Shown in pieces: positions 1 through 64,000 of a DNA stretch of 64,000 nucleotides. The stretch's first letter is position 1, and every line of letters begins with the position of its first letter. This DNA is from Naegleria gruberi (lineage: Eukaryota). Position numbers and translations under genes: made by a program. The notes under the pieces were generated by a model. The model saw only the letters and a list, made by a program, of their open reading frames with translations. It did no database searches and was not told where the DNA came from. The stretch lies in assembly GCA_000004985.1 (NCBI GenBank), contig GG738929.1; one strand, written 5' to 3'.

Positions 1-784
1 TTGAAAAACTTTAATCTTAATATCAAACCAGGTGATGTAGTAGCTATTGTTGGTATGAGTGGTAGCGGAAAGAGTACTATTTTATCATTGCTCAGCAGAT
101 TCTACGACGTTGACAATGGTTTAATTACAATCGATGGGGAAGATATTAGAGGATTGGATGCTACATGGCTCAGAACACATATTGGTGTTGTTTCGCAAGA
201 ACCAGTATTGTTCGATATGACTATTGAGGAAAATATTAGATATGGTATTCCAGAAGGAGTTGAAGTAACAATGGAACAAATTATTGAGGCAGCCAAGAAA
301 GCTAACTGGTAAGTTGAACAAACACAACAATATGTTATAACTTTTAATCAGTCACGAATTCATCATGTCATTCCCAGATGGTTACAATACAAGAATTGGT
401 GAGAAGGGAATGGGTTTGTCTGGTGGCCAACGTCAAAGAATAAGTCTCTGCAGATCTATTCTCCTTAATCCAAAGATTTTGGCATTGGATGAAGCAACTT
501 CTGGTAAGTTTTAATATTTGCATTTTGAAAACTAATATCCTGTAGCTCTTGACAGTGAAAGCGAGCATTTAGTTTCTAAGGCATTAGAAGAAGTTATGGC
601 AGATAGAACTGTCATTATTATTGCACACAGATTGAGTACAATCAAGACAGCAGATTATGTAGTTGTTTTGGATGAAGGTTCCATCAAAGAAGTTGGTACT
701 CACGAAGAATTATTGAAGAATGATGTTGATGGAATTTATCATAGATTAGTAACTAGACAAATGGTTGGAGCAACAAAAAATTAA
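1..784 (+). CDS. ABCB/MDR-type ABC transporter, C-terminal nucleotide-binding domain. The 5' end is cut by the window edge. Exons are 1..308, 352..503 and 546..784.
   Basis: Walker A (GMSGSGKST) is present, followed by the signature [11 protein letters not shown], Walker B (ILALDEATS), the D-loop and an H-loop ([10 protein letters not shown]). The two introns begin GTAAGT and end CAG/TAG, and both restore the conserved frame. The stop TAA lies at 782-784. Confidence 0.85.
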
Positions 785-804
785 ATTATTATTTTAATGT
801 AAAG

Positions 805-2413
805 TTAGTGATCTTTTTTAGCTCCTTCTATTACTGATTCACATTTCCATTTCTTTTCCTCGAAATTATATTTCCACAAACGAACTGAGCCATCATCTCC
901 ACTACTAGCAAGAACAGTTCCACTCAAATTCCATTCAACTTTCCAAACTTCAGAATTGTGTTTGTGTGTTTCATCAATGTCCATTAACTCGATAGATTTC
1001 GTTTCAGAGTTGAGTTTCCAAATTCTTACAGAGCCATCCTTAGATGCTGATGCAATTAAATCGTAAGATCTTCCTAAATTTGGAGCCCATGATACGTCAT
1101 GAATTGGTTGTGAATGACCAATTAAAGGAATGACTTGAGTAATATTTCCTTCATTCACAACAATGGATTTCAAGGCTACAGAACCTGGTGTGTATCCAAC
1201 TAGTTGTGAGATATTTTGTGCATTAGGAATAACCTGTGACGGAATCCATGCTTGCCATTTTCTATTTTGTGTATAGTGCCAAATTCTTAATTTACCATCT
1301 TCACATCCAATAACCATCATTGGTTCTTTAAACCTATATGGACACCAACTCATACAGTGAATTTTTCCTCCATTATTAGCATCAAAATCAAATCCGATAC
1401 TCCAGTGAGCAAGATTCATCACATCAAAAGCTTCATAGACACGAACTTTCCCTGATAGAGAGCATGTAGCAAGCTTTAACCCCAAGTGCTTCGGTGCAAA
1501 TTTAATATCTACAACATCATCAGTGGAATCGACAAGAGTTGCCTTCAAAAGCCAGGATCTTCTCGATGCATGAGGATTATTCACAGGATTAGGTGATGTA
1601 TTTTGAACAGTAGAATTATTGACCATATTTACATTACCACCAACCATTACACTATTCAAGTTGGTAGAACTGGAAGAACTTGGCAAATTACCACTACTTG
1701 ATGAATGATCCATTCCTCCACCAACAATTACTCCATTTGAAACTGGTGATGTATTTCCATCAACTCCATCATTGGTAGTTGTGTTTGAAGTTGATGATGA
1801 ATTTTGAATAATATTTGATGTTGAAGAAACAACTCTTTGAACAGTACTAGATTGATTTGATGAAGGTTGTCCAATAATTCCTTGTGATATAACCAATGGT
1901 GCTAAACCACTAGCAGGTCCTGTATTTGCAGGCGGTTCTTCCCAAATACTAACAGTATGATCATAGGAACATGAAGCTAAAACTTGTCCGAATTCTGGAT
2001 GAGCCCATTCAACTTTCCAAATACTTCCATTATGTGCTTTCCAATCATAAACACATTTCCAGGTTTTTGATTTACTTGGATCCGAATATTGATGATTAAT
2101 AAGATTATTATTTGTATTAGGACTCTGTGATGAATTATTCACGGTAGCAACATCTACTTTATCCCAAACTTTAATATGATGATCACTGGAACAAGAGGCA
2201 ATACGCTCTCCATAGAAATCATACTTTAGATCGTGTAGATAATAATTGTGTGTGCTGGGAAATGTTTCAACAATCCTCTAAAAAGCAATACATAATAAAT
2301 ATATCATACAACAACATCCAACAAATTACATAAAAACATCATTATCACCATATAAAATCCGATCAAGATGATTAATTTTCCATCAACACATCAACCAATA
2401 AAAAACTCACCAT
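805..2413 (-). CDS. SEH1: Nucleoporin SEH1-like WD40 protein with a long S/N/T-rich low-complexity insert. The main exon is 805..2277. A tentative 3-nt first exon (ATG only, 2411..2413) is followed by a GTGAGT donor.
   Basis: The translation HDLKYDFYGERIASCSSDHHIKVWD...WKVEWAHPEFGQVLASCSYDHTVSIWEE...KFAPKHLGLKLATC...SWCP...ASASKDGSVRIWK...EVWKVEWNLSGTVLASSGDDGSVRLWK follows SEH1 along its whole length. The reading frame stays open upstream of the track's M and ends at a TTTTTAG acceptor at 2278/2277, so a 5' exon is required. Confidence 0.72.
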
Positions 2414-2617
2414 GATTATTTTGCGATTTTATTTTGAGCGTGTTTTTAAACTCCGAATTTTTCGTCGTTTCATAATCGCAATCTTCAAGTAAAACAAAGC
2501 ATATTATTACATCATGTTGAAAATAAGATATTAATAGTATCCAATTAATATTAATTATTATCAATGTGTTTAATAGAATCAAAGATTATAATATTGGATT
2601 TATCATCTTGAAAAAAA

Positions 2618-4254
2618 ATGAAATATTCGAAACAACAGTCAACTCGCACAGTTGTAGGCTTGATTGTCCTTGTACTGATGTTGTGTTCTTGCTGCTGGTT
2701 GGTTGTTGCCAATTCTACTACACAACAACAACAACAACTAGAAAATTCCATAACCAAACACGATTTGAAACTCTTGAAAATCTTGGCCAAGTTGTCAAGA
2801 GGAAAATTAATGAAGGAATTGGGTGAAAAGTTTACTCACGACAATACTATTCTTGCTGGTAAGTGTTTTTATTAGAGTTGTGGATGTTTAATTTATATAT
2901 AATATTTTGTAAAGATTATAATTTTGTCAATGGAATGAAAGATATTCTTCCACATATGAAAGTAATCATCAAGACTGTTGTTGTTGGAAGTAACATGACA
3001 GAACCAATGGTTGTTAAGGAACAAAGAAAGGAATTTAATGGTGAAATGAAAAAGTATTTGCCAGAGATTTTTGGTAAATTCAAGAATGTTTTTGGAAACT
3101 TTGTAAAGGATTTGAGTTCTGACATTAATTTTACAATGCCAGAAAAATCATTGTGGAAACAATTTTTGAAAATTTCCAGAAGAGCTCACAAGCAATTTGT
3201 TAAAGGAAAGTGGAATCATTCTGTAAAAGAAGTCAATAATAAGGATGCTCTCTACTGGAGACAAGTTAAGGATATGATGAAGCAATTCAAAACATCAAAC
3301 GAAACTAATGTTCCAAAGAAATCATCTTCTCAACAAGAATTTAAAACAGTCGATGAAAAACAATACTGGAAAGATGTTTTGAAAATGATCAAGGAATTAA
3401 AGAAAGATTCCAAGCAACCTGTTGATGCCAAGAAGGAAGAAGACAGAAAGTATTGGAGACAAGTTAAGGGCATGATGAAGGAATTCAGAAAACCACAAGA
3501 TAACAAAAAGGAAGAAGACAAAAAGTACTGGAGACAAGTATCTTCTCTTATCAAATCATTTGGTAAAGATCGTATGAAGAAACCTTATGGTTTAGTTGAT
3601 GAAAAGAAAGAATCTGATCGTACATATTGGATCAACGTAAAGAGGATGATTAAAGAAAACTTTGAATCTCCAAAGAAAGAAACCTCTCCAAAAGATGTTG
3701 CTTACTGGCGTGATGTTCACAAGATGATCAAGGACGTCTCCATCAAGAAGAAATTGGATCAAGATCGTGAGTTTATTTCCAAGCCATTGGAAAGAAAATT
3801 GAGAAAGTGGTCACCATCTCACAGAGTTCTCAACAAAAAGCTCAGAAAAGAAATGAAACCAGCTCTCAAGATGATCACTTTAATCTCCTTCCAATCATCT
3901 GGTAATTCCACAAAGGAAATTTCAAAGAATTTGAAGCAAGTATTGTACAATGTAGTTCCATACCTCAAGGAACATGCCAAGAAGGGTGGAAAATTGAACA
4001 TTTTACAAGTAACACCCCTCATCAAGGAAGGTGTTAAGGATATGATAATCAGAGATACCAAATTAATGGGAAGCACCTTTAGAAAGAATATGTGGAATTT
4101 AATAACAAAGCTCAACAAACACATCTTTGAGAATCCAACCTCTTTCAAAATGGAGGGATTAAAGTTGCCATTCAGCATGTTGAAGAAGATGAATAAGACA
4201 ATCAAATCTATTAGAAAGATTGACGATTTTGATATGCTTGCTGATTCTCTTTAG
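2618..4254 (+). CDS. Predicted secreted lysine-rich tandem-repeat protein. Exons are 2618..2858 and 2915..4254.
   Basis: The ATG at 2618 is followed by a hydrophobic, signal-peptide-like stretch (VVGLIVLVLMLCSCCWLVVANS). A GTAAGT donor at 2859 and a TTTGTAAAG acceptor at 2914 join the two track ORFs in frame. The product carries six copies of the motif xYW(R/K)(Q/D)V..M(M/I)K.(F/L), spaced about 25 aa apart in a K/E-rich background. Confidence 0.6.
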
Positions 4255-4344
4255 ATAATAATACATTAATTATTTCTCTCAGTCAAATCCACAATCTTTC
4301 TTATAGTTATGATCTTCATCTTCTGTTGGATAAAAGTAAAAGCA

Positions 4345-4417
4345 ACTCCCCCTGGTGGGCTCGAACCACCGACCTGCAGATTAACAGTCTGACGCTCTAC
4401 CGACTGAGCTAAGGGGG
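4345..4417 (-). tRNA. tRNA-Asn (anticodon GUU)
   Basis: The 73-nt cloverleaf has a 7-bp acceptor stem (TCCCCCT/AGGGGGA) and a D-arm GCTC/GAGC. The anticodon loop CTGTTAA carries U33 and A37. The T-arm is GGTGG-TTCGAGC-CCACC. There is no intron. Confidence 0.85.
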
Positions 4418-4532
4418 ATTACATGTACTAAGAATGGTTTCCACTAATATACAGACAAACGTCACTTTAATCAAATTTGTTAAATTTATTGTGGGAACAT
4501 TTACTGAACTCTGATTACAAAATTGAAAAAAA

Positions 4533-4994
4533 ATGTCAATATTCAATTTGCACCCTCTTAGTTTGCTCCCTGTTTTATATCATCTATTGCCGTTCATGAA
4601 TGATAGGAGCATACACAGACTTGCACAATGTTCCTCCGATTGTCATGAATCTATTCGCAATATTAAAAGACGAGAATTGTATTATTTAATTGATGAAGGA
4701 AATAAATTGGTAGGTGATCCGATGATAATAAGAAGTATCGATCAAGTGGAGTGTATCAATGATCCTGAAAGTATTCGAATTTCTGCAATGATTGATAGGA
4801 GAGAGGCAGAATTGTCAATTATATTTCCATCGTATGTGAAGGATTTTTTGCAAATTTGTGGAGATTTGGATTGTAGATCGAGATGGGATGATTTTTATCT
4901 TCATCCATCTAATATGATGCTTCCTTTTGAGGATTGGGAGTTTGTTTCAAATTCTCCATTAAAAACCAAGAAAGTGGATCAATCAACATTTTGA
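4533..4994 (+). CDS. Hypothetical protein with an N-terminal F-box-like motif. It may be the 5' part of the next gene.
   Basis: A real ATG at 4533 opens a 153-aa ORF. LSLLPVLYHLLPFMNDRSIHRLAQCS loosely resembles an F-box. No splice joins it in frame to the ORF starting at 5014. Confidence 0.35.
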   Translation: MSIFNLHPLSLLPVLYHLLPFMNDRSIHRLAQCSSDCHESIRNIKRRELYYLIDEGNKLVGDPMIIRSIDQVECINDPESIRISAMIDRREAELSIIFPSYVKDFLQICGDLDCRSRWDDFYLHPSNMMLPFEDWEFVSNSPLKTKKVDQSTF

Positions 4995-5040
4995 AAGGTG
5001 GCAACGAGAAAAATTGCTAGTGATTGGGTATTTAAAAACA

Positions 5041-6360
5041 ATGAGGGCATGTTTGGTGTTGGAAACTGTGACAGGTGTTTTGTACTGTTTTAAATTTAAT
5101 AACTTTACCAAATTACTGAACTTTACCAATTGGTATAAATCATTCCCAACACAAATAGGGAGTAAATTAAGGAAGAGAATTGATAAATTCAAAGAGGAAC
5201 AAATTTTAGAGACAAAATATACAAACAACACACCAATTGTATCAACAGGAAAATATAGATACCTGTCAATGGAAAGGAAAAAGGACCACAATATAATTCA
5301 TAATGTAATGCAATCAGGTTATATTGAAAATAGCCTTCCTTTTGAATATAGAGATAATCCAGATTTCATGTTAGAGTATATAAGGAGAAATGTTGCTGCT
5401 TTTCTTATATGTTCAAAAAGACTTAAATTTGATCCTAGTTTTGTAGAGAGAGCTAATGAAATTGATTTCTGCATGGCATATATTAATGATTCTAGAAATT
5501 GGAATAATACTATGAGATTTAAATATGGCAAGGTTGTAAATATAGTGGATGATTTTCTTGTAAAATATGTAGAAGGAAGACAGATAGTTCAAGTTAATAA
5601 TAATTACAACAAGAAGGAAAATGAATCACCACCTCCAATTAATGGAAATCCACTAATTGCCAATCATAAACCAGCCATGGTAAGAGTGAAAGAAAATGGA
5701 CTCTACTTAAAGTATTGCACCGAGGAATTAACATCCAATAGAGACATTGTATTTACAGCAGTTCAAAATAATGGAATGGCTCTCTCTTTTGCTCATGTAA
5801 AATTCAGAGAGGATGTTGAGATAGTTAGAGAAGCCCTTTTCAATAATCCATATTCTATTCGATTAATTTCTACATCATTTCTTGACAATAATGAAGAAAT
5901 TATTCTAAATTTTATGGCTAGAAACTTGTGCAACTTTGAATACTTAATTCCTTCCAAGTATACTTCAAATTTCGACCTGATGAGAAAGGCCATTATTCTC
6001 AATCCTCACAATTATTCAAGAACATATCCACCCTCAATAACTCTTTCACTTAATAATGAAAAAATTAAGACACTAAGACACGATAAGGAATTAATAATTC
6101 CCTATATTTGGTTTAATCCAAACAAAATACCGGCATTAATGAGAAAACTCCCAATCGAATGCATCGACAGGGATGTAGTCTTGGCTGTCATACTTGCACC
6201 AAACAATTTCAACTGTTTAGACAAATCATCTGATTTTATATTGAGGAGAAAGATGAAGTATAAAGAGATTTTAGATATTAAATACAAGTTCTCCACCAAT
6301 ATACTCATCAACTCAATCTCAATATCAACAATGAAATCAACCTCAATTAATCAAGTTTAA
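5041..6360 (+). CDS. DUF4116-like repeat protein
   Basis: The first ATG of the long ORF is at 5041. Its repeated units (NRDIVFTAVQNNGMALSFAHVKFREDVEIVREALFNNPYSIRLI...) match the repeat style of the gene at 50328..52301. Confidence 0.5.
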   Translation: MRACLVLETVTGVLYCFKFNNFTKLLNFTNWYKSFPTQIGSKLRKRIDKFKEEQILETKYTNNTPIVSTGKYRYLSMERKKDHNIIHNVMQSGYIENSLPFEYRDNPDFMLEYIRRNVAAFLICSKRLKFDPSFVERANEIDFCMAYINDSRNWNNTMRFKYGKVVNIVDDFLVKYVEGRQIVQVNNNYNKKENESPPPINGNPLIANHKPAMVRVKENGLYLKYCTEELTSNRDIVFTAVQNNGMALSFAHVKFREDVEIVREALFNNPYSIRLISTSFLDNNEEIILNFMARNLCNFEYLIPSKYTSNFDLMRKAIILNPHNYSRTYPPSITLSLNNEKIKTLRHDKELIIPYIWFNPNKIPALMRKLPIECIDRDVVLAVILAPNNFNCLDKSSDFILRRKMKYKEILDIKYKFSTNILINSISISTMKSTSINQV

Positions 6361-6505
6361 CCTTAAAAAAGAATGGCACTTTTAGGAGTATTGTTAAATT
6401 GGCTTTTCACTACCATGATAAATATTACTACACAATGTAAATTTCACAATTTACCAATTTATTTGATATTATTATTAAATTTACCCTCATTACAATCTCT
6501 CAAAA

Positions 6506-7972
6506 ATGTCGTCACTCGATTTAGCAGAGGATTTTACTCTCCAACCATCAACGATGCTGCTAGTAGTCGACAAGTACATGTTTTGTCATATCATTTCCTT
6601 CATGCCCTATTTCTATCAATCAAAATTTAAGCGATTAAACAAGTATACCTTAAAGTGGATCGAGTACAATCAAAAGTATTTACTCATTCAGAGGATATTA
6701 AAGTTCACTTCATCAGAGGAGATGAAGAAGAAACATCCCGATTATTATGAACATATTGTAAAGGATTCAAATAGAGTTCTTTTGGAATTGGATGATTTGA
6801 AACATGTGGAGAGGGAGGATTTTGTTAAATGTGATTTATTTTCAATTATGGAAGATCCAGAGAAATTATTGGAATTTATCAAACAATTTTATTATCTAAA
6901 TGATAAGAGATGGCTATTGTATTGGAATAATGTTGGAGATGCATATTTCTCTCAGAAAACAATCTATGATACTGACATGTTGTTTGATAGAAAGTATGAG
7001 GAAGCATTTCAGTTGGAAGGAAATGTAACAATGTTGGATGAGCAAATTGCCAGACATTTCTTTATTAACTTGACAGTAATTGGTGTAAAAACTCTATCAG
7101 TTCCTCTTCCACAATATTTGGACACGCTGTACATGGTAGGGATAGCTGGCGTGGAGTTCTTATTTAGTAGTTTGGAACCCTCTTCAGGAGAGCCATCAAC
7201 GTATTATCATCTGTTTCACAGGGCAATTCCATTCTTTACCAATTGTTTCACAAGTGTCAGGAAGAAGAAAGGCATTAAGAAAATTAGAAACTGTGTACCT
7301 TTAAAGACCAATATTCAATCAAGGAAACGAGCTGAAAAGTATTTGTTACAATGTGCACAGGCCCACAATGTTCATCCTTCCCTTATACCACTTGGAGAGC
7401 TTTTCGTTTATTCCATGTTTGACAAGGAAAAGAAATCTCAACTCAATTGGGAAAATGCTGTATATTTCTATGAAAAATCTATAATATCAGTTTGTGAAAA
7501 GTTGAGAAATGCAGCTGTTGGCAAGGAAATGGACATTACTCAATTTTTATTCACACCAATATTGGAAATTGCAAGAAAAACCTATCTTTCTGAAAAAAGT
7601 GAATCAAAATTTTTAACCTCACTCAATCTATTTCACCAAGACGGAACTGTAAAAGAAAATAAGGAACGATTGGAATATCTTTTAAAGTTTGTGGATCAAG
7701 AATGTTTTACTAATCTTTCTCTTCCAATTCTGGTTAGAATTCTCGATTCTGAAACCAAGTCAAAATTCCAGAAATTCTACTTACACACAACACTCCAAAT
7801 CAAGAAATTCAAATTGGAAGATTATAAACTATACAGTTGGGAGAATGATGTTATGAATACTGCTTTAACATTCATGCCCAAGAAAGAAGAGCTACCCAGA
7901 CCAGCAGAAACCAATTCACAACAAAAACCAACAAAGCAAAAGAACAAGTTCACTAAAATAAATGTAGACTAA
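6506..7972 (+). CDS. Hypothetical protein, 488 aa
   Basis: The ORF starts at an ATG and is not low-complexity. I recognise no domain. Confidence 0.45.
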   Translation: MSSLDLAEDFTLQPSTMLLVVDKYMFCHIISFMPYFYQSKFKRLNKYTLKWIEYNQKYLLIQRILKFTSSEEMKKKHPDYYEHIVKDSNRVLLELDDLKHVEREDFVKCDLFSIMEDPEKLLEFIKQFYYLNDKRWLLYWNNVGDAYFSQKTIYDTDMLFDRKYEEAFQLEGNVTMLDEQIARHFFINLTVIGVKTLSVPLPQYLDTLYMVGIAGVEFLFSSLEPSSGEPSTYYHLFHRAIPFFTNCFTSVRKKKGIKKIRNCVPLKTNIQSRKRAEKYLLQCAQAHNVHPSLIPLGELFVYSMFDKEKKSQLNWENAVYFYEKSIISVCEKLRNAAVGKEMDITQFLFTPILEIARKTYLSEKSESKFLTSLNLFHQDGTVKENKERLEYLLKFVDQECFTNLSLPILVRILDSETKSKFQKFYLHTTLQIKKFKLEDYKLYSWENDVMNTALTFMPKKEELPRPAETNSQQKPTKQKNKFTKINVD

Positions 7973-8006
7973 AAGAGGTTTGAATTAAAATATTTTACAA
8001 AATAAT

Positions 8007-11000
8007 TTAGAGCAATTTTCTCAGCTTTTCCTTAAGAGATTCACCAACAGCATCACTGTTATTTTCCAAGAAGGAAAGCAAACCATCACAAACTGAACCT
8101 AAATTACCTGAAGAACATAATGAAAGAATATCTTGCTTGACCTTTTCACCTCTCAATGTAGCAATGGCTTGTGTAACAGTTTCCTTATTATCTTCAATCC
8201 AAGACAAGAATTCTCTATCGTTAGTCCAAACTTGTTCATTATTGATGACCTTTTGTCTGAGGATTTCTCTCTTGATAGATAACTTGTTTGATTGAGCATC
8301 TACACATTCACTTAATTCCTTCAACAAATTGAATTCGAGAATCTTTCTCTTCAATCTCCAGTAGAAGTAAGTTCTAGCAGTCTTCCAAGAAATGATTTCG
8401 GTAATAACACCCTTAGCCTTCATTCTACCTGGAGTATCATGGAGATCAGCAAAACATTCAGCTACTTGAGTATAAATTGGAATCAACTTTTCAACTCTCT
8501 TACCCATCTTGACCTTGATTTCATCCTTTTCCTTCAAAGAAATGTCTGATCTTCCCAATTCCTTGGCAAGGTTAATATATTCAGCATCCAAACGTTGAAT
8601 AGTAGCAACAATTTCTTGCTTTCTGTACTTAATTTCAACAATACCAGAAGCTTCCAAAATACCACCCTTGGACTTATCATCAGCAAACATTTCCATAACA
8701 TCATTATTGATCATTGGATCAACAACAACCCAAGCACCACCTCTCAATTCACCATTTGGTGGAATGTAAACAAAAACTGGTTGCTTGTAATTGGTCAAAG
8801 CATCAACAATGTAAGAACCAAACTTGAGGATTTCATCAAACATATCTCTTTGACCACCAGAGAAACCTCTCCAGTTAGCAAAGATCATGAGTGGCAATTG
8901 TTCTCCCTTGTTGAAATCATTGATTGCTTGAGCAGTCTTGAATGCAGAATCTGGATACCAGACTTGGCCAGATTTTTGAACTACTCTTTCTCTAGAGTTA
9001 CTATCAGCAGGATCAGCAGGAATAATTTGTTCATAGGTCTTTGTGTCAACAGCAATAACACCCATTGGAATACCACCAAGTCTAGCACGAGCAACAATAA
9101 TATTCTTTGCCCAACCAGTCAAAGTTTCAAAGAATGAGTTCTTATCAAAGAAACCACTCAACCATGTTGATTCTCCATTTTCACCTTCAACAGTCTTACC
9201 AACCAACATTTCTCTAAAGTCATAGTGGCTACCTTCAACTGGGAGGTATTGAATTTGACGTTCAGGATCATCAAGAGTCTTCAAGATTGGAAGTGCAGAA
9301 CCAACTGACTTTGGAACATATGACAACCACTTGAGAGCATCCTTGATAGCAAGATAGTCATCCTTAGCAATCAAGTGAGTGACACCATTAGGATTCATGA
9401 TTTGAATACCACCCAATTGCAAATTACTGGTATAAACTTCTCTAGACAAAACCTTATTCAAAGCACCAGCACCAGTGAGCAAGATAGGAGCTTTTCTATT
9501 TTGAATAATTCTTTGACCAAGACGATTAACATAGGCACCAATACCAACACTTCTTGCAGCAATATAATTCATAGTGAAAACTTCTTCATAGGCACGAGAA
9601 GTTTCACCAGCAATCATACCAGATCCTCTCAAATTTTCGACACCAATACCATTTTCCTTACCAATAATGTCAATAATCTTCCATCTCTTTTCTCCGTTAA
9701 CTTCAATTTCAACAGCATTGACAGAGTTGGTCTTTTGAAGTTTTTCGTAATCATTTGGAGTGAGGTAAAGATATTTGAAGCCCTTAGTGCTATCATTTGG
9801 TTCGTTCCATTCAATCTTGAATAATTCTCTGACTTCATCAGCCAAACCAATTCTAGCACCAGAGTTGGCAGCAATGTAGAATCTTGGAATCTTCAACTTT
9901 CTAGCCATTTCACTAGCCAATTGGAATACTTCATCTTCAATAACACCAAAAGAACCAGATTGATATGTGATATCGTTGGCAATTAAAATCATATCTCTGC
10001 CATCCTTAGCTTCTGGAGTGAACAAAGTAACCTTCCAAACAACCATACCACATGTATTCTTACCTATAGCATTCTTGACTGGATTTTCAATCAAGAATTT
10101 GCCAGTTGTATCGAGAATATATTCAGTAAGACTGATGAAAGTGCTTGGAATGTCTTCCTTAGTCAAATCGTTATGTTCTTTCCACATGGAACGAACAACT
10201 CTTTCGAACAAGTATGGGAAATCATAGACATAGGATGTATCATTGTTGTGAGCAAGAACTCTCTTTTGATCAACAGCTTGGAGAATAGGGTGAGGAATAT
10301 TAACATCCAAACCTTCCAATGGCTTCTTTTCACCAACAACAGTCTTGTAAACGGTTCTACCAGTAGTTTGATCCTTTTCTTCTCTGTAAACGTCCAATGT
10401 AAGATTGTAACCAGTGTCATCAAGAGCAATGAATCTAAAGGTTTGTGGTTGAGAGGTTCGGGAGAATTTAGCAGTGAATCTAACTTCAACTTCACTAACT
10501 CTCAACTTCCACAATCTCTTACCATAAACCTTTTGGAATCTTTCAATAATTTCACCTACCATATCTGCCTTGACAACAACTTCAGGTAAGAAATTGACGA
10601 AAATGTGATTAGCATAACTAGTTGGGTAATTCTTATCAGCCATAGCAATTTCCAAAGCATTGATTGAGGCAACAACATATCTTTCAAGTTCTGAAATTTG
10701 CAATTCTTCAGGATTTTCTTCAGTGAAGATATCACCTTGCAATACCAAAGTACGAACGAAGAATCTCTTATTCAAGAAATCATATCTATTCAAACCAAGC
10801 TCCTTCTTCTTTTGACCATAGAAAACGTGAACAGATGGATCCTTACATGGGTATGGAGTAATGTTATAATTAGATAATTTCTTAAGGAAAAGTTGGAAGG
10901 CAAGTGTAGGTTCAATATGTCTGTACATTGGATCTTCGTCATAGTTGAATCTTTGTCTGAAAGTAAAGTAGAATGGCAATTTATCTTGAACTTCAACGAC

Positions 11001-14000
11001 AACAGTAACTCTCTTAATTTCGTTATATTGGAGAGATTCGCTGTGCTTCTTCAAAAGGTTAGTAAGGGATGGGAGAAGTTCAACATCATTTGGTGTTGGT
11101 CCGTGAGCTCTCAACAAAATCTTCAAAACATTAGTATTGTCAGCATCGTCGTTATTTTCAAAGATCTTCATAACATCTGGAAGGTGAGCATCAATATCAC
11201 TGACAGAATCAAAGATAGCCAAAACACCAAAACCAATGTTATCTTCAGTCTCTGAGAGACTGCTCAAACAGTCCATAGAAATAGAACCAACAATACCATC
11301 AGACTTTAATGAACCTGAAGTGGACTTTTCAGTATTCATAAAACTAAATTCAACAGTCTTGAACTTTGGTTGGGAGGTAACTCTTGAAATATCAATATCA
11401 AAAGTACAGTATGCCTTTCTGATGTAGACTTCAGCAGCCAAGTTAGCAATTCTTTCATCTGGATCAGAGAAGAATTCAAGAAGAATGTCGAAACTATAGT
11501 TAGACTTGACAATTAATTCCTTCAAACAAGCAAGCTTTTGTTGATTATCAACAGCTTCAAGTCCATCCTTAAAGTATCCTTCCATTTCATCCTTCATTCT
11601 TTGCTTAGAAGGCAATCTACTTGAGGTGAGGATGTGTTTAGCAGCAACAGCAACATCACTGAATTCTGGAGCAACAAATGAAGCCAATTCATCCAAAAGT
11701 GGAGTTGATTCCTTAACCATGTCGAGTTCTTCAATAATTTCTAAAAGAGAACGAATAACCTTATTCTTACTGCTAAGTCTAAAGTGGGAGAGACCAATTT
11801 GGTAAGTCTTGTTGAGGTTTTCAGAGTGTTTTTGTCTCAATTCAAACCAAACAGCTTCTCTTCTCTTACCACCAGTGGTATCAAAGATCTTTTCAGTTTG
11901 AATATATTCTTCAAGTAATTTGGCGAGAGTGGAGAAAGCATGTTGCTTGTATCCATTATTGAAGAGTTCCAAAAGTTCAAAAACTGGTTTGGCAGCGATG
12001 AGGAATTCTTCCTTCTTAGCTCCTTCAAGACCACTTTCAAAGTTCTTGAAAATAGAAGTAATTTCCTTAACTAAATCCTCATTGTAAACATCTTGGGTGT
12101 GATCATTATCATCCTTGCAACAATATTCGTCGTATTCAATCTTTCTCTTTTGCAAAAGGTTATTGACTTCTCTAACCAATGATACTGGTAAGAATTTTCT
12201 CAAAACTGAAAGCTTTTCAATCATTTCATGGATAATAACATTTCTATCACCGAGTTTTCTGAGTGACAACATGGTTTCTGAGAGTTTGTCATTGAAAATG
12301 AAAGCAGGATAATCATAACCAGCCAACAAGTTTTGAACAGTTTCCAAAGCAGAAGAAACAACTCTATTTGGAGGAAGTCTTGCATTAACCTTAGCAGCAG
12401 GAGGGAATTGGCCTTCGAATGGAAGTGATCTCTTAACTTGGGATTTATCATCAAGATCGATTATAGCAATGATATCTCCTTGGTTAACACCAGTACCATC
12501 AACAAGACAGTGATTAACTCTACCTGGAAGTGGAGCATAAACAGTGACAATCATCTTCATGACTTCCAATTCAGCAACTGGAGTATTTGGTTTAACATGA
12601 GCACCATTTTCAACCAAATACTTCATGAATTTACCACTCAATGTTGATCTCAATTGAGATGGATCGAATTCCTTAGTAAACATACAAACCTTACCGTCAA
12701 GTGTAAGTTTGAGGCCCGAAGGTTCTTCACTGGCATAAGAGACGTGTGATCCATTGTCAACAACAATGAGTAATCCAGAATCTCTCAATTCAGACAATTC
12801 AGCTTCTATTGTAGATCCATTCAAAGCCAAAGTATATTTGTTTGGTCCACTTCTAACTCCGTCAACTTGATATTTAATATTTTCATAAATAAGTTCAATA
12901 GAGTAGTGTACATCAACATTGTCAAATGAAGGAACCTGTCCTCTTTCAACAGCCAAAATCCAATTCTTGGCTCTCTCGGAAACCATTCTGTGGAGAGTAT
13001 GGACTGCACCACAAGTAACTACTAAAAGTGTATCAGGCTTTTCCAATTTAATTTTCTTTGAAATAAGATTATCCAACCATGATGTTGTATAATTGTTATT
13101 AACATAATCATCAAACTTCAAAAGTGATTGTAAATATTCAGCTGTTGTTCTGATTTCGCCTCTGATGGCTAATTCAGAAAGTGTTGAAAGCATAGTCTTT
13201 CTTGCTTCTTCTCTTGTTTCACCCTTTGTGAAAATGTGACCGAATTGAGAATCAGAGAAAGCGTGGATGGCACCTTGGGAACGAATTGAGAAATATCCCC
13301 AAACGTTTGGATTTGTTCTAAAGTTAAGTTCAACAACAGAACCACAAGTTGGTTGGAACCCACTTTCTGGATTTTCAGCTGTAACACGGCAAGCAATAAC
13401 GTGACCAACTGGAGGTTGTCTCCTAGCAGCATCGTTAACATCAATTTGTGGTTCAACAGTGTAGAGATCCTTCAATTGAACACCAAAGAATCTTCTAATA
13501 TCTGGAATACGATTTAATGATATTCCCATAGCAATTTGAAGTTGGATAGATGGAATATTGGTGAGTGTAATCCATTCTGTGACTGGATGTTCAACTTGCA
13601 ATCTAGGATTCAATTCCAAAAAGTAAACATGTTCAGTAGCAGGTTCATAAAGATATTCAACTGTACCAGCACCACTATAATTAACACTACGAGCAAGTGT
13701 GACAGCTGCAGCTTCCATTTTATCAATAACGTGCTTTGGAGCAACTGTAACTGGACCTTCTTCAATAATCTTTTGATGTCTTCTTTGAACGGAACAATCT
13801 CTTGAATATAATGCGAGAGCATTACCATGTTTATCAGCAACAACTTGAACTTCCAAGTGTCTACTTTCACTAGAGAGTTTCATCAAGAAAATAGGAGATC
13901 CCGGCACTTCATTTTTAACTTGTGAAAATCCCAATTTCAATTCAATATCATTTGCTACTTTACGAATACCTTTACCACCACCACCTTCAGAAGCTTTAAT

Positions 14001-14663
14001 CATTATTGGATATCCAATCTTATTTGCACATTTCAAAGCTTCTGATTCAGAAGTGATACAACACTTTAAATAAATGTCTTCAGGAATTGGTAAACCACTC
14101 TTTGTAATATCGTAGTGAACCTCGGAACCAGACCATGGAATACAAGGAACACCAGCTGCTTGAGCCAAAATTGTGGAAGAAATCTTGTCTCCCAAAGCTT
14201 CCATTGGTACACTGTCTGGACCAATAAAAGCAATTTGTCGTTTAGTTTGTGAAAGTGAAAATGGAAGTTCTGGATTTTCACTAGCGTGTCCCCAACCTGG
14301 CCAAACTGCATCACAACAAAATTGTTCAGCAATATCTACTATTAATTTAACATTGCTGTAATTGTTATAATTCGATTCACCTGGTACTTTGACTAATTCA
14401 TCAGCCAATCTAACATATTCGGCATTGGCTTGGATATCTTCAGGTGTAGCCATTACTACGAATTTAATTTCATCTGATTTACCAAAAACTTCATTACACC
14501 ATTTTCTCATTGAACGAATTCCTTTAACTGCGGCAATACCATTGTTTGCTATCAGTATCTTTTTGATTATCTTGTTGCCACCCATAAAACTAACATATTC
14601 TTCTACACTTGCGAAAATGCCATGATTAGATTGTGTAGGAATAACTGGACTATCTGTTTCCAT
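8007..14663 (-). CDS. ACC1: Acetyl-CoA carboxylase (single exon, 2,218 aa). It carries biotin carboxylase, BCCP and carboxyltransferase domains.
   Basis: The ATG lies at 14663 (METDSPVI). The translation shows the biotin carboxylase N-terminus, ATP-grasp motifs, the biotinylation motif EVMKM and the carboxyltransferase domain with good conservation along its full length. The ORFs on the opposite strand inside this span are artefacts. Confidence 0.95.
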   Translation of the reverse strand: METDSPVIPTQSNHGIFASVEEYVSFMGGNKIIKKILIANNGIAAVKGIRSMRKWCNEVFGKSDEIKFVVMATPEDIQANAEYVRLADELVKVPGESNYNNYSNVKLIVDIAEQFCCDAVWPGWGHASENPELPFSLSQTKRQIAFIGPDSVPMEALGDKISSTILAQAAGVPCIPWSGSEVHYDITKSGLPIPEDIYLKCCITSESEALKCANKIGYPIMIKASEGGGGKGIRKVANDIELKLGFSQVKNEVPGSPIFLMKLSSESRHLEVQVVADKHGNALALYSRDCSVQRRHQKIIEEGPVTVAPKHVIDKMEAAAVTLARSVNYSGAGTVEYLYEPATEHVYFLELNPRLQVEHPVTEWITLTNIPSIQLQIAMGISLNRIPDIRRFFGVQLKDLYTVEPQIDVNDAARRQPPVGHVIACRVTAENPESGFQPTCGSVVELNFRTNPNVWGYFSIRSQGAIHAFSDSQFGHIFTKGETREEARKTMLSTLSELAIRGEIRTTAEYLQSLLKFDDYVNNNYTTSWLDNLISKKIKLEKPDTLLVVTCGAVHTLHRMVSERAKNWILAVERGQVPSFDNVDVHYSIELIYENIKYQVDGVRSGPNKYTLALNGSTIEAELSELRDSGLLIVVDNGSHVSYASEEPSGLKLTLDGKVCMFTKEFDPSQLRSTLSGKFMKYLVENGAHVKPNTPVAELEVMKMIVTVYAPLPGRVNHCLVDGTGVNQGDIIAIIDLDDKSQVKRSLPFEGQFPPAAKVNARLPPNRVVSSALETVQNLLAGYDYPAFIFNDKLSETMLSLRKLGDRNVIIHEMIEKLSVLRKFLPVSLVREVNNLLQKRKIEYDEYCCKDDNDHTQDVYNEDLVKEITSIFKNFESGLEGAKKEEFLIAAKPVFELLELFNNGYKQHAFSTLAKLLEEYIQTEKIFDTTGGKRREAVWFELRQKHSENLNKTYQIGLSHFRLSSKNKVIRSLLEIIEELDMVKESTPLLDELASFVAPEFSDVAVAAKHILTSSRLPSKQRMKDEMEGYFKDGLEAVDNQQKLACLKELIVKSNYSFDILLEFFSDPDERIANLAAEVYIRKAYCTFDIDISRVTSQPKFKTVEFSFMNTEKSTSGSLKSDGIVGSISMDCLSSLSETEDNIGFGVLAIFDSVSDIDAHLPDVMKIFENNDDADNTNVLKILLRAHGPTPNDVELLPSLTNLLKKHSESLQYNEIKRVTVVVEVQDKLPFYFTFRQRFNYDEDPMYRHIEPTLAFQLFLKKLSNYNITPYPCKDPSVHVFYGQKKKELGLNRYDFLNKRFFVRTLVLQGDIFTEENPEELQISELERYVVASINALEIAMADKNYPTSYANHIFVNFLPEVVVKADMVGEIIERFQKVYGKRLWKLRVSEVEVRFTAKFSRTSQPQTFRFIALDDTGYNLTLDVYREEKDQTTGRTVYKTVVGEKKPLEGLDVNIPHPILQAVDQKRVLAHNNDTSYVYDFPYLFERVVRSMWKEHNDLTKEDIPSTFISLTEYILDTTGKFLIENPVKNAIGKNTCGMVVWKVTLFTPEAKDGRDMILIANDITYQSGSFGVIEDEVFQLASEMARKLKIPRFYIAANSGARIGLADEVRELFKIEWNEPNDSTKGFKYLYLTPNDYEKLQKTNSVNAVEIEVNGEKRWKIIDIIGKENGIGVENLRGSGMIAGETSRAYEEVFTMNYIAARSVGIGAYVNRLGQRIIQNRKAPILLTGAGALNKVLSREVYTSNLQLGGIQIMNPNGVTHLIAKDDYLAIKDALKWLSYVPKSVGSALPILKTLDDPERQIQYLPVEGSHYDFREMLVGKTVEGENGESTWLSGFFDKNSFFETLTGWAKNIIVARARLGGIPMGVIAVDTKTYEQIIPADPADSNSRERVVQKSGQVWYPDSAFKTAQAINDFNKGEQLPLMIFANWRGFSGGQRDMFDEILKFGSYIVDALTNYKQPVFVYIPPNGELRGGAWVVVDPMINNDVMEMFADDKSKGGILEASGIVEIKYRKQEIVATIQRLDAEYINLAKELGRSDISLKEKDEIKVKMGKRVEKLIPIYTQVAECFADLHDTPGRMKAKGVITEIISWKTARTYFYWRLKRKILEFNLLKELSECVDAQSNKLSIKREILRQKVINNEQVWTNDREFLSWIEDNKETVTQAIATLRGEKVKQDILSLCSSGNLGSVCDGLLSFLENNSDAVGESLKEKLRKLL

Positions 14664-15514
14664 CCTTTATGTTGTTGTTGTTGTTATATTGATGAATTTT
14701 TAGATGATGACAATCAATACTAAAAGGTTATTTGATGATTGTGTGGGTGGAAAATTTGGGTGATTCAAAAATGCCGCAAAAAAGCAAGGCTTTGTTTTTT
14801 ACACCTCGTGTTATTTTTTTTGATTCTTCCTGAACGTTGCAGGCTTGTTTTTGGAAGGGAGCACAAGTGAGGGCTGTGTGTGAAAAGAGGTTAGCAGTTT
14901 AACAATGTTGCTACGGCTTCTTTTTGATACTTCGTTTTGCTCAACTTGTTTGGAATACAGGTGGTGAAATTCTCAGCCAACACACAAATAGAGGTGAATA
15001 GAAATTTTAACTTCATCTCTATATAATGGTAAGGAAATAGAAAGTGAATAGTACAATGAATAGAGTGAGGTGAGAGATTCAAAGCAATGCTCAATGGACT
15101 CCTTCTTAAAGTTCGCACCATGCACAATTTATTCGGACATGAAATCAGTGTCATCAATTCCATTAGCCTGTTGGACAACGGTTATTAACAAATTGGATTG
15201 TAACTCTTTAAGAATATGGGACGTTGGCTACTGAGGTTTACAATAACATTCTAAAAAACAAATTATTGGTGAGGAATCATTAAAGCGTATGATCATTTGT
15301 TATTAAATCTACTGAGGTGTTTTCTAGGTTCAATAATCAGAAGTTTCAAGAATCAAAAAAGAACGATCAAACTATCATTATTACATTAATTACTAGAGAT
15401 TACACACAAACTGCCCGGTGTAAATGATCCGAAATGGATCTTTTCCTTAACAAAGAAGAGTTATTTTACTCACAAGAACTTGTTCCTTTACAATTAATAA
15501 TTGAAATTCAATTT

Positions 15515-17248
15515 TTATCCATTGTAATCATCATCTTCATAGCTGTTTGATTTGTGTTTTGGAATAAAAACAAAATCGTCACCAGGCTTTGGAAGACCTG
15601 CAAGCTCTGTTAATGTGATCCAATCTTTGCCATTTGATGAGGCCATTAATGTTTCCAATTCATTTCTTCCTCTGTAGAGTGGTGGTCTTTCATTTAGTTT
15701 GATTGGCAAACGTTCCAAAAGTCCAACTGGTACATATCTACACAAGAATGAAAGCCATTCCAATAAAAATCTACGAGTCTTTGAAATACCAATCTCATCT
15801 GCACCATAATGGTCAAGTCCATATTTAACAAAGTTCTTTAACATCTCCAATCTTTCACTTGCTGAAATGTCAATAGTATGTTGTTGCTCGATTTCTCTAA
15901 ATAACCATGGTTTGATAAGGGCACCACGACCAATCATTAAGGAATCAACCTTATCAATATGTTCATACCAATCTTGATAATTATAAATATCACCATTACC
16001 AACCATATAAACTTTTCTATTTGCCTTTTCTGAGTAGGTTTGAACAACCTTGGAGCAATCATAAATGTATTGATAATCTGCTTCCTTTGTATATCTCATT
16101 TCTCTTGATCTTCCATGAAGAGTCAACCCATCAACACCACATTCACAAAGGTCTGCCATAAGTTTGTGAGCAAAGTTCTTTCCAGTCTTGCTACCAGTTC
16201 TCATTTTAACAGTAATAGGAATTGAAAGAATTTCCTTCATTCCTCTAACAATACCAACAAGTTTTGTTCTCTTTTCCATCATACCAGCACCCATACCAGA
16301 AGAGCAAAGAGTATTAACTGGACATCCACAATTAACATCTACAAAATCAATATGAGGGAATTGTTCATCAATAAGTTGTGCAACTCTTGTCATGGTAGCA
16401 GCATCCTTGCCAGCCAATTGAACTCCAAAGATTTTTTCAGATTCATGTCTTCTCAATAATGAAATATCTCCTCTTTCTCCTTTCAAAATAGAATGACTGA
16501 GGGCCATTTCACCAATTGTAATATCACATCCATAATCTTTACAAATACGTCTGAATGGTAAATTACCAACAGTTGTCAAAGGAGCAAGATATGTTTTTCT
16601 TGTAAAATCCACTTTCTTGATCTCACTTGGGTGATATTTAGTTTCCTTATAAGTTAAAATGTCATATTTTTCTTCCTCTGGAACGAGTTCTCCTCTTTCA
16701 ATCATTTTTTGTCTAACTATTTGTTGTTGTCTTTGTCTGAATAAAGCTTCCTCACTCTTTGATCGTTCTTGAGCTTCCTTTTTACCATATTCTTCGACAT
16801 GTTTTGTTACTTCCTCAGCCTTTTCAAAATTGTAAGTCTTCTTTCTCAATTGTTTAATTACATCAAATTCAACAAAATTGAATTCTCCTTGAGGTCTAGC
16901 AATATGTGTATTTTCATCCGCATTATTTGAATCTGCATTCTTTTCCTTCTTCTCCTTTTTCATTGCATCCCTGGTTCTATTGTGGAAACTCTTGGCTTTT
17001 TTAGAATTCTTATTGTCACCTTCATGTTTTCTTTTCTTTTCCGAATCATTATTTTCAGTTGATGATGGAATATCATCAGATTTTGGCTTTTCCATAATAA
17101 TATATTCAAGTTTTACTGGTGCTTCTCCCTTTCTTCTAACATATTCTTGTTGTATACTATTATTATCCGATGATGATTCAACGGTTGTTGATGAAGGTTG
17201 TTGTTCAGTTGTATTTTCAACTGGTGTTGCTTCTTGTTGTTCAGACAT
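15515..17248 (-). CDS. DUS3: tRNA-dihydrouridine synthase, Dus3-like, with a K/E-rich N-terminal region
   Basis: The DUS TIM-barrel signature reads LAPLTTVGNLPFRRICKDYGCDITIGEMA...VDVNCGCP...KMRTG. It is a single exon with an ATG at 17248. Confidence 0.88.
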   Translation of the reverse strand: MSEQQEATPVENTTEQQPSSTTVESSSDNNSIQQEYVRRKGEAPVKLEYIIMEKPKSDDIPSSTENNDSEKKRKHEGDNKNSKKAKSFHNRTRDAMKKEKKEKNADSNNADENTHIARPQGEFNFVEFDVIKQLRKKTYNFEKAEEVTKHVEEYGKKEAQERSKSEEALFRQRQQQIVRQKMIERGELVPEEEKYDILTYKETKYHPSEIKKVDFTRKTYLAPLTTVGNLPFRRICKDYGCDITIGEMALSHSILKGERGDISLLRRHESEKIFGVQLAGKDAATMTRVAQLIDEQFPHIDFVDVNCGCPVNTLCSSGMGAGMMEKRTKLVGIVRGMKEILSIPITVKMRTGSKTGKNFAHKLMADLCECGVDGLTLHGRSREMRYTKEADYQYIYDCSKVVQTYSEKANRKVYMVGNGDIYNYQDWYEHIDKVDSLMIGRGALIKPWLFREIEQQHTIDISASERLEMLKNFVKYGLDHYGADEIGISKTRRFLLEWLSFLCRYVPVGLLERLPIKLNERPPLYRGRNELETLMASSNGKDWITLTELAGLPKPGDDFVFIPKHKSNSYEDDDYNG

Positions 17249-17642
17249 TTTTTAAATCAATTAAAAATTGCAACAAGAATTTCCAACATGCATACACGAT
17301 GAGCTGGCAGTGGCAAATAGGAAACATCAAGTAATAATGATATCATTTAATATTTCAGTATAACAATTAGTGGACAATAATTGCACTACAAGAAATTGAA
17401 TGTAATTATTAAATCCAAAAATCCGAAATTAAAAAATCTTCTGCGAGCATATTTTGGCAGCACCATAATTAATTAACAATCCATACATCCAACGAGAATC
17501 TAAAATTCTTTCATATTAATTGAATCCGAAAACTAGATTAATTTTCCCATCACAAAGCCTCTCCTGAGTTGCAATAATAAATCAACACTGGCAGGAGGCA
17601 AACAACGTTGTAAACGCAATTAAAAATGACAAATTATAAAAA

Positions 17643-18560
17643 ATGTTGAGAAGAGCTGCCACCATCGCTTCCAAGTCATTCCAAACAACTTCCTTCACCA
17701 AGCAAAATATTGCTGCTGGTTTCTTTACACAACAAAATCAAATCAGAAACTATGCTCCTGCTCAAGTTCAAGTTGAAAAGGGTACCGTTGCTGTTATTTT
17801 GAGTGGTTGTGGTTATCTTGATGGTAGCGAAATTACCGAAGCTGTTAGTGTTATGGTTCACTTGTCAAAGAAGGGATACAAGCTTGCTTTCTTCGCTCCA
17901 GATATTAACCAAGAAGAAACTTATGATCACTTGACAAAGAATGTTGAAAAGAATGAAGTTAGAAACATTCGTACTGAAGCTTCTAGAATCACCAGACAAA
18001 ACGTCCTCAGATTGGACCAATTCAGACCACAAGCTTTCGAAGCTCTCATCATTCCAGGAGGTTTTGGTGTTGCTAAGAATTTGAGCAATTATGCCGAAAA
18101 TCCAACCAACTTCAAGATTCATCCAGAAGTTGAAAAGGCTATCGTCTCAACTCATGAAGCCAAGATCCCAATCGGTATGTGTTGCATTGCTCCAGTTTTG
18201 GCTGCTAAGGCTATTCCACAATGTTCTATTACTTTGGGTGATTCTGATCCATCTGTCACTGAACATGCTAAGTCATATGGTGCTAACTGTGTTCCAAAGT
18301 CAACTTCTCAAGTTGTTGTTGACAAGGATAACAAGTTGGTCACTACTCCAGCTTATATGGGTAAGAACCCAACTGCTTTTGAAGTCTTTGATGGTATTGG
18401 TTCTATGGTTGATTCCGTTATTGAATTGACCGGATCAAAGAGTGATGAAGATGGTGAAATCGATTTTGGTGTTTTGGAAGAAATTGCTGCCAAGAAGATT
18501 GGTATGGATAAATTCACTAAAATGAAGGAACAATTTTACGGAAAGCCACTCTCAAAGTAA
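17643..18560 (+). CDS. ES1/GATD3-like DJ-1/PfpI-superfamily protein with a mitochondrial-presequence-like N-terminus
   Basis: VAVILSGCGYLDGSEITEAV follows the ES1 N-terminal consensus. The gene shows GC3-biased codon use (gct/acc/ggt), typical of highly expressed genes in an AT-rich genome. Confidence 0.82.
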   Translation: MLRRAATIASKSFQTTSFTKQNIAAGFFTQQNQIRNYAPAQVQVEKGTVAVILSGCGYLDGSEITEAVSVMVHLSKKGYKLAFFAPDINQEETYDHLTKNVEKNEVRNIRTEASRITRQNVLRLDQFRPQAFEALIIPGGFGVAKNLSNYAENPTNFKIHPEVEKAIVSTHEAKIPIGMCCIAPVLAAKAIPQCSITLGDSDPSVTEHAKSYGANCVPKSTSQVVVDKDNKLVTTPAYMGKNPTAFEVFDGIGSMVDSVIELTGSKSDEDGEIDFGVLEEIAAKKIGMDKFTKMKEQFYGKPLSK

Positions 18561-18697
18561 ATTATTTCGGAATATAATTTATAAACAGGGCAATTACAAT
18601 TTTAAAATTCATAATTAATATTTAATTTTATTGTTTTTTGTATTATTATTTGCCGCCTTTTTGTTGTATTTTTAAAACAGAAAAAACTACAAAAAAA

Positions 18698-19810
18698 ATG
18701 GCAGAAGATCTTGAAAAGTTACCAAATGGTAGAATTACAAATGATTACCTCAGAAAGTTGTGTAAAAGCAAGGGTGGATACATGACCGAACACTTAAATG
18801 ATAAACTCTACCTACAACATAAGGGTGTGTCAAAAATTGAAAATTTGGAAAAGTTTACCGGAGTGAAGGTTCTTTGGTTGGAATCCAATGCTATTCATGA
18901 AATTCAAGGATTGGAGGAAAATAAGGAAATCTCTTGTTTATATCTTCATGAAAATTGTATTGAGGAAATTAAAGGAATTTTCCATTGCACAAAGCTTCAT
19001 ACACTGAATTTGTCTTCAAACTTTATTACACATATTCCGGAAGAGTTGGGACTGAACTGTACAAATATTCAAACATTGGATTTGAGCACAAATGCATTGA
19101 AAACAATTGATTCTGTGAGAGGTCTTCGTTATTTAACATCATTGAACATTTTAGATCTGAGTAAAAACAAATTGTTTGAGGAGTTGACCAATGGAATGGA
19201 CTATGAGCAAACAATTGAGGAATTTTTAACTATTCTCAAATCAATCAAGGATTTAAGATTATTGAGACTGGAGGGAAATGAAATGCTTAAGAAGATTCCT
19301 AATTATAGAAAGAAGATCATTGGAAGTTTACCAAGTTTGACCTATCTGGATAGTATGCCAATTTTTGATGATGAAAGAAGAACAGTGACTGCTTGGATGA
19401 AAGGAGGCCTTGATGCTGAAAGAGAGGAACGAAAGATAATGGCTCAAGAAAAGAAAGATAAAGAGAGAAGAAATTTTGAAGCATTTGAACAATTAATCCA
19501 ACAATCAAAGAAGGAAGAAAAGGAGAAGGAATCAAAAATTGAGAGGGAACAAGTCGAAAAGAAGGTTGAAGAACAAAAAGAAGAGGAGGAATTAGAAATA
19601 ATTGAAGATGTTCCTATCCGACACATGTCATGCCAGATTGAAGAGTTAGTTCTTGAGGATATCACAAACGAGGAAGACACACAAGAAACAAAACAAGATT
19701 TAATTTCGAGCCCTCAAAATTTGGCAACCCAAGAGGTCTCTAAGGCTCAAGAAATAGTGGTGAACATGTCTGAAGAGACTGTTGGTGACAGCTTATTTGA
19801 TATTGAGTAA
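18698..19810 (+). CDS. DNAAF1: DNAAF1/LRRC50 (ODA7)-like leucine-rich-repeat dynein axonemal assembly factor
   Basis: YLRKLCKSKGGYMTEHLNDKLYLQHKGVSKIENLEKFTGVKVLWLESN...IPNYRKKIIGSLPSLTYLD...AWMKGGLDAEREERK follows DNAAF1 along the N-terminal cap, the LRRs and the LRRcap region. The ATG is at 18698. Confidence 0.8.
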   Translation: MAEDLEKLPNGRITNDYLRKLCKSKGGYMTEHLNDKLYLQHKGVSKIENLEKFTGVKVLWLESNAIHEIQGLEENKEISCLYLHENCIEEIKGIFHCTKLHTLNLSSNFITHIPEELGLNCTNIQTLDLSTNALKTIDSVRGLRYLTSLNILDLSKNKLFEELTNGMDYEQTIEEFLTILKSIKDLRLLRLEGNEMLKKIPNYRKKIIGSLPSLTYLDSMPIFDDERRTVTAWMKGGLDAEREERKIMAQEKKDKERRNFEAFEQLIQQSKKEEKEKESKIEREQVEKKVEEQKEEEELEIIEDVPIRHMSCQIEELVLEDITNEEDTQETKQDLISSPQNLATQEVSKAQEIVVNMSEETVGDSLFDIE

Positions 19811-19905
19811 ACATTGTAAATAAATTATTTATTCGCTCATTGTTTTTAAAATTCTTTCCATCTTTAAGAGTTCTGCTTTTTCCAATTTCTTTTAAAGGTT
19901 TAAAT

Positions 19906-21621
19906 CTAAATACAATTCAAAGTACTTACAAATTGTTTTTGTAATGCAAATTTTTGCATATCTGAGAGACTCTTTTTCATCAAATTTTCTGAAAGGTCAT
20001 CAACTTTTCTCCTTTGATCTTCCACTCTTTGAGCTAATTCTTTCACATTAGCATTCTGTGATACTTTGCTAGAGTTTGTACTGTTTGAGCTGCTTCCAAC
20101 TTTTGGTGTAACATCTCTAATCTCCTTTACCTCTTTGAATTCTTTGATATTCAAATCTGGACTACTATCAGAAATGCTTGGAAGATTGGATTTTCTCATC
20201 AATGGAATTTCCTTTCTCATAGGGTTAATTACAGTGGAGCCTCTCATAGAGGAAGATCTCAGACTACTAACAGACGAATTCACAGAAGAAGAGGTAGGCC
20301 TCTTTTTAACTGATTGTTTCTTGGCCATTGAAGAGCTATTGTCATAAGGAGTATAGCTGATAAATGGCTCAATGTGTTCATATTTTTCAACTTCTGGATT
20401 GAGGTTGTACATTTTCTCAATAAACTCATTCTTTCTAATTAAAAACTCAGTTTGAATTTCCTCTACGTGTGCTTTAAACCTTTCATAATAGCTTTTTGCA
20501 GTGACATTAGGTCTATTCTTCTTCTTGGTCGGTTCTGATTTATCCTCTTGCAGTGAGTATATATTGTCCTTGAATGTCATTAAAAAGTGTCTCAGGTTTT
20601 CCTCATTACTTTCTCTATCAAAATCTTCGAATGATTGTACAATATCTTCAATAATTTCTTGATTAACAGACTTTGAGCTCACAGAACTAGGTGTAACTTG
20701 ACCTGTAAAATCATTATACTTTTGTTCGATTTCTTTTAGCATTTCTGAAAAATAGGAGTTATAAAATGTACTTGTTTTTGACATTATGTTCAACTCTTCC
20801 TGTTTCATTTGCAAATCCAATTCAAATAAAGTCTTTTGAGCATGGAAAGCTTTTACAAACTGTTTGATAGCATCCTCAACTTCTTTTGAGGTTTTAGAAT
20901 TACCTATTCTTGGTAATTTTGACATCATTTCAGAGGAACTCATATTCATTGGGTTGTAATATTGACCATATGAAGAGCTAACCTCCTCGGAAGAACCTTT
21001 CACTTTCTTTGGCAATACTAAAGAGAGCTCTACCATCTCATTCAGTACTTTTGTTATGTTGTTAATTGTAATATCGGTCAATAGTAAAAAATTAGTATCT
21101 TTGACTTGACTTTTGTTAGCATTAAGCTGAGTTCTTAATCTATACAAGTTTCTGTACACGTGAGTCAAATCATTTTCCAACTCCAAAACTGTTGACACTT
21201 CGAGATAAGGTATATCATCATTCTTAGAGTAATTGCAAACATTTTGAACTGAATCAGTACCTCCTGAGTATTTACATTCCATAAAATATTTTTGATTTTC
21301 TGCTTGTTTTGTCAGAATATTATAGTTTCGAATCTTTTCTTGCAACATTTTACCCCATTTTCGTAAATGAGATCTTTCTATAGGAGAAGAATCCTCTTCC
21401 TCTCCAACTATTTCAAGAACAAAGTTATCAATATCCGTGACTGCCTCTGCCTTGATATTTGTACATTTCGTTAATAATTGAACCTGTCTTTCCAATTGAA
21501 CAATTTTGGCACGATAGGATTTAATAATTCTGGCATCATTATCTTCATTTTCCATCATCAATTCCTTATTCAAGTGTTTTAAATCCTCAATTTCCCTCCT
21601 TAACAATTCATTTTCTTCCAA
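19906..21621 (-). CDS. Coiled-coil protein. The 5' end is unresolved.
   Basis: The 571-codon ORF is heptad-rich. Its track start codon is TTG, and an in-frame stop lies immediately upstream, so an upstream exon is possible (ATATGTAG acceptor). Confidence 0.45.
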   Translation of the reverse strand: MEENELLRREIEDLKHLNKELMMENEDNDARIIKSYRAKIVQLERQVQLLTKCTNIKAEAVTDIDNFVLEIVGEEEDSSPIERSHLRKWGKMLQEKIRNYNILTKQAENQKYFMECKYSGGTDSVQNVCNYSKNDDIPYLEVSTVLELENDLTHVYRNLYRLRTQLNANKSQVKDTNFLLLTDITINNITKVLNEMVELSLVLPKKVKGSSEEVSSSYGQYYNPMNMSSSEMMSKLPRIGNSKTSKEVEDAIKQFVKAFHAQKTLFELDLQMKQEELNIMSKTSTFYNSYFSEMLKEIEQKYNDFTGQVTPSSVSSKSVNQEIIEDIVQSFEDFDRESNEENLRHFLMTFKDNIYSLQEDKSEPTKKKNRPNVTAKSYYERFKAHVEEIQTEFLIRKNEFIEKMYNLNPEVEKYEHIEPFISYTPYDNSSSMAKKQSVKKRPTSSSVNSSVSSLRSSSMRGSTVINPMRKEIPLMRKSNLPSISDSSPDLNIKEFKEVKEIRDVTPKVGSSSNSTNSSKVSQNANVKELAQRVEDQRRKVDDLSENLMKKSLSDMQKFALQKQFVSTLNCI

Positions 21622-22074
21622 TAATTTCTACATATTTTAATAATTTAATATATTCCATCCATCACATGATCATCATTAGAAAATCCAATGCACAATAACA
21701 ACTCTCATACAAACCCTTCGTTCGACTTCATCAAAAGTATTCCCGCTAAAATTCATTTTTTTAAAGTTTGAATTTTAAAAACTGTAAATCGGTTATGAGG
21801 TTAAATTAGATAATGAATTGAATAGAATGATTTGATAATTGCTCTATAGGTTAGTTGACATCTGTAACAAGTGATGTAAAACCTGAAGCATTAATTCTTT
21901 AATCCAGATAAAGATTTAAAAAATAGCTCAAAGTGTTGTATGCTGCTGGAGCAGATCGGAAGAGAAGTGTATTAATTCTTCATCATACAAAATTTGAATC
22001 ATCATCAGTTGTGGAGAAAAGAAATATATCAATTAGTAATATATTAAATTAGGATCATTGATTTGTTATAAAAT

Positions 22075-23837
22075 ATGTTGTCATCAAAGGTAACTAAAAA
22101 GTACGAACCTATTGTTCCAAAACCTCTCTTTTATGGTTCATTGGTTGTAACAATTGGTATTGTGATTGTATTGCTAAATCATGCCTATAACTTGTCTCGG
22201 GATTTTATTACATCAGGACAGGCGATCTATCCAATGAGAGTTGACAAAGGATGGTTTATGGATTTTGAACAGGTTTGTTTCAGTTTGATTATTCGGATAA
22301 TAATAATGGATTTAGGATTTAACAGATCCACAATGGAGAAGTTTCAGACAGTTTATTCCTTTATTATTAATTGGAGCAACTGTATATGTAATACTTTCTA
22401 GAATTATCAGACATTTATTATTCCCAAATGTTTGTATTTTAATTATATTATTTAATAATTTTATTAATTTGAATTAATTAGAATTATAAGGCTACTCTGA
22501 TTTATTACTTGCTATTTTCTGCAGGATTTATTTATTTCCTTTATGGAAATTGTGTAATATTTCTTATTGGAATTACTCTTGTAAATTATTTAATTGGAAA
22601 GATTTTCAAATCAAGTAAGCTAAATACTATTGTATCTTGGCTTTTCAATTTGACAATTTTATTTACTAGTAAGCGATATAATGGATACTATTTCCAGGAC
22701 TTCTTTTTACCTGGTTCTCTAGAACAAAATAGAGGAGTTCTCGATTGGGAAACCTATTTTAATATCTTATTTTGTAGATTAATTAGTTATAATATGGATT
22801 ATTCAGAACAATTATCAAGGGTCCCATCTGATTCAATCAATGCTACTAAAAAGGAAGATGAACAATGGTCAGAATATAGACAACGTCAGGAAACATCTTT
22901 GAATATCGAGGCTGATTTCAATTTACTCCATTATTTGGCCTACATTTTCTATACACCACTCTTTATTGGTGGTCCTGTTTGCAGTTATACTGCTTTCATT
23001 TCTTATGTAAAATATTCCACCCAAAAAGAACTCTCATATGGTCAATTAATATGGCACACTATTAGACTTGTCGCTTATATTATTTTATTAGAGATTTACC
23101 TTCACTTGTTCTACACTGTTGGTTTCAATGATGTAGGATTCTGGAAAGAGGGACTCTGGAGAGGAAAATTCACTCGAGTTCTCCCTCCTTTTTCAGTTGG
23201 TGTCATTGGTATTACTACTCTAACATTTATGTATATGAAATTCTTGATTATTTGGAGAATGTTCAGATTGTGGGCTCTTTGGGACGGAATCAATCCTCCT
23301 GAGAATATGAATAGATGTGTGAATAATAATTACCTTGTTTCAGATTTTTGGAGATCTTGGCATAGATCTCTCTATATGTGGATTTTACGTTATCTTTACA
23401 TACCACTTGGAGGAAGCAAATCAAAGGTTTGGAGTGTTTGGATTATTTTCACTTTTATTGCATTGTGGCATGATCTTTGGTGGAGATGGCTTGCTTGGGC
23501 ATGGATTAATTGTTGTTTATTGATTTTGGAAGCTGTCTTTTTCTATGCTATTCTTCCAAGAATGTCATGGATTGAAAAATTGAGACAAAGAAGCAAGTAT
23601 ACATTTGCTTTCTTGTGTGGATTTTCTGGAGCTATCAGTATTATTACCCTTATTATTGCAAATCTTGCCATTATGCATGGTTTTGCTGATACTCCACTTT
23701 TCATTCATCAACTCTTCTTACAACCAGGTGGTTTTGTTTACTTTTTGACAATCTTATTTGCACTTCCTTTTGTTGTAATGGTCATGATTCATAAGAGAGA
23801 TATGGAAAGAATGGCTGGTGATGAAAAGAAGTTTTAA
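22075..23837 (+). CDS. Membrane-bound O-acyltransferase (MBOAT), GUP1/HHAT-like. Exons are 22075..22275, 22352..22429 and 22482..23837.
   Basis: The conserved MBOAT block reads FWRSWHRSLYMWILRYLYIPLGG...ALWHDLWW, and includes the invariant His. Two predicted introns (GTTTGT donors, CAG and TTAG acceptors) join three hydrophobic exons in frame. Confidence 0.68.
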
Positions 23838-23968
23838 TCTCACAAACTCATCAATTTGAGGAAGTAAGCTTTGATTCTGTTAAAAATGTCTGTGGAACGT
23901 CACTTTTCATCAATAAATTACAACCAATCACAATTAAATTTAATCATAAAAAATACGATCATCACACA

Positions 23969-24409
23969 ATGAGCAGAAGTGGAAAAGTTGGAGGCCTTTT
24001 ATCCATGTGGGAAAAGAAGGGAGAAGATACTCAAACAACCTCAACCCCAAAGAAACCAATCACATTACCAACAGCAAACACTACTTCATCAACCACATCA
24101 ACCACAACCACAGCAACAACCACCACTCCAGTCGTAAAGAAGGAGGAACCAGTAAGCAAACCAGCAACAAGCAATACCACCACCACTTCAACTCCAAAGA
24201 AGGAAGAACCTGTTGTTACTCAACCATCAGTGAAATCAACTCCACCACCAACTACTTCTTCACCACCTCCATCTGGTAAGACCACAGTTACCCCAACTCC
24301 TACCACAACAATTCCAGATGTTTTGCAACCAGAATTTTTGAAGAAATTAGAAGAATTGGTTGTTGCTGTCGAAAAGGAAACTGCTAGATTGGAATCATTG
24401 GCCAAATAA
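23969..24409 (+). CDS. Small S/T/P-rich protein, 146 aa
   Basis: An ATG sits at 23969. The sequence is low-complexity T/S/P-rich with a short C-terminal helical segment. Confidence 0.35.
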   Translation: MSRSGKVGGLLSMWEKKGEDTQTTSTPKKPITLPTANTTSSTTSTTTTATTTTPVVKKEEPVSKPATSNTTTTSTPKKEEPVVTQPSVKSTPPPTTSSPPPSGKTTVTPTPTTTIPDVLQPEFLKKLEELVVAVEKETARLESLAK

Positions 24410-24946
24410 TTCAAAAACAAATTGTAAAAATATGTAATTGATATAACTAAAGTAGTATTTATTTAACAATAACATTTTTCAAATTTGAAAGCAATAATTC
24501 TCAAACATTTTGAAAACTACTTGGAACAATCTTTATACACTCAATGAATTATATCACTTTTTGGAATTATCTTTATACACTCTTCTTATTTACCTCAATT
24601 ACATTCCTGGAATCGAACATTCATCTCTTGATCTTTGTACTTGGAAATCAGAACATTAGCAATACACAGTAACACAGCATTAAAGAGAGAACAATCTAGT
24701 AATAACAAGCACCTTGTATTGCATTGGTATTGTAAATCCGACAATTTCCCTCCATAACCCAATGATTTGAATCTATCGAGATGAAATTATTTACAATGAT
24801 TACTTATGAAGTTGTATGAGGCGCCAAACAGGTTGCTGATGAAGAGACCAATCTTTACGATGATGACCGATGAGTTGTTGTTCCAGAGTAATACTTTCCC
24901 GCCAAAAACAAACACCTCATTGGACGAAGGTTTGTAAAAATTGTAA

Positions 24947-26413
<1,467 letters not shown>

Positions 26414-26535
26414 ATAAATCTAAAAAAGCTTTTAAGCAATTTTTGAAATCTCTATTCTAAGAGGAGCTAAGGCTGGAAGCATTACACTTGCAAGCTTACA
26501 AGAATGAGAAGCATTATTAAAATAAAGTTTTTAAT

Positions 26536-28948
26536 CTAGTTTACAATCGACACTGCACTCTTTTCCTTATATAATGATACTGCAAAGTACCATTCAACTT
26601 TGAGATCTATTGAATCATCAAAACATGTACCCAAATCTGTACTAATGTCATCCATTATAACCTTAACAGATAAACATCTCTTATCAAAATTAAAATTAAC
26701 AATAACAGTGGCCTTTTCTTTGAGTAATTTGTTTTTCGTAAACTTTTTCCATGAATCCATGTAACCAGCTTGCCCAGAAACAAAGTTAATACCATAGGAA
26801 TTTTGAAGTTTCTTTGATCCTAATATTCCTCCTTTTTTACAAATTCTCCAATCATTATCTTTTGACACTAAACCAATGACAATTTCATTTTCTGCACTGA
26901 GTTTCTCAATCTTGAATGCAACTTCATTATTGAGTGGTGTTACCTTTTGTTCACATCTGGCAGTATAGTAATCTGATCCAAAAACCTTATTCTGTAAAAG
27001 AGTTAAGGTCTTTTGATGATTAGAAAGGTTGAAATAGTTGTGTTTACAACCAGTCTCAAATATAAAGCTTTGCTTTTGTTGCTTAAATACCATCTGATAA
27101 TATTCATCAACGTTGACATTTTCTTTTGGATCATGTGAAGGTTTAGCTTGCCCTTTAACCTCAGTAACCATCTTGTTTTTGAACATGCCAACCATTAAAT
27201 TACTTTTTGAAGGTACCTTTTTCAATGACTTATCATCAACTAATTGAATTCCATTGTTATATTTCACGCTCTTTCTTCTTGCTTTAACAGTTTGAGATCT
27301 TGCTTGCTGAGTTGAGGCACTACTCTTTCTTGGACTCGAATCATTCAAATTTGGTGAAACAACAATTCCCTGTTCATGATGTTTCAGAATGAGAGGACCA
27401 AGTAAATCATTAATATTTTGCTTAACCTTTTCGCTAAATTCAACTTGTTGATTCAATTGATCAATTTGAGATTGCTTAACTTTCATCTCTGCAAAATATT
27501 TAAATTTTCTAAATCTCATCAACCATGGAGAGTATTTAATCTCTGAAATACTTTTAGGTCTTTTAGTTTTATCATTCGTCAGAACACTCATTATTAAATC
27601 AACAATGTGTCTATCACTACAATTTTCTTCAAGAATTGACCAAGTTTTTTCTTCATCAATTGCATCAATTTTCAAAAATGTGCTGTCTTTAACAATTAAT
27701 TTAAATAATAAATGACCTAAATTCCAAATATTTTCTTGTTTTTCCTTTTCCAAATCTGCATTTAAATCTGTTTGTAAAAATGTTTCCAAATTAAGATAAA
27801 TGCCAATTTGCTTCTTTACATCACCTGATAAATTGTCTCTAATGAAAATATCATTCTCAAGTAATTGTTTAACTAAATTATTATTGTTAAATGTCCTATT
27901 TCTACTATGAAACATCATAATCACATCAAGAACTTGTGTGAAAATATGAATTGCACTATCAGTACTCATATTTCCAAAAGTTGATTTCAATAAATCACTT
28001 AATTTAATTTCAGATGGAATATATTCCATAGTATAGAACAATCCAGTAAATTTAGGTTCAAATTCTTCACTATTTTGATCAATGACAAGATATAAATCAT
28101 AAACTTGAGCAACATTGACATGATATGAAAGTGATAATAATTCAATGAACTGTTTTTTTGAAATAATCAGAAAATTGAATGAATCCAAATTGATTAAACT
28201 CTAAATTAACAAAATGAAAACAATGAAAACAAACCTTTCTTTTCAATTCCAATTCATTTCCCAATATTGATGATTTAAAATTATCATCAATAAAGTGAAT
28301 ATATCTTCCAACACAATATTCAATATTATCTTCATCTTCTGTACTTTCATCTTCTTGATATTCATCTTCTAAAACTTCAATATCTGATAAAATTGAATCA
28401 TTTCCAGGTGGAGTATTAGCAGATCCAGCCAAATTACCTTTCATTCTATGTTGTAGTTGAACTAATTCTTCAAAATCAGAGAAGGAAGTACTTGTACTCA
28501 TATTTTGAGTAGATTCTGAACTTGGTGATTGACATGAATGATGATTGAGTGGTGTTGTATTATTTGAAGCAGTTAAATGTTGTGGAGTTTGTGGAGATGA
28601 TGATAAATTTGTGTGTAATTGTTTTACAATTGGTAAATTTAATGTTAAATAATCTTCACTTGTTTGTAGAGTATATTCGTAAAGTGAAAATTGTGAATTT
28701 GATGATTGATTTTTTCTATAGTGAATAGTAAATGATTTGTATGGAGAAAATCTGTGCTGATGAGAATTTAAATTTCCATGAATTGATGATGACAATGATT
28801 GATGACTGGCAGCAATCATCAATGTATTGAAATGATAAGATTCATGATGAGAAGTTTTTGATGATGATGCTTGTTGTTCAACAACAGCTTCTTGATTGGA
28901 TGAAGTAAAATAGGCGTAATTTAACTTGTAGTGAGAGGGGTCTGTCAT
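26536..28948 (-). CDS. Pseudokinase-like domain fused to a C-terminal SPRY/B30.2-like domain. Exon 1 is 28233..28948. Exon 2 is either 26536..28198 (after a 34-nt intron) or 26536..28149 (after an 85-nt intron).
   Basis: The kinase C-lobe remnants are YTMEYIP, IWNLGHLLFKLIV and RPKSISEIKYSPWL, with no HRD or DFG catalytic motifs. The SPRY-like tail reads GINFVSGQAGY...VKVEWYFAVSLY. The two track ORFs sit in different frames and are joined by an AAG|GTTTGT donor. Confidence 0.55.
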
Positions 28949-29079
28949 TTTTTTTGTTTGTCATCTGACGTTGATGTTTTTATTGTTGATAAATTGGTAG
29001 TGAATTTTGCCTATTGATCAGGTATCATCTCTTTGAGTGACTGTTGGTAACCAACAATACTTGTTGAACAAAAATTCAA

Positions 29080-30023
29080 TTATTGGACTAACTTTTCGAA
29101 TAAATTCTTTAAATCTTTCATTTCTTCATTAGAAACTTCATGTGAATGATATCTGTAAATCTTTCTACTTGTAATACTCTTTCCCTTTTCAAGCCAATCA
29201 AAACTTTCAGATGCAAATGATTGATAATGAACAACATCATCTTCATCTCCATGGAAAATATAAAGTGGTGTTTCCTTATTTTCCTGTGAAATAAATTCAC
29301 TTGGATTAGTAAATTTAGATCTCAATAACATGTATCCTGATGCACTAATGATGGCACCCAATGGATGCTTAGATTGAAGTCCTGTTAATAATGACATGGC
29401 TGCTCCTTGACTGAAACCTTTTATAAATTATTATCAAAAATTATTAAAATTATTATATTTCAAAAATAATTTTCAATTAAAATAATTAATAAATTAATAA
29501 TAAACGAACCTCCAAGAATAATTCTCTTTGAATCAAATTGTTTTAATTGAGATTCAATTAATTCATCAATTAATTTCTTTGATGCTTCGTAGCCTTCCAA
29601 ATCTTCATGTACTTTTAATTCCTGTCTTTCCAATGAATATATATCGTACCATCCATTCATTACCATTCCTCCATTAATTGTAATTGGTCGTTGAGGTGAA
29701 TTTGGTAGAATGGCCATTGTATTCTCTGGAAGAATTACTTGCAACATTTGTGAGAAGCCTTCATAATTATCACCCAAACCATGAAGCCAAATAACAAGTG
29801 AATCAACAAGTGGTTTGGAATCTTGTTGTTGTTGAGGCTTCGGAGATGGGGTTAAAACAGCACAATCCAATCCACACAGTCTAGTTCTCTGAATTTTGTG
29901 ATAGCCCATTATTGAATTTTTATGTGGAGTTTGGAATAGACGTTTAATAATGATGTTGTGATTATTCTTGTTTGTGCCAATGAAATGTTGTTGTCTTGAT
30001 GAGAGGGAAATTAAAGATTTCAT
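29080..30023 (-). CDS. Phospholipase/carboxylesterase-family alpha/beta hydrolase (acyl-protein thioesterase-like). Exons are 29510..30023 and 29080..29417.
   Basis: LVIWLHGLGD and the nucleophile elbow GFSQG are present. The elbow is rebuilt across a 92-nt intron (donor G|GTTCGT, acceptor AAAAG). The real ATG is at 30023. Confidence 0.75.
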
Positions 30024-30152
30024 CAATTTTTTTAATTTTTAAATAAAATTTTAAATTAGCCATTTCTTGGTATTCTCTTCATAAGTAAGTACTCCAGTAG
30101 GCATGGTGCTCTATCCATTGTGCTGTTTTAACCCCATCTCTGAATTCGAATT

Positions 30153-33100
30153 TTATTTTTCCAAGATGGTTTTCACAACATTTCTAATTTGTGTTTGAGA
30201 TATTGGTTTTAGACACACAAGATCCATTCCTGCACGTTTGCACAAGCTTTCTCCATCACTATCTCCAGTCGCACCAATTAAAATACAAGAAGTAGCAGGT
30301 TTCTTTTCTGCTTCAAATAGTCTTATTTTTTCGGCACATTCCAATCCTGACATTACATCCATGTGTACATCAAGAACAATGGCATCAAATTTGTTAGGGG
30401 TATCAAAATTCTCAATATAAGCATCAAGAGCCTCTTTACCATTTGAAACACCCTTAGTTTCAATCATGAGCTTGTGTGGTTCATTCTTGACCTGCGAGAG
30501 ATGATTTTCTAGCTCACTATTTCCAGTAAGACCACCAAATATCTTGAGCATAATATTCTTATTAATAACATTATCATCAGCTACAAGTATTCTTAATTTA
30601 AGTTGTTTCTCTGATGGTCCACTATCAGATGATCCTGAGGGAGACGATTGGGGTGATGTTTCAGATGTTTGCGGATCTTTGGAAATTGCTGGCAAGTTTG
30701 GCTCTGAAATTAATGCCTTCTTAGGGAATTGGAATTTTTCAAAATCATTCTTCTCCGTGCTTGAAAAGGAAACAGTGGAATTCTTCATTGTTAATATTTG
30801 TTGAATCATATATTGGAAAGAAAAAAGTGTTACAGGTTTTCTAATTGATAAATCAAACATAGACTTGTTGGATTTAGGAAGATTTGTATCCTTTTTGATA
30901 AAACTTAGGAATCTTTTAGGTTCAAATCTATCAAACCATACAATTAATTTAGGTTGGATGACTTGATTATTTGTAGCAAATTTAGCATTATGTGACTCTA
31001 TTAATACTTTCAGTTTAGAAATGGTTGAATGAATTCTTTCAATCTCTACTGGAGAATAAATAAGAGTACTATTTCTTCTACCAGCATTGTTTGATTGATT
31101 TGCAGCCTTAGATTCAGCATTATGGGAGGAAACATGAGCTGCAGTGAAAAGAGCATTCTCGCTCTTTGGTAGATTGTCAGGAAGGAAACAAGCGTCATCC
31201 AAAATAATGAAAGAAATAGGTTTCTTAACTAACCAATCATTAGGATTAGATGATGATCTGTGCAAGAACTCCTCAGTGAATTGCTCTATCTTGTCAGCAT
31301 TTACAAATACGTTTTCAATATTTTCCATTGTTGCAACCTTTTCATCAAACACTTCTCTTAAATAATTGGAGAGGATGTTTCTCACTTTTGATTCTTTGTA
31401 AAGTACGAGACAAATATTGTTGCCATAATTTTTGGAAAGCTTTTCCTTTACCTCCATAATCTTACTTTCATCTGTAAGAGGTAATCTCTTATCAGCTCTG
31501 TCAATAATCTTGTCATAGTCCTCTCCTCTTGCAGCCTTTTGAAAAACAACTGTAAACCAGAAATTACTTCCACTGGAACCATTACTCTTACAACCAATGT
31601 CACCATTCATGAGGGTTGTAAGGTTTTTACAAATACTGAGACCAAGACCACTTCCTTCATACTCCTTATCCTTTTTCAATCTTGAAAATACTTTGAAAAG
31701 ATCTTTTTGTTTTTCTTGAGGAATACCGATACCAGTATCACAAACTACTACAAATACTTTCACTGTGGTTTCAGTTTCTTCTGGAACATCAACCAAGACA
31801 GAAACCGATCCTGTATGAGTAAACTTGATAGCATTACCCATCAAGTTTGTTAGAATTTGTTGGAATTTGTGAACGTCACCTCTAACAACCAATGGTACTC
31901 TATGTTTAGATCCACGTTTTACATCAATTTCAAGTGCTACATCAATTCCCTTCTTAAAGGCAGTAACACTGTTAATAGAAATAATTTCTTCAACAGAATA
32001 TTGTAAATCAAAGTTTGAAACATCAAGCTCAACACTTCCAGATTCTAATTTTGATGATGAAAGAACGTCTTGAATAATATTACTCAAAATATGGCAACTG
32101 GATAAAATCATATTCATCCATTCTAGACCTTCATGAGAATCTACTGTTTGTTGATGAACAAAGTCTTCATGCATCTTTTGGGCAATTAAATAAATCGAGT
32201 TCAAAGGATTCTTCAAATCGTGAGAAATCATACTAAAGAAAGTTGTTCTACTTTGAAGTTCTATTTGTGCTTCTCTGGCTTTTTCATTCATTAATTTAAC
32301 TTGATCATTAAGTTCATTATTTCTGATGATGAACACATCAACTTTCTTAGAACTCAAAAAATCTACTTTGTGTGTGACCTCTACACCAAATCTATCACCA
32401 ATCTTGGTTCTTGCCTTACATAGAGTCCACTTATCTGTTGCAATGACTGGAGGTCCAACAAGCAAATCCAAAATATTTTTAGAAGCATGTATTATTTCAT
32501 CATGTTCATATCCAAACATTCTTTCAAAAGCAAGATTAACATAGATAATCTTCTTTTTCCTTCTACTCTGTATGATTATTGCTTCGTTTGTAATGTTTAG
32601 CATGTTAGATAATCTTGTTTCAACTTCTCTGATTTGAGACCTAAATGCCTGATGCATATTATTAAGAATGAGAATTGCAACTACAAAGGGTATCGATATA
32701 AATAATATATCACAAAAGTAATCTCCATAATTTAAAGACAATCCTGGCATTAATGATTCTAACCATCCAAATTGTATGAAGGCTAGAATATATCCAATAA
32801 GAGCAACAATGGCAGTTTTGATGCTCGAAAGTCCAATAGCTGCAAAAATTGTTGGGAAAATTACGAGTCTCATGTTAGAAGCGAGAATTAGATGATTGTA
32901 AAGAGTTGTTTGATTTTGTTCAAAAATTAGAAGTGAAAGGATGGAGTTAGTATCAATGGAAGATGAAGCAAGATTAATTAGTATGAAAGGAACGGTGAGA
33001 AGGTAGAAAAGGAAAACGTAGAGGTAGGCATGTGGGAAGGGTGAACGAAAAAGGATGAATCCAACTAATGAAAATGTAGCATCTAGAATGTACAGCAGTG

Positions 33101-33739
33101 AAAGTGTTTTAAATCTGATTAGTTGTTGTATGATCACTATAATTTAATAGAAACATTGATGATCATTTATGAATAATTTATGAATAGGGTAAATGAATGA
33201 ATATTCAATAATAAAATTTCGTACATACTTGATATGCTGAAGAAGAGATGGAAAACAAAATACACTGAATAGTAAGCTATTGATAATCTCTCGTATGGGT
33301 CCTTAATGCTATTATGTGCTCGCAAACCAGGGAAGTTTACAAACCTATATCCCATCAGAAATGATGATGATTTACTAAACAGATGCGAAATAAATCTACG
33401 GAAACGGGATCTTGGTTTTGTATCTGGTTCCTCTTCCTCATCATCATCATAATCACGGTCTCTCTCTTCCTGTTGATTATTTGGTTCGAGAGAAGGCTGA
33501 ATAGCTATTGTTGTTTGGTTATTCCCCACATCATTTATAACTGTAGAAGGCTCGGATAAGTTTTGTTGTTGTTGTGTATTAGAAAGAGGTGTTGTTGTTG
33601 TTGTTGGTATATTAACTTTGTGTTCAACATTCCTACCAAGTAAATTTGTCGTCGTCGTCGTAGAAGGAGGAGTTGTAGTAATAGTTCCTTCCACCACTAT
33701 CGATGGTGATAACGGTTCGTTATTATTGGTAGAAGGCAT
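30153..33739 (-). CDS. Hybrid sensor histidine kinase (multi-TM N-terminal region, HisKA, HATPase_c, C-terminal receiver). Exons are 33328..33739 and 30153..33136.
   Basis: The H-box reads FFSMISHDLKNPLNSI, with N/G1/G2 boxes (LMGNAIKFT, CDTGIGIP, GSGLGLSICK) and a REC domain (ILVADDNVINKNIML...DAIVLDVHM). The track ORF starts on GTG, directly after a TTATAG acceptor. The upstream ORF with a real ATG at 33739 ends at a donor (CCT G|GTTTGC) and joins in frame, giving a 191-nt intron. Confidence 0.78.
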
Positions 33740-34673
33740 TTTCTATTTTTTTTTGGGCTGTCCTCTGGCAACAAACTTGGCAAGAGTAAAATGCTTCATA
33801 AAGATAAAAATTCAAAACAACTTTAGCGCCAACTCCATCAAACGAATTAATGTTCTCTGGTAGTGAGGGTTTTTTTTAATATGTGGTGATAGGGAAGCTC
33901 TATGCTGCTGCAAAATACTAATTACTACAGCAGCGAAACAAACACTGAGTGAATTGCTTTGCTCTGAAATATTACAACAGAAATAACATCTTGGAGGAAT
34001 ATAAACTCATAAAGCAATCTTTACCACTAAAAAAGTCCCTTAAAAACTGCTTCGAATGTGCTCATTTCTTCAATTGTCTTAATAAAATGATGTTATAATC
34101 ATCAACAGGACAAAAAATTCGGAGAAAGTGACCCAGGTTATAGCTCCAATTTATCAAATCTAGATTAAAGATAACACCATTCAGCGAAATGGTTTGTCCT
34201 GTAAAGGGCTATCAAACTATTCAGAGAAGAAAGATTACTAACAGTTCCATGATTTTGGAATGATAGAGGGACTTATCCATGTCATTGCAGCGTTATCTAA
34301 CTGTTAATAAAAGAAAATTAAAACGATTCCATTTCGTATTGGATGTACATGAAAAAAACGAAGAAAAATCTTCTCACCTTGTTTGGTGCACTCCACAATT
34401 AACCAAAATCTCATCTCTACTTCTTCATTATGGTCATATCCTTGTTTCCAAAATCAAACTCAAACATGATTAAGAAATGCACTTTATCAGTGCAGTTAAA
34501 TCAAATTAGTACCCAAATACTCAATTTCTCAACGTGGAAATAAAATAACAAAAGCACTCGATGAATGGTATTCTCTGAGTAGTACTGTGCTTGATTGGCT
34601 TCTTTTCAATGTCTTCAACAATAAAATTATAAACACAAATTAAAAATTCAAATAAAATTTGAAACACAAAAAA

Positions 34674-35657
34674 ATGGCACCAAAACAAAAAGCCAAACAA
34701 CAACAAGAAAAACCAAAGAAAATTGAAGTGGACAATCATTCATCATCGGATGATGACTCTGATAGTAGTGATGATGAAATGGTGACGATCAATCCTAAAC
34801 AATATGCTAACAAAATAATTTCTATGGAATATAAATTAAAAGGATCTTCAAATCCACAATATATGTTTTATAGGCTTCATAATGGTCAATTACCTTCTTC
34901 ATCATCAGGGGATAAAATTGATAGAACAAGAGGACATGTTTTATTCTGTACAAATCCATCACCTTTTTTAACAGAAAATTCAATTTCCGAACTCTTTTCT
35001 AAAACCTTTGATACAGAAATTGGACATGTAGTGATGAGTCATTTGGAACCAACATTGGCCAATCAACAAGATAACAAAGCATGGTTGGAATATCAATCCC
35101 CATTTTCAATGTACAAAGATTCACCACAACTTAAAAGTGGAACTTATCACTTGATGTTAAACAAGGCATCAGCTGTGAAATCTGCTTTAGATAAACCAAC
35201 TATCAAAACTTCACATCAAGTTGAACCATCTAATTTTGGTATTGAAAAGTATTTAAATGATTATCAACAAATTCAATTCCCATCCGGTAAGAATGAAAGA
35301 CAAGATATTAAAGCAGAACTTAATCAATATTTGAAGGAATTTGATATCAAGGAAAAGGAAAGAATGAGAGTTATCAATACTTTGAGAGGTAAGGTAGATG
35401 AAAAAGGTTGGACTAAAGTTTTCCACAGAGGTAATCAAGGTCCAATTCATGCATCTGAATTGAAACAAAAGAAGAAAGTCAAAAAGAATAATGTAAAGAT
35501 TAAGCATCAATTGGATTTACCATTCTACAAGTTCCAAAAGGTTGAAAAGAAGAAGAAGGCCTTTGAGGATTTGAGAGAACAATTCGAAAAGGACAGGGAA
35601 CTCATTGAAAGAATGAAGAGACAAAAGAAATTTGAATCCATAGGTACAACTCAATAA
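34674..35657 (+). CDS. RRP7: Rrp7-like ribosomal RNA processing protein
   Basis: The C-terminal block LPFYKFQKVEKKKKAFEDLREQFEKDRELIERMKRQKKF matches the Rrp7 C-terminus. The ATG is at 34674. Confidence 0.65.
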   Translation: MAPKQKAKQQQEKPKKIEVDNHSSSDDDSDSSDDEMVTINPKQYANKIISMEYKLKGSSNPQYMFYRLHNGQLPSSSSGDKIDRTRGHVLFCTNPSPFLTENSISELFSKTFDTEIGHVVMSHLEPTLANQQDNKAWLEYQSPFSMYKDSPQLKSGTYHLMLNKASAVKSALDKPTIKTSHQVEPSNFGIEKYLNDYQQIQFPSGKNERQDIKAELNQYLKEFDIKEKERMRVINTLRGKVDEKGWTKVFHRGNQGPIHASELKQKKKVKKNNVKIKHQLDLPFYKFQKVEKKKKAFEDLREQFEKDRELIERMKRQKKFESIGTTQ

Positions 35658-36003
35658 ATTATTACAACAACCATATTATCTTCTTTGAATTTCATTTATT
35701 TTGCATTTCTTCAATAATTATCGTTACTAGTATATTTCTTCTTACAAGAACAAGACACTTGTGAAATATGTACTCGTAGTCAATAGATACGTTTAATCCT
35801 CTCCAATTCAGAGAATAATTCACTCATGTTCAGTGTCTTGTTCAATGATGATTGTTTTCATCATCTCCTCAATTCAACAGCCAAAGAAAAGGAATTTCAT
35901 ATTAGAAGCTCCGTGTCGTTTTCTGCTTCACCACTTGATTTTTCGAAAACAAATAGAAGCTGAAAATAGAACACTAAAAATTTTAATATCAAACTGTAAA
36001 AAA

Positions 36004-37571
36004 ATGTCCTATGTAGAGTAAGTAGTCAAAATCATCGGCATCGGGAGATGTTAATTTTATCATTATATAACTATCGGATAGTTTTGTTACCCCAGCTATT
36101 GAACATGCTAGACAAGCAGCTGAGAAGGATGAAGCTAAAAGTTATGATGAAGCACAACGTCTTTATTTAAAATCGATAGACTTTTTCATGACTGCTATTA
36201 AACGTACGTTTTTTTTGTATTCAAGATTTATATTAAATCATATGATGATCAATTAATAGATGAGACTAAAAATCCAAAAAAGAAGGACATGTTGAAACAA
36301 AAAGTTGAGGAATTGATGGGTAGAGCTGAACAAATTAAAACATTCTTGAAAGAAAAATCAGAAATAGAGAAGGGTGACGCTGATACTTCGAATGGTGGAT
36401 CACCTGCTGGTGGATCAGTATCTAAAGCAAAGTAAGTATTGTTTTTGTAATATATTCATGATCATGATGATGAAATAGATCAAAGAAGGAAAAAAAAGAA
36501 GAGGATGAAAAACAACAATTGATGGGACAATTGGAAGGAGCTATTGTAAAAGAAAAACCAAATGTAAAATGGGAAGATGTTGCAGGTCTTGAAGGAGCTA
36601 AAGAAGCTCTCAAGGAAGCAGTTATTTTACCACTTAAATTCCCACAACTTTTTACAGGAAAGAGAACTCCATGGAAAGGTATTTTACTTTATGGACCACC
36701 TGGTACTGTAAGTAGTCATCATAATAGTAGTTATTTGATACATCTTTTTTATAATTCTTCAAATCATTAACAACAGGGTAAAAGTTATTTAGCTAAAGCA
36801 GTTGCAACAGAAGCTAATTCAACATTCTTTTCTGTTTCAGCTTCTGATCTTGTCAGTAAATGGCAAGGTGAATCAGAAAAATTAGTTCGTTCATTATTTG
36901 ACATGGCCAGACAAAACAAACCAAGTATAATTTTCGTTGATGAAATTGATAGTATGTGTAGTTCTAGAGGAGAAGGAGATAATGATAGTACTCGTAGAAT
37001 TAAAACTGAATTCCTTGTTCAAATGCAAGGTGTGGGTAAGGATGACAGTGGAGTTTTGGTTTTGGCAGCTACAAATATTCCATGGGGACTTGATCCTGCC
37101 ATTAGAAGAAGATTTGAAAGACGTATTTATATTCCATTGCCAGATCTTCCAGCTAGAGTTGCAATGCTCAAGATTCACATTGGCAAAACACCAAATACTC
37201 TGAAAAAAGAAGATTTTGATGAATTAGCCAATTTAACTGACGGATATTCTGGTTCAGATATTTCTGTACTTGTAAGAAATGCACTTATGGAACCTGTTCG
37301 TACTTGTCAAATTGCAACACATTTCAAAGTTGTGTCTGGAACATGCCATTTAACAGGTCAAACTTGTGATGACATGTTGACACCATGTTCTCCTGGTGAT
37401 TCATCTGCTATTGAAATGAGTTTAATTGATGTTCCTTCAGACAAATTATTACCTCCAGATGTATCAAAGAGAGATTTTATTAAGGCCCTTCGTACAGCAA
37501 GACCATCTGTTTCTAAGGATGACTTGCATGCTTACGACAAATTCACCAACGATTTTGGTCAAGAATGTTAA
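36004..37571 (+). CDS. VPS4: Vps4/SKD1 AAA-ATPase (MIT domain plus AAA core). Exons are 36004..36017, 36080..36201, 36260..36431, 36479..36707 and 36777..37571.
   Basis: The MIT helix reads [46 protein letters not shown]. The Walker A loop GPPGTG|KSYLAKAVA is split by intron 4. Walker B (IIFVDEIDS), the second region of homology and the Vps4 C-terminal domain follow. All four introns begin GTAAGT or GTACGT and end in AG. Confidence 0.9.
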
Positions 37572-37636
37572 TTCTCGTTGGTTAGATTGTACAATTATTT
37601 TGTAAAATTAAAATATAATTATATTATTAAATAATT

Positions 37637-39589
37637 TTATTTCGAATATTCCTTTTCAATAAAACTAATAATTTTCTTTGCTTGTTTCTTATCCATTCCA
37701 TTTTCAATACCTTCCAAAGAACCATGATGAGCTCTATAAGCTGAAAGATATTCCTTAATATTTGCATCGGTGAGATCTGATGGAATTTGAGGTGCTGGAC
37801 CTTTCTTTTCAGGTGTTGCAGGAGCAGTCTTTGTATCTTCTTTAACTGGTACGAATGTATGAGGTTCTTCTTGGAAGAGTGGGTGTTTGCTGAAATCTTG
37901 TTCAGCAGCGTCCTTCTTACCTGCTGCTGCCTTTTTTGGTTTGGCGATCTTTGGCTTTTTAGCAATCTTCTTGGCTGGTCTCTTCTTGATGGCCTTCTTT
38001 TTCTTAATGATTGCCTTCTTAGGTTTCTTGTTTGCCTTAATAGGATGCTTATTCGAAACTTTCTTATTGTCTTTCTTAGGTTCTGGTTTCTTTTCAGCTT
38101 CCTTTGGTTGTTCCTTCTTTGGTTCCTCTTTTGGCAGTTCATAAGGATGTGGATCATCTTGGAAAAGTGGATGAGTGGCAAGGAGAGTAGCATCATCTAA
38201 TTCCTTCTTTGGTTCCTTTGCTTTTTTGACTGGTTTCTTTTTAATTTGCTTCTTTTTCTTTGGAAGTTTCTTTTCCTTTTTCTTCTTTTCAATTGATTTC
38301 TTCTTTGGAGCTTTAACAATTGGTTTTTCAGAAGAAATCTTTGTTTCTTCTTTTGTCTTTTCCAATGGTTTCTTTGGAGTTTCAGCTTGTTTTGTTGGCT
38401 TCTCAGATTCTTCCTCTTCAATTGATTCAGGTTTTACATCTTTCACCAAATCATCTTCAGGTTTTGGATTTTCAACTTTCTTTTCCTCAACATTTGGTTT
38501 CATTTCATTTTCCTTTGGTTGTTCTTGAACTTTCTTTTCAGTTTCCTTTGGTTGTTCTTTCAATGGTTCTTGAACTATTTTCTCCTTTTCTTCAGGGGCA
38601 GGAGTATTTGGTTTGTTATCAACCTTCTTCTCAACCACAACTTCTGGTTCAGAAAGTTTCTTTTCCTCTTTTGGAATTTCAACTGACTTTTCCTTCTTCT
38701 TTTCCAATTTTTGATTCTTTGGTTGATCTTTCTTTGGTGTAAATGGTTCTGGATCTAATTGTAAAAGTGGATGATTTTTCAAATCTTCATCAAGTGTTGT
38801 TGGTTTCTTCTTTTTTGGTTTCTTTTCATCGATGAGTTTCAAATACTTTTCAATGACTTCATCATGTTTTGCCTTCTTTTCTTGTCCTTGATAAACAATT
38901 TGCTTTTTTCTCACAATTTGGGGAATTTTCTTTTTTGGTTGAATTTTCTTTTTAATTTCCTTCTTTTCCTTTTTTTTAGGTTTTTTATCTTCTCTCAACA
39001 ATTCATCTAAACTCTTTTCATCAATTAATTCTTCATCCTCTTTCTTTGATTTCTTTTTCTTTACTTGCAAAATTCCATTTTTCTTTTCTTTTTCAAGAAT
39101 TTCATGTTTTTTAACATTTTCACTCTTTACAACATTATGAACATTTGCAGCACCTGAATTCTTTTCATGATGATTCAAATCAGAATTTGGTGTTGTTGGA
39201 TTTACGAGGGTGGTGGCTCTTCTCTTCTGTTGCATCATCACCACCACTAGAAAATATAAACTTGCCAATAAGAAAATTAAAATCAACAAAGTTATCAAAG
39301 TTCTTCTCATACTTCCAAAACAAGTTGAAAATAGAGAAGATTGCTTCTTTCTGAATTGATACTTGTTTTTTAAATCATCAACATCTTGTGTTTGTTTTTG
39401 TCTAGGAGTTGTTGATTGATGTAAACTGTTACTTTCAATGTCATCGTTGGAATGATTGCTGGCAGATGAATGACCTCTTCCTCTCATTGTATGTCCATAG
39501 GAAGGAATATATTCTATTGATGAATCATTTTGATCCGGGGGTGTAATTGTTGATGATTGATGTGTGGCAGGTGTTGAAGGTGTAAACAT
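37637..39589 (-). CDS. K/E/P-rich single-pass (type II-like) membrane protein with three conserved HPL(F/L)Q-(D/E)P-P motifs
   Basis: The ATG is at 39589. One transmembrane helix is present (LITLLILIFLLASLYFLVVVMM). The lysine-rich repetitive body carries HPLLQLDPEPFTP, HPLFQDDPHPYELP and HPLFQEEPHTFVP. The plus-strand ORFs in this span are periodicity artefacts. Confidence 0.55.
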   Translation of the reverse strand: MFTPSTPATHQSSTITPPDQNDSSIEYIPSYGHTMRGRGHSSASNHSNDDIESNSLHQSTTPRQKQTQDVDDLKNKYQFRKKQSSLFSTCFGSMRRTLITLLILIFLLASLYFLVVVMMQQKRRATTLVNPTTPNSDLNHHEKNSGAANVHNVVKSENVKKHEILEKEKKNGILQVKKKKSKKEDEELIDEKSLDELLREDKKPKKKEKKEIKKKIQPKKKIPQIVRKKQIVYQGQEKKAKHDEVIEKYLKLIDEKKPKKKKPTTLDEDLKNHPLLQLDPEPFTPKKDQPKNQKLEKKKEKSVEIPKEEKKLSEPEVVVEKKVDNKPNTPAPEEKEKIVQEPLKEQPKETEKKVQEQPKENEMKPNVEEKKVENPKPEDDLVKDVKPESIEEEESEKPTKQAETPKKPLEKTKEETKISSEKPIVKAPKKKSIEKKKKEKKLPKKKKQIKKKPVKKAKEPKKELDDATLLATHPLFQDDPHPYELPKEEPKKEQPKEAEKKPEPKKDNKKVSNKHPIKANKKPKKAIIKKKKAIKKRPAKKIAKKPKIAKPKKAAAGKKDAAEQDFSKHPLFQEEPHTFVPVKEDTKTAPATPEKKGPAPQIPSDLTDANIKEYLSAYRAHHGSLEGIENGMDKKQAKKIISFIEKEYSK

Positions 39590-40040
39590 TTTTTTTAAAA
39601 ATGACTAGATGGGTGACAGACATTTTTGATCTTATGCTGACTCACAGTCTTATGTGTTAATGGTGGTGAGGTATTAATAATAATGCATTGAATAAAGTGT
39701 TTCTCTGATTATAATTTTTATTAGAAAGTTCCATATTTGGTTCATTGAGGTAAAAATATTGTAATAGAAAAATAATTTGAATCATTATCTATTATCCTTA
39801 TATTTTGAAATTGAATTTCAATAATTAATATTTCACTTTCCTCTTTTTATTTGAGATGCGTAACGTTAAATAATGATATTATTCAGTAGTTAAGCAATTT
39901 ATTGGTGATCTGAATTCAACCACATACATGGATATTGCTAAAATCGATTAAATATAACTTAACCGAGCTAATATTTCAATTATTATTAGAAAACTCGCAA
40001 TTTCCTTACATAGCTCTCAATGTAAGGAACATCGATAATG

Positions 40041-40508
40041 TCAGGTTGTTCTAAGGAGTGGTAAATTTTTAGATTTCATATCTGGTTTGATGTCATTTAT
40101 AATATCCAAGTGAAGTCGAGTAATTGCACTCAGCAAGTAGAGGGAGAGATTCATTCGAGTTTGATAATCAAACTTTTCGAATATGGAACTAGTATTAAGG
40201 GTGAAATTGAACTTTTTTGTAATTATTTCACTCCATGTTGATGCAGAGCTAGAAAATTCTACTCGGAAATAAGGAGGAATGAGATTTGCAAGCTCTTTTT
40301 GATAAATAAATTGAAAACATTGATATTCTCTTTCTAAATCTCTTGGAAGTTTTAAAATATATAATTCGGAATGATTTGTTTCTTGTTGTAGTGAAATTTC
40401 ATACAAATTTACTTCTAAACATTTAAGAATTGTTATTTGACAATTTGTTGTATTGTTTGATGCTAAATTATTGTTATTCCACTTCCTATTGATTTTCAAT
40501 GATTTCAT
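40041..40508 (-). CDS. Hypothetical 155-aa ORF that begins 5 nt downstream of the ITFG1-like stop
   Basis: A real ATG is at 40508 and the sequence is non-repetitive. It is suspiciously close to the upstream gene and may lie in that gene's 3'UTR. Confidence 0.3.
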   Translation of the reverse strand: MKSLKINRKWNNNNLASNNTTNCQITILKCLEVNLYEISLQQETNHSELYILKLPRDLEREYQCFQFIYQKELANLIPPYFRVEFSSSASTWSEIITKKFNFTLNTSSIFEKFDYQTRMNLSLYLLSAITRLHLDIINDIKPDMKSKNLPLLRTT

Positions 40509-40513
40509 TTTTT

Positions 40514-42706
40514 TTATTTTTGGAAACGATCAATCTTTCTGTGATAGAATGGATCGTTCAATTGAATGTATGTTGAAAGGTACAATAATCCAACAATAAC
40601 GAAAAGTGAGACAATAAGGAAGGTCAAAACTGACATGCCGGTGTGAACTCTAGTAATATAAGCATAAATGCCTTGCTTGGTGGAAACAACAATATCCAAA
40701 ATATTATCACCATTAATGTCAACAAGTTGAATTGGAGAAATAGAAGGATGAGGGAGTTCAATAATTTGTTGAACGTTACCAAACAAATCAACAATAGTAA
40801 TTCTCTTTTCACCAACAGCAACAACGAATGAGTGAGTTTCAAACTTTCTGAGTGGGAAAGCAACAATTTCAGGGAAAAATGATTCAGTTTCAGCACCAGA
40901 TTCAACCAAAACTCTTTCTCTTCTGAAAGAGGATGGTGTCATGACTTGCCATTTAACTCTGAATTTTGGTTCACCATTAACGCTATTCTTTCTATCAAAA
41001 GTAATTGCAGTAACCAAACCAGTTGATGTCAAATAAACTAAATCTCTAGCTCTGTGTTGTGGCTTTTGTTCAGCAGAATAATGTTCAATAATAGCTGGTG
41101 TGACTACATCCATTTGCTCATCCTCGTATTCTTCATCATCATCAAAGCTTTGTCTCTCTTGTTGTTCATTTGACATTAAGAATGGAATGGAGAATTGTTC
41201 AATGAAAGAAGATGGATGAAGTTTACAGACAGACTTTCTGAAAAGAGTATCATATGGATTTGGAGCTCCACTTTCAACTCTGGCCTTACAAACTTGAGCT
41301 TCAGCAGCATCAATCATACCATCAAAGTTAATATCTTGATAGTAGGTGTTTTCCTTCAATGGTGAAAATTGAGTTAAAGTTCTACCGGTATACAAGTGAA
41401 TAACTTGAATACCCTTTGAAAGATGGGCAACCATAACGTTTGGAATCTTTTCAAACTTCTTCATCAATTCAATATTCTTCTTCAATTTTTCATTGGTATC
41501 CTTAGTCTTAGTTGTAACAGTTTGAATGGTACTCTTAACCTTTTCTCCAATATCACCATAATCTTGTTTTTCAGCTCTTTCTTGAATCTTTGAAACCTTA
41601 GCTTTCTTTGTTGGTTGGAAATTGTCCAAAATAACAGAGGTATCATATGGGTGACGATAAACATGAGGTAAATGATGCATAATCTTCTTCTTATATTCTC
41701 TCCATATAACTTCACCAGAGTCACTTAAATGTTGTTGAGCATTCAATTTGAAAGAATGTTGTTCATAAAATTCATTATCATCCCAACTCTTAGCATTAGA
41801 TTGATGCTTCCAACGAAGTTGACCTGTAGCTCCATCAAGACAGAAATATGTGATTTGAGTAGCTGTTTCTTCAGTTCTCTTGGTGCTATCATTATCAAAC
41901 ATTTCTTGAGGTTTACGGAAACCAATAATAACCATTCCTTCATCATTTTCATGAACTCTCCAAGGATAAACAGCAACAAAAACTTCAAATGGTTTGAAAT
42001 CATTTCTCAAATCTTCCATTTCCACATCAGTAAGCTTCATTTCAGAAACAACATGTTGCAAAAGATCAGATTCCCATTGTAAATTCAAATCAGGATCAAG
42101 ACATAAAACTTTCCAATTTGAAAGAACAGCAGCAATTCTCTTTGTTCCTCTTTGTCCTTTCTTTTTCTTTACTTTAATATGACCATGTCCGAGACCAATA
42201 ATCGAATGATGAACAGTTCCTTTGTTTTTGTCCTTTTCATTAACATCAAATGATTTCTATTATTTGTAAAAATAAATAATATTAATATTAAATAAAATTG
42301 ATCATCATCATTCCTAAAAAACATACTTCTTCAGTGATTGGATTAAACATGTCTTGATGAACCAAAAGAGAGGATGAAATAGTTTTTAAGGAAACTATAG
42401 AAATTCTACCATTATCATTACTCGTTATTAAATCCTTTGATCCATCTCCATCAATATCAGTGATAATAGGCTTTGGACTAAAACGATCAAACAAGTATCA
42501 AATTTGATGACGACGATTATATTTCGGAAGGCTTTAAAAAAAACTTACACTAAATCCACTTGTCCTGTTTTTAATAAAAGTGGTTGTTGATTTGTTGTTT
42601 GTGAGAAAAAGAAAGCCTTTTCAATGGTTACACTTCCCTCTTGGTTCAAAGCAACCACCAAGAGAAGGCAAACCAATGCGAACATTGCAAAGTCACGTTT
42701 TCGCAT
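40514..42706 (-). CDS. FG-GAP repeat (integrin-alpha-like) type I membrane protein, ITFG1/TIP-like. Exons are 42549..42706, 42327..42477 and 40514..42256.
   Basis: The signal-peptide exon encodes MRKRDFAMFALVCLLLVVAL. DIDGDGSKDLI and DINGDNILDIVV are FG-GAP/Ca-binding motifs. A transmembrane helix sits near the C-terminus, followed by a short tail. The introns are 71 and 70 nt (GTAAGT, GTATGT; TTTTAG, AATAG) and keep the frame. Confidence 0.7.
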
Positions 42707-42868
42707 TTTTTAATTAATCCAAAAAAAAGATCAAATTGTGTGTGATGTAAGCAAAATTTTCGTCATACTATTCTCTAGTAAAATTTAGGAGAAGTAGTTA
42801 ATGACGATCATCTGTTGGAACAAATTGAACGAGATTTAAAATCTTGTAATATCAAGTGAGAGTACTAA

Positions 42869-43357
42869 CTAGGGTGTTTGTTTATTGTGTTCAGCTTGTT
42901 GTTCATTCCTTACATCATTGATGGTTCTATGCTCGGAATGCTTAGTATGCAAATCATCTTTTTGTGAAGAGGCAAGAGAAGCAGCCCTCTGTTCCTCCTC
43001 CTTATTAATTTTCATCATTTTGTTATATTCTTCCTTTAATGCATCAGGGAAAGCTCCACTGTTCGATTCTTGTTCGGAAACTGAGTAACCCATTGTTGTT
43101 GATGCTCTCTGACTATTCTCTGTGGCTCCTTTTCCACTTGTATTGGTGGTACTAGAAGAAGAAGAAGAATTGGTGTTTGCACTTTTACCCTTAGCATTGG
43201 ATTTCTCGACGGAATCTCTATTCTCTTGTGGGAGGGCTTCTTTAGGTTTGTTCAAATCACCTCTTATGATACCAAGATTAGTGGAGAAACTTTTGAAGGA
43301 AGCTTGATTGAGAGGAACCTTTCGGAGGAAAAGGTTTGAGAATTGTTTGATTTTCAT
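42869..43357 (-). CDS. Small S/T-rich hypothetical protein, 162 aa
   Basis: The ATG is at 43357. No domain recognised. Confidence 0.35.
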   Translation of the reverse strand: MKIKQFSNLFLRKVPLNQASFKSFSTNLGIIRGDLNKPKEALPQENRDSVEKSNAKGKSANTNSSSSSSTTNTSGKGATENSQRASTTMGYSVSEQESNSGAFPDALKEEYNKMMKINKEEEQRAASLASSQKDDLHTKHSEHRTINDVRNEQQAEHNKQTP

Positions 43358-43641
43358 TTTGTTTTAATGGTAATAATGTTCAATCAGAATTCTGTAATAC
43401 TTAATGTCTGATCCTATTCATGCTAAAATGTATATTTTCCTTTTAGGAAGAATCCTAAATTGTTTAATCCAAGAATGTTTAACTTTCATATAGAAAACCA
43501 CTTTGCATATTTGATTTTAGGTTTAAATTGAAATCTCTTCTTCAATAATAATGTGATGTGAGTTTACTCTAATTTGTACTTACTAGGTGATATTACATTC
43601 AAGATTTCATAATGGATATAAAGTTATTAGATTTCAATAAT

Positions 43642-46600
43642 TTATTGAGCTTCAACTTGACCGCCTAAACATTTAATCAAATAATCAATCATTGAGAAAC
43701 TACTCATTTCTTCTACTAGAAGATTTGAATTCAATTCCTTCAATCGATTTGTTGCTTGTTTCAAATGAATAACAGATTCAGAATATTTGCTTGAATCTTT
43801 CTTTCCGCTTTGGAGTGTTTCTTTTGCCCATTGAGAAAGAGGATACATTCCATCATCACTCTTATCATTCTCAGTAACATTAGAAAGGAAATTGTCAAAT
43901 GATGTTTCTTCTACTTTACCATAGAGATTAGGATAATTTGTCTTTAAGTGATTTAGTAACTCTTCGTGAGTTGGTGGATTAGTATTGCAAATGTGAATAA
44001 TTTCCAAATCAAATAATTTGAATCGAGTGGAATTGACAATGATTTTGCTTACAAAGTCAACATTCACCAAGTTTCTAACAATTTCTAAATTTGGAGTACT
44101 GTTAGTTCTCTTAATTGATTTTAACATTCTTTCCAATAGAAAACCTTTTGGCATTTCACCTGTTTCATTTCCAATAATTAAACCAGGTCTCACAATCAAT
44201 ATTGGTAATCCCAAAATGTCTTTGGCTTGTTTCAACAAACACTCGGATGCAAATTTCGTTTGAGGATATCCGAATGTGAGATTCATTTCTGATAGTGTTG
44301 AAATCCTCTCTATTGGTTGACCTGAATCCTTATCCAAAGGTGCAGCAGATATTGAACTAACATATAGCAATGGCTTGACCCTACTCTGAAATGAAAACTC
44401 AATCATTCGTCTTGTTCCATCAACATTCGATTCTTTCAAAGATGAAAATGGTTGAATAAAATTCACAACAGAACCACCATGATAGACAACATCAACATTC
44501 CGAGCCAATTCATCATAGGTTGCTCTGTCCATTCCAAATAAATCCAAGCCAACATCTCCAACAAGTACTTGAACTCTGCTAATATATTCATTCTTCCAAA
44601 GTGAATACTTTTTCATGTTATCTATTAATCTCTTAGTTGCATGATCAATACTATTACCTCTACAAATACAATAGACCATTTTCAATTCTTGTAATTCTAA
44701 TAAATCTCTTAATAGGAAGGCACCCAGAAATCCAGTAGATCCAGTTAAGAGAACTTGTTCATGAATGAGTGGTTGACTGGAAGAAATACTTTGTGGAAGG
44801 GATTCCTTTGATTTTTCCAAATATTTCATTATTTCTTCATTGACAACAGGTGTTAATAATTCAGATTGATTGATTGCCTCAATGAGTTTCTTTGGAGTGT
44901 TCATCTTGTATACTTCATCAACACTCAGTTGAACATTGAATTCATTCTTGATATAATTTCTTAATTTGATCAATGAAATTGAATCTAATCCAATATTAGT
45001 AAGTGATGTATTCAGTTCAATTGCATTTTCCTCGTTTATAAATATTTGCTTATTCATAAATTCGAGAAATTGTGAAGGTTCTGCAATTTTAGAAGCTTTC
45101 TTACTTGATTGAGGTTTCTTTACCATAATATTTTCATTCTCATTAGCAGAGGATGAAACATTGTAAAGTGAATCAATAATATTCTTGAATACTTGTTCAG
45201 TTTTAGATCTAGAAACAAGTCCTTTCAAACTACTGGTTGGAATACTATCATTGGTTAGCAATATAAAATCCACAATTCTAGAATGGAATGGAAGTCTATT
45301 ATTCATTTCAATAATTTGCTCACTAATCTTTTCCTTAATATTATTAGGTTTCTTTTTAGGATCAATTTCAATCAATGCCACACAGAAAGGTCTATTATGA
45401 CCAATGACAGCACTTCTAACAACGGATCCATCAAATGAATCAATTTCATTCTCAATTGGTACTGGATTAGTCATTTCACCATTAGTATGACAAAGAATAT
45501 TATCAGATCGGGTATTATAGAAATAGTGATCTTTAGGATACTCAAAAAATAAATCATGAGTACAGAATATACCATCTACCCAAAACTTTGTATTATTAAT
45601 GGACATGTAATCCAATGCACATGTTGGGCAACCCTTCTTTAGATTCAATAAATAACACTTTTCCATTTCATAAGGTTGCCAAACAATGTACTTTTCTGGA
45701 ATGACACATTTCATTGATTTGAATGCGCCAGTGAACGGATCAGCTGCCATTACAACACCTACCTCACTCATTCCATATCCATTTGTTATGTTAATTCTAT
45801 GATCTTGGCAATAATTGATGAGATGATTTGGAGTAGAAACTCCACCAAGAGCCACAACCAGACATTCAGATAATAGTTTAGTCTTTTCCTCTGATTCCAT
45901 TATTTCTTCCAATAAAATTGGAAATACAATGGCTCTAGTGGATGGTAAATGTTCCTTATGGCTCAACAATACCTGACTGAGTGTTTGAGAAATACTTTGT
46001 CTAGTTGTCTGATTAAACATTATATAATTAGTACCCTTGTAGAGACAACCCAACAAGTTATATAATCCCATTAAGTGAAATAATGGTAGAAAGTTGATAA
46101 CATATTGTTGACTTGTCGTTCCAATGGATTGTGAATAGTGAAGACTTGACATTAGTGATCTCATATTGTGAATTACTATTTTAGGAATATTAGTACTACC
46201 TGAAGTGTTCAAATAAAAGCATGGATCTTCAAATTTGAATGGTAATTTCAGTGCTTGTTTCAAATCTTCATCACTGATTGTAGTATCTAATTGATCTTTG
46301 ATAGCTGAAATAATGTCGAATGGTTTCAGATAGGAAGAATATTCATGTTTCTCATAATCTTTCAATTGTTGTGAAATGTCTGATGTGATCATGTATTTAT
46401 CGGCTGTTTTAAAGAATGTATCCATACTCTCCTTATCACTTGCTTTAATCATTGAATCTAGAATCTGGGGAGATAAACTAACATATTTCACATTTCCCAA
46501 TTCGAGTAGTTTTGAAATAATTCCAGGAGTCAATTTGTTATTGACTGGAAAATTAATACAACCCAAAGTCCATAATGCAAACAGTAATACAGAGTAGACT

Positions 46601-46902
46601 ATTGAGTTTTCATGTAACAAAGCAACGCAAGAACCTTTCTTTAAACTTGGCCATTGCTTCATGATTAATCTTCTGGCCATTGCAACTGATTTGGAAAATT
46701 GACCAAATGTTAAGGTTGATATTTCCAATTTGTAATCTAATGGTAATTCACCATCTGTGATCACTCTTGTGAGGAAAGTTGATTGAGAATTGTTCAAACC
46801 ATAATGTTCTACAAGTTCCAATAAGTTAAAGAATGGTTTCCTATTTAAAGGCCATTCAACTTGAATTCCTTCGTGGTCTATAATTTCTGTTGACTGACTC
46901 AT
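43642..46902 (-). CDS. NRPS-like adenylation–thiolation–reductase enzyme (A-PCP-R). It is either a carboxylic acid reductase or an alpha-aminoadipate reductase of the Lys2 class.
   Basis: The AMP-binding core motifs are LNTSGSTNIPK (A3) and GYGMSEVG (A8 region). The phosphopantetheine attachment site reads NIGLDSISLIKL. The thioester-reductase NAD(P) fold reads VLLTGSTGFLGAFLL. It is a single exon with an ATG at 46902. Confidence 0.85.
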   Translation of the reverse strand: MSQSTEIIDHEGIQVEWPLNRKPFFNLLELVEHYGLNNSQSTFLTRVITDGELPLDYKLEISTLTFGQFSKSVAMARRLIMKQWPSLKKGSCVALLHENSIVYSVLLFALWTLGCINFPVNNKLTPGIISKLLELGNVKYVSLSPQILDSMIKASDKESMDTFFKTADKYMITSDISQQLKDYEKHEYSSYLKPFDIISAIKDQLDTTISDEDLKQALKLPFKFEDPCFYLNTSGSTNIPKIVIHNMRSLMSSLHYSQSIGTTSQQYVINFLPLFHLMGLYNLLGCLYKGTNYIMFNQTTRQSISQTLSQVLLSHKEHLPSTRAIVFPILLEEIMESEEKTKLLSECLVVALGGVSTPNHLINYCQDHRINITNGYGMSEVGVVMAADPFTGAFKSMKCVIPEKYIVWQPYEMEKCYLLNLKKGCPTCALDYMSINNTKFWVDGIFCTHDLFFEYPKDHYFYNTRSDNILCHTNGEMTNPVPIENEIDSFDGSVVRSAVIGHNRPFCVALIEIDPKKKPNNIKEKISEQIIEMNNRLPFHSRIVDFILLTNDSIPTSSLKGLVSRSKTEQVFKNIIDSLYNVSSSANENENIMVKKPQSSKKASKIAEPSQFLEFMNKQIFINEENAIELNTSLTNIGLDSISLIKLRNYIKNEFNVQLSVDEVYKMNTPKKLIEAINQSELLTPVVNEEIMKYLEKSKESLPQSISSSQPLIHEQVLLTGSTGFLGAFLLRDLLELQELKMVYCICRGNSIDHATKRLIDNMKKYSLWKNEYISRVQVLVGDVGLDLFGMDRATYDELARNVDVVYHGGSVVNFIQPFSSLKESNVDGTRRMIEFSFQSRVKPLLYVSSISAAPLDKDSGQPIERISTLSEMNLTFGYPQTKFASECLLKQAKDILGLPILIVRPGLIIGNETGEMPKGFLLERMLKSIKRTNSTPNLEIVRNLVNVDFVSKIIVNSTRFKLFDLEIIHICNTNPPTHEELLNHLKTNYPNLYGKVEETSFDNFLSNVTENDKSDDGMYPLSQWAKETLQSGKKDSSKYSESVIHLKQATNRLKELNSNLLVEEMSSFSMIDYLIKCLGGQVEAQ

Positions 46903-47096
46903 GAATTGTTTTTCTATGATATTATTTCTATCAAAAATAACTCGTGGAGTTTATATTTCTGATATTACAAATTTAGAAATAAACCTTTCTGAGGTTAAAT
47001 AAATTAAGGGATTTGAACAATTGAAGGAAATGTGCGTAGTGATTCTTACAGTTGTAGATGGAATGGATATCATTTAAAATATTTACAATATTTGAT

Positions 47097-47944
47097 TTAA
47101 GGTTCATAGGACATGAGTTCTTCCTTGTCATCTTTTGACATTTTCTCGACAGCATATCTAAGACCTTCTCTACTGAAATGTGAATAATTTTCCTTAATAA
47201 AATCAGTTACCAAATCCAAATCAGCTAAACTCAATTCTCTCAGCACCCATCCAGTTCCAAGTTGTGCAAATCTTTCACTATTCTTCACTGTTGTACTACA
47301 AATATCAATAATCAAGTCGTTATATTCTCCATGCTTGGCAATCTTTACAAAACTAACACAAGCACTTCGTTGTTTCCACAAATTATCGGAATCTTTCCAC
47401 TTTTGAACAACTTGTGCCAAACTTGAATCTCTTTTAATGAGCTCACAAATTACAGTTGAGCTAATAGTATCACAAGTTGCCCAATCATAAACATGTTCCT
47501 TATCAAATAAATTCTCCTCAATTCCATTCACAACATATAATCCATTGACTCCAATTTCATCATCTTCAGTTGATTTCTTCTTCTTTTTTGGTACAAAGTT
47601 TTTAACATTTGATGCCAATATCTAATTCATTATTATATATTCCAAATTAAATACTCAGTTATCAAATAAAAACCAACCTTGATTCCAATAGATTTCTCTT
47701 CAAAATATTTACTTGCTATTAATTCATAACTAACATCCACCTGATCCTTCAATTCTGGTATATTTGTTTGTAAATTACTTTTCAGAGTATCTTTCCAACA
47801 TTTTTCAACAATCGGAGCCTTCAATCCATGAAATTTAATAACATTCTTCATGTAGCCTTCTTGGTGTTTAGCAGAGTCCTTGTTGGCTACTTTTAATAGT
47901 GTTGTTCGGACGAGTTTTGTAAAATTCATACGTTTGACTTCCAT
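47097..47944 (-). CDS. AlkD-like DNA alkylation repair protein (HEAT-like repeat glycosylase family). Exons are 47678..47944 and 47097..47622.
   Basis: YMKNVIKFHGLKAPIVEK and WATCDTISSTVICELI...SDNLWKQRSACVSFVKIAKHGEY...TGWVLRELS match the AlkD/AlkC family. A 55-nt intron (AAG|GTTGGT ... AATTAG) joins the two track ORFs. Confidence 0.65.
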
Positions 47945-48332
47945 CTGTTTGTGAGAGTGCCAGCAACCTATGTGTTGATTTTTTTTATGTTTTGATTTTC
48001 AAATAATGGCGCCAATTTATTGTACTGGGTTTGAAACAGTTCGAATTTTTACAAGAAGTCCAATCAATGTGATGATTCACTAAACACATAATTTGTCCAC
48101 TTCACTAACTTCACGCATGGCATGGCTACAGAAAAATCAATTCATTGGTTTTTTCTTTTTCTCTATTAAAAGCGAAATTACAATTTACATGAACAATAGT
48201 AAAACTCCAACAATAAGAATAAAACTGAAACTATGGCCTCTATTGGGGTTTAGTGAAAAACAATTTATTTAATTATTTAAAGATTAAAAAAGATTAAAAA
48301 AATTAAACTTTCTTGGGAACAGTGTTGGAAAA

Positions 48333-50081
48333 ATGTTTTTTGATAATGATACTCTATTTGTCATTTTCCATTACATGACTCCGTGGAATTTATTATTTAC
48401 AACCAGTAGAGTTTCTAAACAATGGAAATATGTTTCCTCACTCATTCCGATCCATTTAAAATTTAATCAATTTAATACTTTTCATCAAATCATGATGATG
48501 AAATTTATTACTACTCATCATCTAATTGATGATCATCAGATGAATGAAAATAATTCTTTTAAAATTGTGGAATTAAATTTAATGAACATGTATATTAAAA
48601 AGGAAAATATTCATTTATTATATGAACACATTAATGTATTGAAATGTTCATTAACGAGTTTGAGTTTACCAAGACTTTTACCGAGAGATGTTTTGGAGAA
48701 AATTTCAGAAATTGAAATGGAACACTTGACACAATTAATGATTGATGGATGTGAAATGAATTTAGATTGTACATTATTTTGTAAATTTAAATTAAAACAA
48801 TTGAGATTAACAGAGATTATAACAGTGGAAGCATTTTCTGCTCTTGCAAAAAATGAAAATTTGTACAATTTAACAAGTTTAGACTTGTCTATTTCTCAAT
48901 CTACCGTTGAAAGCATTGAAATATTGAGTAATAGTTTAATATTTAGTAATTTAACATGTTTAATTATGGAGCATAATCATATAGATGATGAAATGGTTAA
49001 AATTCTAACAAAATGTAAATATTTATCAAAAATAAGGAAATTGAATTTATTTGCAAATGATATTGGAAATGTTGGACTACTCCACATATCATCTTGTGAA
49101 TATTTGAGGCAATTAAATCATTTAGATTTGAGGAGAAATTCATTTACTGATATTGGAATCGGCTATTTGAGTAATAGTTCAAATATGCAAAATTTAGAAT
49201 ATTTGGATTTGAGTAGAAATGTATTGAGTGGTGATAGTGCTATATTATTATCAAATAGTCAATATTTAACAAATATTAAATCAATTAATCTAACTTCTAA
49301 TAGTTTAGGATATTCATGCGTTAAGGAAATTTCTAAATTTAAACAATTGGAAGAATTGAAATTATGTAATAATGATCTCAACCAAGAATCCATGGAAATT
49401 ATTTCCAAATCCTTCACAAAATTGAAAGTTTTAGATTTGAGTGATAATCCAATTATGGAAGGTGCTTCGCATCTTCAAAATTTACCAAATTCCAATTTAA
49501 TTCATTTAGATCTATCGCTTTGTAAACTTCCAATCAAATGTATTGTTGATTTATCAATGAGTGATTCTATATTGAATGTAAAGAAGCTATATTTGGGATT
49601 TAATCAAATTGGAGATGAAGGTGTCATGTTAATTTCGTCTAGTCTTTACAATCTCACTCATTTGTTTCTTCCATTTTCGAATATTACATCAAGAGGTGTA
49701 AAATATTTATGTGATGGAGTGTTGGATAGAATTGAATTGTTGGATTTGGCAAATAACATGATAGGAAATGAAGGATTGACCTACATTTCACAATGTAATA
49801 ATTTTTCCTATTTGGAATATCTATATTTGGATATTAATATTTTAATAAGTGATTTGAGTGAATTATTGTTTGTGAATGGAAATTTACAAAATTTAAAACA
49901 TATTTCAGCTAGAAAATGTATGATTGTTAAATTAATTGAGAAATCTGATGAAAATATTTCTTTGCCATTATTGGAATTTCTCGATATTTCAAAGAATAAG
50001 TTTGAGAAGAGTGAACTTTCTAAATTAATGAAGAAAACTTCAATTCTGCCTTGTACTCTTTCTCTAGTCATTTTGTATTAA
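48333..50081 (+). CDS. F-box / RNI-like leucine-rich-repeat protein
   Basis: An N-terminal F-box-like motif (LFVIFHYMTPWNLLFTTSRVSKQWKYV) is followed by about 20 LRRs of the L..LDL..N.I type. The ATG is at 48333. Confidence 0.7.
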   Translation: MFFDNDTLFVIFHYMTPWNLLFTTSRVSKQWKYVSSLIPIHLKFNQFNTFHQIMMMKFITTHHLIDDHQMNENNSFKIVELNLMNMYIKKENIHLLYEHINVLKCSLTSLSLPRLLPRDVLEKISEIEMEHLTQLMIDGCEMNLDCTLFCKFKLKQLRLTEIITVEAFSALAKNENLYNLTSLDLSISQSTVESIEILSNSLIFSNLTCLIMEHNHIDDEMVKILTKCKYLSKIRKLNLFANDIGNVGLLHISSCEYLRQLNHLDLRRNSFTDIGIGYLSNSSNMQNLEYLDLSRNVLSGDSAILLSNSQYLTNIKSINLTSNSLGYSCVKEISKFKQLEELKLCNNDLNQESMEIISKSFTKLKVLDLSDNPIMEGASHLQNLPNSNLIHLDLSLCKLPIKCIVDLSMSDSILNVKKLYLGFNQIGDEGVMLISSSLYNLTHLFLPFSNITSRGVKYLCDGVLDRIELLDLANNMIGNEGLTYISQCNNFSYLEYLYLDINILISDLSELLFVNGNLQNLKHISARKCMIVKLIEKSDENISLPLLEFLDISKNKFEKSELSKLMKKTSILPCTLSLVILY

Positions 50082-50327
50082 GGTTTTTTCAGAACTATGT
50101 TTTCGATCTTAATATTTTTTTTAGTATTATTTAGCATTGCACTGCAAGCCATAAACTTATTCATCATGTGGATTTTATAAAGATTTATCATTGCTTTCTG
50201 TGATAATTATTGCTCAGCTCTTTCAAATCATTCAAGGCTAATCCGAATGACAAGATGGAAATAATCCTTATGGCGATCAACCAGAATCTGTCTATCCTGA
50301 TATCTGCTCAAATTTAATTCTTCATGA

Positions 50328-52301
50328 TTAAATGCAATATCTTTTCACAAGGGATGAATCAATTTCAACCTTGAATAATATTTTGAAGAGAAAGCTGTGA
50401 GTAATTCTTTCATCGTTAACAAAGTGTATTGATGAATGATTACACAACAATGCACTAATGCAGAACATGAAATCTTCCTTAAGGAATGGAGATGCATCAG
50501 AAAATGCATACTCATAGGAGAGTATGGCAGCCTTGACAATGTCAGGATTACTTTTCAATCTTGGAGAGGCAAATTTGAGTGCCATTCCACTATTCTTACA
50601 TGCCGTCATGATTACTTCAAAATCATCACACAGTGGAGGGTCTGCATATTGTAATGTGTATGGATAATGTTTCACAGCATGAAGTAGCAACTCTCTGTCA
50701 GTAATTGTACTTGGATATTTGTTGAAAAAGTCGGCACTCTTTTCAACAGATGACCAAATCAATTCCTTGTCGGCTCTTAGACTTTCTGGAATGACATCCA
50801 GGTGATCGGTTCCATATTTTTTAACAATCATCATAATTAGCTCTCTATCATTTCTAAAGGATGAATCAAGGAACTTGAATAGGCATGGATTATTCTCCAC
50901 AATTTCAAAAATTAAATTTCTATCCAATTTCAACTCTGGAGTTAAAAACTTGTAGGCATTTGGTGAATATTTAAGAACCTTTTTTAGGAAATCCAAGTCC
51001 TTGACTAATTCAGGGTTCAGAAACTTTGTTCCTTCATTTGGTTTGTATTTTATGTATGCCAACAATACTTCCTTGTCGTTTCTGATATGTTTAGGCAATT
51101 TCTTATATTCTATAGCATTAAAAACTTGCATGACAACTTCTTTATCATTCCACAAATCCTCAGAGAGTTCATAAATAGAAACTTCAAATTCTGGTACCAT
51201 TTTAAGTATTAATGATCTATTACTGGATATTCTTCTTTCTATTTCATCAAAGACATGTCTTGGGTGCGATGATAAGTGAGCTCTTATTACTTCTTCATCA
51301 TCCCACAGTTGATGATCTGTAACTTGGCTTAGAATAAAATCATGATCTGATGAATCTGAAACCCGTAGACAACTCAGCAAAATTTCTCTATCATTGAAGC
51401 ATGATTTTTCTAAATAATAAATAGATGACCCATTTCTGGCTATGAGTGTTTTAGCTACCTGTTTGTAGTGTGGATATTCTAGTGGAAGACAAGATAAAGA
51501 TAAGTTTTTTTCCATGGCAACTTGAACTAGTTCATCAAAAAATGGCAGGTCAACTGGAACATATTTAAGATGATTACTATTTCCAGAGATTGCTTTCAAT
51601 AAAATATCATAATCCAGGGCATGTTTGGTATTTTTGATATGACCATAAGGATGGTTCTCCAACACGATCAATAACAAATCCTTTCTTTCACATATCAAAT
51701 CACTAGGAAGATAAGAAAGTGATATTCCACTCTTCACACACTCCTCAATAATGTCCAAATCTAGTGATTTGTAAACACCTGCTTTTAAGTAATTCAACTT
51801 TCCATGTTGTGCCAATTCCAAAACAATTTCCTTATTATCCTTAATTTCTGGATAAAATATGCCAACATTCAGTCCGTTGGACAAACAAGCTGCGATTCTA
51901 ATATCAATGTCTCTTTTCAATTCATTTGGAAGATAATCGAAAATATAACCATAAACACTGAGAGCTAACAGGGCAATATCCTTTCTCGTTTTTAAATGTT
52001 CGGGTATTTTGGAATAATTGAACCCATCCGATTCAATTGCTAGTTTGACAATTGTTTCATCATTTTTCAATCTTTCAGAAATAAATTCAAATCCACTAAA
52101 ATACTTTTTTGAACATGCCATTAATACAATTTCTCTGTCATCTCTCAATCTTTCAGAACAGAATTGAAACGCCAATGGTGCATGTTTAATGGCCAACTCG
52201 ACCACTTGTCTATCATCTTTCCAATGACTTGGAGCATATTTCAATACGTATGCGTTATGGGATACTAGCAATTTAATGACATGTTTGTAGTAATTGACCA
52301 T
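50328..52301 (-). CDS. DUF4116-like repeat protein (about 25 tandem repeats of roughly 26 aa). A possible upstream exon lies at 52366..52542.
   Basis: The repeat unit is of the form KNDREIVLAAVKQNG.AL.YA. The ATG is at 52301. An upstream ORF with a real ATG at 52542 could splice in through a GTATGG donor and a TTGCTAG acceptor (64-nt intron). This is unverified. Confidence 0.6.
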   Translation of the reverse strand: MVNYYKHVIKLLVSHNAYVLKYAPSHWKDDRQVVELAIKHAPLAFQFCSERLRDDREIVLMACSKKYFSGFEFISERLKNDETIVKLAIESDGFNYSKIPEHLKTRKDIALLALSVYGYIFDYLPNELKRDIDIRIAACLSNGLNVGIFYPEIKDNKEIVLELAQHGKLNYLKAGVYKSLDLDIIEECVKSGISLSYLPSDLICERKDLLLIVLENHPYGHIKNTKHALDYDILLKAISGNSNHLKYVPVDLPFFDELVQVAMEKNLSLSCLPLEYPHYKQVAKTLIARNGSSIYYLEKSCFNDREILLSCLRVSDSSDHDFILSQVTDHQLWDDEEVIRAHLSSHPRHVFDEIERRISSNRSLILKMVPEFEVSIYELSEDLWNDKEVVMQVFNAIEYKKLPKHIRNDKEVLLAYIKYKPNEGTKFLNPELVKDLDFLKKVLKYSPNAYKFLTPELKLDRNLIFEIVENNPCLFKFLDSSFRNDRELIMMIVKKYGTDHLDVIPESLRADKELIWSSVEKSADFFNKYPSTITDRELLLHAVKHYPYTLQYADPPLCDDFEVIMTACKNSGMALKFASPRLKSNPDIVKAAILSYEYAFSDASPFLKEDFMFCISALLCNHSSIHFVNDERITHSFLFKILFKVEIDSSLVKRYCI

Positions 52302-52667
52302 ATCCCATCACATCGTCCCCTTCCATACAGAGTGGAAACAAATCCTTCTCCAATTCGGTGAGTGATTCCACTTCAGATAAAACCTTTTCATGAGTGAAGA
52401 GAAATTTAATGTACTCTCGGAGGGGAAATATCTTTAGAAGGAGCTTGGTTTCTTGAATGTATTTTGAACGGAGGAGGAAACAACGAGGTGTTTCATCCAG
52501 AAGGATTCTCACTGCAGGTTGTATTATTTGAACTAGAGACATTTTTTGAATCAAAAAGTTTAATTCAGATCTGAAATTTACACTCCCAAATTCAGTTCAA
52601 TTCTAAAATCCATTATTGTTATTATTGTATGAAATTTGAGTTTTACAATTTACATTACAATAATATG

Positions 52668-54212
52668 CTAATAGTAACAATCGTCAAAAATATCATCTCC
52701 ATCAAGTTCCTCAACTTTCTCAATACCATTTGTGAATGTGAATGGTTTCTTGTTTGCTCCACTCTCATCATTTCTTGAAGAGTAGAAATAATCTTGGATA
52801 TTAAAGAGTTTACGTTTGTGAGTCATAGCATATGAAGCCATAAATTTCACAATATTAATTGGATCATTTGTACCATTTCCTAATATTTTCCCAATCATTG
52901 ATAGATATTCTGATTCAACATTATTGGTGGGCTCATCAAATCTACTCTTTTCAGAACAGTTTTGATAAATGTAAACTGAATCTTTTGGATTATTGAAATA
53001 ACATTCGAGTCCAACATCAACAAAATCATCATCTCCAGTATAGTTTTCACATTCATATTTCAAAGAAAAGAACTTGTACTTTTCTTGGAGACTTCCTCTG
53101 ATCCTTATATCAAATTCAACTTTTTCATAACAGTTCTCCTCATTAAAAATTCGAACAACAGTCACAGGAGAACACCAAGTAACATTTTTGAAAGCTGGTG
53201 ATGGAGCTTGAAGAGTTTTAGCTATCCTTGTTGATGATAAATTGTTGGCAGAGAATCGCACAAACTTCAATATTGAATTAATTGATTTTTTTGGGATTTT
53301 ACACATCTTATCAATTAGATCTGAGGCAAATTGGATTCCTTTCTTGCTTGGAACATTTTCGCACCACCCAAACTTATCAACCCTCTCTAGTATGTTACAG
53401 CCAGGTGCTTTTGTATATGCTTCAATCAATGATTGATAAATTGTATCCATATTCTTCTCTGGAAGCAGAGTTTTAATTAATGCTTGTATATTTCCCCTAA
53501 CACCGAAGGCAGTTGTTTTCAATACAGCATCTAACCCACATTTGTCAATATCTATTTCTTCCAAACTGGCTTTTTCATAATGAATAAGAACTCTATTATT
53601 ACATGAAATGACAAATGTTGAAAGTAAGTGATTAAAAGATCGAAAAGTAGCATAATCTATCTTGATCAATAAATACTGATTCGAATCTCTTACAAGGAGT
53701 TTCTTAATTGAGGAAGTGAATGAAGAATTTCCTGTTTTAACAACATTAAAGCAAAATAAGCTTCCTAAATTCTTGTCTATCATTATATTTTCCTTAATTT
53801 CCTTGTCCAAAATTGCAATTTCAGCATTTAATCTATAACATATTCCAAGAAAGAAGTTTCTCGTATCTACCTCTGAAGTAAATTCTCTACATGCTTCTTT
53901 CATTAACATTGCAATCTTTCTTGATTGATAATGATATAAAAAATTATCCCCATCCATAATATTCCTAATTGATGTACAAGTTGCATACAATGAACATTGT
54001 GTATCCAAAGAGGAAAAACTACAAATTTCGTCCAAAATTCCTAATTCCATCGGAAAACATTTTGTCATCATTGAATTATTAGCTGCTGCTGCGGATGACA
54101 CTGCAGAGGAATTCAATAATGGAGTTGGTGATGATGATTCATTAGAGATCTTTGCAATTTTTTGCCCTTCATATCCAGAGTTAGATTCAGCCTCTGATGA
54201 TGTTCTTTTCAT
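52668..54212 (-). CDS. Hypothetical protein with an N-terminal F-box-like motif
   Basis: The real ATG is at 54212; the track start codon is GTG. LGILDEICSFSSLDTQCSLYATCTSIRN is F-box-like. The rest is unrecognised. Confidence 0.45.
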   Translation of the reverse strand: MKRTSSEAESNSGYEGQKIAKISNESSSPTPLLNSSAVSSAAAANNSMMTKCFPMELGILDEICSFSSLDTQCSLYATCTSIRNIMDGDNFLYHYQSRKIAMLMKEACREFTSEVDTRNFFLGICYRLNAEIAILDKEIKENIMIDKNLGSLFCFNVVKTGNSSFTSSIKKLLVRDSNQYLLIKIDYATFRSFNHLLSTFVISCNNRVLIHYEKASLEEIDIDKCGLDAVLKTTAFGVRGNIQALIKTLLPEKNMDTIYQSLIEAYTKAPGCNILERVDKFGWCENVPSKKGIQFASDLIDKMCKIPKKSINSILKFVRFSANNLSSTRIAKTLQAPSPAFKNVTWCSPVTVVRIFNEENCYEKVEFDIRIRGSLQEKYKFFSLKYECENYTGDDDFVDVGLECYFNNPKDSVYIYQNCSEKSRFDEPTNNVESEYLSMIGKILGNGTNDPINIVKFMASYAMTHKRKLFNIQDYFYSSRNDESGANKKPFTFTNGIEKVEELDGDDIFDDCYY

Positions 54213-54414
54213 TTTTTTTTTATTGTTTATTTCCAGATAACACACAACATTCTCGACATTCTTTGATGTTCCAATTTCAATTTGATTGTAAACAAGAGTA
54301 AAAAAATTGAAGATGAGTTGAAAATCTATTTGTGTTAATATAGATTGAAGTAAATAATGGTGATTTAAAAAACACTAATATTAGAATGAATATTAAAAAA
54401 CCAATTCAAAGAAA

Positions 54415-56388
54415 ATGTACTCACTGCACCAACACACTACTCAAGATGAATGTAATGATCATTCACATTCTGATACCTTCTTCGATGATAATAGTACTAT
54501 TGAGTCATTGCTCAATGATGATTTGTTTTCACACCTTGCTGGCAATACTCAAGCACCATCAGAGAGTGGAGTTTCTAATTCTTGTCATGATTTTGAAGAT
54601 GATAACGATGATAATGAACGAGTTGACAATGAAGAAGAAAGTATGCCACCTTGTAAACACCTAACACCAGATGCAAAGAAGGAGAAGGAGGAATTTGTTG
54701 CTAGAAAATTAACAGAAGAGGAAATTCCAATGGAAAGAACAATATTTTGCAGTAATTGTACTTCATGCACTTCATGTGTCTGTCAGAAGAATAAGCTTCC
54801 CTGTACAGTTAAATGTGCATGTCAAATTAAATGTAAAAATTTGAGAAAAGAAGTACTAACTGATAATTGGATTCAACACAAAACCTTACCAGAAAGAAAT
54901 ATTGAAAGTCCACTAATAGTTGGTCCAATTAATGTGAAACAAGATTTATCCATAAAGGAATCATTTCAATTGATTTGGACACCTGATATTATAGAACACA
55001 TTTATGAGAGAACCAATAGAAAGTTTGAATATTGGCAAATTTACTCAGATGAGATTAAAATGTATAAACTTGCAATTAAAGACAAATCCAAAAAGAGAAA
55101 GAGAATGAACAATAACACTAATCCATCTGAATCCATTGAATTATGTTCAGATATCGAATATGATCAGCCAGTTAGAACTCCAAAAAAGATATTTCCTGAT
55201 TTTGATGAATATTTCACAAAATGTAAAACTGAAAACAAAATATTAGAAGAAAAGTTTTCAAGAAAGCAAATTACTAACTTTTTAAATATTTCTATATTGA
55301 TGAATACTACATGTAAAATTCCAAACATTTGCAATTATTGGACAATATCAGGACTTGATGCAGCCCTTTATGGAAATGGAATATTCAGATATTTAATGAG
55401 TAGATCAATGTTTAATCAAATCAAGCAGAATTTAACATGTGACTCTGATTTTTTGGAAATGAGAGTGAATGAGAATTCTAGAAAATTTTGGAAATGTTTC
55501 AAAGAAATTTCAGTGGATGAAATAATTGCTCCTTTCAAGGGAAAGATTAGTGACAAACAGTTTCTCCCCACCAAACCTCACAATTATGGATTGAAATATT
55601 ATACACTATCTGATTGGGTTGGGTATGTTTATGCATTTTGGTTGTCAAAACACGAACATAAATCAGATAAAATTGTTTTAGATCTTATTGAGCATATTGA
55701 TGATCCACAGAATCATATTTTAGGTGTCGACAATTATTATGGATCATTAAATTTAGCAAATCAATTATCAGAAAAAGAATGGAATTATGTCATGACAGTG
55801 AGGGCTAATAGACCAACATTTCTTTTCAGTGATGGATTGTTGAAACATCTCAAAAGAAGCAAAACTAAAAAGTGGACTCAAGCTGTCCATAAAAACAATC
55901 ACATGGCTGCTGTTTCTCTCAATGATCACAAAAAGGTTAATTTTTTAACTAATTTGGGAAGTAATCAAACATTTCATTCACAACCACTTGTTCAGAAATA
56001 TGAAAGAATGGGTTGTGTTGAATTGTCTGGAATCAATCTTTACAAAATGGATGTTCCCTTCGAGGTAAATAATTGGAAAATCATCCATCTCTTTGAAGTT
56101 CTACGTATAGCTCTCGTTAATCAATATTTAATTTATAAGCATGTTAGAAACTTAACTAATTTGACCCTCAATGAATATTTGCAAGAGGCAACATTATCTC
56201 ATTGTGAATCCACCAACCCAAATTTCAAAAGAACAATACATTTCCCATCCAGTGTCAAAACTCGTGGACTTTGTGAGCATTGTAAGAATTTTCATTCTCT
56301 CACTCCTATCAAATGTCCTGCTTGTAATTCCTACCTTCATCAAAAGTGTTTTGTAGATTTTCACCTTAAAAAACACATTTATTATTAA
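54415..56388 (+). CDS. piggyBac-transposase-derived protein (DDE_Tnp_1_7-like core, C-terminal Cys-rich zinc finger, extra N-terminal CxxC-rich region). It could be domesticated or the ORF of an element.
   Basis: The core blocks are WTPDIIEHIYERTN, IAPFKGKISDKQFLPTKPHNYGLKYY and GVDNYYGSLNLANQLSEKEWNYVMTVRANRPTF, matching the DNFFTS...GT.R.NR block. The C-terminus CEHCKNFHSLTPIKCPACNSYLHQKCF is a piggyBac-type CRD. The 657-aa ORF is intact. I did not verify TIRs or TTAA target sites. Confidence 0.7.
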   Translation: MYSLHQHTTQDECNDHSHSDTFFDDNSTIESLLNDDLFSHLAGNTQAPSESGVSNSCHDFEDDNDDNERVDNEEESMPPCKHLTPDAKKEKEEFVARKLTEEEIPMERTIFCSNCTSCTSCVCQKNKLPCTVKCACQIKCKNLRKEVLTDNWIQHKTLPERNIESPLIVGPINVKQDLSIKESFQLIWTPDIIEHIYERTNRKFEYWQIYSDEIKMYKLAIKDKSKKRKRMNNNTNPSESIELCSDIEYDQPVRTPKKIFPDFDEYFTKCKTENKILEEKFSRKQITNFLNISILMNTTCKIPNICNYWTISGLDAALYGNGIFRYLMSRSMFNQIKQNLTCDSDFLEMRVNENSRKFWKCFKEISVDEIIAPFKGKISDKQFLPTKPHNYGLKYYTLSDWVGYVYAFWLSKHEHKSDKIVLDLIEHIDDPQNHILGVDNYYGSLNLANQLSEKEWNYVMTVRANRPTFLFSDGLLKHLKRSKTKKWTQAVHKNNHMAAVSLNDHKKVNFLTNLGSNQTFHSQPLVQKYERMGCVELSGINLYKMDVPFEVNNWKIIHLFEVLRIALVNQYLIYKHVRNLTNLTLNEYLQEATLSHCESTNPNFKRTIHFPSSVKTRGLCEHCKNFHSLTPIKCPACNSYLHQKCFVDFHLKKHIYY

Positions 56389-56601
56389 ACAATTAAATCA
56401 AAGATATTTAGATTTCAATAAAGTATTGAATCTTAATACTTTTTGCCATCAAAACCTTCAGTTTAAGCGACTAGAAAATAGGGGGAACCTTTGCCAATTT
56501 TTCAATACCAAACAAAGGGATAAAAACAGTTTAATAAGTATTAAGTTATTTAATAAAATACTTTTAAGCAATCAAGATCTTGTTTTCAATCTATGACTAA
56601 G

Positions 56602-56606
56602 AAAAA
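56602..56606 (-). terminator. Pol III oligo-T terminator of the 5S gene
   Basis: A TTTTT run lies directly 3' of the 5S end on the minus strand. Confidence 0.5.
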
Positions 56607-56724
56607 GACTACAGCACCACAGGTTCCCAAGTTGTCTCCAACCTCAGTACTGATGTGGCTCGACGATGCTTAACTTCTCAAATCGGACGGGATGAGGTGC
56701 ATGAATCGTGATATGGCCGTAGCC
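56607..56724 (-). rRNA. 5S ribosomal RNA, dispersed copy
   Basis: The minus-strand sequence GGCTACGGCCATATCACGATTCATGCACCTCATCCCGTCCGATTTGAGAAGTTAAGCATCGTCGAGCCACATCAGTACTGAGGTTGGAGACAACTTGGGAACCTGTGGTGCTGTAGTC (118 nt) matches the 5S consensus. Helix I pairs, and a T5 run follows as a Pol III terminator. Confidence 0.85.
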
Positions 56725-56780
56725 ATTTCCTATCATTAAATCTTAATTTTGAATAAGAATATTACTGATTTTTAAATCTA

Positions 56781-57266
56781 ATGTTTTCGTCTATGAATTC
56801 TATCTATTCTAACAATATTCTTTTCAATTTACAATTAAGACGGGAAGCCTGCCAGGAATATGGCGACAATCCCGCTACAGTCTTTGACTGTATGAACAGT
56901 GAAGGCAACGATCTTGCGATAGTTGGTTTGTTCAATTTGGTTGAGGAAATTAAGAAGATAACTGGCCTACTATTTATTTGTTGGCAATTAGCAAAGTTCT
57001 TCTTAAATTTTGGTTTGATTCTTTCACAAGATCAAATTTTGAATGCTATTGGTAAACCAGTCTTATCATTTGTTGTTGCAGATTTCGAAGATTCTGATAT
57101 GGAAGAAGTTTATCCAAACGAACCAGTTTCTTTGAAGGAAGGAGAAATTTTCAAATTGTATGGTAAAATCAAAAACTCTGGAAAGGAAACAGCTAAGGTT
57201 GCTGTATCTTTCAGATATGGTTCAAAGATTTATCACATTCAAGAACTTGATATTCCAACAAGTTAA
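56781..57266 (+). CDS. Hypothetical 161-aa ORF with a GC-rich 5' part whose codon usage is atypical for this genome
   Basis: An ATG sits at 56781. The segment 56838-56930 is GC3-rich (cgg gcc tgc cag ggc gac ccc), unlike neighbouring genes. The C-terminal half looks beta-rich. No domain recognised. Confidence 0.3.
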   Translation: MFSSMNSIYSNNILFNLQLRREACQEYGDNPATVFDCMNSEGNDLAIVGLFNLVEEIKKITGLLFICWQLAKFFLNFGLILSQDQILNAIGKPVLSFVVADFEDSDMEEVYPNEPVSLKEGEIFKLYGKIKNSGKETAKVAVSFRYGSKIYHIQELDIPTS

Positions 57267-58527
57267 CCGAGTTGATACAAATAAACGGTGAGACGGGCAA
57301 CGGGATGAACGGGATTCAGGCCGTTTCTTATTCTAAACGGGAGATTCTCTCCGCTTAATACTACAAGCTGGCAATTCAAATATGGAGAGAGAGCTTAGTA
57401 ACATTAATAAAATGAATGAGACATAATTACTTTTTGAATTTTCCTTTTATATTTGAAACTTTGACTCTGCTTACTTTCAATTGTTTGTTTAATATGGCTT
57501 GCTTGACTGAAGAATAAGCAATAACTAACACATCCAAACATCACCAAATTGGTCTGACTGGATTTTGAAGAAAAAATATTTCAACATCTAGTACGTGATG
57601 TACTTTGATGATTTACGGAGTGGTTTCACATCTTTATACCACAATAATTTCAGCCCTTCATCTATACATCATCTATATAATAGTAGTAATAATGATTTTT
57701 ATTGGAAAATTATCATCATGAAATTAGAAATCATTTTTCATCATGGAAAAATTGATGTTGGTGATACCATCATCTGATCATTCACCAACCATCATCAATG
57801 ATATTTTCCATCGATATAATAATAGTATTTAGTTATGATAGGGAAAGGTATGTGTGAAATTTGAAAATACACATGTATACTACCCATCATGTACTTCACC
57901 AAATCAAAAAGTTTCTTCTAGTAGTACTATTTAAATTGATAATAAACATCATATTTATTATAATTTATTCCTGTTCTTTTGTGTTGGTCAGGTTCCTGTT
58001 TGGTTGACTAAGAATTGGTTATTTACTCGCCCAAATTAAATTTCCAAATCGTGCAGCTTTCCCATGTATTAGTAAATATCAAATTAATAATAAATTTCAC
58101 TTTTTTTTTAATTTTTTATATAAGGCATTCCTTAACACTCTTTTTTTCCCTTAATTCTGAATAACTCTTGGATCAGATGACGAAACTTGAATTTTTTGAA
58201 TAATTATGGATATATATAAATAATGACAATGCTACTAACTGTAATTGGCATGTTTTATTCTTTGCGAATAAACTTGAAACAAATCTATTCAAAGATTTGC
58301 TAATTTGTTAGTTGAAATTACAAAATAAAACAACGAAACTTGAAATGATAACATACATGAATGCACACATCGAGTGGGGAAAGTTTCATGAAATAATAAT
58401 GTGAAATTTGATCTTGGGAATGAAATCGCTAAGAACAAGTAGATTAAATCCAACAACAAATGGAATCAATTAGAACAATTTTAGAATGTTACTGTGTTAT
58501 TGAGCTTAATATCCATTCTTAATTCCG

Positions 58528-58622
58528 TTTCTTACTTCAGACTGCCCCGTTGGACAGTTTCTTACTTGAGGCGGATTCCGTGAGACTGTGTGTTCCGTCA
58601 CTCCGTTTCTTAGTATTCACTC
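58528..58622 (+). promoter_or_regulatory. Triplicated GTTTCTTAC/GT-containing motif just upstream of the ATG at 58635
   Basis: TTCCGTTTCTTACTTCAG, GACAGTTTCTTACTTGAG and CTCCGTTTCTTAGTATTCACTCAG lie within about 95 nt. The patch is locally GC-richer than its surroundings. Confidence 0.25.
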
Positions 58623-58634
58623 AGTGTCCTAACA

Positions 58635-59144
58635 ATGTTCCTGAAGAGGCTGCCATGCCAACTTTGTGGGCTCAACAAAAGATTGACTCTCTCTCTGCAT
58701 TCCCTCAACTGTGCACAAGAAGCTAAAGATAAGCAAGAAAAGGAAAAGTTAGAAAGAATTATTAGTATGTGGAAGGAAAGAGTTAATTGGCATAAGACTG
58801 ACTTTAAATTACCTGAAGAAAAGCCAGAAAAGGAAAAGAAAAAGTTGGCTGCAATGGATGACTGTATTTCTGAATCTCTCTCTGTACAATCCTCTAGTTT
58901 GGATCGTTGTTGTAGATGTGAGGAGAATAGAGAATGTTGCAGACGTTCTTGTGCACCATCTCCAAGTTGTGCTAGAGGTTGTTGTTGTCGTTCTGCTAGT
59001 CCTTCTTTGAGTTGTTCAGATATCAGTTCAGGTCCACCACCACCTTCTGGAGGTGCAGGTAGTCCACCACCTCCTTCTGCTAAGTCAACAGCCTCTCAAG
59101 AAGAACCTAGTGTTGCTGGTACCATTCCATCTGGTAATTCATAA
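58635..59144 (+). CDS. Dubious Cys/Pro-rich ORF that overlaps the 3' end of the actin-like fragment on the opposite strand
   Basis: An ATG sits at 58635. The 169 aa carry a CCRCEENRECCRRSC block and PPPPSGGAGSPPPPS. They are low-complexity and partly antisense to the actin-like ORF. Confidence 0.2.
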   Translation: MFLKRLPCQLCGLNKRLTLSLHSLNCAQEAKDKQEKEKLERIISMWKERVNWHKTDFKLPEEKPEKEKKKLAAMDDCISESLSVQSSSLDRCCRCEENRECCRRSCAPSPSCARGCCCRSASPSLSCSDISSGPPPPSGGAGSPPPPSAKSTASQEEPSVAGTIPSGNS

Positions 59145-59785
59145 GAAACATCAGTCAGTGCCTTTTCATTTTCCTGTTCAAAATCCAATGCAACATAGCA
59201 AATATTATGCTTAATATCTGTCATGACATCTGTTGGATGCTCTGCAAAATATGGTATTTTACATCCAACAAATGCTTGAACCAAATATTCAGTAATTTCC
59301 CTTCCAGCAAAATTCCAACTTGAAATGGCATGTGTCAAGGCATATCCTTCATAGACAGGAACAGCTCTTGATACCATCTCTCCCAAATCCAAAACAATTC
59401 CACTTGTCTTGCCAGATGCAAACAATGCCAACACTCCTTGCATTGCCACATAAAAATTTGATATATTAAACTCCTCAAACACGATCTGCGTCATCCTCTC
59501 TCTATTACACTTTGGTTCCCTCACTGCTTCACTCATCAAGATTGGATGTAATTCTGGCCTGCATCTCAATTCTTCATAAATGGTTTGTCTCCAAACTAGT
59601 TCCATATCAGATATGTTGGTAATGACACAATGTTCAATTGGATATTTCAATGTACAGATACCTCTCTTAGCAATGGCTTCATCACCAACTACAGTGGTGC
59701 TTGTTGATTTCTTGTGATGGCCAACTATGGTTGGAAAGATTGATGTCGGAGTATTGTCTTGTTCATTTGCTATTCCTACTTTCAT
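59096..59785 (-). pseudogene. Divergent, truncated actin-like gene fragment, equivalent to about actin residues 20–250. It is a probable pseudogene or a decayed actin-related gene.
   Basis: FPTIVG...VGDEAIAKRGICTLKYPIEHCVITN...MTQIVFEEFNISNFYVAMQGVLALFASGKTSGIVLDLGEMVSRAVPVYEGYAL...ICYVALDFEQE...YELPDG follows actin colinearly. It lacks the N-terminal DNGSG phosphate-1 loop, the phosphate-2 DSGDGVTH motif is degenerate (DLGEMVSR), and the frame ends 9 codons after PDG, with the actin-like continuation in the +1 frame. Confidence 0.6.
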
Positions 59786-60460
59786 ATTACAAGATCAGTA
59801 AATAAATATCTCAGTTTAGTTTCTGAATAAAAAGTTGAAACCCAGTGTCAGGACTTGAACCTGAATTATGTGATTTGGACTTGTTGTTTAAGTATCGTCA
59901 GATTCACATGTCTTTCATTAGACTACACAGGGTTGAGTGGAATTGTTTTTTGGGTTTGATGTGTTGGCTGTGTTCAAGGATTATGAATCAGATTTTTGGT
60001 TTCAATGAATTAACATTTTCCAAATTTACCTTTCAAAGTTTGTTAAAAATCGGATTTTTGTGGCTTAATAATATCAGAGTTGTTTCTTAAGGAATGAAGA
60101 AATGTTGTTTACCCCCGATTATTTCGTAATTTTCTGACAACCATACGCCCCTAAATGAAAAGATAGATTTCTGCACCTCCTTCACCACCTCAAACTATAA
60201 TTCATGTCTCTTCCCCATCGTTTTCGGTTGTTTTAAAAAAAAGACAAAAAATAACTTGAAACCTCACTCCTTACCATTATTAAGCATTTTTCATCATTAT
60301 CACACCATCAAAAATGTTGAACACCCACTAGTAATGTTCTTCTACATGGTTTTATGTAGAAACCATCTAAAATTCATCTTCACTAGCCCAAAAAATTCAT
60401 TTCCTCTGTTGAAGAATATTTTCTGGTTTCTTTTTTTCTGTTCGGATTACAATTAAAAAA

Positions 60461-62552
60461 ATGTCTACAAATGCTACCAGGGCACAACTGTTTAATCCTT
60501 TTGGTGTTTTTGTTTCATCAAATAATGAAGTTTACATTGCTGATTTTTGTAATCATGCAGTTAGAAAAATATTAGAAAATGGAAATATTGTGACAATTGC
60601 AGGAAATGGAACTGCTGGATTCAGTGGTGATAATGGTCCTGCAACAAATGCACAATTTAATTATCCTTCTAGTGTTTTTGTTTCATCAAATAATGAAGTT
60701 TGCATTGCTGATTTACATAATCATAGAATTAGAAAAATATTAGAAAATGGAAGTATTATAACAATTGCAGGAAATGGAACTGTATGGATTCAGTGGTGAT
60801 AATGGTCCTGCAACAAATGCACAACTGTATAGGCCTTCTACTGTTTTTGTTTCATCAACTAATGAAGTTTATATTGCTGATTATAGCATAATCAAAGAAT
60901 TAGAAAAATATTGGAAAATGGAAATATTGTGACAATTGCAGGAAATGGAACTTATGGATTCAGTGGTGATAATGGGCTTGCAACAAATGCACAATTGTAT
61001 AATCCTTGTACTGTTTTTGTTTCATCAAATAATGAAGTTTATATTGCTGATCATACAATCAAAGAATTAGAAAAATATTAGAAAATGGAAATATTATAAC
61101 AATTGCAGGAAATGGAACTGATGGATTCAGTGGTGATAATGGTCCTGCAACAAATGCACAATTGTATTATCCTTCTAGTGTTTTTGTTTCATTAACTAAT
61201 GAAGTTTATATTGCTGATCAACATAATCACAGAATTAGAAAAATATTGGAAAATGGAAATATTATAACAATTGCTGGAAATGGAACTTATGGATTCAGTG
61301 GTGATAATGGTCCTGCAACAAATGCACAACTGAATCAGTCCTAATAGTGTTTTTGTTTCATCAAATAATGAGGTTTATATTGCTGATCAACAGTAATCAA
61401 AGAATTAGAAAAATATTAGAAAATGGAAATATTGTGACAATTGCAGGAAATGGAACTGCTGGATTCAGCGGTGATTCACCTTTTAATATTATAATGTATC
61501 CTCATATTGGAAATAAGTTATTAACTGGAAATAGTAGCTTGTACTCCAAAATAGAATATAATTTGAAAAAACATTCAAGAGATCAATTATTTGGATTTCA
61601 AATTTATGGATTCATTCCACTCATTGAAAAAATTTCACCAAAATTTAGTAATATTTTGAAGAATGAAAAGATGCTTTGTTTGATGAGTTCATCACAACAA
61701 GAAATTATTCAAAAATTAATTGATTCTTTGCTGTATGATAAGAACAAGGTAAAGTTTAGCAAAGAAGAAGTGTTGGATGTTTTATTCATTTTGGGTTTAT
61801 TTAAGAATGGTGAATTTATTGATTTGAAAAGATCATTGACAAGTGAATTTGTGAACTCATTCACATTAGAAAATCTTACTTTCAAATGGGAAACAATTGA
61901 AAATTTACTCAAAACTTGCAAAGAGGAATTTGGTATTCAAAATTACATTCTCGATCAATTGAATAACCATTGCATTGAATATGCTGCTGTTCAAATGCAA
62001 ACAAAAGAAGGAAACACTTTATTATCGACTCTTCCAATAATTATGAGAAATGCTACTGCCATATTTCCAAAAATGATCATTACTGAACCAACTGCAATTA
62101 ATATTGAGGAAACAATTGAAAATGAACCACAAACAATTGAATCATTATATGGTGATATGAAAACAAGTGATGTAAAAATCAAAATGGGACAAAACAAATA
62201 CTTATATTGTCACAAAACTGTATTGAGTTCATCAAGTACATTGTTTAATGCATTATTTGACAGTGGATCTTGTTTCAGTGATTTGAGTGATGATGGAATA
62301 TTCACACCTGACGAATCAGAAGATTTGGAATTATTGGAAATTGTGATCAAATATTGTTATAGAATTTCAATTGACAAAATTGATGCTGTTAAAATTATTG
62401 GATTACTTGATATGGCAATGAAACATGAAATTCAATATCTAATCAATTATTGCAAGAATAACTTTACTCTATCCATTGATAATTACTTTGCTATGCTTGA
62501 AGTTTGTGAAAATTTTTTGAATGCAATTTTTGAGAGAGATTCTCAAGTTTAG
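60461..62552 (+). pseudogene. NHL-repeat + BTB/POZ domain gene. Its NHL region is interrupted by frameshifts and stops. The C-terminal BTB ORF (61347..62552) is intact.
   Basis: The NHL motif reads FGVFVSSNNEVYIAD..NH.IRKILENGNI.TIAGNGT.GFSGDNGPATNAQ. The BTB domain reads DVKIKMGQNKYLYCHKTVLSSSSTLFNALF...LELLEIVIKYCYR. The reading frame breaks at 60797, between 60860 and 61160, and at 61340. Confidence 0.55.
60488..61500 (+). repeat. Tandem array of about 6 copies of a 170-nt unit, each coding one NHL repeat
   Basis: The unit (…AGGAAATGGAACTGCTGGATTCAGTGGTGATAATGGTCCTGCAACAAATGCACAA…) recurs at about 60600, 60771, 60941, 61111, 61280 and 61450. Copies 3, 4 and 6 carry 1–2-nt indels relative to intact copies. 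Confidence 0.8.
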
Positions 62553-62944
62553 CATTGTCAACAGAAAACAACTCTTCATAGATCAAAATAGAATTTCCAA
62601 ATTACCTGAAAAATTTTGGCAAGAAATCTTAAAGCTTTCACAGGACTTTTGAGATTGAGACATGAAAATAATTATAATAATTTATGTGATGCATTGTCAT
62701 TGACCTTTTACTATTCGAGACGGGACTGTACTCTCTCTCCTCCTCAATAAACAACAATACTTGGTAATGACTCAGCTTCCATTTTCTCTCAATGGTGCGT
62801 TTTGAATACAGAGGAAAAGACTAAATTATGACAAATACTTTACATTCTTAAAGCTGTGAAGTAAAAATTGAATCAGATGATGAAAGCTACTTATCCTCTC
62901 AAATAAACGAATGTCTTACTGTTTTATTTAAAATGGTATCTAAA

Positions 62945-63403
62945 TTACATAATTAAGCATTCTTGTTGGCTTTCTTCATTTTCATTGTTTCTTCTTCCTT
63001 GTTGTTGAATTTGTTGTTGTTGTTGATTGGGAGGGTTATTATTATTGGTAGCTACATACATGGCTCCTAAAGAAACTGCCCCAACAACAGCAAGTGCTCC
63101 CCAGAATGAGCCATTTCCTTGGTTAGTAGTAGTGCTTGTTACAGGTACTTCTGAATCCAATCTTGTTGTTTGCTCAAAATGTTCTGGTTCAATGAGATCC
63201 TTTGTGTGATCTCTGAGCTCTCCATTTCGGCCATTGTAAACTCCAAATGGTTTGATTGTACCAATCGAATCTATATCCCATTCAAGAATTTCAGTCAAAT
63301 AGCGAGAGGCATTGTTGCCACATCTCGTAACTTGTTCTCTGAGTTTTTGAAGTTTTCGTTTTTGATTTCTCCAAACCACATCTGGTGAATAGTTAATAGC
63401 CAT
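62945..63403 (-). CDS. Hypothetical tail-anchored membrane protein, 152 aa
   Basis: The ATG is at 63403. A single C-terminal transmembrane helix (FWGALAVVGAVSLGAMYVA) is followed by an N/Q-rich tail. Confidence 0.4.
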   Translation of the reverse strand: MAINYSPDVVWRNQKRKLQKLREQVTRCGNNASRYLTEILEWDIDSIGTIKPFGVYNGRNGELRDHTKDLIEPEHFEQTTRLDSEVPVTSTTTNQGNGSFWGALAVVGAVSLGAMYVATNNNNPPNQQQQQIQQQGRRNNENEESQQECLIM

Positions 63404-63555
63404 TGATTACTTGAATTTCTGGAATATGAATCAGTTCACATTTTAACTATTAAGATCTAGTTTTCGTATCCCCCAATCTTTCGAATAGTACTGAAATAGA
63501 CACACGAGTAAATCATATCCAACAAAGAATTTAATCCATTAGTATAATTCATTAT

Positions 63556-64000
63556 CTACTCATAATCAACCAAATAATCAACTAGAATTTCTCTAATACT
63601 GGAAGGAAATGATTTTGACATTACAATATTTTCAAAACTTCTTCCAGAGCTGTCTACAAACTTCTTTTTAGATCCTTTTTTTAAGAATTCCAAGAATAAA
63701 TCAACCCATCCTTGTACATCAAACTTTACAAAAGCATTCAATTGACTTGATATAAAGATGAGAGGATCACAATAAGGTGGTTGAACATTTTCATCAAATA
63801 CCTTATTAGAAAAATTGAATATTACTTGCACAAGTGTGTGAAACTCAGCCGGTATCCAACAGTCCCCCAATTGACAAGTGGTAATTCTGAAAATTAATGG
63901 AATTTCAGGATCATCCTCAATTTTGGAAAGGAGAATTTCAATATTGCTAATGAGTATATACTTTTTATGTCCACAGCCAAGTAGGGCCACACTTGCACTA
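63556..64000 (-). CDS. Hypothetical protein, partial. The 5' end lies beyond the window.
   Basis: The ORF runs off the window end and is non-repetitive. Confidence 0.3.
   Translation of the reverse strand, partial: SASVALLGCGHKKYILISNIEILLSKIEDDPEIPLIFRITTCQLGDCWIPAEFHTLVQVIFNFSNKVFDENVQPPYCDPLIFISSQLNAFVKFDVQGWVDLFLEFLKKGSKKKFVDSSGRSFENIVMSKSFPSSIREILVDYLVDYE

What the first reader, a model, noticed from the sequence alone, without database searches (positions are those of the whole stretch)
58528..59785. Decayed actin-like fragment with an antisense Cys/Pro-rich ORF and a triplicated upstream motif
The minus strand encodes about 230 aa colinear with actin. It has lost the DNGSG and DSGDG nucleotide-binding loops and ends prematurely, with the actin-like continuation in the +1 frame. 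This is either a dying actin paralog or an exapted fragment. An overlapping plus-strand ORF (CCRC…, PPPP-rich) is preceded by three copies of a GTTTCTTAC element.
Basis: partly seen in the sequence, partly recalled or inferred. Interest (0 to 1): 0.55.

Follow-up and report, generated by a model that had tools for sequence, protein, structure and literature searches.

The report
Two truncated pseudogenes and a transposon end
The region is a decaying spare copy of a Naegleria gruberi locus: a single deletion fused the stumps of an actin-like gene and its convergent neighbour, and the "upstream motif" is the end of a small transposon, so this is ordinary genome decay rather than a new system.

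Summary
The window comes from Naegleria gruberi NEG-M. The minus-strand ORF 59096-59785 is actin-derived (Pfam actin E 3e-53). It covers codons 15-234 of a 362-codon divergent actin whose full-length versions are NAEGRDRAFT_44817 and a metagenome gene that is 98.8% identical in DNA.

The fragment has two lesions:
- A 121-124 bp deletion removed the start codon, codons 1-11 and the proximal upstream DNA.
- Homology stops dead at 59125. No C-terminal half exists anywhere in the window, in any frame.

The plus-strand Cys/Pro-rich ORF is annotated as NAEGRDRAFT_75815. It is a stump of the convergent VIT-domain gene, whose intact paralogue is NAEGRDRAFT_53384. Its homology ends at the same junction (59126). 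One deletion of about 1.33 kb therefore removed both 3' ends.

That stump also carries a 162-nt frameshifting deletion and a 1,355-bp insertion (57268-58622). The insertion has 28-nt terminal inverted repeats, an imperfect 9-bp target duplication and subterminal AACGG/CCGTT repeats.

The actin fragment differs from its closest relative by 6 nonsynonymous and 1 synonymous changes, which fits neutral drift.

Verdict: an unannotated duplicated pseudogene, a mis-annotated chimeric ORF and a non-autonomous DNA transposon. Low interest.

The parts
59126..59794 (-). Actin pseudogene fragment: codons 12-234 of a 362-codon divergent actin. DNA homology to L001 runs 59125-59799. The open ORF 59096-59785 starts at the native internal Met15 and adds 9 foreign codons (MVPATLGSS) before TGA.
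   Evidence: tblastn and Pfam. 98.8% DNA identity to L001 855-1529. P0001 residues 12-234 align at 97.8%. Codon-level differences are 6 nonsynonymous and 1 synonymous.
59797..59802 (-). 5' deletion junction. About 121-124 bp of the parental sequence (94 bp upstream, the ATG and codons 1-11, MTKTAIIIDNG) are replaced by the filler TTTACT. This creates an in-frame TGA just upstream of the remaining SCN-Met15.
   Evidence: L001 116-733 matches window 60422-59803 and L001 855-1529 matches 59799-59125. Junction sequences were read directly. Mismatch GGA to TGA at L001 857. The missing 23-mer is absent from the window at up to 3 mismatches.
59125..59126 (.). Deletion junction shared by the two convergent genes, with TT microhomology. 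Actin homology ends at 59125 and VIT-gene homology ends at 59126 (...SVAGTI). About 1,333 bp are missing: the last 296 VIT codons, 55 bp of spacer and actin codons 235-362.
   Evidence: Junction sequences of the window against L001 and L005. P0122 and P0148 alignments end at SVAGTI. The gene convergent to actin on L001 ends with the VIT C-terminus. Size estimate.
58713..59126 (+). VIT-gene remnant, piece C. This is the Lys/Glu-rich, Cys-rich and Pro-rich linker, equal to residues 537-678 of NAEGRDRAFT_53384.
   Evidence: phmmer hits to VIT-domain proteins of N. fowleri, Willaertia and others. tblastn alignments. Pairwise alignment to P0148. Coding-like codon usage of 0.33 bits/codon on the plus strand against -0.02 antisense.
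58635..59144 (+). Annotated ORF NAEGRDRAFT_75815 (XP_002669260.1, 169 aa), a chimeric reading. Residues 1-26 are piece B read out of frame. Residues 27-164 are piece C in frame. Residues 165-169 (PSGNS) and the TAA stop are antisense of actin codons Y-E-L-P-D.
Evidence: 100% identity to P0121.
58711..58712 (+). Internal deletion junction in the VIT remnant. 162 nt (the conserved FKDDIKKIGQEFRIVTDNTSLIVLETL... block) are replaced by a single G, giving a frameshift.
   Evidence: L005 1194-1355 is absent from the window. The block is present in P0148, P0136 and all homologues.
58634..58711 (+). VIT-gene remnant, piece B (NVPEEAAMPTLWAQQKIDSLSAFPQL), equal to residues 455-482 of NAEGRDRAFT_53384.
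57268..58622 (.). A 1,355-bp AT-rich insertion with the anatomy of a non-autonomous DNA transposon. It has 28-nt terminal inverted repeats (57269-57296 and 58595-58622, 23 of 28 matching). It has an imperfect 9-bp target-site duplication of AGTGTTAAC (57260-57267 and 58623-58633). Subterminal repeats are AACGG x4 on the left and CCGTT x3 on the right. It has no ORF of 61 aa or more.
   Evidence: The empty site is read in L005 (...CCAACAAGTGTTAACAATGT...) and in the continuous coding sequence of P0148 and P0136. TIR alignment. AACGG and CCGTT occur only 14 and 10 times in the 64 kb, with 4 and 3 of them at the two ends in mirror orientation. The ends are 47-48% GC and the interior is 27.5% GC. 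There is no intron at this position in the N. fowleri gene.
58525..58613 (+). All three lie in the last 100 nt of the inserted element, and the third lies inside its right terminal inverted repeat. A fourth CCGTTTCTTA sits in the left end at 57321.
57021..57263 (+). VIT-gene remnant, piece A, with 81 of 81 residues identical to NAEGRDRAFT_53384 residues 373-453. The parental residues 1-372, including the VIT domain, are absent from the window. The 5' junction near 57020 is shared with NAEGRDRAFT_76288 and L005.
   Evidence: The Pfam VIT domain lies only in the N-terminal part of the homologue.
59840..59932 (-). Intron-containing tRNA gene upstream of the actin fragment, co-duplicated with it. 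It is also present in L001 and L005.
   Evidence: Rfam RF00005, 43.2 bits against a threshold of 29. The alignment to L001 shows one substitution, in the intron. L005 2506-2653 matches window 59803-59950.
60422..60423 (.). Outer boundary of the block homologous to L001. Beyond it the window has the start of an NHL-repeat gene (ATG 60461, plus strand). L001 has an unrelated, divergently transcribed gene there.
56606..56724 (-). 5S rRNA gene abutting the truncated VIT copy. It marks the left part of the sequence shared with the sister decayed copy L005.
   Evidence: Rfam RF00001, 100.3 bits. L005-window alignment.

Best explanation
The interval is the centre of a decaying, partial duplicate of an N. 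gruberi locus. In the intact locus a VIT-domain gene (plus strand) and a divergent actin gene (minus strand) converge with 55 bp between their stop codons. An intron-containing tRNA gene lies upstream of the actin.

The intact pair in the same genome is NAEGRDRAFT_53384 and NAEGRDRAFT_44817, on another scaffold.

The copy in this window was disabled in five ways:
1. The VIT gene lost its first ~372 codons at a junction next to a 5S rRNA gene. Two sister copies share this lesion, so it is the oldest.
2. A 1,355-bp non-autonomous DNA transposon inserted into the VIT remnant.
3. A 162-nt deletion frameshifted the VIT remnant.
4. One deletion of about 1.33 kb, with 2 nt of microhomology, removed the 3' ends of both convergent genes. 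It fused VIT codon 678 to the antisense of actin codon 234.
5. A 121-124 bp deletion removed the actin start codon, codons 1-11 (including DNG of the first phosphate loop) and the proximal upstream DNA.

Both remnants are therefore pseudogene debris. The 229-codon actin ORF is still open only because the lesions are recent, with about 1.2% divergence. The annotated 169-aa 'predicted protein' NAEGRDRAFT_75815 is a gene-finder reading of the VIT linker stump. The GTTTCTTA repeats are the transposon's subterminal and terminal repeats.

Shown directly: all homologies, junctions and lesions.
Inferred: the order of events, non-function, and physical adjacency of 53384 and 44817. Adjacency rests on the same scaffold length, consecutive UniProt accessions, and a 53384 C-terminus identical to the gene convergent to actin on L001.
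For: - Organism and annotation: the plus ORF is 100% identical to N. gruberi XP_002669260.1.
- Actin parent: P0001 is 362 aa and intronless on L001. P0002 is NAEGRDRAFT_44817.
- DNA colinearity at 98.8-98.9% with two breakpoints and a 5' deletion.
- No C-terminal or N-terminal actin exons anywhere in the window.
- The plus ORF is homologous to the middle of VIT-domain proteins.
- The gene convergent to actin on L001 ends with the exact C-terminus of NAEGRDRAFT_53384.
- 53384 and 44817 both sit on a 236,320-bp scaffold.
- The VIT pieces are 81/81, 25/27 and 131/142 identical to 53384.
- Junction sequences and the transposon empty site.
- TIR, target duplication and subterminal repeats.
- The sister copy L005 shares the 5S/VIT junction but carries different private deletions.
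- pN/pS is 1.6. This is incompatible with omega 0.05 (p = 1e-4) and with omega 0.2 (p = 0.03).
- The actin ORF is not in the annotated proteome: there was no 100% hit.
Against: - No DNA of the other two N. gruberi scaffolds could be fetched. It is therefore open whether this copy is a paralogous segmental duplicate or a divergent haplotype of another scaffold, and where the duplication ends.
- The actin fragment is closer to the metagenome gene (5 amino-acid differences) than to NAEGRDRAFT_44817 (8 differences). 44817 may not be its direct parent.
- No transcription data were available, so expression of either ORF is not excluded.
- The substitution test rests on only 7 differences.
- The transposon call rests on a single copy. 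No second copy was found in the 64 kb or in the fetched loci. Its target-site duplication is imperfect.
Confidence: 0.85

Rival explanations
1. Gene birth or exaptation. On this view the debris is used: NAEGRDRAFT_75815 would be a real, expressed young protein-coding gene, or the truncated actin (residues 15-234) would be expressed as a regulatory or dominant-negative fragment. NAEGRDRAFT_75815 combines an out-of-frame VIT start, the in-frame VIT linker and an antisense-actin tail.
For: Both ORFs are uninterrupted. The plus ORF has gene-like codon usage and was called by the genome annotators.
Against: - The codon usage is explained by inheritance from the VIT gene, with 131 of 142 positions identical to 53384.
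- The plus ORF has no homologue as an independent protein.
- The actin ORF lost its upstream 94 bp and its ATG. It lacks phosphate loop 1 and everything from actin residue about 248 onward, so it cannot form the actin fold.
- Its substitutions look neutral.
- The sister copy L005 deleted the actin entirely and frameshifted the same linker.
Confidence: 0.05
2. Assembly artefact. On this view the junctions at 59125/59126 and 59797-59802 are mis-joins or collapsed repeats in the draft assembly, and the real genome has intact genes here.
For: At least three related copies exist in the genome, which invites mis-assembly. No reads could be inspected.
Against: - The junction is a simple colinear deletion with 2 nt of microhomology, not a join at a repeat.
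- The 5' deletion carries non-templated filler.
- The copy has several other independent lesions.
- An independent metagenome assembly (L005) shows the same kind of decayed copy, 100% identical over the 181 nt up to the junction (L005 1520-1700 matches window 58946-59126), with its own deletions.
Confidence: 0.05
3. The anatomy is the same but the origin differs. On this view the window is not a dispersed paralogous duplicate. It is one structurally divergent haplotype of a locus whose other haplotype was assembled separately as the 23.6-kb scaffold carrying NAEGRDRAFT_76288.
For: NAEGRDRAFT_76288 shares the same odd 5' junction and N-terminal sequence. It is about 97% identical over the VIT remnant, lacks the transposon and the internal deletion, and sits on a very short scaffold.
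Against: Its tail (RLDTCHFKLEFCWKGNY*) is sense-strand, out-of-frame actin sequence. This implies a different orientation of the actin piece from the window. Divergence of about 3% in protein, with indels, is high for alleles. No DNA of that scaffold was available.
Confidence: 0.3
4. The 57268-58622 segment is a lineage-specific spliceosomal intron of the VIT gene and not a transposon. On this view the GTTTCTTA(C/G) repeats are polypyrimidine or 3' splice-site-like signals.
For: A GT...TAG pair (57263 ... 58613) could join ...ELDIPT to IFTQCPNNVPEE in frame. This was worked out by eye.
Against: - The intact paralogue, the second copy and L005 have no interruption there.
- N. fowleri has no intron there.
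- The segment has terminal inverted repeats, a duplicated 9-mer target and mirror-image subterminal repeats. Introns have no need for these.
- The gene is dead downstream in any case.
Confidence: 0.05

Closest known systems
Duplicated (non-processed) pseudogenes arising from segmental duplication
   Same: The copy includes non-coding flanks and a neighbouring tRNA gene. It is truncated at both ends, lacks a start codon and promoter-proximal DNA, shows neutral-looking substitutions, and intact parent-type genes exist elsewhere in the genome.
   Different: Two convergent genes were truncated by one deletion, so the stumps abut tail-to-tail. The annotated ORF on one strand borrows its stop codon from the antisense of the other gene.
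Divergent actin NAEGRDRAFT_44817 and metagenome protein P0001 (actin family, PF00022)
   Same: 96-98% amino-acid identity over codons 12-234. The family-specific DLGE(S/M) replaces DSGDG, and the 7-residue deletion in the DNase-I-binding loop region is shared.
   Different: The window copy lacks codons 1-11 and 235-362 and cannot encode an actin fold. The family itself is only about 50% identical to conventional actin. Only two full-length members were found among 5.8 billion clustered proteins.
VIT-domain proteins of Heterolobosea (N. gruberi NAEGRDRAFT_53384, N. fowleri FDP41_013521, Willaertia magna ABK040_008103)
   Same: The Cys/Pro-rich ORF is homologous to their internal linker (…ISMWKERVNWHKTDF…, Cys-rich and Pro-rich stretch, …SVAGTI).
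   Different: No VIT domain, no TPR region and no DUF2135 C-terminus remain. It is interrupted by a transposon and a frameshifting deletion.
Non-autonomous TIR DNA transposons (MITE-like; Mutator or hAT-type target duplications of 8-9 bp)
   Same: Terminal inverted repeats, a target-site duplication, GC-richer ends carrying short subterminal repeats in mirror orientation, an AT-rich non-coding interior, and a documented empty site.
   Different: Only one copy was seen. The superfamily is not assigned and the target duplication is imperfect. It is unrelated in sequence to the piggyBac-type transposase ORF 3 kb upstream.

Membership tests
Actin family (functional actin or Arp) | Significant match to the actin/Arp profile (PF00022) | tested here: met
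   E 3.2e-53, 181 bits, but covering only profile positions 17-268 of 410. 49% identity to ACTB residues 18-247.
Actin family (functional actin or Arp) | Phosphate-binding loop 1 (DNGSG, actin residues 11-15) present in the product | tested here: not met
   Codons 1-11 (…IIIDNG) are deleted. An in-frame TGA precedes the remaining S-C-N-Met15.
Actin family (functional actin or Arp) | Phosphate-binding loop 2 (DSGDG, actin residues 154-158) | tested here: inconclusive
   It reads DLGEM here and DLGES in the intact relatives P0001 and P0002. D154 and G156 are kept. S151M is a two-nucleotide change private to this copy.
Actin family (functional actin or Arp) | Complete fold, including residues about 248-375 (rest of subdomain 4, subdomain 3 and the C-terminal part of subdomain 1) | tested here: not met
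   Homology ends at codon 234. There is no C-terminal half in any frame of the 64-kb window.
Duplicated (non-processed) pseudogene | Homology extends into the parent's non-coding flanks; no poly-A or retrocopy signature | tested here: met
   620 bp of upstream DNA, including a tRNA gene, is 98.9% identical to L001.
Duplicated (non-processed) pseudogene | Disabling lesions relative to intact relatives | tested here: met
   A 5' deletion of the ATG and a 3' truncation at a deletion junction.
Duplicated (non-processed) pseudogene | Relaxed selective constraint | tested here: met
   6 nonsynonymous and 1 synonymous differences from L001, pN/pS 1.6. This rejects omega 0.05 at p = 1e-4. The sample is small.
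Duplicated (non-processed) pseudogene | Intact parent-type gene elsewhere in the same genome | tested here: met
   NAEGRDRAFT_44817 (actin) and NAEGRDRAFT_53384 (VIT) are both on a 236,320-bp scaffold. Their adjacency is inferred and was not seen.
VIT-domain protein family (for the plus-strand ORF) | VIT domain (PF08487) and the C-terminal DUF2135/YfaP_C domain | tested here: not met
   The ORF has no Pfam domain. The homologue carries VIT at residues 116-226 and DUF2135 at 971-1018. Only linker residues 373-453, 455-482 and 537-678 of 53384 survive in the window.
TIR DNA transposon (non-autonomous) | Terminal inverted repeats at the exact ends of the insertion | tested here: met
   28 nt with 23 of 28 matching, at 57269-57296 and 58595-58622. 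None is expected in shuffles.
TIR DNA transposon (non-autonomous) | Target-site duplication and an empty site in a related sequence | tested here: met
   The empty site AGTGTTAAC is read in L005. The flanking copies are AGT--TAAC and AGTGTCCTAAC, so the duplication is imperfect. P0148 and P0136 read through the site.
TIR DNA transposon (non-autonomous) | Multiple dispersed copies in the genome, or a related autonomous element | not testable with these tools
   No other copy in the window or the fetched loci.

The most novel reading that the evidence does not exclude
NAEGRDRAFT_75815 could be a true young gene. Its reading frame would have been assembled within about 1-3% sequence divergence from three kinds of debris: out-of-frame VIT coding sequence, an in-frame Cys/Pro-rich VIT linker, and a stop codon donated by antisense actin. 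It would be transcribed from a promoter supplied by the end of the inserted transposon. That would be a datable example of gene birth from pseudogene wreckage in a heterolobosean.
Probability: 0.04. Interest if true: 0.5.

Novelty: new member of a known kind. Interest (0 to 1): 0.12.

Why it matters
This matters mostly for annotation.
- An unannotated actin pseudogene should be added to the N. gruberi annotation.
- NAEGRDRAFT_75815, and probably NAEGRDRAFT_76288, should be flagged as pseudogene-derived models.
- A small TIR transposon with a clean empty site is available to seed a repeat library for N. gruberi.

The locus also gives a compact, datable series of independent deletions. The window, a second scaffold and two metagenome contigs carry the same duplicated unit with different lesions. 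That series could be used to study the deletion spectrum and haplotype structure in Naegleria.

It does not reveal a new biological system.

Tried and rejected
1. Spliced model restoring full actin. No C-terminal actin similarity was found in any frame of the 64 kb with ACTB or with the 98%-identical P0001. The missing N-terminal 23-mer is absent at up to 3 mismatches. The intact relative is intronless. Rejected.
2. '+1 frame continuation'. The three minus-strand frames downstream of the stop show nothing actin-like. That DNA is antisense of the VIT linker. Rejected.
3. Inversion of the actin 3' half onto the plus strand. There are no tblastn hits on either strand. Rejected.
4. The minus-strand 161-codon open frame after the stop as a real extension or readthrough. 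Its codon score is -0.02 bits/codon against 0.33 for the plus strand, and it has no Pfam hit. It is an antisense by-product.
5. Exact-sequence look-ups of the two window ORFs and of NAEGRDRAFT_44817 found nothing on record. The other N. gruberi scaffolds could therefore not be read.
6. JGI metagenome scans found nothing for the plus ORF, and only a 47%-identical ordinary actin for P0001.
7. The word-indexed protein search of the plus ORF found only itself. The exhaustive phmmer search was needed to reveal the VIT homology.
8. Weak hits dismissed as chance: Pfam CID domain at E 0.077 and Rfam PYLIS_3 at 22.7 bits against a threshold of 38.
9. The motif as a promoter element. It is inside the transposon end, not in native upstream DNA.
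10. Literature. There were no papers mentioning NAEGRDRAFT_44817 and nothing specific on N. gruberi actin pseudogenes. PiggyBac-class repeats are reported in the N. lovaniensis genome paper (PMC6125883).
11. The N. fowleri orthologous locus has no actin next to the VIT gene, so that synteny is specific to the N. gruberi lineage.
Full report
**Source and observation**

The window is AT-rich (about 32% GC) and gene-dense. The plus-strand ORF 58635-59144 is 100% identical to XP_002669260.1, NAEGRDRAFT_75815, a 'predicted protein' of Naegleria gruberi on a 189,881-bp scaffold. That identifies the source as N. gruberi NEG-M.

The minus strand at 59096-59785 carries an uninterrupted 229-codon ORF that is clearly actin-derived:
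- Human beta-actin residues 18-247 align at 49% identity, E 4e-69.
- Pfam PF00022 gives E 3.2e-53, covering only profile positions 17-268 of 410.

The core observation therefore holds.

**What the actin fragment is**

A search of 5.8 billion clustered proteins found two close relatives. All other hits were ordinary actins at about 50% identity.
- P0001 is 362 aa and 98% identical. It is encoded without introns on a 2.1-kb ENA metagenome contig, L001.
- P0002 is NAEGRDRAFT_44817 of N. gruberi. It differs at 8 of about 196 comparable residues. Its 335-aa model skips 27 residues.

Both relatives begin MTKTAIIIDNGSCNMKVG… and end …IVHRKCF. Both read DLGES where actin reads DSGDG. The altered second phosphate loop is therefore a trait of this small divergent-actin family and not decay of the window copy. 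The window copy has one further private change, S151M, made by two nucleotide substitutions.

At the DNA level L001 aligns to the window in two blocks:
- L001 855-1529 matches window 59799-59125 at 98.8% identity.
- L001 116-733 matches window 60422-59803 at 98.9% identity.

Between the two blocks, 121-124 bp of L001 are replaced in the window by the filler TTTACT. The lost sequence comprises 94 bp upstream of the ATG, the ATG itself and codons 1-11. The replacement creates an in-frame TGA directly before S-C-N-Met15.

At the other end, identity stops abruptly after …CCAGATGGAA, which is codon 234 (YELPDG) at window position 59125. No actin C-terminal half exists anywhere in the 64 kb, on either strand or in any frame. 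Both ACTB and P0001 were tried as queries. The missing N-terminal coding 23-mer is also absent.

**What the plus-strand ORF is**

Codon usage favours the plus strand. It scores 0.33 bits per codon, within the 0.11-0.55 range of the window's long ORFs. The co-open antisense frame scores -0.02.

The word-indexed protein search found no relatives. An exhaustive phmmer search of 1.8 billion representatives did find them. The ORF matches the middle of large VIT-domain proteins:
- N. fowleri FDP41_013521, 1033 aa.
- Willaertia magna ABK040_008103.
- Two environmental proteins.

A follow-up search with the N. fowleri protein, plus cluster look-ups, gave two N. gruberi relatives:
- NAEGRDRAFT_53384 (P0148) is 974 aa and intact. 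It sits on a 236,320-bp scaffold, the same scaffold length as for NAEGRDRAFT_44817. The two have consecutive UniProt accessions, D2VZ14 and D2VZ15.
- NAEGRDRAFT_76288 (P0136) is 614 aa and sits on a 23,652-bp scaffold.

Three pieces of 53384 survive in the window:

| Piece | Window coordinates | 53384 residues | Identity |
|---|---|---|---|
| A | 57021-57263 | 373-453 | 81/81 |
| B | 58634-58711 | 455-482 | 25/27 |
| C | 58713-59126 | 537-678 | 131/142, with a 4-aa indel |

The annotated 169-aa ORF is a chimeric reading:
- Residues 1-26 are piece B read one base out of frame.
- Residues 27-164 are piece C in frame.
- Residues 165-169 (PSGNS) and the TAA stop are the antisense of actin codons Y-E-L-P-D.

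**The junction**

On L001, 55 bp beyond the actin stop codon, a convergent gene ends …QSLTGGTTILCTFFTNYMRPNEQRQMSTIRLSSQKQDIVVCEIDIA*. This is exactly the C-terminus of NAEGRDRAFT_53384. The intact arrangement is therefore VIT gene reading rightward and actin reading leftward, tail to tail.

In the window, VIT homology ends at …SVAGTI, with the ATT codon at 59124-59126. Actin homology ends at 59125. The two stumps meet in the ancestral order and orientation, with a 2-nt TT overlap.

The simplest reading is one deletion of about 1,333 bp. It removed the last 296 VIT codons, the 55-bp spacer and actin codons 235-362.

**The 'triplicated upstream motif'**

Pieces A and B are adjacent in every homologue but lie 1.36 kb apart in the window. 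A second contig from the same metagenome, L005, reads straight through the site: …CCAACAAGTGTTAACAATGT…. So do the coding sequences of 53384 and 76288. N. fowleri has no intron there.

The inserted segment 57268-58622 has these features:
- 28-nt terminal inverted repeats, GAGTTGATACAAATAAACGGTGAGACGG and GAGTGAATACTAAGAAACGGAGTGACGG, with 23 of 28 positions matching. They are the only two matches in the window, and none is expected by chance.
- An imperfect duplication of the 9-mer AGTGTTAAC at its flanks.
- Ends that are GC-richer (47-48%) than the interior (27.5%).
- Mirror-image subterminal repeats. Four of the window's 14 AACGG lie in the left 70 nt. Three of its 10 CCGTT lie in the right 100 nt.

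Two of them directly follow one of the three CCGTT, as CCGTTTCTTA. The third GTTTCTTA copy lies inside the terminal inverted repeat. A fourth CCGTTTCTTA sits in the left end at 57321.

I read the segment as a non-autonomous TIR DNA transposon of unassigned superfamily. A 9-bp target duplication would fit Mutator-like elements, which is an inference only. The motif is therefore not native upstream DNA of any gene.

**Further lesions and sister copies**

Between pieces B and C, 162 nt encoding a block conserved in all homologues (FKDDIKKIGQEFRIVTDNTSLIVLETL…) are replaced by a single G. This shifts the frame.

The first ~372 codons of the VIT gene, including the VIT domain, are absent. The 5' junction near 57020 abuts sequence containing a 5S rRNA gene. 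NAEGRDRAFT_76288 and L005 share this junction. The three copies therefore descend from one already-truncated duplicate.

L005 then decayed in its own way:
- It has a 68-nt deletion in the Cys-rich stretch.
- It has lost the whole actin gene, with a junction about 15 bp from the window's 5' actin breakpoint.
- It keeps the parts the window lost.

NAEGRDRAFT_76288 ends in RLDTCHFKLEFCWKGNY*. This is sense-strand, out-of-frame actin sequence (compare). It implies yet another VIT/actin junction of different geometry on that scaffold. I could not read that DNA.

**Selection**

Over codons 12-234 the window differs from L001 at 7 nucleotides in 6 codons: I46V, M72I, K81Q, S151M (two changes), A187V and one synonymous change. 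This gives pN/pS of 1.6. The result is compatible with neutrality. It is incompatible with omega 0.05 (p = 1e-4) and with omega 0.2 (p = 0.03).

Using NAEGRDRAFT_44817 as outgroup, V46, M151 and V187 are derived in the window copy. The numbers are small but point to a pseudogene.

**Mechanism and status**

- Shown: all homologies, breakpoints, filler, microhomology and transposon anatomy.
- Inferred: the order of events. The shared 5' VIT truncation came first. The transposon insertion, the internal deletion, the double 3' deletion and the actin 5' deletion followed, in unknown order.
- Inferred: neither stump is functional.

A product starting at Met15 would lack the first beta-strand and phosphate loop 1. 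It would also lack everything from actin residue about 248 onward. From established knowledge of the actin fold, it cannot form the two-lobed nucleotide-binding cleft.

Whether the copy is a dispersed paralogue or a divergent haplotype, for example of the 23.6-kb scaffold, remains open.

**Comparison and novelty**

Each component belongs to a well-known kind: a duplicated non-processed pseudogene, a mis-annotated ORF on pseudogene debris, and a MITE-like DNA transposon. The specific instances appear to be undescribed. No paper mentions NAEGRDRAFT_44817, and the actin ORF is not in the annotated proteome.

The tail-to-tail fusion of two convergent stumps by one deletion is neat but not surprising. 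Interest is low.

The only mildly novel reading is that NAEGRDRAFT_75815 is a real newborn gene. Nothing supports it beyond an open frame with inherited codon usage.

Noticed in passing
window 56606-56724 (-): A 5S rRNA gene (Rfam 100.3 bits) lies immediately upstream of the truncated VIT copy. The junction between 5S-containing sequence and VIT codon ~373 is shared by the window, NAEGRDRAFT_76288 and metagenome contig L005.
   Followed up: partly
window 59840-59932 (-): An intron-containing tRNA gene (Rfam 43.2 bits) that ARAGORN did not report as run here. The anticodon loop reads AUCUGA, so probably Gln-CUG, with an intron of about 23 nt. A TTTTT run follows it. It is conserved in L001 and L005, with one substitution in the intron.
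   Followed up: partly
window 54415-56388 (+); inverted repeat 54362-54382 / 56758-56778: A 657-aa uninterrupted ORF with a piggyBac-type DDE transposase domain (PF13843, E 1.6e-33). A 21-nt, 90% inverted repeat brackets it together with the 5S gene. L005 shares the right arm but not the transposase, so the repeat may be coincidental.
   Followed up: partly
window 60461-62552 (+): An NHL-repeat coding region switches reading frame several times (ORFs at 60461, 60765, 60911, 61162) before a BTB-domain ORF (61347-62552). Some repeat units read as frameshifted versions of RIRKILENGNI. The cause could be short introns or another decaying gene.
   Followed up: no
NAEGRDRAFT_76288 (P0136), 23,652-bp N. 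gruberi scaffold (not in window): This annotated 614-aa protein is a second 5'-truncated VIT copy. Its last 17 residues (RLDTCHFKLEFCWKGNY*) are an out-of-frame, sense-strand reading of the divergent-actin sequence (compare window 59370-59315, minus strand). This implies a different VIT/actin rearrangement on that scaffold.
   Followed up: partly
P0001 / NAEGRDRAFT_44817 (relatives of window 59126-59794): The intact divergent actin family has DNGSC and DLGES in the two phosphate loops and is about 50% identical to actin. Only two full-length members turned up among 5.8 billion clustered proteins. It is absent next to the orthologous VIT gene of N. fowleri. Its function is unknown.
   Followed up: partly
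L005 2440-2510 vs L001 ~750; window 59797-59803: Two independent deletions, in L005 and in the window, have breakpoints about 15 bp apart in the A/T-rich stretch just upstream of the actin gene and downstream of the tRNA terminator. This may be a fragile spot.
   Followed up: no
window 59142-59149 (-) vs 58527-58612 (+): The actin coding sequence itself contains GTTTCTTA (codons V-S-Y) 17 nt inside the deletion junction, in inverted orientation to the three transposon-end copies. This is probably coincidence: there are 9 occurrences on both strands of the 64 kb.
   Followed up: no
window 4346-4418 (-): A second tRNA gene (Rfam 67.9 bits).
   Followed up: no

What the first reader, a model, noticed from the sequence alone, without database searches (positions are those of the whole stretch)
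60461..62552. NHL-repeat/BTB gene caught mid-decay, or assembly-collapsed, over a 170-nt tandem array
Six near-identical 170-nt units each encode one NHL blade. Copies 1, 2 and 5 are intact. Copies 3, 4 and 6 carry small indels (+1/+2, -1, +1/+1) that break the frame. The downstream BTB domain remains intact. This is either recent pseudogenisation inside an expanding family or sequencing/assembly error in a tandem repeat. The NHL+BTB domain combination is itself unusual.
Basis: seen in the sequence. Interest (0 to 1): 0.5.

Follow-up and report, generated by a model that had tools for sequence, protein, structure and literature searches.

The report
Frameshifted NHL-propeller/BTB gene copy in Naegleria
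This is one copy of a gene family found only in Naegleria, a six-bladed NHL propeller joined to a BTB domain, whose recorded sequence has six frame breaks that the public annotation hides behind three invented introns. It is either a dead duplicate or a mis-assembled repeat, and is ordinary either way.

Summary
Window 60482-61475 is a tandem array of 5.9 units of 168 nt (not 170), each encoding one NHL blade. Five small indels (+T 60785, +AT 60888-89, -1 at 61055/56, +A 61337, +C 61391) break the frame.

The window is Naegleria gruberi NEG-M (Sanger assembly, 189,881-bp scaffold). The locus is already public as NAEGRDRAFT_75816 (EFC36517.1, 618 aa). That model hides the frameshifts behind three GT-AG "introns" made of blade-coding sequence.

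NHL+BTB is a Naegleria-specific family with at least 13 annotated N. gruberi models, canonically six blades. The fold resembles SPOP-type Cul3 adaptors.

A sixth lesion was missed. A 14-nt deletion at about 62513-62522, in unique sequence, cuts off a conserved 43-residue helical tail.

The pattern is not ordinary decay:
- All five array indels lie in hypervariable codons (P about 2e-4).
- The frame-corrected array has no stops and no excess change at conserved positions.
- The 3' half is 100% identical over 371 residues to an apparently intact twin, NAEGRDRAFT_76287.

I judge a real, recently disabled partial duplicate slightly more likely (about 0.5) than a consensus artefact of the repeat assembly (about 0.4). 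Only reads can decide. Interest is low.

The parts
60461..62552 (+). Whole NHL(6)-helical-BTB gene copy. It equals the public model NAEGRDRAFT_75816 / EFC36517.1 / D2W344 (618 aa), whose exons are 60461-60781, 60887-60996, 61071-61337 and 61394-62552.
   Evidence: The exact-sequence cluster look-up and exon mapping place this model on the window. Pfam finds NHL, TEN_NHL and BTB in the frame-corrected translation.
60482..61475 (+). Tandem array of 5.9 units of 168 nt. Each unit is 56 codons and encodes one four-stranded NHL blade. Units are 85-93% identical to each other.
   Evidence: A paralog model shows six blades of four strands each.
60785..60785 (+). Indel 1: an extra T (ACT GTA[T]GGA TTC) in unit 2, codon column 45, which is hypervariable.
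   Evidence: The twin copy P0002 reads TVGF at this point.
60888..60889 (+). Indel 2: an extra AT (GAT TAT AGC[AT]AAT CAA) in unit 3, columns 22/23. Together with indel 1 it restores the frame after a 100-nt out-of-frame stretch that contains stop codons.
61055..61056 (+). Indel 3: one base missing between these two positions (GAT CAT A-C AAT CAA) in unit 4, column 23.
61337..61337 (+). Indel 4: an extra A (AAT C[A]GT CCT, which would read N-R-P without it) in unit 6, column 5.
   Evidence: P0002 unit 6 reads LNRPNS.
61391..61391 (+). Indel 5: an extra C (GAT CAA[C]AGT AAT, which would read D-Q-S-N without it) in unit 6, columns 22/23.
   Evidence: P0002 unit 6 reads DQSNQ.
60782..60886 (+). 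Predicted 'intron' 1 of the public model: 105 nt, GTATGG...TATAG. It consists of blade-coding sequence lying between indels 1 and 2.
60997..61070 (+). Predicted 'intron' 2 of the public model: 74 nt. Its length compensates for the 1-nt deletion.
61338..61393 (+). Predicted 'intron' 3 of the public model: 56 nt. It spans the stretch from indel 4 to indel 5.
61614..62078 (+). All-helical linker domain with no Pfam match. It corresponds to helices 41-195 of paralog P0128, where pLDDT is about 90.
62160..62462 (+). BTB/POZ domain core.
   Evidence: Pfam BTB matches residues 567-667 of the 696-residue conceptual protein at 1.2e-9. The paralog model aligns to the SPOP BTB/3-box structure 3htm with TM 0.71.
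62513..62522 (+). Site of a 14-nt net deletion (gaps of 1 and 13 nt) relative to an independent near-identical contig and to paralogs. The sequence CENYFDLQLFEQFLRE becomes CENF followed by a frameshift. This is the sixth frame break and it lies in unique sequence.
   Evidence: A blastn alignment to ENA contig L001 shows the deletion. Paralog P0128 has the intact tail.
62524..62652 (+). Conserved 43-residue C-terminal tail (QFLREILKFSIVNRKQLF...SQDF), now out of frame with the BTB ORF. In paralogs this region forms helices that follow the BTB domain.
   Evidence: tblastn with paralogs recovers the tail in frame 1. The helices are seen in the paralog models.
62945..63403 (-). Convergent neighbour gene NAEGRDRAFT_54345 (152 aa). 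It is the 3' part of a gene that accompanies all three copies of the cassette and is 238 aa elsewhere. Homology to the other copies stops at 63398, which marks the edge of the duplicated segment.

Best explanation
The locus is one of three near-identical copies in Naegleria gruberi NEG-M of a gene cassette. The cassette encodes an N-terminal six-bladed NHL beta-propeller, a helical linker domain, a BTB domain and a short helical tail.

By architecture and fold, the family most likely supplies substrate adaptors for a Cullin-3-type ubiquitin ligase. The propeller's variable top face would bind the target and the BTB-plus-tail would bind the ligase. This function is inferred, not shown.

This particular copy is most likely a real, recently disabled partial duplicate. 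It sits next to gene fragments and a transposase. Its companion gene is truncated at the duplication edge. It has lost the conserved C-terminal tail through a 14-nt deletion, and its blade array carries five small frame-breaking indels.

Those indels did not come from general neutral decay. They sit exclusively in the hypervariable loop codons. I infer they arose during recombination between diverged blade units, where clusters of mismatches are repaired imprecisely, and that they persisted because the copy was no longer under selection.

The 618-residue public protein is an annotation artefact. It splices out the out-of-frame stretches.
For: Identity and annotation:
- Window ORFs equal N. gruberi NEG-M proteins on a 189,881-bp scaffold.
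- The locus is NAEGRDRAFT_75816, and its three 'introns' excise blade-coding sequence.

Family and fold:
- Paralogs carrying NHL+BTB occur only in Naegleria among the hits, and most regular ones have six units.
- The AlphaFold model of paralog P0004 has 24 strands in six blades at pLDDT above 90, and matches NHLRC2 and teneurin NHL propellers.
- The C-terminal half matches SPOP BTB/3-box, KEAP1, KLHL11-Cul3 and A55-Cul3 structures.

Evidence that the lesions are real:
- The adjacent unique sequence aligns to an independent Illumina-derived contig (L001) at 98% over 1,295 bp with no 1-2-nt indels. The only gap is a 14-nt deletion that removes the conserved tail, so local consensus quality is good and at least one ORF-damaging lesion is not a repeat problem.
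- The neighbour gene is cut at 63398.
- A truncated actin and a piggyBac-type transposase lie alongside.
- Units within this array differ by 7-15%, so long Sanger reads should place uniquely.
- Three of the five indels lie where plausible variants differ by only 1-2 bases, which alignment merging does not easily explain (my reading).

Evidence for an array-specific origin:
- All five indels are in hypervariable codons. Three fall in the same two-codon loop in different units. P is about 2e-4 and 4e-4 respectively.
- The hypervariable codons have pN/pS of 2.3, against 0.38 for the rest of the unit.
Against: - After frame correction there is no stop codon and only one change at conserved columns. 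This implies fewer than about 10 random substitutions alongside five indels, which is an odd ratio for genuine mutation.
- Four of the five events are insertions and none is in a homopolymer. That is atypical of spontaneous indels.
- The hot spot at codons where array variants differ is also what a consensus built from mixed reads would produce.
- About half of the family's public models have irregular arrays but intact 3' halves. The twin copy B is a mosaic of A-like and C-like parts. Both facts hint at assembly trouble across this family.
- No read, transcript or second-assembly evidence for the array could be obtained.
- The proposed mechanism of imprecise repair at mismatch clusters is inferred, not demonstrated.
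- Cul3 binding is untested.
Confidence: 0.5

Rival explanations
1. Assembly or consensus artefact. The real gene has an uninterrupted six-unit array. The five small indels were created when the Sanger whole-genome assembler stacked reads from different array variants (two alleles of a heterozygous diploid, or the near-identical copies B and C) and built a consensus through misaligned clusters of differences.
For: - The indels lie only in the codons where array variants differ.
- Insertions predominate. At least indels 1 and 2 read as the union of two in-frame variants (GTA/TAT and AGC/CAT).
- There are no stops and no excess change at conserved positions.
- The 3' half is 100% identical to copy B, which would help recruit the wrong reads.
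- Many family models in the same assembly are irregular, split or fused.
- The genome is a Sanger assembly of a heterozygous diploid (PMC9928731).
- Internally conserved propeller repeats are known to assemble badly. In Podospora, a single-base deletion in a repeat was shown to be a misassembly (PMC12222747).
Against: - The adjacent unique sequence shows no small indels against an independent contig.
- Units of this array are 7-15% diverged from one another, and the array is about 13% diverged in protein from copies B and C. Reads of several hundred bases should therefore place correctly.
- Indels 3-5 are hard to produce by merging variants that differ by one or two bases.
- The copy has independent damage (the 14-nt deletion and the truncated neighbour) and lies in a fragment-rich region.
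Confidence: 0.4
2. The public gene model is right. The three GT-AG segments are real introns and the locus makes the 618-residue protein.
For: The boundaries are canonical GT...AG, and the model yields one open reading frame from the family's usual start codon.
Against: - Each 'intron' is about 90% identical to blade-coding units and keeps full blade-coding capacity in a shifted frame.
- Their lengths (105, 74 and 56 nt) are exactly what is needed to cancel the indels.
- The product lacks 78 residues from blades 3, 4 and 6 and leaves four partial units. That is incompatible with the closed six-blade fold seen in paralogs.
- Regular paralogs have no interruption at these positions.
Confidence: 0.03
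3. Ordinary old pseudogene decaying by neutral point mutation and indels, which is the literal reading of 'mid-decay'.
For: There are six frame-breaking lesions. The setting contains gene fragments and a transposase.
Against: - A simulation with 25-50 random substitutions, the number expected to accompany five indels at usual ratios, never leaves the conserved columns untouched. The observed array has at most one such change and no stops.
- All 371 residues compared in the 3' half are identical to the twin copy.
- Indel placement is strongly non-uniform.
Confidence: 0.03

Closest known systems
Paralogs in the same genome: NAEGRDRAFT_76287 (EFC36048, 679 aa), NAEGRDRAFT_53386 + NAEGRDRAFT_74322 (a split model), NAEGRDRAFT_49904, NAEGRDRAFT_82333, NAEGRDRAFT_64406 and others; also N. 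lovaniensis C9374_010626
   Same: They share the same order of domains: six NHL units, a helical linker, a BTB domain and a helical tail. Identity to the window copy is 49-93%. Residues 308-678 of NAEGRDRAFT_76287 are identical to the window. The same convergent neighbour gene sits beside three copies.
   Different: The regular paralogs have uninterrupted arrays and, in most cases, the intact C-terminal tail. The window copy has five array frameshifts, a 14-nt tail deletion and a truncated neighbour.
SPOP (MATH-BTB) and Kelch-BTB (KEAP1, KLHL, KBTBD) Cullin-3 substrate adaptors
   Same: Both combine a BTB domain followed by helices with a separate substrate-binding domain. The paralog model aligns to the SPOP BTB/3-box structure 3htm at TM 0.71, and to KEAP1, KLHL11-Cul3, KBTBD2-Cul3 and vaccinia A55-Cul3. 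As in SPOP, the recognition domain is N-terminal to the BTB.
   Different: The recognition domain here is an NHL propeller rather than MATH or Kelch. A roughly 160-residue helical domain of unknown type lies between the propeller and the BTB. Sequence similarity is too low for phmmer to detect against the PDB. Cul3 binding is untested.
TRIM-NHL E3 ligases of animals (TRIM71/LIN-41, Brat, TRIM2/3/32)
   Same: Both use a six-bladed NHL propeller as the target-binding module of a ubiquitin-ligase component. The propeller model matches the Lin41, Thin and TRIM71 NHL structures.
   Different: The ligase module in those proteins is RING/B-box/coiled coil and is N-terminal. They are not BTB proteins. 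Their blades are not near-identical to one another. This comparison rests on my own knowledge of the family.
Fungal NLR genes with highly internally conserved WD40 repeats (Podospora het-e, het-d, nwd family)
   Same: Both have propeller blades encoded by near-identical tandem units and a few hypervariable codons on the binding face. Both show exchange of units within and between loci, variation in repeat number, and family members that are pseudogenes or carry repeats with stops or frameshifts. Some of those defects proved real and some proved to be misassemblies (PMC1805685, PMC12222747). Here the units are 85-93% identical, pN/pS is 2.3 at the hypervariable codons, and those codons lie in the B-C and D-A loops.
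   Different: The repeat type differs (NHL rather than WD40), as do the partner domain (BTB rather than NACHT) and the lineage. No allelic or population data exist here. RIP does not apply.

Membership tests
NHL-repeat beta-propeller (Pfam PF01436 / PF25021) | Repeats match the NHL profile above the curated cut-off | tested here: met
   The frame-corrected translation scores 109.8 bits for NHL (cut-off 20) and 123 bits for TEN_NHL (cut-off 27.1).
NHL-repeat beta-propeller (Pfam PF01436 / PF25021) | Six four-stranded blades forming a closed propeller | tested here: met
   This was shown for paralog P0004, not for the window copy. The model has 24 strands at pLDDT above 90. Foldseek aligns it to the NHLRC2 NHL domain 6g7w at TM 0.84 and rmsd 2.3. 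The window has six homologous units.
NHL-repeat beta-propeller (Pfam PF01436 / PF25021) | Continuous reading frame through the repeats | tested here: not met
   There are five frame-breaking indels, and stop codons follow each shift.
BTB/POZ domain (PF00651) | Profile match above the curated cut-off and a BTB fold | tested here: met
   BTB scores 38.7 bits against a cut-off of 20.5. The paralog model matches SPOP, KEAP1 and BCL6 BTB structures.
Cullin-3 substrate adaptor (SPOP / KLHL type) | Helical extension after the BTB domain (3-box/BACK-like) that supports Cul3 binding | tested here: not met
   The extension is present in paralogs: helices follow the BTB domain, and the alignment to SPOP BTB/3-box covers 151 columns. 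In the window copy the 14-nt deletion puts everything after the first of these helices out of frame.
Cullin-3 substrate adaptor (SPOP / KLHL type) | Physical binding to Cullin-3 and ubiquitylation of a bound substrate | not testable with these tools
   This requires biochemistry. The presence of a Naegleria Cul3 was not examined.
Unprocessed pseudogene (dead duplicate) | Reading frame disrupted relative to intact close paralogs | tested here: met
   There are six frame breaks relative to P0002, P0128 and contig L001.
Unprocessed pseudogene (dead duplicate) | Signs of relaxed constraint: stop codons and changes at conserved positions | tested here: not met
   The frame-corrected array has 0 stops. 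It has 1 change among 107 residues at columns conserved at 95% or more, which is within the range of intact paralogs.
Unprocessed pseudogene (dead duplicate) | Lesions confirmed in the organism's DNA, with no intact transcript | not testable with these tools
   No reads or transcript data were reachable. Paralog loci were not on record. Two metagenome scans found nothing.
Tandem-repeat assembly artefact | Indels absent from raw reads or from an independent assembly of the same strain | not testable with these tools
   Only the unique 3' flank could be compared with an independent contig. That flank shows no small indels.
Highly internally conserved, concertedly evolving repeat family (as in fungal NLR WD40 arrays) | Near-identical units with a few hypervariable codons showing an excess of amino-acid changes | tested here: met
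   Units are 85-93% identical. pN/pS is 2.30 at the 10 hypervariable codons and 0.38 elsewhere.
Highly internally conserved, concertedly evolving repeat family (as in fungal NLR WD40 arrays) | Exchange of units between loci and variation in repeat number | tested here: inconclusive
   Copy C has a duplicated pair of units. Copy B combines a C-like array with an A-identical 3' half. Several other models are irregular. All of this could also be misassembly, and no paralog DNA was available.
Spliceosomal introns (public model NAEGRDRAFT_75816) | GT-AG boundaries | tested here: met
   The boundaries are GTATGG..TATAG, GTATAA..ATTAG and GTCCTA..AACAG.
Spliceosomal introns (public model NAEGRDRAFT_75816) | Intron sequence is non-coding, and the spliced product is compatible with the family fold | tested here: not met
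   The 'introns' are homologous to blade-coding units. The product has four partial blades.

The most novel reading that the evidence does not exclude
The Naegleria NHL-BTB genes could form a recognition repertoire analogous to the fungal NLR repeat families. In this reading the near-identical blade units are continually shuffled within and between loci. That shuffling diversifies a handful of top-face loop codons that pick ubiquitylation targets, such as proteins from prey, symbionts or viruses. The same recombination, acting on clusters of mismatches, would throw off frameshifted by-products like this locus. The hot spot of indels at the hypervariable codons would then be a footprint of the diversification mechanism itself.
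Probability: 0.15. Interest if true: 0.6.

Novelty: new member of a known kind. Interest (0 to 1): 0.22.

Why it matters
The practical value is curation. A public protein (EFC36517.1 / D2W344) is a gene-model artefact that hides six frame breaks. About half of this family's public models look similarly compromised. Counts and alignments of Naegleria BTB and NHL proteins should therefore be treated with care until the arrays are re-sequenced with long accurate reads.

The biological interest is modest. The family places an NHL propeller on a SPOP-like BTB scaffold, a lineage-specific design with no literature. Its blades show the combination of strong internal conservation and hypervariable loop codons that marks recognition repertoires elsewhere. 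This single broken copy does not itself open a new question.

Tried and rejected
- **Paralog DNA.** I tried to fetch the paralog loci (P0002, P0004, P0129) and the window's own genes by exact-product look-up. None is on record. Only the ENA contig L001 was retrieved.
- **Metagenome scans.** Two scans, one for the array-linker junction and one for the most conserved unit sequence, found nothing.
- **PDB sequence search.** phmmer of the C-terminal half against PDB sequences found nothing. Fold search was needed instead.
- **Literature.** The N. gruberi genome paper and review are not held. No paper mentions Naegleria together with NHL and BTB.
- **Relaxed constraint.** I expected an excess of changes at invariant positions, which would have proved relaxed constraint. 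The test came out negative, at 1 of 107.
- **'Union of two variants' test.** I dropped this as a test for the insertions. Almost any insertion in a hypervariable codon passes it.
- **Ideas considered and rejected.**
  - Alternative genetic code: long standard-code ORFs are present and window ORFs match public proteins exactly.
  - Programmed frameshifting: the five shifts are of mixed sign and stops follow each one immediately.
  - Real introns.
  - Allelism of the window copy with the 23.6-kb scaffold: homology breaks at 63398.
- **Not used.** Bacterial multi-unit NHL proteins would swamp any array query, as they did.
Full report
**Observation.** Tandem Repeats Finder reports a single strong array at 60482-61475, with period 168, 5.9 copies, 89% matches and score 1525. 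It is the only array scoring at least 100 in the window. Aligning the six units shows lengths of 168, 169, 170, 167 and 168 nt, plus two extra bases in unit 6. Three-frame translation and frame correction locate five lesions:
- an extra T at 60785
- an extra AT at 60888-60889
- one base missing between 61055 and 61056
- an extra A at 61337
- an extra C at 61391

Their sum (+4) accounts for the frame difference between the ATG at 60461 and the 401-codon ORF 61347-62552. The frame-corrected 696-residue product matches Pfam NHL (2.4e-32), TEN_NHL (1.9e-35) and BTB (1.2e-9).

**Source and public annotation.** The window is gene-dense, about 32% GC, and contains no N. Several of its ORFs are exact matches to Naegleria gruberi NEG-M proteins on one 189,881-bp scaffold. 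That genome is a Sanger assembly of an organism described as a heterozygous diploid (PMC9928731).

The locus is already annotated as NAEGRDRAFT_75816 (EFC36517.1, XP_002669261.1, UniProt D2W344), a 618-residue 'predicted protein'. Mapping that protein onto the window gives four exons: 60461-60781, 60887-60996, 61071-61337 and 61394-62552. Between them lie three GT-AG 'introns' of 105, 74 and 56 nt.

These segments are blade-coding sequence in a shifted frame, and their lengths exactly cancel the indels. The resulting protein has four partial blades. I regard them as devices of the gene predictor, not real introns.

**Family.**
- A search of 5.8 billion proteins finds close relatives with both NHL and BTB only in Naegleria. 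With the later look-ups there are at least 13 N. gruberi models and one from N. lovaniensis. All other strong hits are bacterial NHL-only proteins.
- Regular members have exactly six 56-residue units.
- An AlphaFold model of paralog P0004 shows 24 strands in six blades (pLDDT above 90), a disordered stretch, a helical domain with no Pfam match, a BTB domain and terminal helices.
- Foldseek matches the propeller to the NHLRC2, teneurin, Lin41 and TRIM71 NHL domains.
- In a separate model of P0128, Foldseek matches the C-terminal half to SPOP BTB/3-box (3htm, TM 0.71), KEAP1, KLHL11-Cul3, KBTBD2-Cul3 and vaccinia A55-Cul3.

The most likely function of intact members is a SPOP-like Cullin-3 substrate adaptor that uses an NHL propeller for recognition. 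This is inferred from architecture and fold and has not been tested.

**Three copies and a sixth lesion.** I call the window copy A.

Copy B is NAEGRDRAFT_76287 (P0002, 679 aa), on a 23,652-bp scaffold. It has an uninterrupted six-unit array, and its residues 308-678 are 100% identical to window 61392-62504.

Copy C is on a 236,320-bp scaffold and is annotated as two genes. P0131 holds the NHL units and P0128 holds the linker, BTB and an intact tail. P0128 is 97% identical to the window.

All three copies have the same convergent neighbour gene.

An independent ENA contig (L001, 1,717 bp) aligns to window 62118-63398 at 98% identity. It has no small indels but one 14-nt net gap at about 62513-62522. 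That gap turns CENYFDLQLFEQFLRE into CENF followed by a frameshift. The conserved 43-residue tail is still readable out of frame at 62524-62652.

Homology to the neighbour gene ends abruptly at 63398, leaving a 152-residue remnant of a 238-residue protein. Upstream lie an actin fragment (residues 18-247 only) and a piggyBac-type transposase ORF.

**The pattern is not ordinary decay.** I built a conservation profile from 59 units of ten annotated paralogs. It defines ten hypervariable columns: 4, 5, 7, 8, 22, 23, 25, 44, 45 and 53. From the strand positions in the model, these fall in the B-C and D-A loops. Those loops form the usual ligand-binding face of propellers; the face assignment is inferred from topology. 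Within the window array, pN/pS is 2.30 at these codons and 0.38 elsewhere.

All five indels lie in hypervariable codons: column 45 once, columns 22/23 three times in three different units, and column 5 once. The probability is about 2e-4 for uniform placement. It is about 4e-4 for three or more of five falling in one two-codon window. None is in a homopolymer, and four are insertions.

After frame correction there are no stops. Only 1 of 107 residues at columns conserved at 95% or more deviates, which is no worse than in intact paralogs. In simulation, 25 or more random substitutions never leave the conserved columns untouched.

The array is about 13% diverged in protein from that of copy B, while the 3' half is identical. 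Change is therefore confined to the array and to its variable codons.

**Weighing the two live explanations.**

For real lesions:
- The flanking consensus is clean against an independent assembly.
- One frame-breaking deletion lies in unique sequence.
- The copy is a truncated duplicate among gene fragments.
- Its units are diverged enough (7-15%) for long reads to place uniquely.
- Three of the indels are hard to make by merging variants that differ by one or two bases.

For an artefact:
- The hot spot is where reads from different array variants would disagree.
- Insertions dominate, and indels 1 and 2 read as unions of two in-frame variants.
- There is no accompanying point-mutation decay.
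- About half of the family's public models have irregular arrays with intact 3' halves.
- Copy B is a mosaic of A-like and C-like parts.

The Podospora WD40-repeat NLR literature offers precedents for both outcomes: real stops in repeats supported by reads, and a single-base deletion shown to be a misassembly (PMC12222747). It also shows concerted evolution, hypervariable binding-face codons and pseudogene members in such families (PMC1805685).

I put a real, recently disabled copy at about 0.5, with indels arising from recombination between diverged units. I put a consensus artefact at about 0.4. The public intron model and ordinary slow decay get a few per cent each.

**Verdict.** The finding is real as a sequence feature and is correctly described apart from details. 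It is a frameshift-ridden member, or a mis-assembled one, of a lineage-specific and uncharacterised family of probable BTB-type ubiquitin-ligase adaptors.

It is already in public databases under a misleading gene model. It is of low general interest. The one curious point is that the indels are confined to hypervariable loop codons, which only reads can explain.

Noticed in passing
window 59120-59782 (-), overlapping 58635-59144 (+): There is an actin fragment covering only residues 18-247 of actin, 49% identical to human ACTB. No C-terminal third exists anywhere in the window. The opposite strand carries an annotated low-complexity 'predicted protein', NAEGRDRAFT_75815. N. gruberi is reported to have 64 actin genes (PMC9928731).
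   Followed up: partly
window 54415-56388 (+): A 657-codon ORF matches the piggyBac-type transposase profile DDE_Tnp_1_7 at 1.6e-33. The exact ORF product is not in the protein collection, so the public model, if there is one, differs.
   Followed up: no
window 62945-63403 (-): The annotated 152-residue protein NAEGRDRAFT_54345 is the 3' remnant of a multi-copy gene that is 238 aa elsewhere. That gene accompanies each copy of the NHL-BTB cassette. The version on the 23.6-kb scaffold (P0126, 620 aa) is fused to an Hsp70 fragment, which suggests another chimeric model.
   Followed up: partly
paralog proteins P0170, P0131+P0128, P0001, P0006, P0172/P0171, P0082, P0130 (other N. gruberi scaffolds): About half of the annotated NHL-BTB models have partial units, are split into two genes, are fused, or end in out-of-frame sequence, while their linker-BTB halves read cleanly. 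The family as a whole needs re-sequencing.
   Followed up: partly
window 61614-62078 (+), equivalent to residues 378-535 of paralog P0004: A confidently predicted all-helical domain of about 160 residues lies between the propeller and the BTB domain. It has no Pfam match and no PDB sequence match.
   Followed up: partly
L001 (ENA ERZ929261, run ERR1078381, contig k127_20536): A contig labelled as metagenome carries DNA 98% identical to N. gruberi NEG-M across the 3' end of an NHL-BTB gene, the intergenic region and the neighbour gene. That sample therefore contains a close N. gruberi relative.
   Followed up: no
window 50328-52301 (-): NAEGRDRAFT_54340 consists of ten DUF4116 repeats (Pfam 7e-92). 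It is another internally repetitive protein a few kb away.
   Followed up: no
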